Positions 1 to 63,894 are shown, numbered from the whole stretch's first letter. The stretch: 63,894 bases of DNA, filler included, from Choristocarpus tenellus KU-1152 (GCA_964200185.2; 13 parts of 13 records of this genome joined end to end with filler, not necessarily neighbours in it); one strand, 5' to 3'. Numbers and translations are program-made. The notes: generated from the letters alone by a model not told the origin.

Positions 1-3000
1 CTGATCACACCGATCACTGGCCACGCCTTCCAAGTGGTGGAAGGGAGGGGGGAAGGGAGGGGGGAAGCTGGGGGGAGTTGGATATTGTGCCATTGAATGA
101 GCACATCTCTTCGTAAGAAATGGATTGGTCATTTCGAAGACCACTTCAAGCCTCATGCATATAGTGACCTCATGCAGTCAACAGTGGCGAGGCAATTCAA
201 GCCTGCAGTGAAATTCTATCAAGTAGAGGTTTTAGGAGGTGCTCAAAATTGGAAACCCCTCAAGCCCCACACTAAAGGGTTATTGTCATTGAACACCAGC
301 TTGAATAGTCCAGGAGCACATATCCCAGGTGCGAGGAAGGGAGGGGCTTGACAGGGGTAGTCATAGCCAGCTAGAGTTAAAATATCTGGACTATGTCCGA
401 CAGAGTCACTTCTCGCACGACAGGGAGAGGGGTGCCTGTGCACACCTCGCCTCTGCCCACACAACCCTTCTCTAGTTCCTTTAGTGTTGTGAACGCCAAG
501 CAGGTAGTATAGAGGGTATCCTACTCTGAACAGAACAGGGTCATTACTCGGACAGGAAACATGGAGATCCTCTGGAACACTGCTTTTTATTCGGCAACAT
601 CATTCAACACTATAAATCCTATTCCTCCCCCCTCCATGATGAAATCCCTAAATAACACAAGTACAAGGTCAGCAATGAGGATCCTGCAGTGCATGCCCAC
701 AGGTCATTGTGAACCTCGACATTTCCTCTGCCCTGTGCGTTGTAGTAGACATCAGGGAGGTGTATCTGGATCCTATCAACTCACCCCCTTATCGCCCAGC
801 CAAACATCCTTCATTGACTTGTGCGCTGTTGCCATACCACGCTTCTGCCCCTCAGGTACGGCAGCACTGGTTGCACATAGAGCATCAAACACGGGACACA
901 ACGATGTCAAAACTAAGTTGGGGGATAGGTGCCGCACTCGACTACCAAATAATCTGGTAGCTATACATTGGAAGATCCTACTGCACCCCTTTCACTCCGG
1001 GAAGGGTATTGTTAGAATGTAACGTGATGATTGCCACTTTGTCTATCACCTGAAAACAGATGGCCGCGCAGCTTGGACAGCCCCACGGCGGAGGGAGGAC
1101 ATAAGGAGGGATGAAGACATGGTCCTGCCATTATAAAGATGAGAGCAGATGCTTCTGGTTAGGTCGAAGTTCATGAGGCAAAAGACTTGCTGTAATGGCT
1201 CAGCCGTCGTGCAACACTGAAACCTGCCACAACCAAAATGCAAAATTGAGGTATATTCGGGAATCTCTAGAGCCCAAACTGTCCATTTCTTGGCCAAGAT
1301 AAGTCAAACGGAATGCAACAAACGGTAATTTACAGAGGATCAAACTTTGAACCCTTGCCTAGCAACCCAACTTCGGCAACTCACGTATCAGTGGTTGTCC
1401 CTCAAAAGTTTGACGTTGATGTGAATGGGTTGTGTTTTTGTATTTTTCCACTGGTTTGCTCTTTTCCCTCACCCACAACTCGCAGCACGCAGACACGCCT
1501 CACGTAACGGACATTTTATTCTATGATGTGGATTGTAATGAGTAACCACACACGAAAACATTGGGCTGCTACCAGTGTAACTCTAACTCTCACGTAGGGG
1601 CTCAGCTTCTACAAGAGGGAAATATGATTAGGTGCATTACGGGTGTACAGCTCATCATGGGTCAGGAGGACGGGCACGACCTTCTCAAAGCAGCAAGGTT
1701 ACAGCCATGCTAATAAGGACTTCTCCATGAGTGGATGCTTGTCACATCTCAAGTACCTAGTATATTTGGCCTTTGAGAATGCATCAGTTGCTGGGTGACG
1801 AAAATATTCCTCGGACTAGCCTTGATTTTTCACGTAGGATGTTCACGTACCCTAAGTGGCATTCATGTGAAGTAGACTTGGCACACAAGTATGATGGAGA
1901 AATCGGATCGTATTTGGTATTTCAGACTCCAAGTGAGTGGATTGCGGAAGTAGAATTGAAGGCAGTTCTTTCTCGTTATTCATATCTCTGTGGTTTCTTT
2001 CGCACATGTCAGGTAAAGCACTATTGGTGCATTAGTATTTTGAGCGTGAGCTATGTGTGTACGTGCACGTGATCAGGTACCTTCGAGGGGCCGTCCACGA
2101 GACCCCACCAGAATCTCAAACCACCGCAAAAAAGAAACGCCAGGAGCATTTTCTTTTCTACCGCTCCATCAGAGAGAAGGTGGTGGAACTTTGGTATCAG
2201 AGCTTTGGCATTCCAATACCGCTCTCTAGCACTTCCGAGCACCCCTCTCATGTCGTCGAGAAGGGGCACTGCTTCTATTGGTGGTTGGGTGTATGGCACT
2301 GTGGTATCGTGCGGTTGGCTAACCAGAACAACGAAGAACACGTCCAGGTATTCCCGAGTCACGCTCGTCATTTGTGTGATTACAGGTTGAAGCACGTATT
2401 CGTGATGCGGAGAGCTCGCTATCACATGGGGCTTGGGCTAGAATGTGGGGACATAAACTGATATTCCTCTGAGTGTATTATATTAAAGAGGCATCAACCT
2501 TTTCTTTATCTCACACTATCCCAAGTACCTCCAATACTACGCACTCTGTCGTAGATACTCATTATTCTTTGTTTGATGGTTCTAGGTGCACTTCTTGGGA
2601 CTTGATAAGGAGAACGATGTGATAGTTCCGACTGGGGATCCGCGAATGCGCTGCACGGTAAGGTAAATTCTATGCCCTGATACCCCTGCAAAAGAAAAAA
2701 TGTATCCCAAGCCACTCACCAAACGCGGCAGTGGCATAGGATAGGCTACGACTCATCTCTTGATAAATAATAACACAAAAAAGTGTAGTGGCCAGTCACT
2801 TCACCAAAGAGTCTTGGCCCATACTGTATACAAAATAGTACCAGTACCCAACATAGACCTGGTCCCACATTCACAACCTACTGAGGATGTGCAATTAACT
2901 AACCCATTGACTTTACTCGCCTCTGTTGAAGCAGTTAGATTCAGTCTGATTGGGGTATCTTCCGGAGTATATACAACTCCCACCATCTACATCCTTACAT

Positions 3001-4017
3001 CACCCAGCACTATTCCCTCCAAAAAAGGTGTTGGACCCAAGGGATGGTCGGGATTCTGTCAACGAGAGGGTGTTGCCGGGTATATTTCCAATGGTGAGAC
3101 AATACAGCAAAGCAGCGAAGTGTGTCTGAGTCAGCTGTCTTGGGCCGTTGATTTCGTGTGAGGTTCCACATTATTGGGGTGGTTCAACTTATCCTTGAGG
3201 CAGGATAAAACCACTTTCCTTTGGGTGTGTTGGCACAAAACTTCTCCCTTTGGCTGGATACGAGGGGGTAGTGAGGTCTGCTGTACAAATGTTGGCTCTT
3301 TGCTGAGGCACGGGTTTCTCCCATAGTATCCATGCACAGGTCAAGTATCTAAGTGAATATGTATTTCAGAAGGAAATTTGATTCGTGCTATTAACAATCA
3401 GGCATAAATCAACAGCTCAACCAAGACAGAAATTTTGCCTAACCACAATCAGAATCTTGCACATGTAGGGTCCTCGACTCCAATTGAACTTGCCACACTC
3501 CTTGCAACCATGCAACACCCAACCCACCACCAGCTAATGATGCACAAATTGAATGCACACACGAAACTTTAGAAAGGTGACCATGTCAGGATCCACTACT
3601 TAGACAGCAGAGAAGCTGCACTAATGCTTCACACAGACCTGTATCTCTGTGGGGTAATCAAGGACCCTGATGTTACCCGAGGAGTTGCCCTGGTAGAGGT
3701 GGCAGGCCTGGCTGGGCCCGAGTTCATTGTGGTGCCCAATGTTCGGATGGAGCATGCCTGTCCCAAGACCAACTCAAGAGTAGAGTCTACTATCAAGGAC
3801 ATGCGTGACCAGGTGCAATAGGGGTGCACTCCACCCGGTTGCAAGTTTCGCAAAGTTTTGTGGATGGGGTCTGTGAATGCACACAGAGCACAGGTAAAAG
3901 TATTTGTGTGAATATGAGTGTGTCAAGGCTGACCGCAGCATGTGGAGTAGGGGCTGGGAGAGGTTCAGGAGGAGAAAGAGAGAGGTCTGGTAATAGTGCG
4001 AAGCGTGGAATCATACT

Positions 4018-4276
4018 GAGTGAAAGTATCTTAGGGGTACGAGTTTTGCCCTGTTTGTCCATTTGGAGACTGGCTTCTCATGGGGTTTTTTTATTACATT
4101 TTCCTACTCCAAAATGTTTAGGAGGAGGTAAAATGTGTACTTCATGAAAATGTGTGTCTGGAACAAGGATATTGATATCTCCTAACAAACACGATAGTCA
4201 AAATTACATCAAAATCGCAATATTGGATTTTGGCCCTCTAATGGACACGGCTCTACCCTCTAAGATACTTTGGCTC
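4018..4276 (+). mobile_element. MITE family A (~260 bp), full copy
   Basis: TIRs GAGTGAAAGTATCTTAG / CTAAGATACTTTGGCTC; 4-bp TSD TACT (4014-4017, 4277-4280). Confidence 0.92.
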
Positions 4277-5475
4277 TACTCCTATGTTCTCCCTTGGCCA
4301 AGTCTGTAACCCAACTCAATCGCACTAAATAGCAAACACATTTTTGCTTACAAGGACTCGCTCTTCATCGCCCGCCTCTCTGATCCAGTTGCTCAGGCAG
4401 GTGGATATTGCCACCAGTGCCCAGCTTCCTATTCTGGTTGTGAAGGGATCAAGGAGGGTGGTGGACCAGGTAGTTATGATTTCCCTGTGGGCCCATGGAG
4501 ATAAGCTCCTTGTAAGGGTTAACCAGCCCAAGGTGAGATTGAAAAGGGCCAAGATGGGGGGCAGAGAGGAAAGACCCCGCTAGATAGTTCATATAGATTA
4601 TAGTTTGAAATATTTTCTGCTCCTGCTAGTTAATACTGACAATAGGTAGCATCAAGGAGGTCAAATAATATTAGTTTAACACTGTTAATGAATTTTTTCG
4701 CATTGTTGCAACTTCCAGTCTCCAGTAATATTTCCGAAGTGAGTTGAGAGAGTTGAGCTGTCAACCCAGACAATGGTGGCAATGTGGTCGGTTTATCAAC
4801 TGACACACACAATAGTTTGAAAGTGTGCAATGATGCTCAAGCCTGTAGTCAGAACAACAATTCAAAAGGCGAGCAGAAACAAACAAACAAATAAATAAAT
4901 AATAAACAAATGACAAAGGGCAGAACATTGAATGAAAAGTGAGTAAAGCAAAAGAACAAATTAGTAGTGGTACATAAAAAGAAGGAATAAATAGAAAAAC
5001 TTTCGTGGCAAAGGAGAAAAATGCCTAGTCATTCAAATCAAGATGGGTGTTAGCTCCAACACCAAGGGCCATAGGTTCAAGGAGGGGCATCTATCCAGTA
5101 ACAGTCACACTTGAAGGAAACAACACCTGTCCCATAAACCCACTAACAGCACATACATTCCACCACAAGTAACCAGACAAGGAGGGTGCCCTAGGTCAGA
5201 CCCAATTCCGAACCCAATTGGCATGCCAGATGTCTCCATGAAGTGTTTGACTCCATCTTCTGCACACCTGAATGTCAGTAACACCTTGAAAAATAACAAA
5301 AAATAACAATTACTGAGTGTGTATCATCGGTAACAAGAGCGATTACATTAGCAGTTATACCCTGGACAATATATATATATATAACAATAACATTAATAAT
5401 ACAAGAACAACAATGAACCAAAGCAAATGAAAGGTACCCAGGATTTTACTGTTTTGTATTTAAGTCTGTTTTTCA

Positions 5476-5735
5476 TAGTCAAAGTATCTTAGAGGGTAGA
5501 GCCGCATCCGTTTTGGGGGCCAAAAAAATCAATGTTGCGATTTTGATGTAATTTTGGCTATCATGTTTGTTAGGAAGTGTCAACATCCTTGTTCCGGACA
5601 CACCTTCTCACAATGTATACATTTTACCTACTTTGAAATATTTCGGTGTAGGAAAATGTCATAAAAACCCATGGGAAGTCAAGTCCCAAACGAACAAACA
5701 GGGCAAACCTCACACCCTCTAAGATACTTTCACTC
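5476..5735 (-). mobile_element. MITE family A, full copy, reverse orientation
   Basis: Matches 4018-4276 in reverse complement; both TIRs present; TSD ambiguous. Confidence 0.88.
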
Positions 5736-5884
5736 TCAGTATTTTCATAATCATGTGTTTTTTCTCTTGATGATGTTCCAAGCTTGACTTGAGAACGTTT
5801 ATTTCTGTATCATTGTAAGAATTTCCGGCACCGTTAAAAAAATTACACATTTGTAAAAAATAACCGAATTTTGCATATATTTGT

Positions 5885-6148
5885 GACTGAAAGTATCTTC
5901 GAGGGTACAAGTTTTTCCCTGTTTGTCCATTTGGGACTTGGCTTCCCCATGGGTTTTTTATGACATTTTACCTTTTCCAAAATGTTTCGGAGCAGGTAAA
6001 ATGTGTATGCTATGAAAATGTGTGTCCGGAACAAGGATATTGACATTCCCTAACAAACACGAAAGCCAAAATTACATCAAAATTGCAACATTGGATTTTA
6101 GCCCCCAAATGAACGCGGCTCTACCCTAACCCTAAGATACTTCGGGTC
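5885..6148 (+). mobile_element. MITE family A, full copy, right TIR altered by telomeric sequence
   Basis: Matches family A; right TIR reads TACCCTAACCCTAAGATAC instead of TACCCTCTAAGATAC. Confidence 0.87.
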
Positions 6149-7130
6149 GGATGGCTCCCTAACCTAACCCTAACCCTAACCCTAAGACAGAAGATCGATC
6201 CAGGATGATTATTGAGCACAAAATCCTATGGGCATATACTTGTGAGGAGCCTCTCCACATACCTAACCCTAGCACCTTCACCTCGGAAGTCTTCACACAT
6301 CCCTAACCCTAACCCTAAGAGATCCGCAAGGTATGAAGGTATCAAGGTATAACCCTAACCCTAACCCTAATGCCACAATGAGCACAAAGAGAAACCTTCA
6401 GGTATCATGAGCGACGTAGTTAAGTCCATTTGAATAACCAGTTTGAGTTAGCTGCCATTTTCATGTATGGACATACATACAGCGAAGATGCAACCTTTGT
6501 CCAGCAAAAAAAAAAAAAATGACCTGTAGTTTCAGTGTCAAACAAGCTTTGATAGTTAAGTTGCCCCAACTATAAGAGCATTTTAATCTTTGCTGGGTAC
6601 TCTCTGATGAAATCGCGATGCATTTACTGAGGAAGCCGTGATGGTACTTCCTCTGTTCTGGTGCTGGTTTTCAACGATGGTCGGAATAAAAATTAAAAAA
6701 AAAACTAATGCGCATGTCCAATAACATGACACCATTGTTGCATATACCTGTTTGCTGGTTAGGGTTAGGGTTAGGGATAGGGTAAAGCCATCTTACCTAC
6801 GATACATAGGCAAGTTAGGGTTAGGGTTAGTAGAACATTAGACTATATATATCTTGAGGTTAGGGTTAGGGTTAGGGTTAGTGACAAATAACTACGACAA
6901 AAAAGAAAGATGATAGTCAGAGAATGGGAAGATGCTCTGCCAGCCTCCACATTCATGACTCACCAACCCCTCTTGTATTTGGACAACAAAGCCAGACAAA
7001 GTTCAACATACAGACCCTACAACGCCTTATTCAAAGCTATGAAGTAATAATGTACACCTCTTATGACTGCATTTCGATGCCATTATAACCAGCAACAGTT
7101 TCACTCCAGTAAGCAAACCGCACTGAACAT

Positions 7131-7314
7131 GATTCAAAGTATCTGGGGGGGGGGGTGCTGGCTGTCCATTCGTGGCGATTTTTTCCATGTCGTGATTTTT
7201 CGGTGATTTGGTTCCATGCGTCGGATGGATAATGTTAGTGCACTTCTCCTGTTCAGTGCCCAAATGGACACCCTGGTGTAGACCCCCCACCCCCCCCTCC
7301 AGATACTTTGGGCC
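7131..7314 (+). mobile_element. MITE family B (~180 bp), full copy
   Basis: TIRs GATTCAAAGTATCTGGGG / CCAGATACTTTGGGCC; 4-bp TSD ACAT; subterminal CCCAAATGGAC shared with family A. Confidence 0.9.
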
Positions 7315-8967
7315 ACATCACAACTTGTTAAATTATTGCCACAGGAAAAGCCTTCCTAACAATCACGGTTCAGCAACAGGTGAGCAATTAACCCTAACCC
7401 TTACCACAAAAAAAAAAATTGTGGGTCACATATATTTGCACCCATGCCTTCAACTTTCCCAGCTGGCTAGAGTGGGGTCATGAGTCAGTATGGTTGCAAT
7501 TTCTGATGGCCCTGGACCAGCCCTGTTCAGCGAATTTCACAGGATCAACTGACAAACCATTCCGCTAACACTCTGACAGATCTGGACTGGTCGAGTCAGC
7601 ATATATCTTACGGGGACCGGTTCACAACTCGGCTGGGTCACAGTCTTTGAGTATGAAGGCAATCCCATCCTACAAAAGCAGCATAAACCAAAAGAGAGGG
7701 TTAGGGTTAGGGTTAGGGTTAGGTTTGCTCAGCACCTCTACTTCCAGGGAATATGTTTTCACCACGTAAGGTTGCTTCTCCTCCCAATGCATAGATTCCT
7801 AAAATAAGACTGTACATTGTAGAGTCCATAAAATAGCCCCAAAACTCTTTCTGTTTGCCTACCCTGCTTAGTTGACAGCACCAAGCTGGGGCTAGGACGG
7901 ACTGGCTTGATTGAAGCCATCTGCATATGAGCATATTCTGCTCGAAATAATCCTAACCCTAAACACTGCACAGCACAACCCAACAGCTAACTAGCCCAAA
8001 AATGTTTCATTTAACCCAAAAATGTTTCATTTAATCACCTAGGCACATCCATTCCGATTTCCCTCATTCAGCAAAATCCAATCAATGCTCAAGAGATGTT
8101 GACATGAATCCTACCTTCACAACACTAATATAGAGATGTTGACATGAACCCTAACCCTAACCCTAACCCTAGTTGACATGTAAGTTGCATAAAAAAAGAG
8201 AGCAACAGGCATTGATGTAAACAAAGTTCATTGTCAAGAATCATTTTTTTTTCTTTTTTTCATAAAACTTTGGCAGGCGCTACCATAACCCTAACCCTAA
8301 GTTTACCTCACTTTCACAACAACTGAAGTGAAAAATAAGATAAAACTCAGTACCTGCATCAAGCCGCAACAGGGATGTATGTCAAATTTACATTTGCAGG
8401 CCTGAGCTACCAGTTGCACTAGTTGCTTAGGCTAGTCTTAGTCTTAGTATGGTAAGTCAAAGCGCAGTTGAAAGAGTGGTTAGGGTTAGGGTTACGCAGT
8501 TGAAAGAGTGACAGTGCCATCTGCGTTTCTGTCAATTTCTGTCAAAAGGTCGACGGCACGCACCTGACAACTCTGGGTGAGGACCCTAGAGTGGACGGGT
8601 CAGGAAATATCTTTCACGTTACAAAACCTTCTCAGGGTTAGGGTTAGGGTTGATAAAACGGTGCCTTCGGTTTTCATTGTTCTGACTTGAAGCTATAACC
8701 CTAACCCTAACCCTAAGTTTTCATTGTTCTGACTTGAAGCTATAACCCTAACCCTAACCCTAACCCTAAGAAGTCTCATGCTTCTGCACCGCTAAAATAT
8801 AGAACTCAGGGTTAACCCTAACCCTAACCCCAACCCTAACCTTATAGAACCACAGCACACTACACGCCCTACCATGAGTATTGAGTAGTCTCCAGTAGAT
8901 CAAACAAAAAATAAAATAAAATAAAATAATAATAATAATAATCAAATAAACACAACATGCCACGAAC

Positions 8968-9039
8968 CTGATAGCTGGTTGTGGTTCAGGAGCAAATTTT
9001 TTAGCTGCAATAGGTTTCCCAGTTCCTTGGGGATCTTGC
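8968..9039 (-). CDS. 72-bp phase-1 LRR exon GKIPKELGNLLQLKNLLLNHNQLS (brown-algal ROCO/LRR-type)
   Basis: Exactly 72 bp between ctcag| and |gttcgt; matches the plant-type LRR consensus GxIPxELGxLxxLxxLxLxxNxLxG. Confidence 0.88.
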
Positions 9040-9646
9040 CTGAGCGAGGTAGAGGATTAAGGGTTAGGGCTATAGGTCATGTTATCAACCTTAGTGGTAT
9101 GATGTAATTGTTTCAAGTCAGGTTAGCGTTAGGGTTAGAAATTACAGAGGTACTGCAGCGTAAAAGACGAACAGTTCCTTGTATCCCCTCCAACCCTAAC
9201 CCTAACCCTAACCCTCCTAACTCACAAATTCAAACCCCACTGCCAACTACTCCGGAGTACATACTATGATGGTAAAGAGCACTGTTTAGCCTCGTCAAAC
9301 ACGAGAGACCCCTCGCTAACCCTAACCCTAACCCTCTTCGAACACGAGAGACCCTTCGCTAACCCTAACCCTAACCCTAACAACTGGCACTCCACCAAAA
9401 AAAATAACTTAGGGTTAGGGCATTCAGGTCGGGACTCCGAGAAGAAGAACTTCCTGACACAGCTTGAGGAAATTAAAGAGAGACCAAGTTCGTAATACTT
9501 CTGACGTGGGCCAACCCATAGAGTGAGATCTACATTCACAAGCACAACAGATAGACGTTATCAAGGTGCACAAGGCAAGCAGCAAATAGTATTCTACACC
9601 TTCCCCCCCATAACAAAAAAAATGTGGATAAAATATAATGATGCAC

Positions 9647-9718
9647 CTTTCAACTCATTCATGTTCAGTCCGAGCTCTTTCAGGTTCACCAGATTCCCCA
9701 GTTCCTTAGGGATTGGAC
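9647..9718 (-). CDS. 72-bp phase-1 LRR exon GPIPKELGNLVNLKELGLNMNELK
   Basis: Exactly 72 bp between cgcag| and |gtgcat; same LRR consensus, strand and phase as 8968-9039. Confidence 0.88.
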
Positions 9719-10289
9719 CTGCGTAGGCTCAGGTTAGGTTTAGGGTTAGGGTTCAGTTACACACACGCAAGGCAATGAGAGAGCAGTTACATTTTTATCA
9801 GGGACAGTTACACGCGTCATGCAGTCTTCCTGATAAAAATGTCGACCACAAAATGGTTCCATCAAAATAAGCAAATTGGGAAACTTGACTTCAGAAAGGT
9901 GCTACTCATCAGCTGCTGGTGGAATGACTAGAGCACAGCACAAGGAGGTACACCTCTTAACCCTAACCCTAAGTGCAGCACATGGAGGTACACCTCCTAA
10001 CCCTAACCCTAACCCTGATAAAATGCCCATTTGCAAGGTCATGAAAAATTGACCTAACCCTAGGTCAGGCATGATCATAGACCCCAATTTTGAGCATGTA
10101 GGCAAAGTGTTTGAAAAATGAGAAGGCAAGCAATTGCACTCAAGGGAGAAAACTATATAACCCTAACCCTCAAGAAAGTCATACAGATACAGGGATTTTT
10201 TTTTCTGGGGGAGGGGGGGGGGGGGGGGGGGGGGGCAGAAAAGGAGGGAGGGAAAGACCCCGCTAAGCTCCCTCCCCCCCACAATCCTG

Positions 10290-10389
10290 NNNNNNNNNNN
10301 NNNNNNNNNNNNNNNNNNNNNNNNNNNNNNNNNTTAATTAATTAANNNNNNNNNNNNNNNNNNNNNNNNNNNNNNNNNNNNNNNNNNNN
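10290..10389. other. Artificial contig spacer (N run + TTAATTAATTAA + N run, 100 bp). Same spacer at 15951-16050, 20816-20915, 27788-27887, 32240-32339, 36533-36632, 43213-43312, 45975-46074, 49226-49325, 53236-53335, 56482-56581, 60570-60669
   Basis: Identical 100-bp unit with a six-frame stop cassette recurs 12 times; contigs often end in MITEs or poly-G/C. Confidence 0.97.
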
Positions 10390-10457
10390 AAAAATCGCGA
10401 TATGAAAAAAATGACGCCAAATGGACAGCCGCCACCCCCTCCCAGATACTTTGAGCC
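10390..10457 (-). mobile_element. MITE family B end, inserted into the copia RT after LDFTQ
   Basis: CCAAATGGACAGCCGCCACCCCCTCCCAGATACTTTGAGCC directly interrupts the RT frame; contig breaks inside the MITE. Confidence 0.85.
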
Positions 10458-11357
10458 TTGAGTGAAGTCTAGGGAGTTGATGACCCAGTTTCTGCTAGCT
10501 GCTGTAGCCAGGACTGCCCGAATCACATCAAATCCTACCACTGGACTGAATGTACTGAAGTAGTCCACCCCTTCTTGTTGGGAAAAACCCCATGCCACCA
10601 GCCTGGCCTTAAATCTTTCGATGTTGATTTTAAAGATAAATCTTGTTTTGACAGATCTCCTCCTTAGTGACAGACTCTCTCCCTCATGGAAGGTTCCTTC
10701 GCTTCGTTGGCCCTCCATTTCTTGCTCCGTTGCCTCTTTCCAGTGTTCTGCATCAGGCCCTGCGAGGGCTTCTGCGATGGTTGATGGCTCCTGGTATCCT
10801 ATCGAGATGTCACCTGCCATGCCCATCAAACAGTATGCATCATCCGTGTTTGTTCTGAGTAGATTCACTATATTCTCTCCCAGTTCTTCTGTATGCTCCA
10901 GAGTGTAAACCCCTGTAGTCCACCCTGGGTTGTTCAGCTATCCTGGCTGACCTCCGTTGTCCACTAGGTGAACTTGTTGAGTTCTTGCTCGCGGCTGTTG
11001 CTTGTGGTATCGGATCGACTGCAATATCGAAATCCCGATCAGAGTGGTCTTCAGTATCAGAAATCTCTTCATCCGTCAAAGTCATGGTCTCTCTCTCCCC
11101 CACGAAGTCCATGATGTGTTCGTCTGGCTCAAACGTCACGTGGGCTGAGGTTACCAACTTGGCCTCTTGAGGAAGCCAGATGTACCAACACAGTGATGTA
11201 CGGTCGTGTCCCGTGATTATACCCCGCTTGGCGTATGGGTGAAACTTTGAACCGGCTCCCCTCTGCTGCTTGTCCTGGTGAACATAGCGCTTGCTCCCCC
11301 AGGCCCAAAGCCTATCGTAGTTGAAGTATTTACCTGTTAGACACTCGCATGGCGTTT

Positions 11358-11624
11358 TGTTTGATTAGACTCTTCCAACTCTATCATACAGTTACAGTAA
11401 AATACGTATGGAGTAAAGGAACAATCAATTAGTGGTTGAGTTATCAGAATCTTTTATTAGTGATTAGTTGTATGAGAACAATTCTCATATATAAGAAAAT
11501 ATTTTTGATTTTATGGGGTGTTGCATACCCCACTTAATTTTAATTAATCACTCTACAGACACCAAGCAATCTCACTGGGTTTATCACCTTTATCCTCTTT
11601 GATGATTTGGGAGATACTTTAACA
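11358..11624. mobile_element. Solo-LTR-like insertion (TG...CA, 267 bp) inside the copia integrase
   Basis: Removing it restores LGGETPCECLTG; degenerate 5-bp TSD CGTTT/CATCT; its 3' end recurs at 32340-32411. Confidence 0.82.
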
Positions 11625-13672
11625 CATCTCTCCTCCCAGGTATTCGTGTGGCATGCCTCCAGTCTTGAAGGTGATGTCCGTGATGGCAAAGAACCAGTAC
11701 TCGTCGCCCAGCCCAGCCTTTGCTAGTTGACTCCTTGCTGCCCCCATGAGTTGCTCCATCGCCCTTTCGGCGATTCCATTGCTCTGTGGTGTTCTTGGTG
11801 GAGATTTCCTCCATCGGGTACCGTTGTTCGCCAGCATCCTTGGGAACTTAACCGACCTCCCAAGCTCGCTAGCACCATCCCCACTGATGCATTTAACTTG
11901 TATGCCATCCCTTGCCATCTAGTAAATATAGGCAGCGGTTGTGTCCATCGCTGAATTTTTAGTTTTCAATCCATAAACCCTCTTGTCTCGGTTGCTCTCA
12001 TCGACAAACACCTGGAAATATTTGTGAAAAATGATGTCTGCTTTAAAAGGTCCCACCAAATCCGTGTGGGCAACCTTGCCGGGTTGCTTGGATGTCCTGC
12101 CACCCTGTTGATAGCTTAAGGCCTCGGACTTGCATTCCTTGTAGATCTCGCACTGCAGTTCTGACGCCAGAGTAGCGTCGGTGATCTCTAAAAGATCACG
12201 TTTCTCGAGATGCTTTATTGCTGATGGGTTGATGTGTCCCAATATGTTATGCCAGTCCCTCAATGTCAGCCTCTGCTTTTGGTTGGCTCGTGCTGCGCTG
12301 GCTCTCGATTCTTGTTCCATGATGATTATAGTACCAGTTAAATTTAAGAACCCCCCCGGCTTTTGTAGGTTTATCTTGGGCGAATTCTTGGAGGCCATCA
12401 GATAACTTTCTTTTGTTCCGGAATCCATAAATTCTCCTCCATTCCGTCGCATACTTCCAGTACTCAATATGCGGCATGGTAGACCTGGTACCCATAGAAC
12501 ATCCTTCAGAACCACTCTTGTTGGTTAGCCGTCCTTGTCCGTCACCATTAGAGCCATATCCCCAGTTTCCTTCGCTTCCAATTTCCCATTGCTTCTGAAG
12601 GTGCATGTGCGTTTGGTGCCCCGAGTGCTTATGAGATCTTCACGATCATATGTAAGATGTACGTTTGCTCCAGAGTCACACAATATCTCGACTTATCTTC
12701 CACTGGAGGAGTTGAAGATCGCACTTTGGTTAAAGTCCTCATCTGCTGTCACCTTGAAAGTAGAGAAGGAGCGCACTTGGTTTCCGTCGACTTTGTTGCT
12801 GCTCCCACCAGTTGGAGGTGGCGGAAATGTTCCGGGTGCCATCCCAGGCGGACATGTTGCAGGTGGCTTTCAATTCAAATATGAACAAGCCTTCCGCCAT
12901 TGATGGTTCATCTTCAAGCAGTATACACATTGGTTTGGTTTAGGGCCGCTTCCAGCTGATCCCCTGGTCTTCCGAGCATGGCCGTTCCTTGCATTGCCAT
13001 GCATTGCCAATACCCCATCATGCCCATCTTGACCTGAGTGAAGGTAAGTTGTCGACGAGATGATTGCCCGTTTGAGCTCCTCATAGCTGATGCCCGGGCG
13101 CATTATTAATTGCGCGAACACATGTAGCATGGCTTCCTTGATCCCAAGTAGAATAGATGCCCTCTTCATGTTTTCAGATTTGGGCGCCTTGAGCTCCTCG
13201 AATTCCGAAAATAGTCGTTCGAGTTTAACGACAAAATCGCGTCTGTCCTGAGACGCTGCGCATTGTGATTCTTAAGGTTTTGCCTCCAATGTGATGAATT
13301 GTACGGGGATCTCGTCCTCTGCGCGTCCATCGTAGACTTGTTCTAATTCTAACCATGCCCCTCTGCCATCTGGTTGACCCCCATTTTCGTATTTCGCCAC
13401 AATCGATGCGGACCCCTTCGTCGTTTGTAGAAGGAGGAACCATAACTCCTTGTTATTCTTCATGTGTGTGGCATGTGCCCTACACACTGCCTCTCCCGAG
13501 ATGGTGGTGGGTGTTTCAGGAATCTCGTAGTCCCTCGTTGTAATCTCGTACCAACCCTTTCCACCAGCGTAGGCTATCAGTGACAGTCTCCAAGTCGACC
13601 AGGTCTCCAATGACCTTCCTGTGGCCCCCCTCCAGACAGCAAGTTTCTTCAGGTTGGTCTCCATACTACTAA

Positions 13673-13683
13673 GGCTCATAACC
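13673..13683 (-). promoter_or_regulatory. Copia primer-binding site GGTTATGAGCC
   Basis: Immediately follows the LTR end ...TGCACA; resembles the copia-type PBS GGTTATGGGCC (half tRNA-iMet priming). Confidence 0.8.
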
Positions 13684-13998
13684 TGTGCAATTTACCTTGG
13701 GAGGTAATGCTATTTATCAGTAGTGAAGACAAGAAGGTGTGAAGCTTCATACGACCCCCCCTTTGCTGAACGTGAAAAGAATGGGTGGAATTAGAAGAGT
13801 GACCTTTGTGGGTGTCTTCTCATTGCTTGTTTTATTATTATTTGTGCTTCCTACCTAAGTCAACAGTTATGTCAAAGTAGTTAAATGCAGAATAATAACC
13901 TATTCGTAATCCCATTCATAATCCTGATGTACTATCTCATTAGCTACATCTCTCATACACAAAATAAGGTACACCTCGATATTGTCCTATTTGTTACA
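13684..13998 (-). repeat. 5' LTR of the copia element (~315 bp)
   Basis: TG...CA ends; abuts the PBS; outer edge is where homology to repeat C begins; related LTR end at 49152-49225. Confidence 0.8.
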
Positions 13999-14692
13999 TT
14001 GACTACTAAGATATTCGACACCCGAGTTTTCGCTTATGTGTTTCCTGAGCGCAATGGCACGCAGTCGCACTGCTATCATCTCCAACTTTCCCTTCGGCCG
14101 TCACTCTGGTTCTCCCTTCGCCCGCCACGACCAGGCTTCCCCACAGACTTCGTCACTGTACCTCCTGGTGATGGACTCACCGTTTCTGTTTTCCCGAGGT
14201 GGCAGAGACTGCAGAGCAGTGATCCAACGTGGTTGAAGACCCAACCACGTTTTTGAGGTAATGCTTTCAATGCATCTTCTCTCAGTGTTAGTGTCGCGAC
14301 CGTGTGATCCATTTCGTGATTTGATCATGCTGCTGCACCACACTACTCGCACTTTCTCGTCACCTAACATCGCACTGAGTGTCACACGGTACTTGCTTTC
14401 CTCTCGACAGTGAAGGTACCGAGGGTAGATCCAGGGGGCAGAGTGGCCTCGGCGTCTCTCCTTGTCTCACCGTCGTGGTTCATGTTGCTGTGCAAGTCAC
14501 GTGTGTGTGCTCACAGAAAGTCTGCAAAGGCGTTAAAAATATGTCCAGAAATCTTGAAAAAAATTCGGTATCCACACTTCGGGCAAACTTGGGCAGCGAC
14601 CTACCCTGGACCAGTTTTCTCCAATGAGTTCAGCTAATCACTTCATTTTTGTCCGTTTTGAAATCTTGACCCTCAAAATTGCGCCGGAGATG
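13999..14692. repeat. Dispersed repeat family C, copy 1 (interrupted by the copia element)
   Basis: Colinear, diverged match to 20036-20745. Confidence 0.85.
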
Positions 14693-15193
14693 TTCCCCCG
14701 CATTTTTGGCATTATATTATCTGGACATAGCTCCCATTCCACGAAGCCTGAACATTCATGGATACAAACCTTCAAACCCTCTTGTCATACCCTTTCATTT
14801 GATATGTATATTATTGTATATCTTTTGTGTGGTTATGGTGAAAAAAATCAAGATTGCCACAAAGGGCGAAGCTACTGGTACCACCTTACACGCAGGAAGC
14901 AATATAAATACTATTTTTATGCCAAATCCAACCGAAAATAATTAGGGTTAGTTATGATTGTTGATCACTGAGCATAGTGCTGAATGGACACAAAATGTGA
15001 TAATCAATTCATTCCTCGGTTCTGTGGGTAGAACTGTACCCACGATAGAGTTAGTTGCAATTTTACCTTGGCCAGAAAAGAGCAACACAGTGTCTACATA
15101 ATCTCCCTGTGTGGCATAGTAAATATAACCTCTCTGTACACTCCAGTGCAGAAATCGTATCATTTGTTACGCTTGAGTCATAGAGTACCCATT

Positions 15194-15250
15194 GGACAAA
15201 ATATCTTGGGGGGGGAGGTGGGGGCTAGCCCAGGGTGTCCATTTGGGCCT
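15194..15250 (-). mobile_element. MITE family B fragment
   Basis: CAAAATATCTTGGGGGGG...CCAGGGTGTCCATTTGGGCC. Confidence 0.65.
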
Positions 15251-17083
15251 TGAGCAGGTGTTGCAAAACGAACTCATTGTATTTCAGGGGTGGGCAATGT
15301 GTAGTACATAGAATCTATCCAACGTAACAATCAACACACGTATCTCTATGTGGCCTACTTGCTCAAGTACTAAAGTGAGAAGAGACCTGCACGAGATAGA
15401 GCTTTGGGAAATAGGGCTATGGGAGTGGCATGGTCCCTCCTCCTCTTCTATGCTGAAGAACCATAATAGTCATATATCCTCGGCAGTCTCGCTTGGAGGC
15501 ATGTTGATCATGGCTGACACCAACGGGGCAGGACTTGCAGGGTTGAGCACTAGGATTCTCACTGAGCCGGCAGATCCTAAGCTGTCCACAGAAGTAATGC
15601 TTGCTTCAAAATGGTTGAGTAATCCCTTTGATGGGCAACGGCATTGGAAGTGGTGGGTTTGAAAGGACAGGGTGTTGGATATGGGTTACTTCCAGCACAG
15701 CTCAGTTATTCTATTGAGCTCACATTTGTCACCAGTGATATGGGTGGAACCAAAAAATTCAGAGTGCAAAGCAAGATAGCTGAGATATGCTATTGTAGAG
15801 TATAGTGTGCACGTAGTGTTGCAGTGCGCCACCGAACTCACCTCCACAGGATGTGTAACCAAATCCAACGACCTTAAAACGACGCTATGGGGACGTTGCC
15901 CTTGATAATAGTTTGTTGGGTGTCAGACAGCCTTCTCTTGATACTCCACTNNNNNNNNNNNNNNNNNNNNNNNNNNNNNNNNNNNNNNNNNNNNTTAATT
16001 AATTAANNNNNNNNNNNNNNNNNNNNNNNNNNNNNNNNNNNNNNNNNNNNGGGGAGGGGGGGGGGGGGGGGGGATTAATAGCAGGTCACCGCATGCTTGC
16101 ATAAATTTGATCATTGGCTTGAGATGGTTGGGGTGAAGGCAGACATCCTCCAAGATCTATTCCCGGGACAGATTGTGGAATTCTTAGCCAACTGCAGACA
16201 GCCATCATACCCTGATGGGTACTCCCAGACCCTAGCACTCACTTCACCCACCGTATGTCAGCACAACATGCCACTGCCTGCTTATGGACACGCTTTGGTC
16301 TCAGAGATGGGTATGTGGGGACCGAATGGAGAGTTGGAGGTTCAAAGTCCTGTTTCCAAGAGTGTGATGGATGTTGACTCTGACTTGAGTGGTACTGGCA
16401 TCTTGAAGTCCTCTACATCCTTGGCTGTGGAAAGCAGAACCAGAGCACAAGGAAGAAGAGAGGTGGAGCCCCCTACAGAGTTTGTTTCATTGGCAATTGG
16501 GAACGTTTTGTCCTCTGTTGTCCGGGCAGGGAACCTTGCCCTTCATTGTGAATATCAAGGAGAGGATGGAGTAGGTTTAAGTAGACGTGATGGAAATGGT
16601 GTGTTCAGTCCATGCCCTCCAAAGGGACCTAGGATTATCTGCTTCCCACTTAGGCCTAAGCCACATGAGTGTCATGAGCCCTGGGTGCAACGGCTGTGGT
16701 TGGGTGAGGTGTAAATGGGAAGAGTCGAAAGGGAGGTGAGGGGTGGAGAAAGGGAAAGGCATTCTGCTTGGTATGAATTCAGAGAAGTGGAGTGGTGTGG
16801 TCAGATGGGGGCTGCAATGTATTTCCAAATGGTGTGTAGTGTCAGAGCACTATTTTGACATGTGGGATCGTTTTTGTGTCCAAATGTGCCGTGTTGGTAC
16901 TTTGTGCATTTCAGTGCTTGGAATGGTCTCTAACTTGCAAGGAGATGTTAGAAGTGCTTTTCTAGTTGTGTTATGTGCACCATTATTTCTGTCGTGTAAT
17001 GTGAAAGTTGGATTTTACTTGACGAGCATTCTCATTATTACCAGTAACTTTTCCTCACAAAGAAGTGTACAATTTATTGTTTC

Positions 17084-17342
17084 GAGTGAAAGTATCTTAG
17101 TGGGTACGAGTTTTGCCCTGTTTGTCCGTTTGGGGCTTGGCTTCCCCTAAGTTTTTTTATGATATTTTCCTACGCTGAAATGTTTCAGAGTAAGTAAAAT
17201 GTGTACGATATGAAAAGGTGTGTCCGGAACAAGGATATTGACACTTCCTAACAAACGCAATTAGTAAAAATTACATCAAAATCGCAACATTGGAATCTGG
17301 CCCCCAAACGGACTCGGCTCTACCCCTAAGATACCTTGCCCC
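17084..17342 (+). mobile_element. MITE family A, full copy
   Basis: Both TIRs; TSD TTTC on both sides. Confidence 0.9.
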
Positions 17343-17897
17343 TTTCTTCTGTTGGGCAATTATGCAGACCAATTTCTCATTGCCCATTGCACTTGGACCG
17401 TGTACAAGGTTGTCCATTTGACCTATGTAAGAGAATTGCCTTGTAGACAGGTACAACCAGCGTATTGAAAGATAAGTTGGGTTAGGGGTATGGTACCAGC
17501 GACTTTCAAATGGATTGGGCAGAATCAGCGAAGCATTACATGCAGCCTTGAAAAATGCAATCGGAATGTGTGGGGGGTATGGCAGTTTAGGGGAAAACAC
17601 ATGATATCACATGAATGGATTCTGTCATTGTAATGCCATCCTGCTGAACAAACTTGAGAACTAGTTGATTTGGTGTGCTGCTTGTGACCATTGTTTCGTA
17701 GCAACAGAACATTCTTGCAATAGTTTGTCCCTCGACTATTTTGGAAGGAATTAGAAACTAAGACAGTTTCTAAGGTGGTTTTGAGTCAAAGCAATTGAGA
17801 GGAGGGAAACGTTGCGTTTTAAGGATCCCCTGAAAAGCCAAGAAGATGCCAATTTATACATTTGAAGAAAGAGCCTTTGCTGAATTGTGGTCTCACT

Positions 17898-18075
17898 GGC
17901 TCAAAGTATCAGGGGGGGGTGGCGGGTGTCCATTTGGGGCCCATTTTTTCCATGTCGCAATTTTTGGGTGATTTGGTTGCATACGTTGAATGGATAATGT
18001 GAGTGCACTTTTCCTGTTTTTGATCCAAATGGACACCCTGGTGTAGACCTCCACCCCTCCAAGATACGTTGGGTC
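17898..18075 (+). mobile_element. MITE family B, full copy
   Basis: Matches 7131-7314; TSD not recognisable. Confidence 0.88.
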
Positions 18076-20035
18076 ATTTTGTGTATGGAAAGGGGGAATA
18101 CCATTCTTTTGTACACAATTGTGCACACAAAGCGACGATGACATTGAGTGTATTGCACAAGGTAAGATGACTGGAATGCAAGGGTCCAAACCTGCCTACC
18201 TCTTGATTGGTTTGGCTCTTTTGTTGATTCTTTGAGAGTCCAAATTTCATTTTGTATGTCACAGTTTTATCTCTAGAGAAGCCCTCAGGATCTTTAGACT
18301 CCAAGAAGTGGAATTGAATGCTCAGGATCATGGTGTTCCAGAGATTCCTGGTAGTTGCACAGTGGTGTAAGTTGACCCATCCGTTCAAGGATTGTCTAAT
18401 TGGCCGTAGATTAATCTCGAATGGATGCATGAAAAAGGAATAGATTCTTCTATCTTGTTGTTGGGAACCTTGCACTTTGGGCTACAACATAGTTTGTTAC
18501 TATTCAACGTCATTCATGTGATGAATGTGATCCTGCTCAGGGGTATCATAAACGATCTTTAAAAGGTAAAAGGTTTGTCTGCAGACCGATTCATGGCCAC
18601 GCCAAACAATGGAATGACAGCGGCAAATGGAAGAAATGCCATGATAGGGGAGAGGGGAGAAGGGCGTGAGCTAAGCCAAGACTGGAGCTGTGACATGTGC
18701 TTGGATAAAGAGGTTGAAGTTGAAGACGATGGAGGCCCTTGGTGAAATGTGAGAATGGGGAGATTGATAATGGCATGGGTGCACATTGGGAAAGGGCTTC
18801 AGGATGATACCACTGTCAATGCCATCACCACATATGGCCTGCTTGCCGCAATCGATGAGAAAAACTTTTTTACTCTGATTTCTTTGAAAGAATTCCACGC
18901 ATTTGAAACACGGAAGGAACTAGTACACTCAGAAGTCAAATCATTATATTCTCTATCCAAAGGGAGGCTACTGCTGCATGCTACGTAGTGCTTACTCTTC
19001 GCATGTACATTATTATCGATATATTGAGCTTTTTTTTGTTTAGATGGTGAGGTTTAATCGTTTTAGTGAGGCTTTTGTCCTACATTCATACATTTGTGTA
19101 ATCCCTGGTACTTGAACGTACTAGTCTTTTCTCAGTGCTTGTGATACATACCAGAAATCTTAGGATACCGTGCATTATCCTATACTTCATAGTATCAATA
19201 GTTTTCATATGCCTATATATTCTTCAAGACAAACCTATAAAAGCAGTTGTTGTATCAAGTCATCGCCTCACCCTTCATGATACAAGCCAATTACCCATTA
19301 TTAGGTTGCACAATCCTAAACTTTCTAGCATTAATGGTCACTTCTGGACCAGAAAGGCCATACATCCTTCTTACGAAATATAGTGGTACCGATAGCTTAT
19401 GTGTCTGGGGTTGTCCCGTCATAACTTTTGACATCGGATTTAAAAAATAAAAGCATACTCACAGTGCCCTCCAGAGTACGGGGTTCTTTTTTTTTTCGCC
19501 ATTTTTTTGTTTTTGAAGAAAGAGCGCTCATATTGGGGTTCGAACCCTGGATTGTAGTTCACCAAGGGTGGCAACAGATATACTATTACTTGATTAAAGT
19601 ATAGGGTTTCGACGGGAAAAAAGCCTCCCCACCCTTTCTTCCTGTGTGTTCGCGAACCCACTCTTTGATCTCGGGAAGGATGTCCTCATCGAGGCCCAGA
19701 ACGAACCGCCTCTCGTCGCGCCCTTGCTCCGATACCTTGATTTGGCTCTTAGTTAGGAAGTCTCTCTCCCATTACTCACAGTTTCCAACCTGACCATTGC
19801 ATATCCTGCTGCCATCTCGAGCGCTGTTTGGCAGTCTTTCCCATCGTCCATACACAGGTACAGGATTCGCAGTGTTAGAGCCTTTACTATGACATTTCCT
19901 CGTTGAGCGCCGGAAATGGGTCATCTTCTTTCAGGATTCAGAGCCCTTGTAGCCCAACCACAACACCTTCTTTCTCGTTTCCTAAGCCACTCTGACTCAC
20001 ATAGCTTCCAAACAGCTAGGGCCTGCTGCAGCTGT

Positions 20036-20745
20036 CGACTACTAAGATATTCTGCACCCAGGTTTTCGCTTAGGTGTTTCCTGAGCGCAATGGCGCATAG
20101 TTGCACTGCTCTCCTCCCCAACCTTCCCTTCGGCCGGTCACTCTGGTTCTCCCTTCGCCCATCGTGACCAGGCTTCCCCACAAACTTCATCACTGTACCA
20201 CACACGGTGATAGACTCGCTGCTCTCTTCCTACTTTCCCGAGGGGGCAGAGACTGCAGAGCAGTGCTCCGACGTTTGAAGATCCAACCACGTTTGTGTGG
20301 TAATGCTTTCAATGCACCTTCTCTCAGCGTCAGTGTCATGACCGCATGGTCCATTTCGCGATTCGATCATGCTGCTATGCCACACTCCTCGCACTTTCTC
20401 GTCACCTATCATTGCACTGAGTTTCACACGGTACTTGTTTTTCCGACCCCTCTCGACAGAGAAGGTGCCGAGGGTAGATCCAGAGGGAAGGATGGCCTCG
20501 GCGGCTCTCCTTGTCTCACCGTCCCGATTAATGTTGCTGTGTAAGTCACGTTTGTGTGTCCTCACAGAAAGTCTGCAAAAGACGTAAAAAAGATGTTCGG
20601 AAATCTTGAACTTTTTTTCGGTACAGCAACACCAGCCCAACTTGTGCAGGGACTTGCCCCGGACCAGTTTTCTACAAGGAGTTCAGCTAACCACTTCATT
20701 TTTGTATCTTATTAAGTCGTGACCTTCAAAATTGCGCCGGAGATA
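20036..20745. repeat. Dispersed repeat family C, copy 2 (may extend left towards ~19600)
   Basis: Colinear match to 13999-14692. Confidence 0.85.
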
Positions 20746-21325
20746 TTTTGTTACAGGCGCCCCTCAATGCTCACCTTTCCAGGATGTATAAGTCAAATCC
20801 AATTCACAGATTAACNNNNNNNNNNNNNNNNNNNNNNNNNNNNNNNNNNNNNNNNNNNNTTAATTAATTAANNNNNNNNNNNNNNNNNNNNNNNNNNNNN
20901 NNNNNNNNNNNNNNNCAAGGTGAGGCATGCCCGACACCCCTTCCACCCCGGGTTCGCCTCCACTATAGACCCTACCTGATGGTGCAGTGGTGGGCGAACT
21001 TGCTTGACTCAGAAGGAGATTGATTACTTGGGAATATAGGGCAATTGCTCGATTGCACACTGATGAGGAAGACTCCAAGTTGTTCCCTGGACTCATCCAA
21101 TACAAACAAAACGAGCTAGAAAGACTGGGTCCAGTTCCAACACAAATTCCATTGCATTGGCGCAATGATAACAACGGACTTGAAAATAGTACTAAAAAAA
21201 GTACCTTAAGCTGCCACACTCTAATCTGGGTTTATATTTTTCTACTACTTGAAGTAGTGGAAGTGCGTAAAACACGGTAGTAGGGCTCCAAGTGCCCGGG
21301 TTTTGAACAAGAGCACCTGTCTGCC

Positions 21326-22988
21326 CTACAATGCGAATTGCTTACTTGTATTATTAGTCAAAATACCAAAACAGACAATCAATTTGAGGGGAAAGGACCA
21401 GATTGTCAAATGTTCAGAGTCACTACTTGCCTCCTCCGCAGTGAACCGCTTCACCTCTGGCAGCCCATGCCATGAGTCCTCCTCCTTGTCTATATGTTTG
21501 ACTTCCCTGCCCCCCACCTTCTTTCCCTGCTCCATAGCGTTGCCCCCATCACCACCAACTCTAGGATCTCTCCCTCCCGCACGGTTGGGGGCACACAGTA
21601 TCTTGTCACCTCTAGCCATCCTTGGCCTCTTCACCAAGGCAGTTCCAGCACCAGCATCGATTTTTTTACCTTCTCCTCTTCCTCCACCACGGGCATTACA
21701 ATTTGTCACAACAACCCTTTGTCCTTCGCTGTTTGCTTGAGCACCATAGTAGTTCTTAAGAGTGTTCCCTTTGTGCCCTTGATTCCTGTCGAGGTGATTT
21801 TGGTGTTTCTGCATACTCGGGTTCTTTACCCCTTGCCTTTTACCGGCCTCATGATTGTCACCCTGAGAGTTCGTTTTTTATCGAGTCATTGATCTGTCTG
21901 GTGGAAGCTGTGGGTAGTGCCGATGGGTAGTGACTGGAGACTGACCGAATAGGGGAGGCAACAAAAAATGAGAAGAATGAATCCCTGGATACAAGGCCAC
22001 ATTGGTAGATGTGATCAATAGGGTAGTGTTCCCGCCAACAAAGATGAATGCTGATGGTGAGGAGATATGTGGTCATTTTCCCTTTGTGATCAATTCACAA
22101 CAGCTCCTTGGTTGTTTGACTGTGAATGGGACATGAGACCAACACTATTTGACCACCATGCACTTCATTGTACTCCTGTATCTTTATAGTTCAAAGCGCT
22201 GTAGTCATGGTAGGATTCTGGGATCAAGGCGCTATTGGCTGTCCTTACATGCGATTCGGGTGTGCAGTATGTCGTGACGACTTGTTCAAGTGTGGATCTA
22301 GATTATGTTGGATGATATGGAGTGTCTAGTTCTGACTTACACCTCTACCTCAGGACGTCCTGTGGCCTAACCACCCACCCGCACTCCCTATACCCCTGGT
22401 TCAATGCGCAATGCTTCTCCTCTGGCACAAGTGCATTGGTGAGAAAAAGAAGTTCTATTCTGGGGTGACTATTTCTCTCCACTGTAGTATCAGCATCGCT
22501 CCCCAGCAATTGTGACGTACGATGCTTATCTACGGCGGAAAAGAAGGCCTGTGGCCCTTACCTGAGTCAGTACTTATCCTGTGAGATGAGGAAATACACA
22601 ATGTCTCGTGGTACGTTTTCTGACACTATCCTCTCATCTAGAGAAAGAGAAACCTTCAAACTGCTCCTTCTCTCCCTCATCATTGACCCAGGATAACAAG
22701 CTCAATCACTAGCACTGCAATACTGCCTACTGAGTTGTTTTGGCTTCAGAAATATGCTACACGGATTTGACCCCCCCACCCACATATATAACCTTCAAGA
22801 TGTTGATGCTAGGGCTAGGGCTAGGGCCAGGGCTTGAGCTAGGACTAGGGCTAGGGCTAGAGTTGTTTTGAGGTCAGGGTAGCTTTAGGGTTACCATAAG
22901 CTTCTTGGATCTTGGGCCTGTTTCCCAGTTCTCTGCCTCATCGTCTGAGGTATCACTATCTCCAATGTCTCCAGGGTCCATCTCGTGC
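21326..22988 (-). CDS. Possible exons of an unknown low-complexity protein (e.g. HEMDPGDIGDSDTSDDEAENWETGPRSKKLM, ~22895-22988)
   Basis: ccctccag acceptor and gtaacc donor around an open acidic segment; a 162-aa G/K-rich open frame downstream; no recognisable domain. Confidence 0.3.
22808..22862. repeat. (CTAGGG)n telomere-variant hexamer tract
   Basis: GCTAGGGCTAGGGCTAGGG...CTAGGGCTAGGGCTAG. Confidence 0.8.
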
Positions 22989-24639
22989 TGGAGGGAAATG
23001 GTTGGTTTGGGTGATGATTTGTTGTATCAGAGAAAAACTGTTAGTGTGTTGTGCTTGGTATGGCATGTGTTAACTTTGGGGCTCCTTGGAGTGGGTGGAA
23101 TAATCTACGGTTTGTGGACATTGCCACACAATGGCGACGTTTAGGTGAAATAATGGGTTTTGACTGCTCCGTTGATTGAGAAAAACAGCATCTATTTCAA
23201 AGTAAGAGACCAAAGGAGTAAGGATGTAGATGCCTAAAAGATACCAATGTGACTAGGAAATAGCTGAGATTTTGTTACGTTTTCCCATACATGGCAGGAT
23301 CACTTGTTCTACTACCAGAGAGTAGGACGACCTGCACAGGTCCATAAATCTATGCAGTAAAATCCCGACCAAGTATGCACATATACATGTCTGCAGCAAT
23401 AGAGGCAAGAGGGAGGAGTAAGGAGACTTTTTTAAGTTTGTTGGATTCATGGTATAATATTATATCCTCACCTTGATCTGAAACATCAATGCCCGCTCTC
23501 TTTCGAAGATCTGTGTCCTTAGAAGTGTTGAAATGGTCCTCTCGAGATGTTTGAAGTATACCTGTGAGCGTATTAAGAGATAGGGGGGTGGATCTACATG
23601 ATACAAGGCTGGGTGTGAGCACCTGAGTCGGGCCACAGCAGGAATAGACAGCGAGGAAATAGTTTGTGCACAGCTCCATGCATACCTATTCCCACGAAGC
23701 TGAGATAGCCCCTGCCACAAGACTGACAACACGCATGCTTCGCCTCACCCAACCTGGCTTATGGATAGGGCGGCTCTTCTTATGGGAATATAGAGGAACT
23801 CTGACTTTCCCTAGTATCCCAAAAAATAAAAGAACGTTACATGGGTCTTTCCAGTTCATCACAACATGTGTTCGTTGATATTTTCGCGCACTAGCCGATG
23901 CTGTCTTCGGGCCTTGACTATTAGAGAGAACTAGGCTGGACTTTGGAAGGAGCGATAAGTGCACATGATGTCTGCAAAAGAAAAAGAAAAAGCTGGAGGC
24001 AAGGAGGTGGAGAGTACTGCAGGGATGTTTTTTTATTGTCTTGCCTCCCGGGGGAATCGCTGAACAACTGTCTGCGTGGCGTTGATGTCCAAATATTTCG
24101 CCTTTGATGTCTTGGCTGACATGAGCTCTCGGAGAAGGAGCATAGCCTTGATAAGAGTGGACAACAAAGCAGTGGCTGGTCTGTTAGAGTCAGGAGCGAG
24201 TCTGCTACATAGTAGCAGAATTACTGCAGCAATCTTATCTATGGCGTGCTACCAGCTTTGAAGTTTTCAGTTCGGAAACGACACAAACGTATCAGAGTCA
24301 TGAAAAGAGAGGTATATTAGACGAGTGGGCGGGGTGTTGGTCCTTGTCGAGGGTACCAAAATGGCCGCGTCCCTTGTATGGCATTTGGTGCATTTATTGA
24401 TCTAAATGTTCCCTACTCTAATCCTAGTTTGTAACCGAAGTTCGTCAAATCGCTAATGGGTAATTCAACCACTTTCTTTTTTGTTTCCTCTACAAATTTT
24501 CATATATCGTTCTATACTCCAAGTTCCTATATCGTATCTTATCACACCTTACTACGATATGTACCCATAACTCTCCCTATGTCACAAAAATGCCAAATCA
24601 AGAACGAGGTGGGAAGGATTCAATGAGTGAAACAGGTCA

Positions 24640-24805
24640 AGCGCAAGAGTCGAAGGAGGTGGGGGGAGCGACGAACTGTGGGATGGCTGAAGTCAACGGA
24701 CAATTGACCGTAGTGCAACAGTTACAGCGGTAGTTGTTAGTATAAACAGTACAGCAGTGTGTTGTAGTGCCTTTGGGCATGGTAGGGATAGTCCCCACAC
24801 CAAAG
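24640..24805. repeat. Dispersed repeat family D (diverged inverted copy at ~32680-32865)
   Basis: Shared blocks GTGGGATGGCTGA, GTAGTGCAACAGT and TAGTCCCCA in the same order. Confidence 0.55.
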
Positions 24806-25627
24806 TGAACCGAAGAAAAATAGGACTGGACTGAAGTAAGTAATATCCTAAGCCTCTTCCCACAAAGAGTTGGGATATACTTCAGAGATTATATTTGGTT
24901 GAGCTATTATTGATTCATGCTGCAGCCAAACATTTGACCGCATATCTATGATATACCTCTAAGTCCATACTCCAAGCCCACCACATATCATAGCGAGCTG
25001 CTTTCACACCAAGAACTTGCTAGTGTACTGTTTGTTTTTATCACAAGCAAGCAGTAAAAAACTACATACAAGAGAACATGTTGTATGCATCATTTGGGGA
25101 CAGGATCCTGACGTAAAAGTCAAAGCCTGGTCAACAAGTGCCACCCACCATGGTGTCGGGTCCTGCAACCTTGGAGTATGTCATTGGTCTTCTCCCTGAT
25201 ATAGTATCAAGAGGATCATGGCTTTGGCTAGCAGCCTCAGCTAATGCAGCTTGGGTAGTGGCCAAAATGCGTTGACCAGTGGTCATGTTGAAAGAACTTT
25301 GAGTCATTGCCTGCTTCTGCTCCCACAATCTCTCTTGCCTATGAGAAGTGGGATAGTTAGGCATGCTTAGGGTGGGTATAGGATATGTTACAGGCATCTA
25401 AAGAAAATGTTACAAGTAGAAGTGTCGAGTACAGTTGGATCAACTCAATTATGGAGCACTAATCACAATTAAAAGCAGAATATATGATCAAGTTGGTACA
25501 TCTCGACAAAAGAGCCGGAACAAGACATGTAACCATCCATCACTGGGGGTGCAACCAGTAGATAAAATGTTAAAGGGATGAAATTAAGATTCTAAGCAAT
25601 GTGAAGTGGTGGTAGGTGGAGACATGT

Positions 25628-25804
25628 GGTTCAGAGTATCTGGGGGGGTGGCGGCTGTCCGTTTGGGGTCAATTTTTTCATGTCGCGATTTTTGGGTATT
25701 TGGTTGCATACGCCGGATGGATAATGTAAGTGCACTTTTCCTGGTTTTGGCCCAAAGGGACACCATGGTGTAGACAGCCCCCCCCCCCCCCGATACTTTG
25801 GGTC
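25628..25804 (+). mobile_element. MITE family B, full copy
   Basis: Both TIRs; TSD ATGT/ATGG (3 of 4 match). Confidence 0.88.
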
Positions 25805-26903
25805 ATGGGCAGAGAGGAGGGAGGAGCAGTAAGTTCAAAGAACTAGGGAATGCCAGATACCCATGGTCTGAAAGTTCTGGACAAAGTTGACACCTAGTAT
25901 GATTGTGTGGTGGATGCATACATGTAGTAAATATCTGGCAACAAGACCTCAATAGTGAACTGATGCAGGGGGGATACCTTGGCAAGTTTGTCGACAGAAA
26001 GACACCTGCCAACAGAATTACTACCACTAAGGTGAACTGTTAAGCATTCTCTTGTTTCACTTGCAACAACTGTAATGAGCTACTGCTGACCTTCTACGGT
26101 CAGGATAGGGTACGACAGGGTACATTGATGTCATTGGGTAACAGTTCATGGATATAGTGGATATAGTGGGGGAAAGAGGAGAGGAAACTCCGCCAGGTAT
26201 TAGCCACAGTGCTCCATTGGCCCCAGGAGGAAATGAACAGTGGTAGCATTGTGCCTGGGTAAATCCGTGGGGGCTGTACTGGGGAGTAAAAAATGTAGAA
26301 AGAGATCATCTGCTACGAACCAGTGCAAGAGCAACACCACCAGGAAAGGCAAAGGGCAATGCCATGAGATCGAAAAGTCTGTGGATCTCACCTACAAAAT
26401 CACTACCCAATTGATCTCAGTCGATCTATCACTCTGCCAAGACCTCTAAAATGTTGGGGAAAGTATCACACCATACCCCTCTGCACCCACATTTCATTCT
26501 CACATTTATCTTCTGTGCAAGTTCTAAGTAGAGATAATGCACTATGCTGTCTTCCCGGGCCAACAGGGCATGTACTAACAGATTTCTCTTCATAGATGAC
26601 CGATCTGCCTATACGTGCTCAATGGATCGATACTCACTCACCTGAGGTAGTCGGAGAACTTCCCATTGTACTTGAGCAATAGCTTGCGTGTCTTGAATTG
26701 GTCAGGGTGCATTATTTTTTCCGCTTTAGTGAAGGAGGCGGGATCCGTCCTGTTTAGGATGTTGGGGATGATCCAGGAAGAGAGGGAGGGGAGAAGAGGC
26801 GAGTCTTTGCCACATGCAATAGGGTTTATTGTCAGTGGTGTTGAATTCCCTATTGCTAGCTCTACACTTGTTGTATTTCATACGGACAACAGGTGTCTCA
26901 GAA

Positions 26904-27166
26904 GTGTGAAAGTATCTTAGAGGGTACGAGTTTTGTCCTGTTGGTCCATTTGGGACTTGACTTCCCATGGTTTTTTTTATAACGTTTTCCTACTCCAAAA
27001 TGTTTTGGAGTAGGTAAAATATGTACGTTATGAAAAGGTGTGTGCGTCCAGAACATGGATATTAACACTTCCTAACAAACACGATATTCAAAATTACATA
27101 AAAATCGCAACATTGGATTTTGGCCCCCAAATGCACGCGGCTCTACCCTCTAAGATACTTTGACTC
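26904..27166 (+). mobile_element. MITE family A, full copy
   Basis: Both TIRs; TSD not matched. Confidence 0.88.
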
Positions 27167-27887
27167 TCATCTCTCAAATCTTTTGTGCGCGTTCACAAAA
27201 GTCAAGTGAAAGAAAATAAAAATAAATTCAGCATGTCGTGATACGCGCAGAGCAGTTGCAGCACAAAGGTTAAAAATAAGGGTTAGAGTTTAGTCGTTGG
27301 TACAGTGTGGCTACCCATGAGACTGTTGAAGGCATTTTGACAAATTAGTCATGTTGTTAGGAGTTGTTGCACTACTCCACTGAACTCAGATGACTTGGTT
27401 GACTGAAATAAGGAGGTCCCTGGATTAGCCTGTGGCCCCCTAAAATATGCCTGATAAATATCCTACTTTTTGCTGGAGGAAAGGTCTCCACTCTGCTCCG
27501 AAAATCATCATCTTGAGGTAAAGTCAATAGAAACAAGGTTATGCCCATCTTGATACAGAAATGCCCCCCCTCCCCCCCCTAAGCCAACTATTTTTCCTTT
27601 TTTGCTTCTCTCTTCACCTCCCCCCAATACAGGCCCCAAGCAAAACATGTCATTCTCTTCAACCTAGTTCCCCCCCTTTATCCTCCAGTCAATGCCCGTT
27701 TCCATTTTTCTCTATCCTCATCCGCCCCCCCCCCCCCCTCCCTTCCGCCCCCCGGGCCCACGGGTCTTACTCGTTTGCGCGCCTTCCNNNNNNNNNNNNN
27801 NNNNNNNNNNNNNNNNNNNNNNNNNNNNNNNTTAATTAATTAANNNNNNNNNNNNNNNNNNNNNNNNNNNNNNNNNNNNNNNNNNNN

Positions 27888-27983
27888 TACAGGGTAGAGT
27901 CGCGTCCATTTGGGGGTCAAAATACAATGTTGTGATTTTGATGTAATTTTGGCTATCGTGCACCCTTTAAGATAGTTTCATTC
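27888..27983 (-). mobile_element. MITE family A, internally deleted copy at contig edge
   Basis: GGGTAGAGTCGCGTCCATTTGGGGG...CCCTTTAAGATAGTTTCATTC. Confidence 0.75.
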
Positions 27984-28973
27984 TTTAAGAATACGTAATG
28001 TCCAACAATTTCATATTTTGTATCTCAAAAAATTGGAGGGTGCCATTTTTGTTTATGTTTTGGTTTCTGAACGTTGGAAACGTACAAGATCAATTAAGTA
28101 AGTCCTACTACCACCTTTGGCATGGATTCCCATTCAAAAAGTGGTCCTTAAAAAGTGCCGCAACATTTACAAAAAAAAAACATATTGACACTTTCCGCGC
28201 ACCATTTTCGGTCAAAACCATCCTCAACTTTTAAAATCCACTGTTACTTGCTTGATGTGTGACAAACACGCCCCCTTTTCAAAGTATTAGTTAAAAGCAT
28301 ATGCAAGATTTGTGGCGCTCTTGGAGTAGAAGAGTATAAGAATGTTCGATACAATACACGTATCACCTTCACACCATGATTTCCTTTTGTTTCATTATTA
28401 TTTGAACTACGTGGCAGAGCAGAACACTTTTTCATTAAAGTCGCAACCGTCCAGACATCGTTTGCGAGATGATGTAATACTTAGAGGTCTGTTCAATAGA
28501 GGTCCCTATATTTGTTTGTGGGTTATATGTCATGAGGAGAGCATGACATAGGGTTAGTTGGCAGGCCGCACACGGATAATCCAAAGATTTAATTTGAATG
28601 GACCAAATGGTTGGGGTGCTAGGTGAGGATGGTATCACAAGATTGGGTTGAATTATGGTGGAAGATGTGGTTGTAAGGTTCATCAACAATGAAGCCAACA
28701 GTTTCTTGCAGTCTCACATGAAGAGATCCACCGACTACTGATCTCAACAACACAGTTTCCGGAGTGCCTGCTGCTTTCGACTGAGAATGACTGACTTTCA
28801 TTGGTCCTCAGGGAAGTCGATATGAGGAGTGGACCCACTGAGTATTGATCCATGGCAAAAAAATGATCAGCACTCATCATCTCCATTTATTATCCCCAAC
28901 TTAATTTGATGGAATGAGTGGGATCTTAGATAGGTTGTTCCTCTACAACTATTTGCCACCACGAGTTGCTGAA

Positions 28974-29138
28974 GAGTCAAATAATTCAAGAGGGTAGGGC
29001 CGTGTCCGTTTGGCGTCCAAAATCCAACATTGCGATTTTGATTGATTTTGGCTATCTTGTTTGTTAGCAAGTGTCAATATCCTTGCTCCTGACACAATTT
29101 TCTTAGTAGTACACACTTTAGGTAACTGTATTTCACTC
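28974..29138 (-). mobile_element. MITE family A, diverged and internally deleted
   Basis: GAGTCAAA...AGAGGGTAGGGCCGTGTCCGTTTGG...TTTCACTC. Confidence 0.72.
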
Positions 29139-29345
29139 ATGAGTTTGTCTTGTCTTCCTAGGACCTCTTTTGTTAGCGCCAACTCCAAGGCTTGGTAGTT
29201 TACTACGTTGCTAGCATTTCAGCTGGTTACCATTGGATAGCAAAGACTCACAAAAAGGAACAACCTCCTTGTTCAAGCTGAGTCTATCCTCTTCCGTTTT
29301 TCTAAAAATTTGTAGGGTTTTTTTCTCCTTGTCAAGTACCGTCTC

Positions 29346-31250
29346 TTAGTGGATCCTGTTTAGGAGGCGGGTGATCTCGTGTTTTACCATGCTTGTGGTC
29401 CTGGCATCATGTGTTGCCAGAGTGTGGACCCATGGGGAAGGTGCGAGGGTTGTTGTTCTCCCCCAGGCTACCCAGCCCTGGCCAATAATTTCCACCAACT
29501 CTTCTGAAGGGACTCCTGTAGAGTGGAGGGTGTGGGTGGATGATCCCAAGGCTCTTACCATGGGGCTCATACAGATGGCTTGTGAGAAAACCCTTGTTGT
29601 CTTGCTAATAGGGTGGGGAGAGTAGCCACCAGTGATCCCACAAAGGCTGCATGCTGGCGATGCTTCATAGGGGATAGGCCCAACTCCCCTATCTTGTGGG
29701 CATCTGTGCCTGTACTTGTTGGTATTTCTCCAGGCGGAGAGACCCATTGTCACACACCCTTCAAAGAAGTCAGTGGCTCTCACCGAGTCTGCTACCTCAA
29801 TTATCTTCTCCAGTGTCCACAGTGAGGTATTGTCTTCTTTCTCCATGGTGGAGCGTGCCAGGTGGGGGTGAGTGAGTGACCCTTGCCAAATAGCCTAAGT
29901 GGGGAGAGAGGAACCAAGAGTTGAGGAGCCAGGCAACTCATTTGTCCTCCATCTCACTGAAGTGCGTGACCAACGTTCGTGACCCAGAGCTCTCGATCAC
30001 CTCAGTCATGTGGGCTTGGATGAATTCATCTGTTCCCATTGGAGCCCCTAACGTCACAAAACCATTTGGGTTCGGGTTCAGGTTGATTCCCAATGTAGCC
30101 AGAAGTTCCAGTTCTGAGGGTGTGGGCTGGTGGCCCTGTGGAGGTGAAGCAAAGGTCTCTTGTTCATGTTAAGGTCAATGCCTACCTCGTGTAGATCAGT
30201 TTTTAATTGCCCGAAAACAGCAATTGTGTTGTGGTTTATCTCCCTTGCAGGAATGGATGTGTCATCCAGATAACTCCAGGAGGAGACCCCCTGGGGTCCA
30301 AAGATAGACTGGACCCACTGTAGGGCTTTGGAGGTCGCCATGAAATATAGGAGGGGGCCAAAGGGGTCCCCTTGTTGTGCCCCTGACCTCCATAGTATTA
30401 TCTTCATCCCTCCCTTATCCAGGGGGAAAAGAGGATCACGGGTGTCCCTATACAATACACCTTGGACACGTAGGGTAGGAGTCATAGCAGAGTCCCAGGG
30501 AGAGCCTCGATGAAGGTCAAGTGGCGTACCCTACTGAAGGCGTTTCTTCCATCTAGGTTAATGACCCATTTTCCACACTCATTCCTTAGGCAAATATCCA
30601 GTAGGGCACGCTCCACCCCATTTGGGACCTCTATGCCAAATTGTCCAATTCCACCGAAATATACTTCCAGTAGGAGCGCCAGTCTGCACAGAAGGCTGAA
30701 GCACATGCCCTTCTGAAGAAAGAGCCACAGCCGATGGGGCGGCATTTCTCTCCAATTATGGACAGTCTGGAGTTTGTGTGGAGCATCCAAATCTCCGAAG
30801 GTAAAGAGTCTGGGGAGGTGTAGGCTAGCTCCCAGAGCTTCACAAACTCCTCCGCCACTTCTCCATGGCCAACATCTGTCGTGATGGCTGATCTGACATG
30901 GCTGGGGTATATCCCGTCGAGGCCTGGTGCAGAGTTGCTGTTCGCCCTCATGATGGCTGTTCGCAGAGAGGTGGGGGTGTACTCCCCCTCAGGGGGGGCA
31001 GTACTGTTGTTCCCTATACCTTGTATCCCTTTGTACCCTATCCTTTGCATCCATAATGGCTTGCCTAAGCTCATATAAGTTCTCTTTCGGGTTCTCGGGG
31101 ACTAGCACCCTGAAAGTCTCCTCCATCCCTGATGCTCTGGGTTGTGATAGGAGAACACTCGCCTTCTTGGAGAAACCTCCATGGTGGTAACCAAGTGCTG
31201 CAGCTCGTTCCTGGCGGGATTTGGGATGATCTCCAGGGAGCTCCTGACGT
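29346..31250 (-). mobile_element. CRE/SLACS-like non-LTR retrotransposon RT relic (frameshifted)
   Basis: Ordered motifs SAPGLDG, CRPIGCGSFFRR, GQFGIEVPNGVE, NLDGRNAFSRV, SGAQQGDPFGPLLY, SYLDD. Confidence 0.88.
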
Positions 31251-32339
31251 CTGCTAGTCCTTTAGGATTGTTCTAGTAGCCATGCCACCAACTCCTGGAA
31301 GTTTGATAGCCTGTGTCCAACAACACAAGGCATAAGTTTTGAATGGATCCCAATGGTGATTTTTTACAGGAGATGCAGGAGGGTTGTGATCACGACCCAC
31401 AATGTAGCCAGTGTTGTGTTGCAGAGCGTTACGAAAGTTCTCGGGTATCGGCAAGTAGGTTGGAAGCGTTTGATGCATGTATCAAAAGTGACATTTCTTA
31501 GCTTTCAACTCTTCGAATTTGGTCGTGCGTGGACGTGCTTATTTGAACCCTTTCTCAACTTCGGATCAGATTTCAGGGTACCCTCCAAATATGTCAGAAT
31601 ATTCGATGTTCAGTTCTTGATTGGGTCAGGTGTGGTGGAATAGCAGAAACGGTAGTGATAGGCATGGCGTTACCACGGTGTATTACTTGCTAAAAATACA
31701 GTCGAACGTATCTCCGTATTGGGATTGGATTGCCGATTTGAAAAATATGTATGTGATTTTGTAGGAATCTCGTGTAAAAACACTTGGTGGACATCAACAT
31801 CCGAGGTTAGATTATTGGCCATTGAGGGGTGTTGGACGGTGTGTTTGACGTTTTGGAGGGTAGAATATGGACAGGGAATGGTATGTATGGTGGTCTGACA
31901 GCAGGATAAAGGGAAGAGAAATTTCTAAGTCACTTCAATTACTGATGAGAATTTTTGCCCCCATTTATTTCTTGGAGGTGGAATATGCATGCAAGGAAAA
32001 CGAAGGTGGGACAACTAACAGGGGATTCGCAAAATTGAGGATGGCGTGGGAATATGAGGATGAGGGTTGAATACAAAAAAAACAACGGAATTTCAAAGGC
32101 ATCCACCTTCTTCTCTGAGGTAAAACAAAAGTTAAAATTTCCTTCAAGATTAACAAGGATTGTTGCTGGCAAGGAGGACAGTCCGTTCGGGCTCGAGATG
32201 GTCTATAACAAGGTGCTATATATGTGTGCACCACCCTGANNNNNNNNNNNNNNNNNNNNNNNNNNNNNNNNNNNNNNNNNNNNTTAATTAATTAANNNNN
32301 NNNNNNNNNNNNNNNNNNNNNNNNNNNNNNNNNNNNNNN

Positions 32340-32411
32340 CTACAGACACCAAGCAATCTCGTCGGGTTTATCACCTTTATCCTCTTTGATGATTTTGGGG
32401 ATACTTTAACA
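32340..32411. repeat. 3' end of the LTR family found at 11358-11624
   Basis: CTACAGACACCAAGCAATCTC...GATACTTTAACA near-identical. Confidence 0.85.
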
Positions 32412-32416
32412 GAACT

Positions 32417-32662
32417 TTGAACTCCAAAGCGCCCAACAGGGGAATTTCAACTAACGATGATGAAAGCATTGCATACCAGGGCCATGCCAGACACCATAAA
32501 AACAAATCTAATTTTTTCCCGACCATTCCCTCAATAAACTCTGACAAAAAATCTTGGACTACATGTATAAAATCCAGAGTGGAAGGGAAGGGACGAGGTG
32601 GTCTGATGATACTAACAAATATCCACTGCTTTGTGACTAGTGATGCCTTCAAATATCTTTAA
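32417..32662 (+). pseudogene. Possible N-terminal mariner transposase relic
   Basis: PTIPSINSDKKSWTTC resembles TTIHSINSDNQSFTVC of the mariner at 45519-45971. Confidence 0.35.
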
Positions 32663-33364
32663 TATATTCTTCAATCTAGTCTGGGGACTACCCTCACCTG
32701 TGGTCAGAGGCAGTGCACACTGTACAATATTTTAATACTACCACACTGTAACCGACTGTTGCACTACAACTAGCTGTAACTGCCACTGTCTGTACCTTGC
32801 TTCTTGGGCATTGGGCTCAGCCATCCCACTGCTCGTTGCTCTACCTTCCCTATCTTGCACTGGACCCCCCTAGGTGTTCCTCGGCAATGAAACCTTAGCC
32901 ACCATGTACTTGCCTCGGTATATTATAGTTCAAGGTATATAATTTGCAATGATTGCCATGTGGAGTCTTGGATCATCATTGAAACCGGATTCGATGAAAA
33001 AAAGTCTGGAGTTGATAGGATATTAACCCCGCGAAGTTTGTGAGGGAGATAGGAAACTGCGTCCATAACCAATAATTGAGTTATATGGACGATCTAGGTT
33101 CGTACCCACCAACTACTCACTTATCGTGACTATTTTACAAACCATGTATGTTTTGGGTTACCAAGGTTGTGCGTCTAGAAAGTGCGCACGAAACAGAACA
33201 CAGTGTTCTCCCTCTTCTCCACAAAGCTACTGTCCTTGCACAATATAACGTGTTTCCCTCTGCCTTGAAATAAACATTCACCGACTTGCACAATTGGATA
33301 CATATACATCACCAAACACAAAAATTGCATTTTTGCAATCCTGATTGATGCTGTTTATGACTTT

Positions 33365-33495
33365 GAGTGAAAGATTCATGGAGGGTGCGAGTTCTTCCCT
33401 GTCTGTCCGTCTGGGGCTTGGCTTCCCACGGTATTTTTCTATGGTATTTTCCTATTCCAAATGTTTCAGAGTAGGTTAAAATGTGTACGTTTTAG
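33365..33495 (+). mobile_element. MITE family A, left part
   Basis: GAGTGAAAGATT...GTCCGTCTGGGGCTTGGCTTCCC. Confidence 0.72.
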
Positions 33496-34039
33496 AGTAG
33501 GTATCGTGTACTCTACTACTGTGCAGTACTGAGAGACAAAATACTGCTATGTTGCGTACTGTAGTGTCGACGGGTTTTGTGGCTTTGTTATATTTTTCTT
33601 AACTTTAGATAGATATGGCTGTTCGGGAAACCCCTCAGAAACGTACTGAAAAAAAAATGCAAATTTGCTCAATATAAGAGAGAACTGGGAGAAAGCGCCG
33701 AAACCTCTCTTATAGACCGAAAAGTCGTGACAAGGAAATACACCCTCTCTTATATCCGTTTTTCTCTAATATCGACCTCTCTTATATAGATACACCGATT
33801 GTATTAACAGTACACAATACTGTAGTATGGCAATTGTATTAAAAAAAGAAGTCCGTAGACTAGGACTGATCTACGAGCATACTATGAGCATAGACGAGCA
33901 TGTGTCAGAGATATTTGGCTTGGTTTGCAGTAAGTTTCAAGTGTTACACCCGTTGTTCTATCATAAAGCACTTGGCTGTAATTGCGGAAGGAGTCCCGAA
34001 CCTTTTGAACATGTTTATCGATCTTGGCAGGGTAATCGC

Positions 34040-34850
34040 TTGGTGTGTCCAAGGTATCAAAAATCGTCGGCCTGCTTGTGGGTTTGGCCTGTAGCTCGGA
34101 TTTTCATTGCACCTGCTTCCTTGATGGGAGTTCGTAAACACATGGTCTCTATCTTCATCCCAGTCACGTGAATGCCGTAGCTACCTTTACAATCAGAGCC
34201 ATCATCCTGATCAGTCTTCCATGTGTCTTGGACACAATATAGTGGCATTGTCAGCATATAAGTATAACCCACTCTTGCCGTTCAAGTGTGTCCCTACTCC
34301 CTGTCGTATCTTCCTCTCCGATCTTTGCGTTCACTCCAGCTCCCTTGATGACGACAGGAGGTCTCTCTGGAGATGACCAGAGGAGTATTGAACTCAATAA
34401 CCATTGGCTGGGCTCTGCGGTGAAGAAGTTGAGGAATATGGTAGCAAGAACACGTCTTTGACGAAGGTCTTGTCTGACCCCAAACCAGTTCATGTACACT
34501 CTGTTGTCCTATGCGGATGCATCTTGGATTTCAAAATTGAACTGTCGATGACTAACATCAGTCATCTTCTCTGGTACACCAAAGTTAGCAAGCACAGTCT
34601 ACAGGAGATTGTGATCAACCAAGTCACATACGGCTTCAGCAGGTTAACAAACGACATGAACAGAGATACCTCCTTTTCCCGTCCAAGCTCCTGGAGGGTG
34701 CGCAAGGCTGATATCATGTCCACTATAGAGCAGCACCGAGGCTGGAACCACACTGTCCCTCATAGATTTTGTTCCTCTGTTCGGTTAAGCTCTTATGCGT
34801 CATATAACAATCTCGGGAAGCACTTTGCCAGCACGTGCCACCAATGAGAT
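34040..34850 (-). mobile_element. RTE-like LINE reverse transcriptase relic
   Basis: IVDMISALRTLQELGREKEVSLFMSFVNLLK, WFGVRQDLRQRRVLATIFLNFF, LYADNATIVS and TMCL...ATGQTHKQADDF*YLG in order. Confidence 0.85.
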
Positions 34851-36752
34851 ATATGGCCGTGTAAATGCCACAATCCGTCCGACCCTTCTTCCTGTCAGGG
34901 ACCTTAATGACCTCGTCCTTCCAATCCTACGCTCACCAGAACAAATTACCGCCTCCATCCAATCCTACACTGCGTACAAGAACAAATTACTACTGCAGAA
35001 GTAAGTCAACCCTTTTAGAAATTGAGTAGGATAATCCTATCATGCGCTAAGATCAGTTTTCAGTTTTTTATTTTGCAAAGTGAATCTACGGAGGAATTGC
35101 TTCTGGTTCCAATCTCCAGGAACTATGGACGAATACAATGATACAGTAGTATCTTATCGAATATATATACAGATATTGTCGAGGAAGATCAACATTTTTT
35201 TTCCACAATGTGGATATATATACAAAATGCCTTCGGAAAAGTTGAGATGGGAGTAAGTTGGTCCAAAAAACGGACATGGCGATTGTGGGACGAGGTCACA
35301 GCTAGTACATACAAAATTTTGTAGCAACCTAGTCTGCTCTCGGGTTTACACGTTCCTGAATAGAAACTGAGAGTAACTGGCCTTGCAAAGTAGTGATTTC
35401 GGGGCTTGGTGTGTAGCTAAGCACTTCTTGCAATCCCTGTGGGCGAGGTGGGGAAGGTCCCCATGTCAACCTCGTTTGATGCCTCCGAAGGGATCTCGGC
35501 CATCAATCTGATGCCGCCTGGCATGGCTGAGGTGAGGGATATAATTAAAGTAACGCGTATGGTGTGCGTGGTATTTGGGATATCTCATGGGGGTGATCAC
35601 TCTCCATTTGGAGTATTTGAAATGGTTGGATAGCACTTTGAAATTCAGTGTGATCTAATTCCTTCAGACCTGGTTTAAATGTATTATAGGAGAATGACCG
35701 CAGATATTCCTTTCTTTTTTGCATGCTCCCCCCTTCTTGGTATAGTCGCCATTATCAATAGCTTTCCAATTCTTCAATAATTGGCCCTGCCCTGTCAGAT
35801 CTACATAGTCCACCCACAAAGTCACACTAAGGTGGTAGCATATGTGCGCTTAAAGTACAGTACATAGCAGAAATATCGATGTGGTGTAGAGCCTGCTAGG
35901 AGTTTACGTTGAACCTGAAGTGCTGCTACACATCTGAGGACAATTTTCAGGCCTGTTTCGCTGCCATTGCTCATAGAGGTGCTTGGTCTGTCTGGGTCGC
36001 CGATTCCTAATGTACTCTGAGACTCCATTACTGGTTTCTCAGTGTAGCCTACCGTCTGGGATGGTGTCAGCAATGTTAAACTATTGGCTTGTCCCCTCCT
36101 GTCTTCTCTTCGTTTGCTTGGTCATTAATCTTTGTTCAACTCCGGTTTAGTCACTGGCCCAGTTTTCATGATTTTTTTCCGTACACACAATACCAATACT
36201 CGTTGTTACAGCTATCACCAACACACGCGCACGCGCACGCTCACAGGCGTCCCTAACTTTCGTTCCCAATCCCCTATCTCCCCCGCGCCCAGATCCCCTT
36301 CACAACAGATCGACCTGACATGCAGGATGCGGTCAACGCAGCACATGAGCGTTTTGGCCTTGTGTCCCACTATCTGAAGGACATGGTTAAGGAGACACAG
36401 TCATTTCGAAAAGCTGGAGTGGCCATGGCTAGGGCATCGGAGAGCTTGGGTAGCTTTCTCATGTAAGAGTGCCCAGGTTGTTGCCCCCCACGCCAACCTT
36501 TGCAGTAGCATGTGTGAGCGTTAACAACCCCTNNNNNNNNNNNNNNNNNNNNNNNNNNNNNNNNNNNNNNNNNNNNTTAATTAATTAANNNNNNNNNNNN
36601 NNNNNNNNNNNNNNNNNNNNNNNNNNNNNNNNTTTTTTCCCCCGCCCCCTCCCCCCATTTCCCCTCTTTTTGTGCCCGCGCGCGGCCGCGTCTGTTTGTG
36701 CGTGTGCACCTAAATGCTTGTGATTTTTTTTTTTTGTCTGGAACTGAAACAG

Positions 36753-36927
36753 ACATGAGGCGGCGTACAAGGTTATTTCAAATGCTGATGCAGTGGTACG
36801 ATTTGCCTGCCGGGGTGCAGGCCAAGGATCAGGCTGGTCCATGGGCCCCGGCAGGGCTCCGCTCGCCGACCCCAACGCTGTTCCGAACATGGACGTTGCA
36901 GGAGATGTTGGGTACTGCTTGGGTCAG
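36753..36927 (+). CDS. Probable exon HEAAYKVISNADAVVRFACRG...VGYCLGQ of an unknown protein; possible last exon MLWLDEINF* at ~37436-37465
   Basis: Open GC-rich frame between aaacag| and |gtagga; splice phase fits the downstream acceptor. Confidence 0.45.
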
Positions 36928-37081
36928 GTAGGATAAGAAGGGTGTCATCCGATGGAAAAATTGAATGCAAGACTCGAGTGCGATTTATGTGCGCAGTATA
37001 TGTCTGCAACTAGGTGTTTGTAAGTACGTGGTGGTAATCAGAAGCAAGTAGTGTTTACAGAATGTGGTTCTCGTGAATACG

Positions 37082-37324
37082 TAGTGTTCGTAAGTACACA
37101 AGAAGTGTTCGTAAGTAAACAAGAAGTGTTCGTAAGTGAACAAGAAGTGTTCGTAAGTGAACAAGAAGTGTTCGTAAGTAAACAAGAAGTGTTCGTAAGT
37201 GAACAAGAAGTGTTCGTAAGTAAACAAGAAGTGTTCGTAAGTGAACAAGAAGTGTTCGTAAGTAAACAAGAAGTGTTCGTAAGTAAACAAGAAGTGTTCG
37301 TAAGTAAACAAGAAGTGTTCGTAG
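37082..37324. repeat. 21-bp minisatellite (AACAAGAAGTGTTCGTAAGTR), about 11.5 units
   Basis: Direct tandem units with one A/G variant position and no spacers. Confidence 0.97.
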
Positions 37325-38866
37325 ATTTGTGGTGTTCATAAACAAGTTGTATTTATAATTATGTACTACCTATGTGCCCCCGTAGGTCTTCTTCTTCTTC
37401 TTCTTCCACGTTGTCTGTACCCTTTGGAGATACAGATGTTGTGGTTAGATGAAATCAATTTCTGAAAAGAAGATTTGGAAAACCTCGACGGATTTGTGGT
37501 TTCCCTCCTCGTTTTTTTTTTATTATTGTACAACACCATCTCCAATGCTGTTTTTTTCTGTATTTCAATCCTCTGGGCAAAAAGGTAAGAAAGTCGTTTT
37601 TTCACCAGTCATCTTGTTTTGTTGACTGGTGAGGGGTACTGACGGACACCTCTACTTACTTGCGGTAAATCTGTTGTGATTTATTTCTTTTTCTTCTTTT
37701 GTGTGGGTGTGTGACACACACACACACACAAAAAAAAAGAGAGTTCGTTGCTGCACACCCCGACTATAATATTATTTTTTTCGATGTACTGTACTGTACT
37801 GTTTTTGTTTTATTATTATTTTGGAACAATAAAATTCCCCGGTAAAAACCTCCGGTAACAACATCAATAATGTTAGGTTTTTATACACAGAAATCCTTTC
37901 TTTCTTTCTTTTTGTGGATCTGGAGAAACTGTAACCTGACGATCTGAAATCAGAAGAACGCATTTCGAGAATTTCGAAGGTGGTTGCAGTGGTGCGCTTG
38001 TAGTTTCTTCTTCAGACTAGCAAAGAACCAGCTGTGACACCGATGTTATTTATTTTTTTCATTAATTTTTTTTATCTAATTAGAGATGAACGTCGGTTTG
38101 TTGGTTTGTTCGATACCTTCAACTCTTTTTTTTTTTTTTTTTTTTTAGTCAGACAAACCGAAAGAGAAGTAAAAGTATTCGATAATGTATTGCAACGATT
38201 CTCCCAAAAAAGAGACCATGGCACANNNNNNNNNNTTATTTATTTTTTTCATTAATTTTTTTTATCTAATTATAGATGAACGTCGGTTTGTTGGTTTGTT
38301 CGATACCTTCACCTCTTTTTTTTTTTTTTACTCTCAGTCAGACAAACCGAAAGAGAAGTAAAAGTATTCGATAATGTATTGCAACGATTCTCCCAAAAAC
38401 GAGACCATGGCACATATTTTCTGTACAATACGAAAAAAAAACAAACGAAAAGGCACTTTTACTCAATTGCGGTAAAAAAAAAAAAAATGCCGGTGGTCTC
38501 TCTCTTCTTCTCCGATGACACCTTTGTTTTTTTTGTTTTTTTAGGAGGCTTCGATTGTACACGCAATACAGAAAATAGGGTGTATTGCTCAGGTGTTGAA
38601 AACAAGACACATATTGCGAAACAGTGAAAATGTGCGCACCCACCTCTCGGTTAGCGTGACTCGTGATATATTTTTCGGAAGTAGTATCATGGTCATTTCT
38701 CTTTGCAGGGGAGCGTAGAGGAAAAATGCGTCGCGATATCTTGCCTCTTGTGTGCATCCATGCCCCCGCTTCATTCCCCTCTCTCTTGCCCGAGGATGCT
38801 TGAAATTTTATTAAATCTGAACGTGGTATTCTAACTCTTTGATCCCTTGAAATATATTACTGATTT

Positions 38867-39892
38867 TTAGCTCTTTTTTGTTTTAAAAGGTTTGGTCTCT
38901 GCATCACCTGTGTGTATTCCCAGACACTCAAAAAGGGTTATTGACAGCAAAATAAACTCATTTGCAAGCAAGTAGTACTTTTTGTAGGCTGGAGGCAACT
39001 GGGGGCCCATCTCAGCACCTTGCGCCAACATCGAGATGGCAAGGTCATTGTGCTCCATCGTCCACTTACCACTACGAAACAGTTGTCCACCACTTCTATG
39101 TTGTTATTACTACTACTACTACTGAAGCATTGTGACCATGTTCCATTAATACAGTTTTTTCTTTTACACTTCGACATTGTGTGCTGGAGCAGGTGTGCCG
39201 AGTCCTACTTGGCACTCCGATAGTAGAAGGGGAGACAGCAATCCGTGCTGGATTGTCAGGAAATGGCGGCGGAGACCCTGTGACGGCCAAGGCTGTGGGG
39301 TTGTGTCTAATTTACCTACGAGACAGGGTATGTTTACTGTCCTGTGTACTGGATACATTGTGCTTGAAAGTGTGATGCAGTAAGGAAGGAAGACAAGAGG
39401 GTGTGGCACCCCATGGCTGAGTTGTTCTGGGGGTTATTTCCAGCACCTTGCCCTCTCTGATGTTAGTTTTCGACCTGGGATAATGGCGATAAATGCATGG
39501 CTAACCCTAACCCCAGCCCTAACCCTACAGCACCATCCAAAGTATTATCCTCGCAAGATGACCTCATGGCACTTCTTTTTCCTTTGTTGTAGCTTGTGCT
39601 CTTTTTGAATGTTCATTGCCAGAAAGGATAGGATTGATTCCATAGCATAGAAGGACTGATTAGTGTAACGCCTGCTGTTTTCAGGTTGGAGTACCACGTG
39701 ATATGTCTTACCCAGCGGCAAGGCAGCTTCGGGCCCACCTGAACTGGGCAATTGATCTACTGAAGGAGAAGTGAGAGTTGTGGACGGAGACTTGCTAAGT
39801 AGGTAGTTGAATAGCAACTTGATCATTCCTACTGGGTGCAAATCCACCCACTGGGATGGAGGATTGACAAAAGCTGGACTTAGTGGTACCAC
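38867..39892 (-). CDS. Possible 3' exons of an unknown gene (e.g. VVPLSPAFVNPPSQWVDLHPVGMIKLLFNYLLSK...; ...MEHNDLAISMLAQG...KTKKS*)
   Basis: Open frames bounded by ag/gt; phases not fully reconciled; no domain recognised. Confidence 0.35.
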
Positions 39893-40399
39893 CTTTCACA
39901 TATATACATTTGATTGAAAAATCGACCTTCTTAGGGTTTGATTGCAAGCCATTGCAGCATAAGTCTCTGTGGCTAGAATTGAAGGGCTACTGATGTGGGT
40001 CATTGGTAAATGGGGTAAAGTCGAAGCAGGTAAATGGCAGCGGCCCCACAATTCAGAAACTGAGTGGAGTTGGTGGCTAGTTTCCAGATATGTGTTGTTA
40101 CGCCTACTCAGAGATAGGGTGACACACGATCAGTGCTCCTGTGTAACACTGAACCCGGGAAGAGTATAGCAACCAATTTTCCCATGTGTGTTTTTCTCAT
40201 TAGATTTGATGACATTACCTGTCAACAGTGAGAAGTTCAGTTGCGCCTATTGCAGTTGATCTTAGGCTCTAAGGCCCAGCCTAAATGAAATCAAGGCGGG
40301 AATCGTTTTTGGTTTTCACTGACACCATGCTGCCAAGTCACATCATTGTGTTGCTTGCATCCTCTCCTCTTGACCAGGTAAGGGTTAGACCCATACATA

Positions 40400-40645
40400 G
40401 CATTTAAGGGGGGAGGATATTTGCCCTTTTTGTCCGTTTGGGGCTTGGCTTCCCACAGGTTTTTTATGCCCTTCTTTTTTCTGTGTGAACACAGTTACCT
40501 AAAATGTATGTGATACGAAAGGTGGGTCTGGAGCAAGGATATTGACACTTGCTAACCTACACGATTGCCAAAATTCATCAAAATCGCAACATTGGATTTA
40601 TGATCCCGAACGAACCCGGCCCTACCCTCTTAAATGCTTTGACTC
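40400..40645 (+). mobile_element. MITE family A, diverged copy
   Basis: TGTCCGTTTGGGGCTTGGCTTCCC...CTACCCTCTTAAATGCTTTGACTC. Confidence 0.8.
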
Positions 40646-40981
40646 TTCAATTGTTACCACTATATCTACGTACCTCAGTTGATGGAGTCAAATGGCGCTC
40701 AAGTGTTTGTGGTCTTAACGAGTTTGAAGCAGTTGCAGTAAAAGATATCAAAGACACCATAAAACCAGAGAACACCAAAAAATCAGAAAAGTGTGTGCTG
40801 AAGATATACTTGGAAGCATATATATTTCTGAGATCTCATTAAGCAGTACCAATAATCGATTCAAATCTTCACTTATTTTGTATTACGGAGTATATTGCGG
40901 TGCTACCTAGTAAGTCCTTTTCCAAGGTGAATTGAAACAGATGAAAAAAGTGGCTTAAAATGAGAAACGACTGTACCTCTC

Positions 40982-41161
40982 ACTCAAAGTATCTGGGGAG
41001 GGTGGCGGCTGTCCATTTGGGGTCCATTTTTTTTCATGTCGCGATTTTTTGGTGCTTTGGTTCCATACTTCAGATGGATAATGAAAGTGCACTTTTCCTG
41101 TTTTTGGCCCAAATGGACACCCTGGTGTAGGCCCCTCCTCCCCCCCCAGATACTTTGGGAC
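40982..41161 (+). mobile_element. MITE family B, full copy, inserted in the end of another repeat
   Basis: TSD TCTC; an empty-site paralogue GTACCTCTCGTTTA exists at ~43583-43596. Confidence 0.9.
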
Positions 41162-42649
41162 TCTCGTTTATTTTGACTCAGAACTTGTAGGCAGCGTCCC
41201 TACAAGAGCTACACTACCTTTTGAACCTACTTCCTGCAACTCAAAAAGGACAACATGAGGATGCCAACCAAAGTTTATGTAGGGGAATTGGGGTGACAAG
41301 GGGTTATGCTGCTGTCGTTTCTTTTGAAGAAACATTATTGCTGTTCAAATGAACCTTCCGTACATTTGGGATTGAGACAGAGGCACTCTTGTGATAGACC
41401 ACTTTCCCTCAAAAATTGTGTGGGTATAGTACCTGAGAGATCATACGGGGAGGCAACATGACATCCGTACATTACGTAGTGTAGAAATTGTGTTGTAAAA
41501 CAAACGTAAAGAGAAGTAGGTCGGGGTCGTCCGTGATACCTGACCCAAAGGACGTTGCATTATGCTGACAACCAGAAAAGGCTGGTATGTGGATATGCAT
41601 AGCAGGAACAAAGCGAACAAGCTCTTAGCCGTCACTACTCTAATCTTGGTGGCATAACTGTGTCTGTCAGTCTTCCCGCTATCAATCTATCCTTGTTGGG
41701 GCAGGGTGTTTGTGATTATTTGGGGCCCCTGTGACCCCATTCTGTTACACATTCATGCTTGTACTGCTCTGAAGTGTGATTTGGCACTCATCACGTGGAG
41801 AAACAGTTATCTTTTCATCTGCCATCAGTCTCGTAAGGAGGGTTGGGTGGGTATATTTCTGGTATGGGAATGGGGTGTCAGGCAGGAGGTTAAATAAGAC
41901 CTGCACACTCGGATGGGCCCAAAGTAGACCCTCACTAAGATGGGATGGCTCACTATCCTTCTTCAACACGGTAGATAAATCGGTCACTTCCAGTGTTTAC
42001 ACTGACTGGCCGTAATCCAGCAAAAATATATATAGGTAGAAATGAAACTTGTAGTCTAGCGATTCACACTGTATGTTAATCGGAAGATGTTTATCGCAAG
42101 ATATTAATCAACCCAATGAAAAGATCATAACCACCAACAAAATTGAATACATAGTAGAACAAAGAAAAAAAGCGATATGTTCTAAGTTATGAAACCTATG
42201 CTTCGTAATAATTGTGCTACCAGCAAGCACGGTACCATGAGGAATGAATCTTTTAATCCCTCCTCCTTGCGCCACCTTTTCATCTTCCCGAACTGCACAA
42301 CACACACAAGGAAGGGAAGGTTTGGATCATGATCCATATACTCTTGAAGGGGACCTCCCAACTGTGTCACCAACCTCCATCTAAAAGCAATGATAATATA
42401 CCTTGACTACTTAGTCTATGCCGCTCTCCCCTCCTCTGTCTACCACACTCACAGTTCACAGGTTGTCCGAAAAGTCAAGTGTGCTGGGGAGGGGGGTTAC
42501 CTCCACTTGGTAAATACTCAAGAGTACAATAATATCCCTCTAGTGATGGGCAGGGATTTTCCTAGATCTATTGCCATGTTAAGATAGCTGTGTAAATATT
42601 ACGGATGTATATGAACAACTTCGTACTCACAGTATGGAGTACTCTCTAC

Positions 42650-42651
<2 letters not shown>

Positions 42652-42681
<30 letters not shown>
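42652..42681. repeat. (GT)n microsatellite
   Basis: About 15 GT units. Confidence 0.9.
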
Positions 42682-42682
<1 letters not shown>

Positions 42683-43312
42683 TGTGTTGAAAGCCACATC
42701 TAGGGGGAGGGATTGGAGGGGTGATATCACAGTGAGAGGATGATGCTTCGGTTGTGAAGCGACCCGCCTTTGCTTTGGCCACCTGGCCACTTTTTATTCC
42801 AGTGAGTGGGACAGACCAGCAGACTAATCTATGCGTGGATGTATGTACATGCGATCTCTCTATCTCTGACTGCACAGCCGATGCGGACAGCCTTCAATCC
42901 TCCACCTCTTGTAGGAGACTCTCCATGAACTCCTCATCCTCCAAATTCAGCAAGAACATGTAACTTTAGTGGTAACATCAGGTATGGCAGGGGGCAATGA
43001 TGCAGCGCCAGGAAAGGAAAGGGGATATATATTTGAGAAAAAGGTAGTGTTTGGTTCGCCGAACTTGGGGAGTTGATAACAGCAGTTGGTGCAACCTTGA
43101 TTGCACAGCCCAGCAGGGTGTTGGTAAGTAGCAGTGATGATCATCATAGCAAAAAAGAGATGGTAGGAAGGAAGGAGGGGCATGATGATATCGAATCAAA
43201 GTATCTAGGAGGNNNNNNNNNNNNNNNNNNNNNNNNNNNNNNNNNNNNNNNNNNNNTTAATTAATTAANNNNNNNNNNNNNNNNNNNNNNNNNNNNNNNN
43301 NNNNNNNNNNNN

Positions 43313-43362
43313 CCAAATGGACAAACAGGGCAAAACCCGTACCCTCTAAGGTACTTTCACTC
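43313..43362 (-). mobile_element. MITE family A end at contig edge
   Basis: CCAAATGGACAAACAGGGCAAAACCCGTACCCTCTAAGGTACTTTCACTC. Confidence 0.85.
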
Positions 43363-44494
43363 GTACCCAATGTTGAATTTCAAGGATGCTGACCAACTGT
43401 GTGCGAAGTTGGAGACTATTTTTGCAAATGCTTACAGGAACTTCTCATGATTCTGTCCAAAAGTTTGAGAAAATAGAGAAATCGACAGTCTCAAGTCAAA
43501 CTTTGCCAGTCATCTATCGAAGTACGGGTGAATTGAAAATGAGTGAAAAACTGGCTTAGAATGCAAAATGGCCAAAACCTGGGTACCTCTCGTTTACTTT
43601 GGCTCACTAACCCTTTCACTACAACAACCCGAATCAGTTCTGAAAAAGGTCCCCCATCTCAGTTGTGAGATCAACAATAAAGACGAGTTGGCGAGAAACA
43701 AGGACAGTTTTGGTGTTTTGCGCTCCCATTTTTACTCCTCAGATGGTATAAACGTCTCTCCCTGATGGTGGCCCCAACAATCCGAGGTAAGCATAAACTA
43801 CTTTGAACCCAAATGGTCCTTTGACCTTTCCTTCGAAATTTACTCTTTTCTTTCTCCTTTCTCGCCAAAAAAATTGGCTGCCAGTCTTCGATTTTGCTCG
43901 CAACAAAGAAGTGAAAGATCACTATGGCACCCATTAACTGCCCTGAAGACAAGATCAGGACTCTCACACGCGGCCAATTGAAGGTCACGCCAATATTTGG
44001 AACCCGTAATAAGAATCTATGCTTGATTCTCACTGATGAGTGTAGGAGATCATAAGAAAAATGTTTGCCTCCCTTTACCCCTTTCCCTTCCCTGCGTCTG
44101 AGAACCCCCACAGACACACACAGCATTAATAAATAAACGCCCCCATGCAACCACCAATGAACCAAGGCTCCAACGCCAAGAGTTCATGGCCGCACTGTAC
44201 CCCCCCTCCTTCGGCACAAACACTGTTCTCCTCTTTCTTTCCTGAGCCCTTCCCCATGCTCCACTCTCGCTCGTAAGCCTCCAAAGTGCAGTCTGCCACC
44301 CCTACTTTGGACAGGACTCTTGCAAGATTATGGAATACATATATTTTCCTCCTCCGGTCCTATCTGTACCTCCTGCTGGAGCACCACAGACTTTAACCGT
44401 TAATTGTTTATTTAGCGGTTTATTTAGCGTCTCCATTCTATTCCACCTGGTTACACTATTTACCTGCTGTAACATTTTCAAACCTTCATTAATA

Positions 44495-45974
44495 CTACCT
44501 CCGTGCCATAAGTCTATGCTGCGTTGTCCATAACTTTTGAAGATGTTGATGAAATTCATTTCTGAAAGAAGATTTGGAATCCTTCACGAATGTCTGGTTA
44601 GGATCAGCTCTTTTCATAATTATTACTCCCCATCCATCACAATTGTATCAACCACAGAAAAGGCCTCCATGTCTACCTTCGGCATGTTTTCAAGCTCACC
44701 AGACAACTGCTATTTCTTAACCCTGTGTACTCCATACTGAAGTAATTCCCCCCTTCGTATCTAAGTACTTGGTTGTACACCACAAAAAGGAGCTCACAAA
44801 CCCTTTCAAGTGTGGTTTCATCATAGTCCTCATACTGTTCCTTAATGACCTTCATCTCCTCAACGGACCCAAACCGCTCCCCCATCACCCAGCATGTTTC
44901 AAATACCTGGAGAAGCACAGGTCCATGATATTGAGGTCGGGGGAGTTAGATGGCTGTGTCACAAGCCTAATCGACCACCCCCAATCTTCCCTGCCCCTGA
45001 CAAGATTTCTGAGTTGCCCTTGCCCTTGTGGGGTGTGGCATCATCTTGCTGAACGACAACATGCTTTTGGCATCTTGGTCTTGATTGCAGGCAGTAACTC
45101 CTCTGTGTACCACTTCCTGTACCACAAATTGGTCTAAAGTACAGTCCTGCCCTCTGTATGGTTCTTGCTCTTGTCCTGTCTATCATGTTTGACGACACGC
45201 ACACCAAACATCAACCTTTCCATCAAAGTTGTGAGTCGGATCTCGGCGGGCGTTGACTGCAATGATCATGATTTTGGGGATATGAATCTTGTGCTGCACA
45301 GTAGGGGACCCTGGAAGGTCGCTATCATCCTCATGAGTGAAAGTATCTTAGAGGGTACAAATTTTGCCCAGTTTGTCCATTTGGGGCTTGGCTTCCACGG
45401 GTTTTTAGTGGCATTTTACCTACTCCAAAATGTTTCGGAGTAGGTATAATGTATACTTTATGAAAAGGAGTGTCCAGGCGAGGGTATTGAAATCTCCTAA
45501 CAAATATGATCACCAAAATTACATCAAAATTGCAACATTGGATTTTGGCCTCCAAATGGACGCGGCTCTACCCTCTAAGATAATTTGACTCTCATGCGGA
45601 AATACCCTATCCCTTTCCCCATCAGCCGTCACATAAAACCAGGATTCATCCTCATGGATCATGTTCGCCATGGAGGCGTACACACCACGTTTCCGTTCAA
45701 CTTGTTCGCAAGCAAACTCCATTCTCCATACATTTTGCCAAGATTTAAGCTTGGGTTTGATCCAGCGGCAATTCAGCATGGCTACCATATCATCCAACCA
45801 CATGTTTTTGGTGCTCATGCTACAATTCAATCCCTTGGAGGCCATCTTCATTTTTACCTGACACACTGTGAATGACTGATTATCGGAGTTGATACTATGT
45901 ATTGTGGTCATCTTGGTCAGTGTGAGCTCCGAAGGCCACCCACTACGTGCCGCCACCCCTAGGTCAAGCATGTG
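44495..45974 (-). mobile_element. Tc1/mariner element of plant-type DD39D group, degenerate transposase, interrupted by MITE A
   Basis: IHEDESWFY, QHKIHIPKIMIIAVNAR, VQQDDATPH, QPSNSPDLNIMDLCF, EGGNYF; 39-40 residues between the 2nd and 3rd D (frameshift in between); Stowaway-type end TA|CTACCTCCGT at 44493. Confidence 0.9.
45335..45591 (+). mobile_element. MITE family A, full copy inside the mariner ORF
   Basis: TSD TCAT; removing the MITE plus one TSD restores RVFPHEDDSDLPG in frame. Confidence 0.95.
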
Positions 45975-46074
45975 NNNNNNNNNNNNNNNNNNNNNNNNNN
46001 NNNNNNNNNNNNNNNNNNTTAATTAATTAANNNNNNNNNNNNNNNNNNNNNNNNNNNNNNNNNNNNNNNNNNNN

Positions 46075-46155
46075 AAAAAAATGCACTTTTTCGTTGTTTG
46101 GGCCAAATGGGCCACCGTGTGGTGCCCCCCCCCCCCCCCCCAGATACTTTGGGTC
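46075..46155 (+). mobile_element. MITE family B right end at contig edge
   Basis: TGCACTTTT...CCCCAGATACTTTGGGTC. Confidence 0.8.
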
Positions 46156-49151
46156 AGTGGGCATTGTGGTGGTGTCTCAAGTCATATACAATGGAGATTG
46201 TTCCCTAGATGGATTTGGCAGGTTTGAACCCCCTCGACCCCCGATTCCTTCCAATTGAAATCTCGTTACTGTTATCGTGAGTCCACGTGACAGGACGGAT
46301 TGTACACAACTACCCTACTTCTTGCTATATCATAAAAAAGCCAGACCAAGAAGGAGCTTTCAATCCTTCATTGACAGGAGGTGGGCCTGGCACAAGATTT
46401 GAATACGTGGAACGACAAGCAGTGCCACCACCCAACCCACAACGTGCGAAAGAAAGCACAGACGGACAGAGACAGTGCAATCAGACCTCCAAACTAATCA
46501 ACAATCGTTGCACACTGTATCTGGAAATCATTAAGTATTTGATGATACACACAGCTGAAGCATTGCTGCAATATACTGGCACTATGAAAGTGAGACCTAT
46601 GGTATCCTGGCAGAAGAGGTCCAGGCGTCCATTCAGGGCCTTAAAGACCCTGTAGTGATCTTCATGTCATTTGAGCGAACGTGTCGTATGTAAGGGCAGT
46701 TTTCTTCATCAGGATGCGCCTTCCTTTCCCGTTCTTCTGCCTGGACCAAATCCGAAGGGAGATCTCCCACTAAACGGGCACCAAAGTGGGGCGTAATACA
46801 ATGTCCCATCATGCCCCGAATGGACGACCTGGGCTAACCACCCCCCCAACCTCTACATACTATGAAGGCGAATATAGAGAAAAGAGGGAAGAATTCCAGT
46901 AGTCGATCAGGCTCTGACTTTGCAAAACGTCCTACCTCGTGTACGTTGTGTATCGAGTAGCGGACTCTATTGTAGCAGGGCCCATACGTTTTACCACAAA
47001 ATATAGGTAGGTGGTAGATGGTCTACTTTTCTCTTTGTGTCTTTGTGACACGTGATTAGGGTGTATGTATGGCTACCCACAACTAACAAATGCAAGCGGC
47101 AAGTATGCGCTCAGACAGGCCAAAAGGGGAACGTTCCAGTCGCTATAATCTCAGTGTGAATTCTACAGCTTGACATCATTCTGCAATTTTCAGTTGTTGT
47201 ATTGAGACTTCTGAAAGCTCACGACTCCTCAGATACTACCCAGTAGAGGATAATCATCATGCACCTCAATTGTAGTGAGTCTTCAGTCATACATTTAACT
47301 TGAGGATAAATAAGCCTTCGTCTCGCAGCTTGATAATCATCCACTTTCGTTGGTTATTCAGGCATTGACACATCCCAGGCACTGCCATGGACCCTCACCA
47401 TCTGCATACATTCCTGTGGATTGGAGCTACATATCCCATCAGGGTAAGCTGCTGGCAGCGTTTTGAAATATTATCTTCTTATATCGTAGGACAAATATGT
47501 AACTATAGTCTAGGCTCCTCCAAGAAGTAATTAGGTGGCTTATTAAGCTCTGAAGTCATGCACAGACCGCATACAAGTCTTTTAGTTTGTATTGTTTGAC
47601 GAAATGTGATTGTATGTCATTAGGGTTGGACTTGGAGTCGCCCCCGATATTTTCCATCTACTTTTGAGGCACATTGACCAACTTATTCACCATTTTTGTG
47701 TGCGAAGTGAGGGATTACACTTCAACACTGTATGCTTTGTGTAGTATGAGCAAACGTATTATATGTGCAAGTACTCGTATATGTATAAAAATACATATTG
47801 AAGTACGAAGTCAGATCCTCTTGGAATACTGTAGGAGTACAAAATATATGGCTCAATAATTAAATATCGGATGAACAGATCATCCTGCTGATTTGGTTAT
47901 ACATTCATCGATCCTACCGCATTTCTAAGTACACTTATTATGGGCAGTAAGCAATTTAGAAAACATCTTGACAGGAGGTTTCCCAAAACATAAAATACAA
48001 TCTTTCAAAACACCTCAAAAAGAGATTATCAAAAGGGATATTGACATCATCTGCAAAATATGCCTTTAAAACGCCACAAATAAATATTTTTATTTTATTT
48101 TATTCTCTCTGGGATGTTACACAAAATCTCCTCAAAAGCATTTTTCAAAGGAGGTTTGGTAGTTTTCTGTGTACAATTTGTTTTGAAGTCCAGAAAGAAT
48201 TATTCTGAACTTTTGAAGGGGGTTTCGGAATCCCAAGGAATACTTCAAAAGGTAACCTTTCGAAATCCTAAGTATCTTGGTCTTGGAGCACTCTGCAAAA
48301 GGTTGAAAAGGTGATCTGTGGAACCTATGACCTTATATTCTTTAAATTATACTAACAAAAAGGGGGGATCTGTCTCCACCTGTGACAACCCTAATATGCG
48401 AGGGGGTTTTGATGTAACATACACCTCTCCCACAACCCACAGGCTGTCTCCACTGCAACAAACTGCAACAAACTGCTTCGTTGAAGGCGATGGATCAATA
48501 TTTTATCTCCGTGGTAATGATAATGTTCTACTTTGATAAACATCGAACCGTCGTTTTGTGTGAGCTCTTTGCACCCTGACTGACTTCACTACCAGCTTAT
48601 ACCCACGCTGCTTGGTATCGTTACTAGTTTGTATACGCAAAAACCATATCGCAACAGGGATGCCTTGCTAAGATGCTACTGTGCTTCCAAATGGAAGGGT
48701 AGTACGATATTGACCAACCAATGTGAAGGAATGTCTAGGAGGCAAGGAAAGGGAGGGTGGGTCCTTCTCTCAATATTAGAGCTCTGAAGGAACACCACCA
48801 TTTTTTCTGACCGAAGGTATAAATACCATATATGTATCTTTATAGGACTCTACGGGTAGGGTTATCGACAGGTTCCGTACATGGCAAAATATTAATCGAC
48901 GATGGTGTTACTCTTCTACAGATGTGTAATGACATGGAGATAGTGTTGGTGTGGCAAATGTTCAAGCTTTCTTACCCGTAGAGTGTCTCTATGTAACCTA
49001 CGAGACAGCATCTAGATCTGTAGAGACGCTTACGACTTAGAAGTCTTAGGCATGATGCACAAGTAGTCACAACTACAGCGACAACCCTAATTTGTTCCAG
49101 AAAGGAGTTGTGATGTCTACATGAAAAGTTCAAGATATCTCCAACAGTTTG

Positions 49152-49225
49152 TGTGCAAATTACCTTGGGAGGTAATGCTATTTGTTAATAGTGAAGATAA
49201 GAAGGTGTGAAGCCTCACACGACCC
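49152..49225 (-). repeat. LTR end of the copia family at 13684-13998 (3' or solo LTR)
   Basis: TGTGCAAATTACCTTGGGAGGTAATGCTATTT...GAAGGTGTGAAGC; no PBS adjacent. Confidence 0.85.
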
Positions 49226-49454
49226 NNNNNNNNNNNNNNNNNNNNNNNNNNNNNNNNNNNNNNNNNNNNTTAATTAATTAANNNNNNNNNNNNNNNNNNN
49301 NNNNNNNNNNNNNNNNNNNNNNNNNGAGAGGGGGGGGGGGGGGGTGGGGGGGGAAGAATGAGGTCAGAAATGTATGTTTATAACAGAGTGGGGTATGTAC
49401 TATTTATGTAGTATATGTAATGCAATTGTGAATGCAATGGTACTTCACAAAATA

Positions 49455-49745
49455 CTGTATACATAAAAACTCAGTATAAACATATTTTACACGTTTAACA
49501 CAGTATAAACGTAACACATTACATACGTAACACAGTACATACGTAGCACAGTATAAACATAACACTCTATAAACATAAAAACTTTATAAATGTGACATAT
49601 TATATATGTACCACAGTACACACATAACACTCTATAAACATAACAGTACACACATACCACAGTATAAACATAACACTCCATAAACGTAACACAATGCACA
49701 CACAACACAGTATAAACACAATACATCATACACCTAAACACAGTC
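49455..49745. repeat. Degenerate ~16-bp minisatellite (AACACAGTATAAACAT-like)
   Basis: More than 12 diverged tandem units. Confidence 0.8.
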
Positions 49746-51134
49746 TACGCATACTCCTTCTGTTCAGCATGACTCTGAAAAGACTGCATGGATGAGAGGA
49801 AAGAGCATTGCACCAAAAATCAAACATACAGCGGGTATCACTGAATAGGTAGATAGGTAGGTAGAGATAGGCAGGTAGATAGGTAGGTAGGTACACTAAG
49901 TCAGATTTCACTGACCTTTATAGAAAAAACTTACACATTGACTTCTCCCTCAGCGCCCCCCCCCTCCCCTAAAAAAAAAGAAGATAACCTGGTACTATCC
50001 TGTGCATTCATAGCCTGACCCCAGCACTGTTCTAACTCGTCTCGCTGAGTAGAGAGTGTAACACACTATTAATATCACTACTATATGCATGTGTGTGCTG
50101 CAACACAATCAATCGCAAAGTGGAACTGAGCTATAAAAAACCGCAGGGGGGGGGGGAGGGGAGATTAGTTCAATTNNNNNNNNNNATCACTATGATATGT
50201 GTGGCGAGACAAAAAAAAAAAACAAAGAAAAGGGGGAAGGAGAGAAAGAAGGGGGGGGGGGGGGGGGGGGAGGGGAGATTAGTTCATTTCTTGTGATGTA
50301 TTATGTATGTACGCCACAGCTTCCACTTTGTGTGCCACTAGAGGTTTCCCAATTAAAGGTATGTCAATTGGTAGACAAGTAGATAGATAAGTAAATAACC
50401 TCGATCACCCAACAGTAGACTGCACAGTCTGTCCCATCAACAATGACCTATTAACTATTGATACTACGGGTATCATAACTGCCGGTGGTTGTCTAGAAGG
50501 AAAAGACAGTACCCTAACAAAAAATAAAATAAAATAAAATGGAAAAAAAACTGATGGAAATGGACGCGGTTTGGCGATGATCACAACATCCAACCCCTTC
50601 GCACCTAGCTCTATAGCTACTAGTATCTCATTTGCCACGCAATAGTAACACATACATAGGCCTAGCACTCAGCTATAGTGTCATCCTTCTTGGGATGAAA
50701 AACAGAGAGCAATGCAAGTATTCCAACAAGTGGACTTGTGTACAATAATAGTAAGGATTAGTTCATTTCACACTTCTAACTATTTAATGGTAATATCTAC
50801 AATAACAATGATAATAACAATGATCTCACCCCTCAACAGTTGACCAATTTGATTCCACATGCAAGAAGGAGGTTTTCAAAATAATTTTCATTGTCAAGAA
50901 GTAAACAATACAGTATTCATGTACAACCCAATCACACTTGTGGTTTTAAGGAAAGACACTTCAACATTCCTCAGCACCTCCTCAAAACTACAATTTTGTT
51001 TTTAAGAAAGCTTTTTTCAGCATCACAAATGGAATATCATTAACATCAAACAAAGAAATAAAAATAAAATTCAAACAAAGAGGTGCAACAATACCATAAA
51101 CCTTTATCTTTAATAACTCCTATTGTACAAATTA

Positions 51135-51235
51135 TTCACATACATGCACGCGTAATACATACATACATACACAATACATAACCACATACACACAATATAC
51201 ATACATACATGCATACATACATACATGCATACAAC
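51135..51235. repeat. (CATA)n-type microsatellite in an intron
   Basis: ACATACATACAT runs. Confidence 0.8.
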
Positions 51236-51239
51236 ACAC

Positions 51240-52719
51240 CTCTTTCTTCCCCACAGGACCTTCCGAATCAACAGTGCGGATGGTTCCTCCCCCACCAACC
51301 AACCTCATTTCCTCTACCTTCACCACCTGAAAGGCATTGCACATAATCATGCCACACAGAGACGTTAAAGTTAATCATGGTGCCAACAAACACGAGGGAT
51401 AGGGAGAGTACAGGGGGAGAGGGGGGTACACCAATCAACCAATCAACCAATCACTTCATCACACCTTTCATCCATTTCTTTGCAAGAGGCTTGTTTATTC
51501 AGTCCGAAACAACCCTAACCCTGAATAACAATATTAGAATTACATTAAATTTTAAAATCACAACAGTGCATACATATATATATTTTTTAAGACCAACGGT
51601 AGGGTTAGGGTTAGTTCAAGAGCTTGATCGGGCAGTTTTCACTAGCTCTCATATATTCAAGTGAACTTTGCGTGTTTAAACAACAGTATACAGTTTAAAC
51701 ACTAACAGAAAGTCAAATTATTTTCAAATCAAACACGACCCTCGCTACATAGAAAAAAATATATATACAATATTAAATATAAACAAAAACATACATATAG
51801 AAGTTAAATATACATCCTGGAAGTATCCCTGCTGTTGAATAAAAATAAAATTTACAATTAAAAAAGTTTCGACTTGTACGTGATATTTAGAAAAAAAGAA
51901 ACATGGATAAACCCCAAGTAATATCGTAGCAGAACCATAAATTTGAAAAAAAAAAAATTGTGTCTCGACTGCCTGTTTTTCTACTCAATACTGTAAACAC
52001 ACCAACAGCAATTAAATGTATTAATATTTTTTTGTCAATGGAGATATATATATATATATATATATATCATTCTCAGAATTTTCTTCAGCACACCCTGTAG
52101 AAATAGAGTTAAATTATAAACACCAACAAAAGGCACAAGTCAGAACAAAATCAAACCCGGTTACGACTTCGCCAATTTATATCACTTTCAACAGACCCAA
52201 TCCCGAGAAAAAATAAATTTTATTTTTTCATAGAGCCGGTCAAGCCAAAACAAAAAAAATGACACCCACCAACCAGGTCAGAGACGTTAAAAAAATATAT
52301 ATCGCAAACTTTTGCCCCAGTAGTTTAAAAACCCTGACCGCAACCCTAACCCTAACCCATAACTCTCTAACACACAGTCCAGTCAAGCCCTAACCCTAAC
52401 CCATAACTCTCTAACATACAGTCCAGTCAAGCCCTAACCCTAACCCGTAACTCTTTAACACACGGCCCAGTCAAGCCCTAACCCTAACCCTAACCCCCCA
52501 ACAAGACACAGAAGCCCTAGGTTAGATGGAGAGACCTACTAGACCCACCTGCCCCGGATACCACCGCCCCTGGTAGTCCATAGCATCAAGTCGCATCCCT
52601 TCACTCTCTCCCGCCTTGAAGTGTCGAAATCCAGGCCCCTCTGTGTACTTGTCTCTGGGCCAGGTACCGTCCTTGTTTTTCATCTCCAGCATCACCTTCT
52701 CCCCTCCAACCAGACCCAC
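51240..52719 (-). CDS. Two exons (52549-52719, 51240-51326) of a probable ubiquitin-specific protease (end of UBL domain plus MBT/Tudor-like start)
   Basis: KVMLEMKNKDGTWPR resembles the USP4/11/15 UBL end; RLDAMDYQGRWYPGQ|VVKV joins in phase 0 across GT-AG sites. Confidence 0.68.
52344..52499. repeat. 44-bp minisatellite x3 whose unit begins with telomeric CCCTAACCCTAACCC
   Basis: CCCTAACCCTAACCCATAACTCTCTAACACACAGTCCAGTCAAG in tandem, closed by another telomeric tract. Confidence 0.9.
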
Positions 52720-53647
52720 CTCCGATAGAATAGAGGACTTTCATTTATTTATTTATTTTTCAAGCGCAGATAAATAATAATAATTAGTAGTAGTAGTAGT
52801 AGTAGTAATAACAAAAGCACAGAGAAACAGGAAAAAACAAAAAAAAGAATCAAAGGAAAAAGAACGGAGAATAAATATGTGCTCACTTTTTTTTTTAGTT
52901 ATCAACAGAGAGAGAGAGAGAGATAGTGACATCATAAGAAAGATGGAACATGAATAACAACAAAAACAAAAAGAAGAATATTGTATGTACGTATATATCA
53001 TTTTTACAAATCAGTTTCATCAACAAACAAGTGAACAAAAAGTCAGCTGGATCCATTGGATCCATAAGAAGCCAGCAACAAAAATATAGTCAGGGGTTCA
53101 CAGTACGGTGAGGGGGCAAAAAAAAAGAAAAGAACGGTACTGTAATATGTGTAAAGGTGGGGGGGGGGGGGGGCTTATTCCGCTTTCCCCCCTCCCACAA
53201 AAAATAAAAAAACATCAAACAAAAAACACAAAAAANNNNNNNNNNNNNNNNNNNNNNNNNNNNNNNNNNNNNNNNNNNNTTAATTAATTAANNNNNNNNN
53301 NNNNNNNNNNNNNNNNNNNNNNNNNNNNNNNNNNNGGGTTACAAATCTCTCACAACCCACATGATTCTGCCACTGTGACCAAAAGCTGTTTTGAATAGTA
53401 TAGCACCAATCAAGATTAGAGTCAGTATTCTCATGTACTAGACTTTCCCAATCATGTATCATTTGAGTATATGGTGTCTGGAAAAAAAGTCAACCTGAAA
53501 TATGCATATTGTTGGGGACAACTTGCGTATATCCCTCTCACTGCACTGTCATTCCATACAGCACCATTTCTCACCACTGCCCCTGTTCTTTTGGCCTCAT
53601 TTTTATCATTTCTGGTTGACTCACGGTGCACATTGAATATCTGACAG

Positions 53648-56077
53648 GGTTGACGAATCCTTACCCACCACTGGGGAGGGAGGGGAGATATTCAACGTTG
53701 TGTCTGTAGCCAACAAGGTATGGTGGCTCTCAGTTTCTCCTGGTTGAACAGTCAATGAGTGGATTGTATTTCTGGTGACACACTACATTCTGAAGAGTTT
53801 CCACCTATGACAGCCCACAGTCTCCTGCTGAATCCTATTTCCTGTCCGACCTGCTATCCGTGCAGCATCTTGGCCTTGAAGGAGAGCTTGCTCTTGAAGA
53901 AGGACAACGAAAAACAGGAAAGTTGATGCTGCGACATAGACACACTTCCATTGACAAAACGCTTCAGACCGGGCCAGAGATGAGTTATGCAACAGAGATA
54001 GATGGTACAGAAAATGAATACTACATGTTAGAAGGTGGCCAAGATAAACTTGCACAAGGTCAAACACTGTGTGTGAAATCAGTATTGGATGAAGAGGAGG
54101 GAAGGACAAGAAATCCCACTTCAGCTGAAGGTATAGTTGAGACTGGAACATCCCCTCAACCTATACAAGGGGTAGGAGCAAGCACAAGTGGAGAGGAAGG
54201 GCAAGGATTGACAATCATATTGCCTGCTACTAAAAAAACGAAGGGAAACATCAAGGAGAGCAAACAGACTGTTGGGATAGGAAATGGCGCAAACAAATTT
54301 CGACTTGAAAACTCGGAAGGTGGAGATGAAACTTATTCATCTCAGACATTCATGAATCCTGCTGGTAGTGAAGGGCCATTAGTTGATATCAACCTCGCTA
54401 GGCACCAGATTTGTGATGATGGTGCCACAGCACTGGCCCGAGCACTGGAGGGCAACACCTTTGTGAAGGTGAATGTATCGCACACCAATCAAGGACCAAG
54501 CTTAGGGAAGTTTGGACCTGTTACCTTCAGATATCTCTATGCACAGTGACGGTATTACTCACCACCCTATGTAGAGCTCAACAACAGATCATATCGAAGC
54601 ATGTTGGTAGCAGCCAGCAGGTTGAACTCATTCAGGGTGGCCTTTCATGTTACTCCCCCAAAGAAGACCCCACCAAATGTATGCTTTGAAAGATAGATAT
54701 ACTGGAGGGTATATAATCTCTCACAATATCACCTAATCTCTCGGTGAAGAATACCTAGGAATATTTTCCTAGTAGGAGATAGACACTTCCTGCCAAAAAA
54801 GGATGACATGCACAACTATTTCGAAAAAGTGTACTTTAGTTGGAGATAAGGTTTCCAGATCTGCTGTCAAAGTATCCCCCCTCCTCGACCCTTCTCTCAA
54901 GTACATCTAGATACACGATTAGCACAATTGAGGCACGCGCACACACGTATGTCAGTATTCATTGCCCCCCTACTGGATATCTGCCCACCTCCCACCTGCT
55001 CAGCACCTGGACCTGAGCCTCAATCGCATCTCTAGTGAAGGTGCAGCCAACATCTCCCTCGTGTTGGCCTCAGGCCAACCCTCAGTCACATCCCTATTGA
55101 TGGCCCAGAATGGACTAGGACGGCGCGGGGGGGAACACATGGGCCGTGCCCTTGGGGGAGGTTGGTGGGCAGCAGAGAGGCTAAATCTAGCAGACAATCG
55201 CCTTGGAGACGATGGAATAGCCGCATTGTGCCTTGGGCTTAGTGGGCATCCATGTTTAGCAACCCTGGTGAGCCTGCAGGAGGTGTATAGGGTTGGGAGA
55301 GAGAAAAGATATGGAAGGGCATAGGGAGTGGAAACAAAGTTGAGACACTGACGTGAAAGACAGTAACTAAGATGCTTCTGGGAATGGGGAATGTCCTGCT
55401 CCCCACAAATATGAGCCTCTAAACTGTATATCTGTATTCAACTGCCTCTTCCCCATCAGTTCCTATCCCCTCAATCCCGTACTTCTTTACCTATTTCGGC
55501 ATAGGAGCCTACTCTCCAAATTGCGATCATCATACTGATATCATCCCCATTCCTTCCCCATGTACTCCACCTTGTGAAAATCCGCTGACTGCTGTGTAAA
55601 GGTCCTTGACGGAAATCTTTTCGGCGTGGATGGCACAGAAGCCCTTGTGGCATCCCTCTTCCACAATTGTTCTGTGACATCCCTGAGTATGCGTCGAAAT
55701 GCTCTGCTGGCTGATGCTGCGGGTTGCCTTGCACGCCTCCTGTCTTGCAACGCAAACCTTTCACATCTAGACCTTAGTTTCAATCCTCTGGGCCCTGACG
55801 GTGCACAGAACCTGGCAGACGGTCTACCCCAAAATGGATGCATCAGACGTAGGGACCGAAGAGTTGAACAGCCTGGCAGTGAGGTGGGAGGTGGACTTGT
55901 GCACTTGGCAATGCGGGGCTGTGGCATTCAGCAGCCCCCCATCATAAAGAATGGGGTGCACTATCTGGCGCAGGGGCTGGCTGCAAACAAGTACCTGCAA
56001 ACGTTGGACCTTGCTGCAAATGGGCTGGACGGGTTTGGGGCACAGGAACTAGCACATGCCCTACTCAAGAACAAAAT
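53648..56077 (+). CDS. Partial ribonuclease-inhibitor-type LRR protein (NLRC3-like repeats); exons 53648-53717 (tentative), 53866-54468, 55004-55267, 55602-56077
   Basis: Repeats such as INLARHQICDDGATALARAL, LDLSLNRISSEGAANI, LNLADNRLGDDGIAAL, LDLSFNPLGPDGAQNLADGL, LDLAANGLDGFGAQELAHAL; in-phase GT-AG junctions. Confidence 0.88.
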
Positions 56078-56416
56078 GTGGGAGGGCAGGAACTTGTAGA
56101 GTAGAGAGGAAATGGAACAGAGTGGAGAAAAGAAAATGAAGGGAAAACGCAGGTTGAGAGGTAGATAAACAAATATTAGAAAAGTGAAGTGGGGGAGACT
56201 GACCCAAACTCCTTGTGATGATGTAGCGCGAAGTACTCCACCAAAAGATGGGTTCATCCATGTTGCCCAATATGGGAGACTTCATGATTACCCTGCCCTT
56301 CTCCATGCTCTATTTCTACTTATAGTTGGCCCCTCTCACTCTTACATTGCTCTGTAGTCCCCATTTTCAATTGAATTTACTTTCACCCCAATGCCCCCAA
56401 CCTTTTCTGGACCTCT

Positions 56417-56481
56417 GACCCAAAGTATCTGGGGGGGGGGAGGGGTCTACTCCAGGGTGTCCATTTGGTGGATAACCAGGA
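56417..56481 (-). mobile_element. MITE family B end at contig edge
   Basis: GACCCAAAGTATCTGGGGGG...CCAGGGTGTCCATTTGG. Confidence 0.82.
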
Positions 56482-56581
56482 NNNNNNNNNNNNNNNNNNN
56501 NNNNNNNNNNNNNNNNNNNNNNNNNTTAATTAATTAANNNNNNNNNNNNNNNNNNNNNNNNNNNNNNNNNNNNNNNNNNNN

Positions 56582-56830
56582 AACACTTGGAGCAAACTGG
56601 TCCAGCGACCCTTTCTCCTCTATAGACTTCCTCACGCGCTGAAGGCCACGCCCGCTTAACGGACGAACCATATCCGTGCATGTGATATGGCGAAGTTTCA
56701 TTCTGTATGAACCTATATAGTGCTCATCCAGTATGCTGGAAATGCTTGTTTGGCGACGGTCCTGGCCTCTGGGTTCCAAACCTTCCCATTGGCAGGCGGG
56801 CGGGTTGTTGTTCTTGAAACGTTGGACATG
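56582..56830 (-). CDS. ParB/sulfiredoxin-like N-terminal domain, truncated by the contig end
   Basis: MKLRHITCTDMVRPLSGRGLQRVRKSIEEKGSLDQFAPSV follows the ParB pattern (I..., R, helix, SI...G.L..P..V). Confidence 0.5.
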
Positions 56831-57241
56831 GCAAAGTATGGGTAAGTCTGATGGGGATGGGTAAGTAAGAGGTCTGCTTGGTATCTACGCAAGGTAATGA
56901 ATTGGAATGAGGACTGAGAGATGATGGGTGCTGTTGTATTTGGTCTGACCTTTCGATCCTAAAATTCGGATTGCAATTTTTTTACAAGATTCGCGTTACA
57001 AAAATACGAATACCAAAAAGCATAGGATTCTATATTGAACCGAGACAGAGGGTGTCTGTATGTTCGTTACCCTTTCGGCCTACTATCACGTTTCGAATGT
57101 ATTCGATCAATGAGGAATGTGGTTTGTATCTGTATTTGTTGGTGTAAGGATTAGACTACCATTCTACTAGTGAAGAAACCCTACGGCATATGTTCCGAGT
57201 GTTCTATGTAAATAATTATAACTGCGGACAAGAAATATGAT

Positions 57242-57344
57242 AGAGCCGCTTCTTTATGCTACATATAGTTGAAATAAACCCCAAAGCACTAAAGATCGTG
57301 TTTAGGATATATTTCAACCATATGTAGAATAATGAAGCGGCTCT
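57242..57344. repeat. Near-perfect ~100-bp hairpin; shorter related hairpin at 57383-57440
   Basis: Arms AGAGCCGCTTCTTTATGCTACATATAGTTGAAATA / TATTTCAACCATATGTAGAATAATGAAGCGGCTCT; both hairpins share the core CACTAAAGATCGTGTTTAGG. Confidence 0.85.
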
Positions 57345-57580
57345 GAAATAGAAACCTTTGAGACCCGTAAAGAGGTTGATTACAGTTTAAAAGAACCCTA
57401 AGCCACTAAAGATCGTGTTTAGGGTTTATTTAAACCCTGACGTACATATACAAATACTCCTATCGAGTCCGTTGTACGTGACGCGTATATCTACACACTC
57501 TGACTTTTATTGTCGATGAAAACGTTTTTGACAATCGATGTCTGACTCAGAGCGAGTTAGAGGTTTCTAGGGTCGAGGCC

Positions 57581-57881
57581 AAGTGAACGTTTCTGAGAGG
57601 GTACGAGTTTTGTTCTGTTTCTCATCTTGAGGCTTAGTTCTGTTTCTCAATTCGAGGCTTATTATGTTCCGATGGGTTTCGTTTTGACACCTAGTTCCTC
57701 GAAAACGTTTGAAGCAGTAGTGAGTACAATGTAAATGTTAGGGTTATTATGGAAAACCGTGTCCAGAACATGGACATTGATACTTCATAACAAACAAGAT
57801 GACCAAAAACATGTCCAAAACTATATGTTGGATTTGGGCACCCAAACGGACGCGACTCTACCCTCTAAGATACTTTGGCTC
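57581..57881 (+). mobile_element. MITE family A, diverged copy; a reverse partial copy follows at ~57900-58106
   Basis: AAGTGAACGTTTCTGAGAGGGTACGAGTTTTG...CTACCCTCTAAGATACTTTGGCTC. Confidence 0.8.
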
Positions 57882-58705
57882 TCTGTTGTTTGTAGTGTAT
57901 TTGGGGCAAAATCAAATAAATGCTGTGATTTTGATTAATTTTGGGCTGTTGTGTATGTTAGGGAGTGTCAATATGCTTTTTCCATAATACGCACCTACTC
58001 TAAATTCTTCAGAAATAGGAAAACGTCTTGAAAAAAAACCCGTGTGATGCCAAGCCCCAATCGGACAGACAAGGCCAAAAACGCACCCTCCAATGTACTT
58101 TCACTTAACATGTCTGATTCGGTAAGTTGATGGACTTCAATGATGTAGAGGGCTGGGGTTGTTTTTGTCTAAACCAGGTTGCTGCAGAGTGGCAACATGC
58201 GAGCTAAAATAAGTATGTGATTGATACCTTCAAAATTACAAATCACTCCTCCTGATATGAATTTATATTTTAGAAATGTAATTAACGGGAATTCTCTGAT
58301 TTACTACTTCTTCTGAAAATGCGACGCGCGGATTTTCTGGATCGGTGGGATCGAAAGGGTGGTCCCATCTATCGCCCGAGTTCCGAAACAAAGCTGATTT
58401 CGGAACATTGAAAATATACAATAACAATCAAGTATGCGTTTGGTATCTTAAAAAATACAAACACAGATACATTATGAATTTCCAAGAGTATAAATAACGG
58501 ACATAATCTGAAATACGAATTCTGGAAAATGTGACGCACGGATTTTCAGGATTGGTGGGATCGAAAGCGTGGTCTCATCGATCATGAAAAGGATTAAAAA
58601 AAAGTTCATACGCTCGTCTTCGAATCTAATAACTCCTATACCTTCGCACTACTACTGTCCAAGACCGCCTGTTGCTCGAAAAGACCATGCCAGTTGTTTC
58701 CACAG

Positions 58706-60569
58706 CAAGCCTGTGGTTTGTGTCACCTACGTCCCCCCCCGCGTTGCCCCCACACCGGCCTGCCAACAAAGATGCACTGGAGCTTCATGTCAATGACGCT
58801 TCAGCGACCGACGCCAAGCTTCGATCGGGGTGGGTTGAACCCATCCCAGCACTTTACCCACCTACCCACGGCGGTGACAGGTAACCGCACGCACACACAG
58901 TGCATCCGACAAGAACTTTGCTGAATATTGCGGAACAGAACAGACGAAGTTGTTTTGTCCTACGGATGAGTGCAAAGTCCCAAGAAATAATCGCCAAAAC
59001 AAATGCACATAATTCCACTACCTATTCAGTTCGTCGTGATGACCTTTTCTTACATGTTACTTTCGTTCGTATCCCCCTTATCAGGGGCTACTCCGAGCGC
59101 CAGAAGATCATGGCCGCACACGTCGAAGGCCAGTTCGCGGAGGTGTTCTTCACTCCTATCAATCTTGGAGGAGGTACGTACTGTGGAGTATCGTAAGAGC
59201 TAATTGGCAGGTCGTAGTGGAGATCGCAGACATGTACATCAACCATATGGGCGTGTGTCATCTACACTGCATAGACGAATTTCATCACCCCTCTTATTAG
59301 CTCCAAATATACAATGCCGAAATGAGCAGAGTACTTTTTACCAACAGTTGTTGAACATCATTGTTCGTGCAGGTTGCCACCTTGTCTGCACAGCCACACA
59401 CCTTGCCCTCACAAGGCTTATCGACAAGTACCGCGACAGCCTCGATGACTTGGGGAGTCACATTATCCAGCACGCGCATTGGCAGGTAAGAAGGTTTCAT
59501 CTTGACACGACCCACTCAACACATACTGGCTGAATACCAGTCACCAAGTAACTAACTGCACGATCTTTAGTTTTGGTTTGTGCGTTGCAACCTGCATCGC
59601 TCTAGCAATACTTCTTAACCTGTTCCTCCACGAAACGCGGCAAATTGGGCTGATATATTGGCCTCACACCCATCCCTCCCTCGCTCCCGACTCCCCAAAC
59701 TGGCCAGGTCGACAACTGCGTCTCAGAGAACAAGAACAATTTCTTTCTCGGATACGCGCGGTTGTTGGTTGCGGCGAGTGTCATTCGTGTTGTCGAGATA
59801 CATTTTATGATGGTGGGACACACGCACATCAATATCGACCAGATCTTCTCCAGGTATTTAGGCAATATCTATAGGCAAGTTCGATAGCCACATAATGTTT
59901 TACGCGGACAGATACTGCCTCGAGGCTTGCAGCTCACACTTGTTGCACCAATGGAAGGTTTATGGTTGAATGCTGTAATTGATATATTGGCTTTTCATTT
60001 CCTCACAACAAAATTTACCTACAAGAAGAGCTGCTGCCTAAACTGTTTCATAACATACTCTCCAAAAAAATCAAAATATATATATATACGCATCACCCAT
60101 TTTTATATCTATACTTCCATATACATGACTCTTCGGAGCATGTGCCTGCATGTATATCTTGGTTCTCCACTTCGCTTCTTTCGCCCCCGCCTCGAAATTA
60201 ACTTGCCTGCATGCGTTTCACCTTCTTCAGGTTCTCGAGTGGGACAAAAGGGAAGAACATATTCACAAGAACACAGCTGGGTGAAGAGCTGCAGGCCTCT
60301 TACACGGAGGTTCCGGTATACAACAAGACCCTGCGGAACCAGGGCAATTTCAAGGGACTCCTTCGCGGTCGCATCAACCGTGTCCCGAACATCACGAGCT
60401 ACAGGGCTTTCCGTGTTGAAAAGGGCAGTGATGGGCGGGTGAAGGTTAGCGTTAAGCAATACATGCACAACACAGAATGGAGTGGGATAGGCGGAGACCT
60501 TGCTACGGACCCCAACGCCCCTCCACACGACCTCTTCATCGGCCACCCACCTCGTATCCAAGATGCACC
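58706..60569 (+). CDS. Intron-containing Sola1/DUF7869-like DDD transposase (exons 58706-58880 tentative, 59085-59173, 59373-59485, 59708-59853, 60231-60569+)
   Basis: Spliced product contains WQ|VDNCVSENKNNFFLGY...FMMVGHTHINIDQIFSR|FS; all junctions are GT-AG and in phase, with no stops. Confidence 0.82.
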
Positions 60570-60669
60570 NNNNNNNNNNNNNNNNNNNNNNNNNNNNNNN
60601 NNNNNNNNNNNNNTTAATTAATTAANNNNNNNNNNNNNNNNNNNNNNNNNNNNNNNNNNNNNNNNNNNN

Positions 60670-60711
60670 TCCCCAAATGGACGCGGCGCTACCCTCTAAG
60701 ATACTTTGTCT
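60670..60711 (+). mobile_element. MITE family A right end at contig edge
   Basis: CCCCAAATGGACGCGGCGCTACCCTCTAAGATACTTTGTCTC. Confidence 0.82.
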
Positions 60712-62178
60712 CATTACCTGTTTCATGCTTTCTACAGGCAATAATCATTATCTGGATAAAAAATATCCATCACCTTAGATCATGCTGCGGCGGCATGATA
60801 ATTGCCATTTGGTAACATAGGGGCTTCAGTTCAGATTGCTCCTGGCTTAGTCTGAGTATATATTTGTTCTTTCAGAAACATACCTTCAAAATTTACAAAG
60901 TATATAGCTCTGATTGGTCATACAATTTGTGCGTCTTCCTTTCCAATCTTCCCGGTTATATAAATGCAAGTGCTATCAAGGATTAGACTTATATAATTCA
61001 AGACCTACACAGCACCTGATTATTGCCTGTCCTATGCCCCCCATGCATAAAGTATACTCAAGGCTGCTAGTGTGCAAAACAGGCAATGAAAGAAAAATAA
61101 ATAAAATAAAAATAAATAAATAAAGAAGAGTCAATGAGAGCAACAAACAGTACTAATAATAAATAAAGAGAAGAGATAAAGATAAAATGAGCAATAAAAT
61201 AGAAAATAAATAATAAAAAAATGTGTGGATGATGAGGGTAGCAAAGTAGAAACTGAATAGTAAATAAAATAAAATAAAAGCACAAAAAGTAAAAGGGAAG
61301 AAAAAAAGAAAAGAAAAAGCCAGTAAATAAGGAGGGTAACAACTATGAAAAGAAAATGAAATTCAAAATCAGGGGGTGATGGGATGAGAACTAAAAATAA
61401 ATAACATTAGAAAGACATAAGGATTCAAGATCACAGAGTTGTTACAAAAAAAATAAATAAATAAAAAAGTAGTGAGTTCAGTGTTTATATTTTCAAGAAC
61501 TTCAACCTATACAACCAATGTATAATACTGTGTGCTCTAATGTGGGCAGCTTCATTTTAACTTCTGCTGTCTCACATTCCTTTCAGTTACTTATGATTTT
61601 CAAAGCTTTAATCTCTTGTTCTAGCATGTACCAGCTGAACCTCACCTTGTCCCTCAGGCATACAGTTGTTACCTGCTGGAAGGTTTTCTGGAGGAGGCAC
61701 TCATCTCTCTCCTGCTGAATTCCTCCTTACCTCCATCCTTCAACCATACCCTCCAGTGGGGTGACTTGAACTCAAAAACTGGACCCTGTCCTACATGTCT
61801 CTTCAGCTCTCATCCTTTCACAATGTTTGACACTAGTACCTATAGGAAAGAGACGTAACACATCCTATCGAGGCAAGAGTTGTTCTTGGGTGGGAATATT
61901 AGTTGGACATGGTCTTTTGTTAGGGTTGTAAAGGTCCTGGAAGGCATGATAAACATCCAAGTGTAGTAAGTTAAAGCTGTTCATTTTCTCTGTTTAGTTT
62001 ACCTAGTCTAACGACTATCCATCTTAGAACTTTCCTTTGCACTACAATGCCATTTGTTAAGATCTGACAAGGATACATTGTTACTGCTCGATCTGGGTGT
62101 TGGAATGTTGACGAAAGGTGCCCATGGTGGCAGTGGTGATGGTTGGGAGCATTGAACTTCTCTAAATGGCAGTTCACT

Positions 62179-62480
62179 CTAGTGTTGTCTACAGAATGTT
62201 GTACCTAAAATAATTTCGTATGGCAGCCCCACCATTACCCTAAAAGTCATATTGCGTACTTTTCCTCTGGGGAAAACGCTATTAGAAGTTTTGCATGACC
62301 TCAGTAACAGCACAGGTAGAATATTGCACCCTATGAGGTTTGCTGCATTCAAGGTACCTTTACCTGCCATGTTGAGCTGTGGTAAGCAATTTTTACAAAA
62401 ATAGATGAGACCTGCACCTGTCTCAAGGAGTACCTGGGCAAGCATTCTCGAGTGGACTCTATGTGGGTGACATGGCCGGG
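62179..62480 (-). mobile_element. Ty3/gypsy-type retropepsin relic (degenerate gag may lie upstream to ~63300)
   Basis: VLLETGAG (DTGA motif with D>E), NAAN, FRVMVGLPYEIILGTTF. Confidence 0.7.
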
Positions 62481-63894
62481 CATATATTGATACTTGACTA
62501 GTACAATGGTCAGTGTTATGGCGAATATTATCGAGGTACAAATTAAAGTCTTGTCTATAGTTGGAATGATGTGGATCGCTGGGACTTCAGACTCCATGGC
62601 GCAACTTCAAGACGACTCTACAACGTCCGAAACGGTTGGGCTTCTCGCGAATAGTGGACAAAGTTTCGAGTATTGCATCGCTGCTAGGTATCGGAGATTC
62701 GTTTCTATTAAGAATACTATCGTATGAGACACTGCAGTAGATTGGGCGCCAGGAGGCCCTTGGTGGGTTCCCGAAAGGTATGAGTGGATTCCTCTGGGAA
62801 CTAACGAGTGGCATTACGTATACCTGCACTCGTCAGTTATAGACGTGAAGAAGTCTTGACTACTGGCATGATGAAAGCAAACTTGGTGCGTCTTTAGCCA
62901 TATGTCGACTTCGTCTTGTGAAGGTAGAAGATGGAGGTAAGCCTTTGCCCAAACCGTGCCCACTTCTATCATTCGTCCTGTCTGTGGCTAAAGCAGGTAG
63001 CGATCAAAGCACAGGCTGGGGAACGGATGTCACTGGTCGAACGGGTTTTGATGCCTTGCTTTTTTAGGAACGAACGAGGTACTGTGTTTGCTGGGAACAG
63101 AAGAAGGTTCGGAATTTAAGGCTGCACAGAAAGCGGGCGAGGGTTTCTGGGTTAAAACAGGTTGAAGCATCGGTGCAAGGGCTGCCAGTACACGGTTGAC
63201 AACTTCTCTGTGTAAAAGTGAGGTTTGGCTTGATACCTATTCGTGCATGGAAGTCTTGTTGTGGCGATATAGTCCTTGTTTCTGCCTGACGATCAGGGTT
63301 TCGACTGAGGCAGCGCAAGGATGTGACATGCTAGCAAACAAGCGCCTCTACCACCTAGCTAAAACGATATAAGCGTCGACCTTGTACAATGTAGGTTTTG
63401 CAGCATTTTTGATTGGCTGGGATAAATCGGTCACTTCGATTGGATAACTCTATTGTGAAATCAATTATCCGATATGGTTTAATTCGACGGTTTACTATCT
63501 CGTTCCCCAAAGAATTACTCTAGGAAATTGCTAGTGGGTAAGTTTGACTTCAATTTCTTTCTAAGATAAATATGCTATTTGTTTTGTAGGCTCCAATTTG
63601 GTTGGGACGTTTGGAAGGAGAGCGCGGAGTTGGTACAAATCAATGAGATTACCTTCGCCTATGTATCCCCTCCCCAAAACAATTTCATATAAATGAGGCA
63701 TCCGTGAGTCCAGGGCGTACGCTCGATAGTGCAAAACTAGGCTATGGCTGCAGCCTTCCGCGTCACACCATAAAAAAATAAATAACATGGCAACCTTGAC
63801 CACCATCCTCGGCTGGCCACCTAAAAAGGGGTGAAGTTGTCGATGTGTGGACGCGATACATAAACAGGTTGAGCCGTCACGACTACTGCAAGAG

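What the first reader, a model, noticed from the sequence alone, without database searches (positions are those of the whole stretch)
6123..10170. Telomeric-repeat hotspot around 72-bp LRR exons: possible telomerase-scarred break hotspot at a diversifying LRR gene
Seen: ~29 short TTAGGG/CCCTAA tracts in both orientations within ~4 kb, versus only a few in the other ~59 kb. The same interval holds two exact 72-bp phase-1 LRR exons (8968-9039, 9647-9718). Known: brown-algal ROCO/LRR genes encode one LRR per 72-bp exon and are proposed to diversify by exon shuffling; short interstitial telomeric repeats in vertebrates are attributed to telomerase acting at double-strand breaks. Inference: this locus breaks repeatedly, is patched with telomeric DNA and is rejoined, and the tracts could also act as shared homology for intron-intron recombination that shuffles LRR exons. 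I am not aware of a described link between the two processes.
Basis: partly seen in the sequence, partly recalled or inferred. Interest (0 to 1): 0.85.

Follow-up and report, generated by a model that had tools for sequence, protein, structure and literature searches.

The report
Dense telomere-repeat cluster, not LRR-specific
A 4-kb stretch around two leucine-rich-repeat exons of the brown alga Choristocarpus tenellus really is packed with short telomere repeats. It is one unusually dense example of hundreds of such clusters in this genome, most of them in unrelated DNA, so a special link to the LRR exons is not supported.

Summary
64 of the window's 68 TTAGGG/CCCTAA hexamers lie in 6123-10170. 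They form 26 perfect tracts of 11-27 nt in both orientations, about 80 times the density of control DNA and of the genome average. They surround two genuine 72-bp, phase-1 LRR exons on the minus strand. Contigs from three read sets contain the tracts unchanged.

The genome is the brown alga Choristocarpus tenellus; terminal arrays show its telomere repeat is TTAGGG.

The LRR link is not supported.
- The genome has more than 6,000 (TTAGGG)3 matches, concentrated in many similar clusters.
- Six other clusters (about 128 kb of 188 kb fetched) contain no LRR exon.
- One cluster fills introns 2-4 of a TMEM65-GAF gene. The orthologous Discosporangium gene shows the same; four other lineages do not.

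Tract flanks are unique DNA. The signatures fit insertion of telomeric repeats at breaks, as in mammalian short interstitial telomeric sequences (ITS):
- an in-register 4-nt insertion at telomere-like seeds in MITE (miniature transposon) ends, 470 of 13,697;
- a few target duplications;
- a phase bias only at the G-strand 5' junction.

Best reading: one very dense member of a lineage-wide class of ITS clusters, lying at LRR exons by coincidence. Exon shuffling through the tracts is untested and unlikely.

The parts
6123..10170 (.). Hot zone: 26 perfect (TTAGGG)n/(CCCTAA)n tracts of 11-27 nt in both orientations, plus degenerate ones, set in otherwise unique DNA
   Evidence: flanks do not match other clusters or repeats once the tracts are masked
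9647..9718 (-). 72-bp type-I LRR exon A, AG/GT bounded, phase 1
8968..9039 (-). 72-bp type-I LRR exon B, AG/GT bounded, phase 1
9040..9646 (-). Intron between the two LRR exons (607 nt), with 5 perfect tracts and one degenerate tract
9742..9751 (-). CCCTAACCCT in sense orientation, 23 nt upstream of the acceptor of exon A; it contains a CUAAC branch-point-like motif
   Evidence: this arrangement occurs only at the window's two exons in the whole genome
9060..9069 (-). CCCTAACCCT in sense orientation, 20 nt upstream of the acceptor of exon B
5885..6146 (+). MITE copy 3 (260-bp family). Its 3' inverted repeat carries a 4-nt in-register insertion that creates the first tract, 6123-6135
4020..4280 (+). 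MITE copy 1, canonical 3' end (5' end lacks one base), outside the hot zone
5477..5738 (-). MITE copy 2, no telomeric insertion at either end (one end has a single-base substitution), just outside the hot zone
8138..8180 (.). Tract 8147-8171 flanked by a direct 9-nt repeat (GTTGACATG), like a target duplication
8463..8509 (.). Tract 8478-8494 flanked by a direct 15-nt repeat, like a target duplication
8670..8763 (.). Exact 47-nt tandem duplication, each unit being 26 nt of unique DNA plus a tract
9290..9378 (.). 43-nt tandem duplication (93% identity), each unit being unique DNA plus a tract
9936..10012 (.). 40-nt tandem duplication (94% identity), each unit being unique DNA plus a tract
7134..7317 (.). 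Copy of a second high-copy short element with G/C-run inverted ends; the only dispersed repeat inside the hot zone

Best explanation
The interval is one unusually dense member of a genome-wide class of interstitial telomeric sequence (ITS) clusters in Choristocarpus tenellus. The class is probably shared with its sister genus Discosporangium.

Proposed mechanism: short runs of the organism's own telomere repeat are written into unique, mostly intronic DNA when breaks are repaired. Telomerase most likely extends a broken 3' end that already ends in a few telomere-like bases; a repair polymerase copying a telomeric template is the alternative. Tracts land in either orientation, later decay by point mutation, and are sometimes copied locally by 40-50-nt tandem duplications. 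Some regions are far more prone to this than others.

The two LRR exons happen to lie in such a region. The tracts are not a property of LRR exon arrays.

Shown: tract density, the clustering elsewhere, unique flanks, in-register insertions, and presence in reads.
Inferred: breaks as the entry point, telomerase as the enzyme, and why particular regions are hot.
For: 1. TTAGGG is this organism's telomere repeat. Long arrays sit at contig ends with the expected orientation (C274:4-129, C713:6-73). The organism was identified from a 100% identical protein on a contig of exactly C48's length.

2. The phenomenon is genome-wide. (TTAGGG)3 gives 6,354 matches against 6 for the control pattern, and they are strongly clustered. 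There are 936 close same-strand tract pairs on many contigs.

3. Six other clusters, about 128 kb of the 188 kb fetched, have 9-17 tracts per 4 kb and no LRR or TPR exon.

4. On C48 all 16 tracts lie in introns 2-4 of a TMEM65-GAF gene (p = 7e-4 if spread evenly over non-coding DNA). The Discosporangium orthologue has 10 tracts in 3.5 kb, mostly in the same gene's introns, although the introns themselves no longer align. Orthologous loci of Sphacelaria, Scytosiphon, an ENA contig and Chrysoparadoxa have 0, 0, 0 and 1.

5. With tracts masked, the hot zone matches no other cluster and no dispersed repeat except one short element. The tracts are therefore not carried by a transposon.

6. A 260-bp MITE serves as a reporter of the earlier state. 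Its inverted repeat CTTAG|AGGGTA is canonical 13,227 times. It carries the in-register insertion GGTT 470 times and one further hexamer 7 times. The insertion occurs at both ends of the element, 176 and 106 times, usually at only one end per copy. Simple slippage cannot produce it. Converted ends make up 4 of about 15 in tract-bearing loci against 3.4% genome-wide (p = 0.0014). Another MITE copy has a tract inserted in register after GG, with 3 filler bases.

7. Direct duplications flank 9 of 263 tracts, against 15 of 1,032 shifted controls (p = 0.04). This is close to the 4.5% reported for horse ITS, where in-register bases at the break are also the rule (PMC7215372).

8. The G-strand 5' junction prefers the TTAGGG register: 80 of 263, chi-square 30.4, p = 1e-5 against simulation. 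The 3' junction does not (p = 0.05). This polarity is what a 5'-to-3' synthesising enzyme would leave.

9. Neighbouring tracts more than 100 nt apart have nearly random relative orientation. Those under 60 nt apart are mostly in the same orientation (31 of 40), which fits independent insertions plus local duplication.
Against: - No empty allelic or orthologous site was available, so no insertion event is directly documented.
- The three 5'-converted MITE copies I could read share two minority variants. Some converted ends may therefore be inherited within a subfamily rather than arising independently.
- The excess of flanking duplications is marginal.
- Recurrence of a cluster in the same gene in two genera, despite unalignable introns, is as well or better explained by selection for the tracts, or by a conserved chromosomal position such as a subtelomere. 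Discosporangium's background density is unknown.
- The window is denser than any of the other clusters sampled (25 against at most 17 per 4 kb; it holds 11 of the 936 pair matches). Something local may add to the effect.
- Tract density around other LRR exons was tested only weakly, because no more genome sequence could be fetched.
- Whether the part of the hot zone below 8968 is intronic is unknown.
Confidence: 0.55

Rival explanations
1. The LRR gene is a specific, recurrent break hotspot patched by telomerase, and the tracts provide shared homology for intron-intron recombination that shuffles 72-bp LRR exons.
For: - This is the densest cluster seen (25 tracts per 4 kb, 11 of 936 pair matches), and it surrounds two phase-compatible LRR exons.
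- Both exons carry a sense CCCTAACCCT 20-23 nt upstream of their acceptor. My rough estimate of this arising by chance in both is p of about 0.006, so an exon plus its tract-bearing flank may have been duplicated together.
- Tracts sit at the borders of 40-47-nt tandem duplications.
Against: - Similar clusters lie in DNA without LRR exons and in a TMEM65-GAF gene.
- None of the other roughly 21 PxELGNL exons has the upstream motif.
- C559, with four LRR exons, is absent from the pair list. This test is weak, since three of six known clusters also escape it.
- The window has no inactivated or opposite-strand LRR exons, which are the published hallmark of shuffling.
- About 4% of the sampled genome lies in clusters and about 14 contigs carry such exons. 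By my estimate, one overlap is expected by chance roughly 40% of the time.
- The two brown-alga LRR papers do not mention telomeric repeats.
Confidence: 0.07
2. The clusters are kept by selection because double-stranded TTAGGG tracts work as binding sites. A Myb-type telomere-binding protein could mark a chromatin or replication-timing domain or regulate the host gene.
For: - A cluster occurs in the same gene in two genera whose introns no longer align. Perfect tracts up to 34 nt are present in both, so they must be renewed or maintained.
- A double-strand binding site can work in either orientation.
- On C48 the tracts are confined to introns.
- C. elegans ITS are intron-enriched and associated with silencing marks (PMC6800518).
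Against: - Conversion of transposon ends, which is unlikely to be selected, is enriched near tracts. This points to a regional mutational process.
- Many tracts are decaying.
- Only one orthologous gene pair was examined, and the Discosporangium background is unknown.
- Nothing on protein binding or expression could be tested.
Confidence: 0.17
3. The clusters mark subtelomeric, or formerly telomere-adjacent, domains where exchange with telomeres and chromosome healing seed repeats. The LRR gene is simply subtelomeric.
For: - By rough estimate, the share of the genome in clusters (a few percent) matches some 50-60 chromosome ends of about 50-100 kb each, broken into many contigs.
- A conserved subtelomeric position would explain the shared TMEM65 cluster.
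- Fast-evolving receptor-like gene families are often subtelomeric (general knowledge).
Against: - The two contigs that end in telomere-type arrays (C274, C713) show no internal close pairs (an insensitive test).
- Tracts lie in both orientations within unique intronic DNA, not as head-to-tail degenerate arrays.
- The contig is only 10.3 kb and has no terminal array.
Confidence: 0.12
4. A few founder tracts were multiplied locally by tandem duplication, inversion and divergence (minisatellite-like dynamics), rather than by many independent insertions.
For: - The window has three recent duplications of tract plus flank, at 8670-8763, 9290-9378 and 9936-10012. Similar ones occur elsewhere (C21, C533, C408, C172).
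- Same-orientation neighbours are in excess at distances under 60 nt (31 of 40, p = 7e-4).
Against: - Most inter-tract sequences are unrelated to each other.
- Orientation is random beyond 100 nt.
- The MITE-end conversions and the internal MITE insertion are new insertions, not copies.
- This process therefore probably adds to the clusters but does not explain them.
Confidence: 0.08

Closest known systems
Short interstitial telomeric sequences of mammals, inserted during double-strand-break repair (Nergadze/Giulotto group; PMC7215372)
   Same: Short exact runs of the species' own TTAGGG repeat at internal sites in unique DNA. Bases in register with the repeat at the pre-insertion site. Occasional direct duplication of the target (4.5% in horse, about 3% here). 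Either orientation.
   Different: Mammalian short ITS are isolated loci, a few hundred per 3-Gb genome. Here they pile up at up to 6 per kb over kilobases, at many loci in a 164-Mb genome. Tracts are shorter (2-4 units). No empty sites or telomerase-RNA-derived inserts have been examined.
Caenorhabditis elegans ITS tracts on chromosome arms (PMC6800518)
   Same: Composites of perfect and degenerate telomere repeats interspersed with other sequence. [quoted passage not shown] Abundance differs between lineages.
   Different: Different repeat (TTAGGC) and phylum. Worm ITS are defined as same-strand composites, whereas here orientations are mixed over kilobases. Small RNAs and chromatin marks are unknown here.
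Brown-algal type-I LRR exon arrays of ROCO and other LRR genes, proposed to diversify by exon shuffling (Zambounis et al. 2012, PMC3341825; PMC11378527)
   Same: Two 72-nt exons, each encoding one 24-residue LRR with the GxIPxxLGxLxxLxxLxLxxNxL pattern. Identical intron phase on both sides.
   Different: No ROC-COR or other domain, and no inactivated or opposite-strand LRR exons, were found in the 10 kb. Neither paper reports telomeric repeats in the introns.
Subtelomeric and telomere-associated interstitial repeats
   Same: Telomeric hexamers away from the terminal array, with degenerate variants.
   Different: No terminal array on the contig. Tracts lie in both orientations inside unique, at least partly intronic, DNA. 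Chromosomal position is unknown.
Plant telobox (AAACCCTA) cis-elements
   Same: A short telomere-like motif inside genes.
   Different: Teloboxes are single motifs near transcription starts of particular gene classes, not dozens of 2-4-unit tracts spread through introns.

Membership tests
Short ITS formed at break repair | Exact repeats of the organism's own telomeric hexamer at a non-terminal site | tested here: met
   26 perfect tracts. Terminal TTAGGG arrays at contig ends C274 and C713.
Short ITS formed at break repair | Flanks are unique DNA, not part of a transposon or satellite | tested here: met
   With tracts masked, the hot zone matches only one short element at 7134-7317, within 264 kb of sampled genome.
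Short ITS formed at break repair | Bases in register with the repeat already present at the pre-insertion site | tested here: met
   True of all 5 events whose earlier state is given by the MITE consensus: four at TTAG|AGGGT and one after GG. Genome-wide, 470 ends are converted against 13,227 canonical. Caveat: some of these may be inherited within a subfamily.
Short ITS formed at break repair | Occasional direct duplication of the target | tested here: met
   9 of 263 tracts against 15 of 1,032 controls, p = 0.04. Three of them are in the window.
Short ITS formed at break repair | An empty site in an allele or a related species | not testable with these tools
   Three read sets are identical to the window. 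Introns of the sister genus do not align.
Short ITS formed at break repair | Telomerase involvement (inserts derived from telomerase RNA, or dependence on the enzyme) | not tested
   Only indirect evidence: a phase bias at the G-strand 5' junction.
Brown-algal type-I LRR exon array (ROCO/LRR genes) | 72-nt exon encoding one LRR of the GxxPxxLxxxxxLxxLxLxxNxLx type | tested here: met
   Exons 9647-9718 and 8968-9039. Consensus taken from PMC3341825.
Brown-algal type-I LRR exon array (ROCO/LRR genes) | Same intron phase on both sides of each exon | tested here: met
   Each exon starts with two bases and ends with one base of a split Gly codon, so the introns are phase 1.
Brown-algal type-I LRR exon array (ROCO/LRR genes) | ROC-COR GTPase (or another effector domain) in the same gene | tested here: inconclusive
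   No Pfam domain in the ten longest open frames of 1-4600. The gene runs off the contig at 10289.
Brown-algal type-I LRR exon array (ROCO/LRR genes) | Inactivated or opposite-strand LRR exons in the introns (the sign of shuffling) | tested here: not met
   Motif scans of all six frames find only the two exons.
Subtelomeric interstitial repeats | Lies next to a terminal telomere array | not testable with these tools
   The 10.3-kb contig ends in a G-run, not a telomere. The assembly has 27,310 contigs.
Subtelomeric interstitial repeats | Head-to-tail degenerate arrays in a single orientation | tested here: not met
   17 minus and 9 plus tracts, interleaved and separated by unique DNA.
Intron-enriched ITS as in C. 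elegans | Tracts concentrated in introns and absent from exons | tested here: inconclusive
   Met for the TMEM65-GAF gene on C48 (16 of 16 in introns 2-4) and mostly for its Discosporangium orthologue (9 of 10). In the window, only the 607-nt intron between the two exons is certainly intronic.

The most novel reading that the evidence does not exclude
Discosporangiales brown algae have evolutionarily persistent, gene-specific intronic domains. In these domains telomerase, or a telomere-templated repair pathway, keeps writing short telomeric tracts. The domains persist because the tracts do something, such as binding telomere proteins to set chromatin state or replication timing, or promoting local recombination. 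At an LRR receptor-like gene this activity could feed diversification of the exon array.
Probability: 0.1. Interest if true: 0.8.

Novelty: new variant of a known kind. Interest (0 to 1): 0.42.

Why it matters
The proposed tie between telomerase scars and LRR exon shuffling would have been a new route to receptor diversity, but the evidence does not support it.

What remains is still useful. An early-branching brown-alga order appears to carry many kilobase-scale clusters of very short interstitial telomeric repeats. I found no report of this. Thousands of copies of one MITE act as a built-in reporter showing in-register telomeric insertion. This could become a natural system for studying how telomeric repeats enter chromosome interiors and why some regions attract them.

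It is also a practical warning. Telomere-motif scans used to find chromosome ends or fusions in these genomes will give many internal hits.

Tried and rejected
For the same reason no DNA around other LRR exons could be fetched. The 76 kb around MITE copies served as the control instead.
- A 23-residue exon used as a protein query found only 5 places.
- Pfam does not score single 23-residue LRR units, and found nothing in the other open frames of the window.
- The bacterial promoter/terminator scan was irrelevant. Rfam found nothing.
- An LRR profile search of protein representatives returned only giant LRR proteins. The two I looked up were bacterial metagenome genes, so no brown-alga LRR loci could be obtained that way.
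- The IQ-motif frame gave no homologues. The dynein exon gave only unnamed Logan fragments. I therefore have no Discosporangium control gene.
- The window's own genome is withheld from the look-up of encoding contigs.
- Transposon-borne tracts: rejected.
- A general target-site duplication, as for a transposon or retroelement: rejected, since only about 3% of tracts have one.
- Polymerase slippage as the source of the 4-nt insertion: rejected, because the inserted GGTT is not a copy of adjacent bases.
- An RNA-level, orientation-dependent role: unlikely. Sense orientation is mixed and differs between genes, with 17 of 26, 5 of 16 and 7 of 10 tracts G-rich in sense.
- The close-pair listing is an insensitive detector. 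It misses three of six known clusters, so absences in it count for little.


Full report
**Observation**

TTAGGG occurs 68 times on the two strands of the window, against 7.3 expected. 64 of these lie in 6123-10170. A script that extracts maximal perfect runs found 26 tracts of 11-27 nt (2-4.5 units). 17 read CCCTAA and 9 read TTAGGG on the + strand. All lie in 6123-10170 and none in 1-6122. Tandem Repeats Finder lists the same arrays.

The two LRR exons are real. On the minus strand, 9647-9718 and 8968-9039 are each exactly 72 nt, preceded by AG and followed by GT. Each begins with two bases and ends with one base of a split glycine codon, so the introns are phase 1. Each encodes a plant-type LRR unit.

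Contigs built independently from three public runs of one study cover most tracts with no differences. The tracts are therefore in the reads. The runs may include the assembly's own data and showed no polymorphism.

**Organism and background**

A TMEM65 exon on another contig of the same assembly is 100% identical to a protein named for Choristocarpus tenellus. That protein's longest contig has exactly the length of contig C48.

Long TTAGGG arrays at contig ends, in the expected orientation, show that TTAGGG is its telomere repeat.

Genome-wide, (TTAGGG)3 has 6,354 matches against 6 for the reversed control. That is 0.039 per kb, against 2.96 per kb in the hot zone, a 77-fold excess. In 76 kb flanking random copies of a common MITE there are 6 tracts, none reaching 17 nt. 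That is 0.08 per kb, against 6.4 per kb here.

**Is the cluster tied to LRR exons?**

The (TTAGGG)3 matches are strongly clustered. I fetched 188 kb around those on the largest contigs. Six clusters (C30, C37, C67, C4, C48, C22; about 128 kb) reach 9-17 tracts per 4 kb, against 25 in the window. Scans of all six frames found no LRR or TPR unit in any of the fetched loci. The loose 72-nt exon filter gave only false positives.

On C48, tblastn with the annotated protein places five exons. All 16 tracts fall in introns 2-4 of this TMEM65-GAF gene.

The orthologous gene of Discosporangium mesarthrocarpum, the sister genus, lies on a 3.5-kb contig. That contig has 10 tracts plus much degenerate telomere-like sequence, mostly in the same gene's introns. 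Only the exons of the two genes still align. Orthologous loci of Sphacelaria, Scytosiphon, an unnamed ENA contig and the outgroup Chrysoparadoxa have 0, 0, 0 and 1 tracts in 6.7-21.8 kb.

A degenerate pattern for 'PxELGNLxxL' exons finds 23 places on 14 contigs. The arrangement of CCCTAACCCT 10-40 nt upstream of such an exon occurs only at the window's two exons. Contig C559, with four such exons, is absent from the listing of close tract pairs. That listing also misses three of the six known clusters, so this counts for little. I could not fetch DNA around other LRR exons.

The converse test, whether LRR introns in general are rich in tracts, remains weak.

**Nature of the tracts**

With tracts masked, the hot zone matches nothing in the other clusters or control loci except a short high-copy element at 7134-7317. 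The tracts are embedded in unique DNA and are not carried by a transposon.

Relative orientation of neighbouring tracts is random beyond about 100 nt. Neighbours under 60 nt apart are mostly in the same orientation (31 of 40). This agrees with several tandem duplications whose unit is 'unique DNA plus tract': 47, 43 and 40 nt in the window, and others on C21, C533, C408 and C172.

**How they arise**

A 260-bp MITE with thousands of copies gives the ancestral state. It occurs three times in 4020-6146. Its inverted repeat contains the telomere-like CTTAGAGGGTA.

The copy that abuts the hot zone has GGTT inserted after CTTAG. This creates the first tract, 6123-6135. The same change is present in three other copies in tract-bearing loci.

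Genome-wide counts are 13,227 canonical ends, 470 with the 4-nt insertion and 7 with one further hexamer. The insertion occurs at either end of the element, 176 and 106 times, and usually at only one end of a copy. GGTT is not a duplicate of neighbouring bases, so slippage cannot make it. It needs a telomeric template.

Converted ends are 4 of about 15 in tract-bearing loci, against 3.4% overall (p = 0.0014). A further MITE copy carries an internal tract added in register after GG, with three filler bases.

Nine of 263 tracts are flanked by exact direct repeats of 9-26 nt, against 15 of 1,032 shifted controls (p = 0.04). Three of these are in the window.

The register at the G-strand 5' junction is biased towards TTAGGG (80 of 263, p = 1e-5 against simulation). 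The 3' junction is not.

These features match the signatures described for mammalian short ITS: in-register bases at the break in most loci, target duplication in 4.5%, and telomerase implicated (PMC7215372).

Caveats: no empty site was seen. The three 5'-converted copies share two minority variants, so some inheritance within a MITE subfamily is possible. Telomerase itself is an inference.

**Why clustered?**

This is not resolved. Enrichment of converted MITE ends near tracts favours a regionally acting mutational process.

Recurrence in the same gene in two genera favours a stable determinant. That could be selection for the tracts, a conserved chromatin or expression state, or a conserved chromosomal position such as a subtelomere. 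The two contigs ending in telomere-type arrays show no internal close pairs, but the test is insensitive, and the 27,310-contig assembly gives no chromosomal position.

C. elegans offers a precedent for intron-enriched, exon-depleted ITS whose origin and role are likewise open (PMC6800518).

**The LRR gene**

Only two LRR exons are detectable in the 10 kb. No ROC-COR or other domain was found, and no pseudo or opposite-strand LRR exons. The gene runs off the contig upstream.

Both exons have a sense CCCTAACCCT 20-23 nt upstream of the acceptor. This contains the branch-point-like CUAAC and is unique to this locus. It suggests either that the exon was duplicated together with a tract-bearing flank, or that a tract was co-opted as a branch point. 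The flanks are otherwise barely alignable.

They were searched singly or as an alignment of the two in-frame genomic segments.

**Literature**

The two papers on brown-alga LRR exon shuffling do not mention telomeric repeats. Searches for interstitial telomeric repeats in brown algae or Choristocarpus, and the Phaeoexplorer genome paper, returned nothing relevant.

**Verdict**

The LRR-specific part is not supported.

The interval is best seen as the densest sampled example of a lineage-wide class of ITS clusters. This is a new variant of a known kind, of moderate interest.

Noticed in passing
window 4020-4280, 5477-5738, 5885-6146; genome-wide: A 260-bp MITE with inverted ends AAAGTATCTTAGAGGGTA has at least 13,000 ends in the genome. 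About 3.4% of ends carry an in-register GGTT insertion that makes two perfect telomere units, and 7 carry three units.
   Followed up: yes
L012 (G000:C48:3001-13000) and L053 (Discosporangium contig CAXNAE020011728.1): Introns 2-4 of a TMEM65-GAF gene hold 16 telomeric tracts in Choristocarpus. The Discosporangium orthologue's contig holds 10 in 3.5 kb, plus long degenerate telomere-like stretches. The introns do not align, and four other lineages lack the tracts.
   Followed up: partly
window 9742-9751 and 9060-9069 (minus strand): Both LRR exons have a sense CCCTAACCCT, containing CUAAC, 20-23 nt upstream of their acceptor. It is a possible branch point or a sign that exon and flank were duplicated together. 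The arrangement is unique in the genome.
   Followed up: partly
window 7134-7317: A second short high-copy element with G-run/C-run inverted ends. Its depth in read contigs is very high.
   Followed up: no
window 10207-10235: A 29-nt G run followed by G/A-rich low-complexity sequence close to the contig end, probably the reason the assembly breaks here.
   Followed up: no
window 7995-8034: An exact 20-nt tandem duplication without a telomeric tract. Small tandem duplications in this zone are therefore not limited to tract borders.
   Followed up: no
G000:C274:4-129, C713:6-73, C73:2-72; C3:7115-7168, C379:10796-10879, C97:14640-14693: Terminal telomere-type arrays at some contig ends, and internal perfect arrays of 50-90 nt on other contigs. 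C73 starts with TTAGGG units that switch to CCCTAA after about 25 nt.
   Followed up: no
G000:C559, C1907, C2037, C1986 and ten further contigs: Other 'PxELGNL' LRR exons, 23 strict matches in all, spaced 0.5-7 kb apart. These are the loci to use for the decisive comparison.
   Followed up: no
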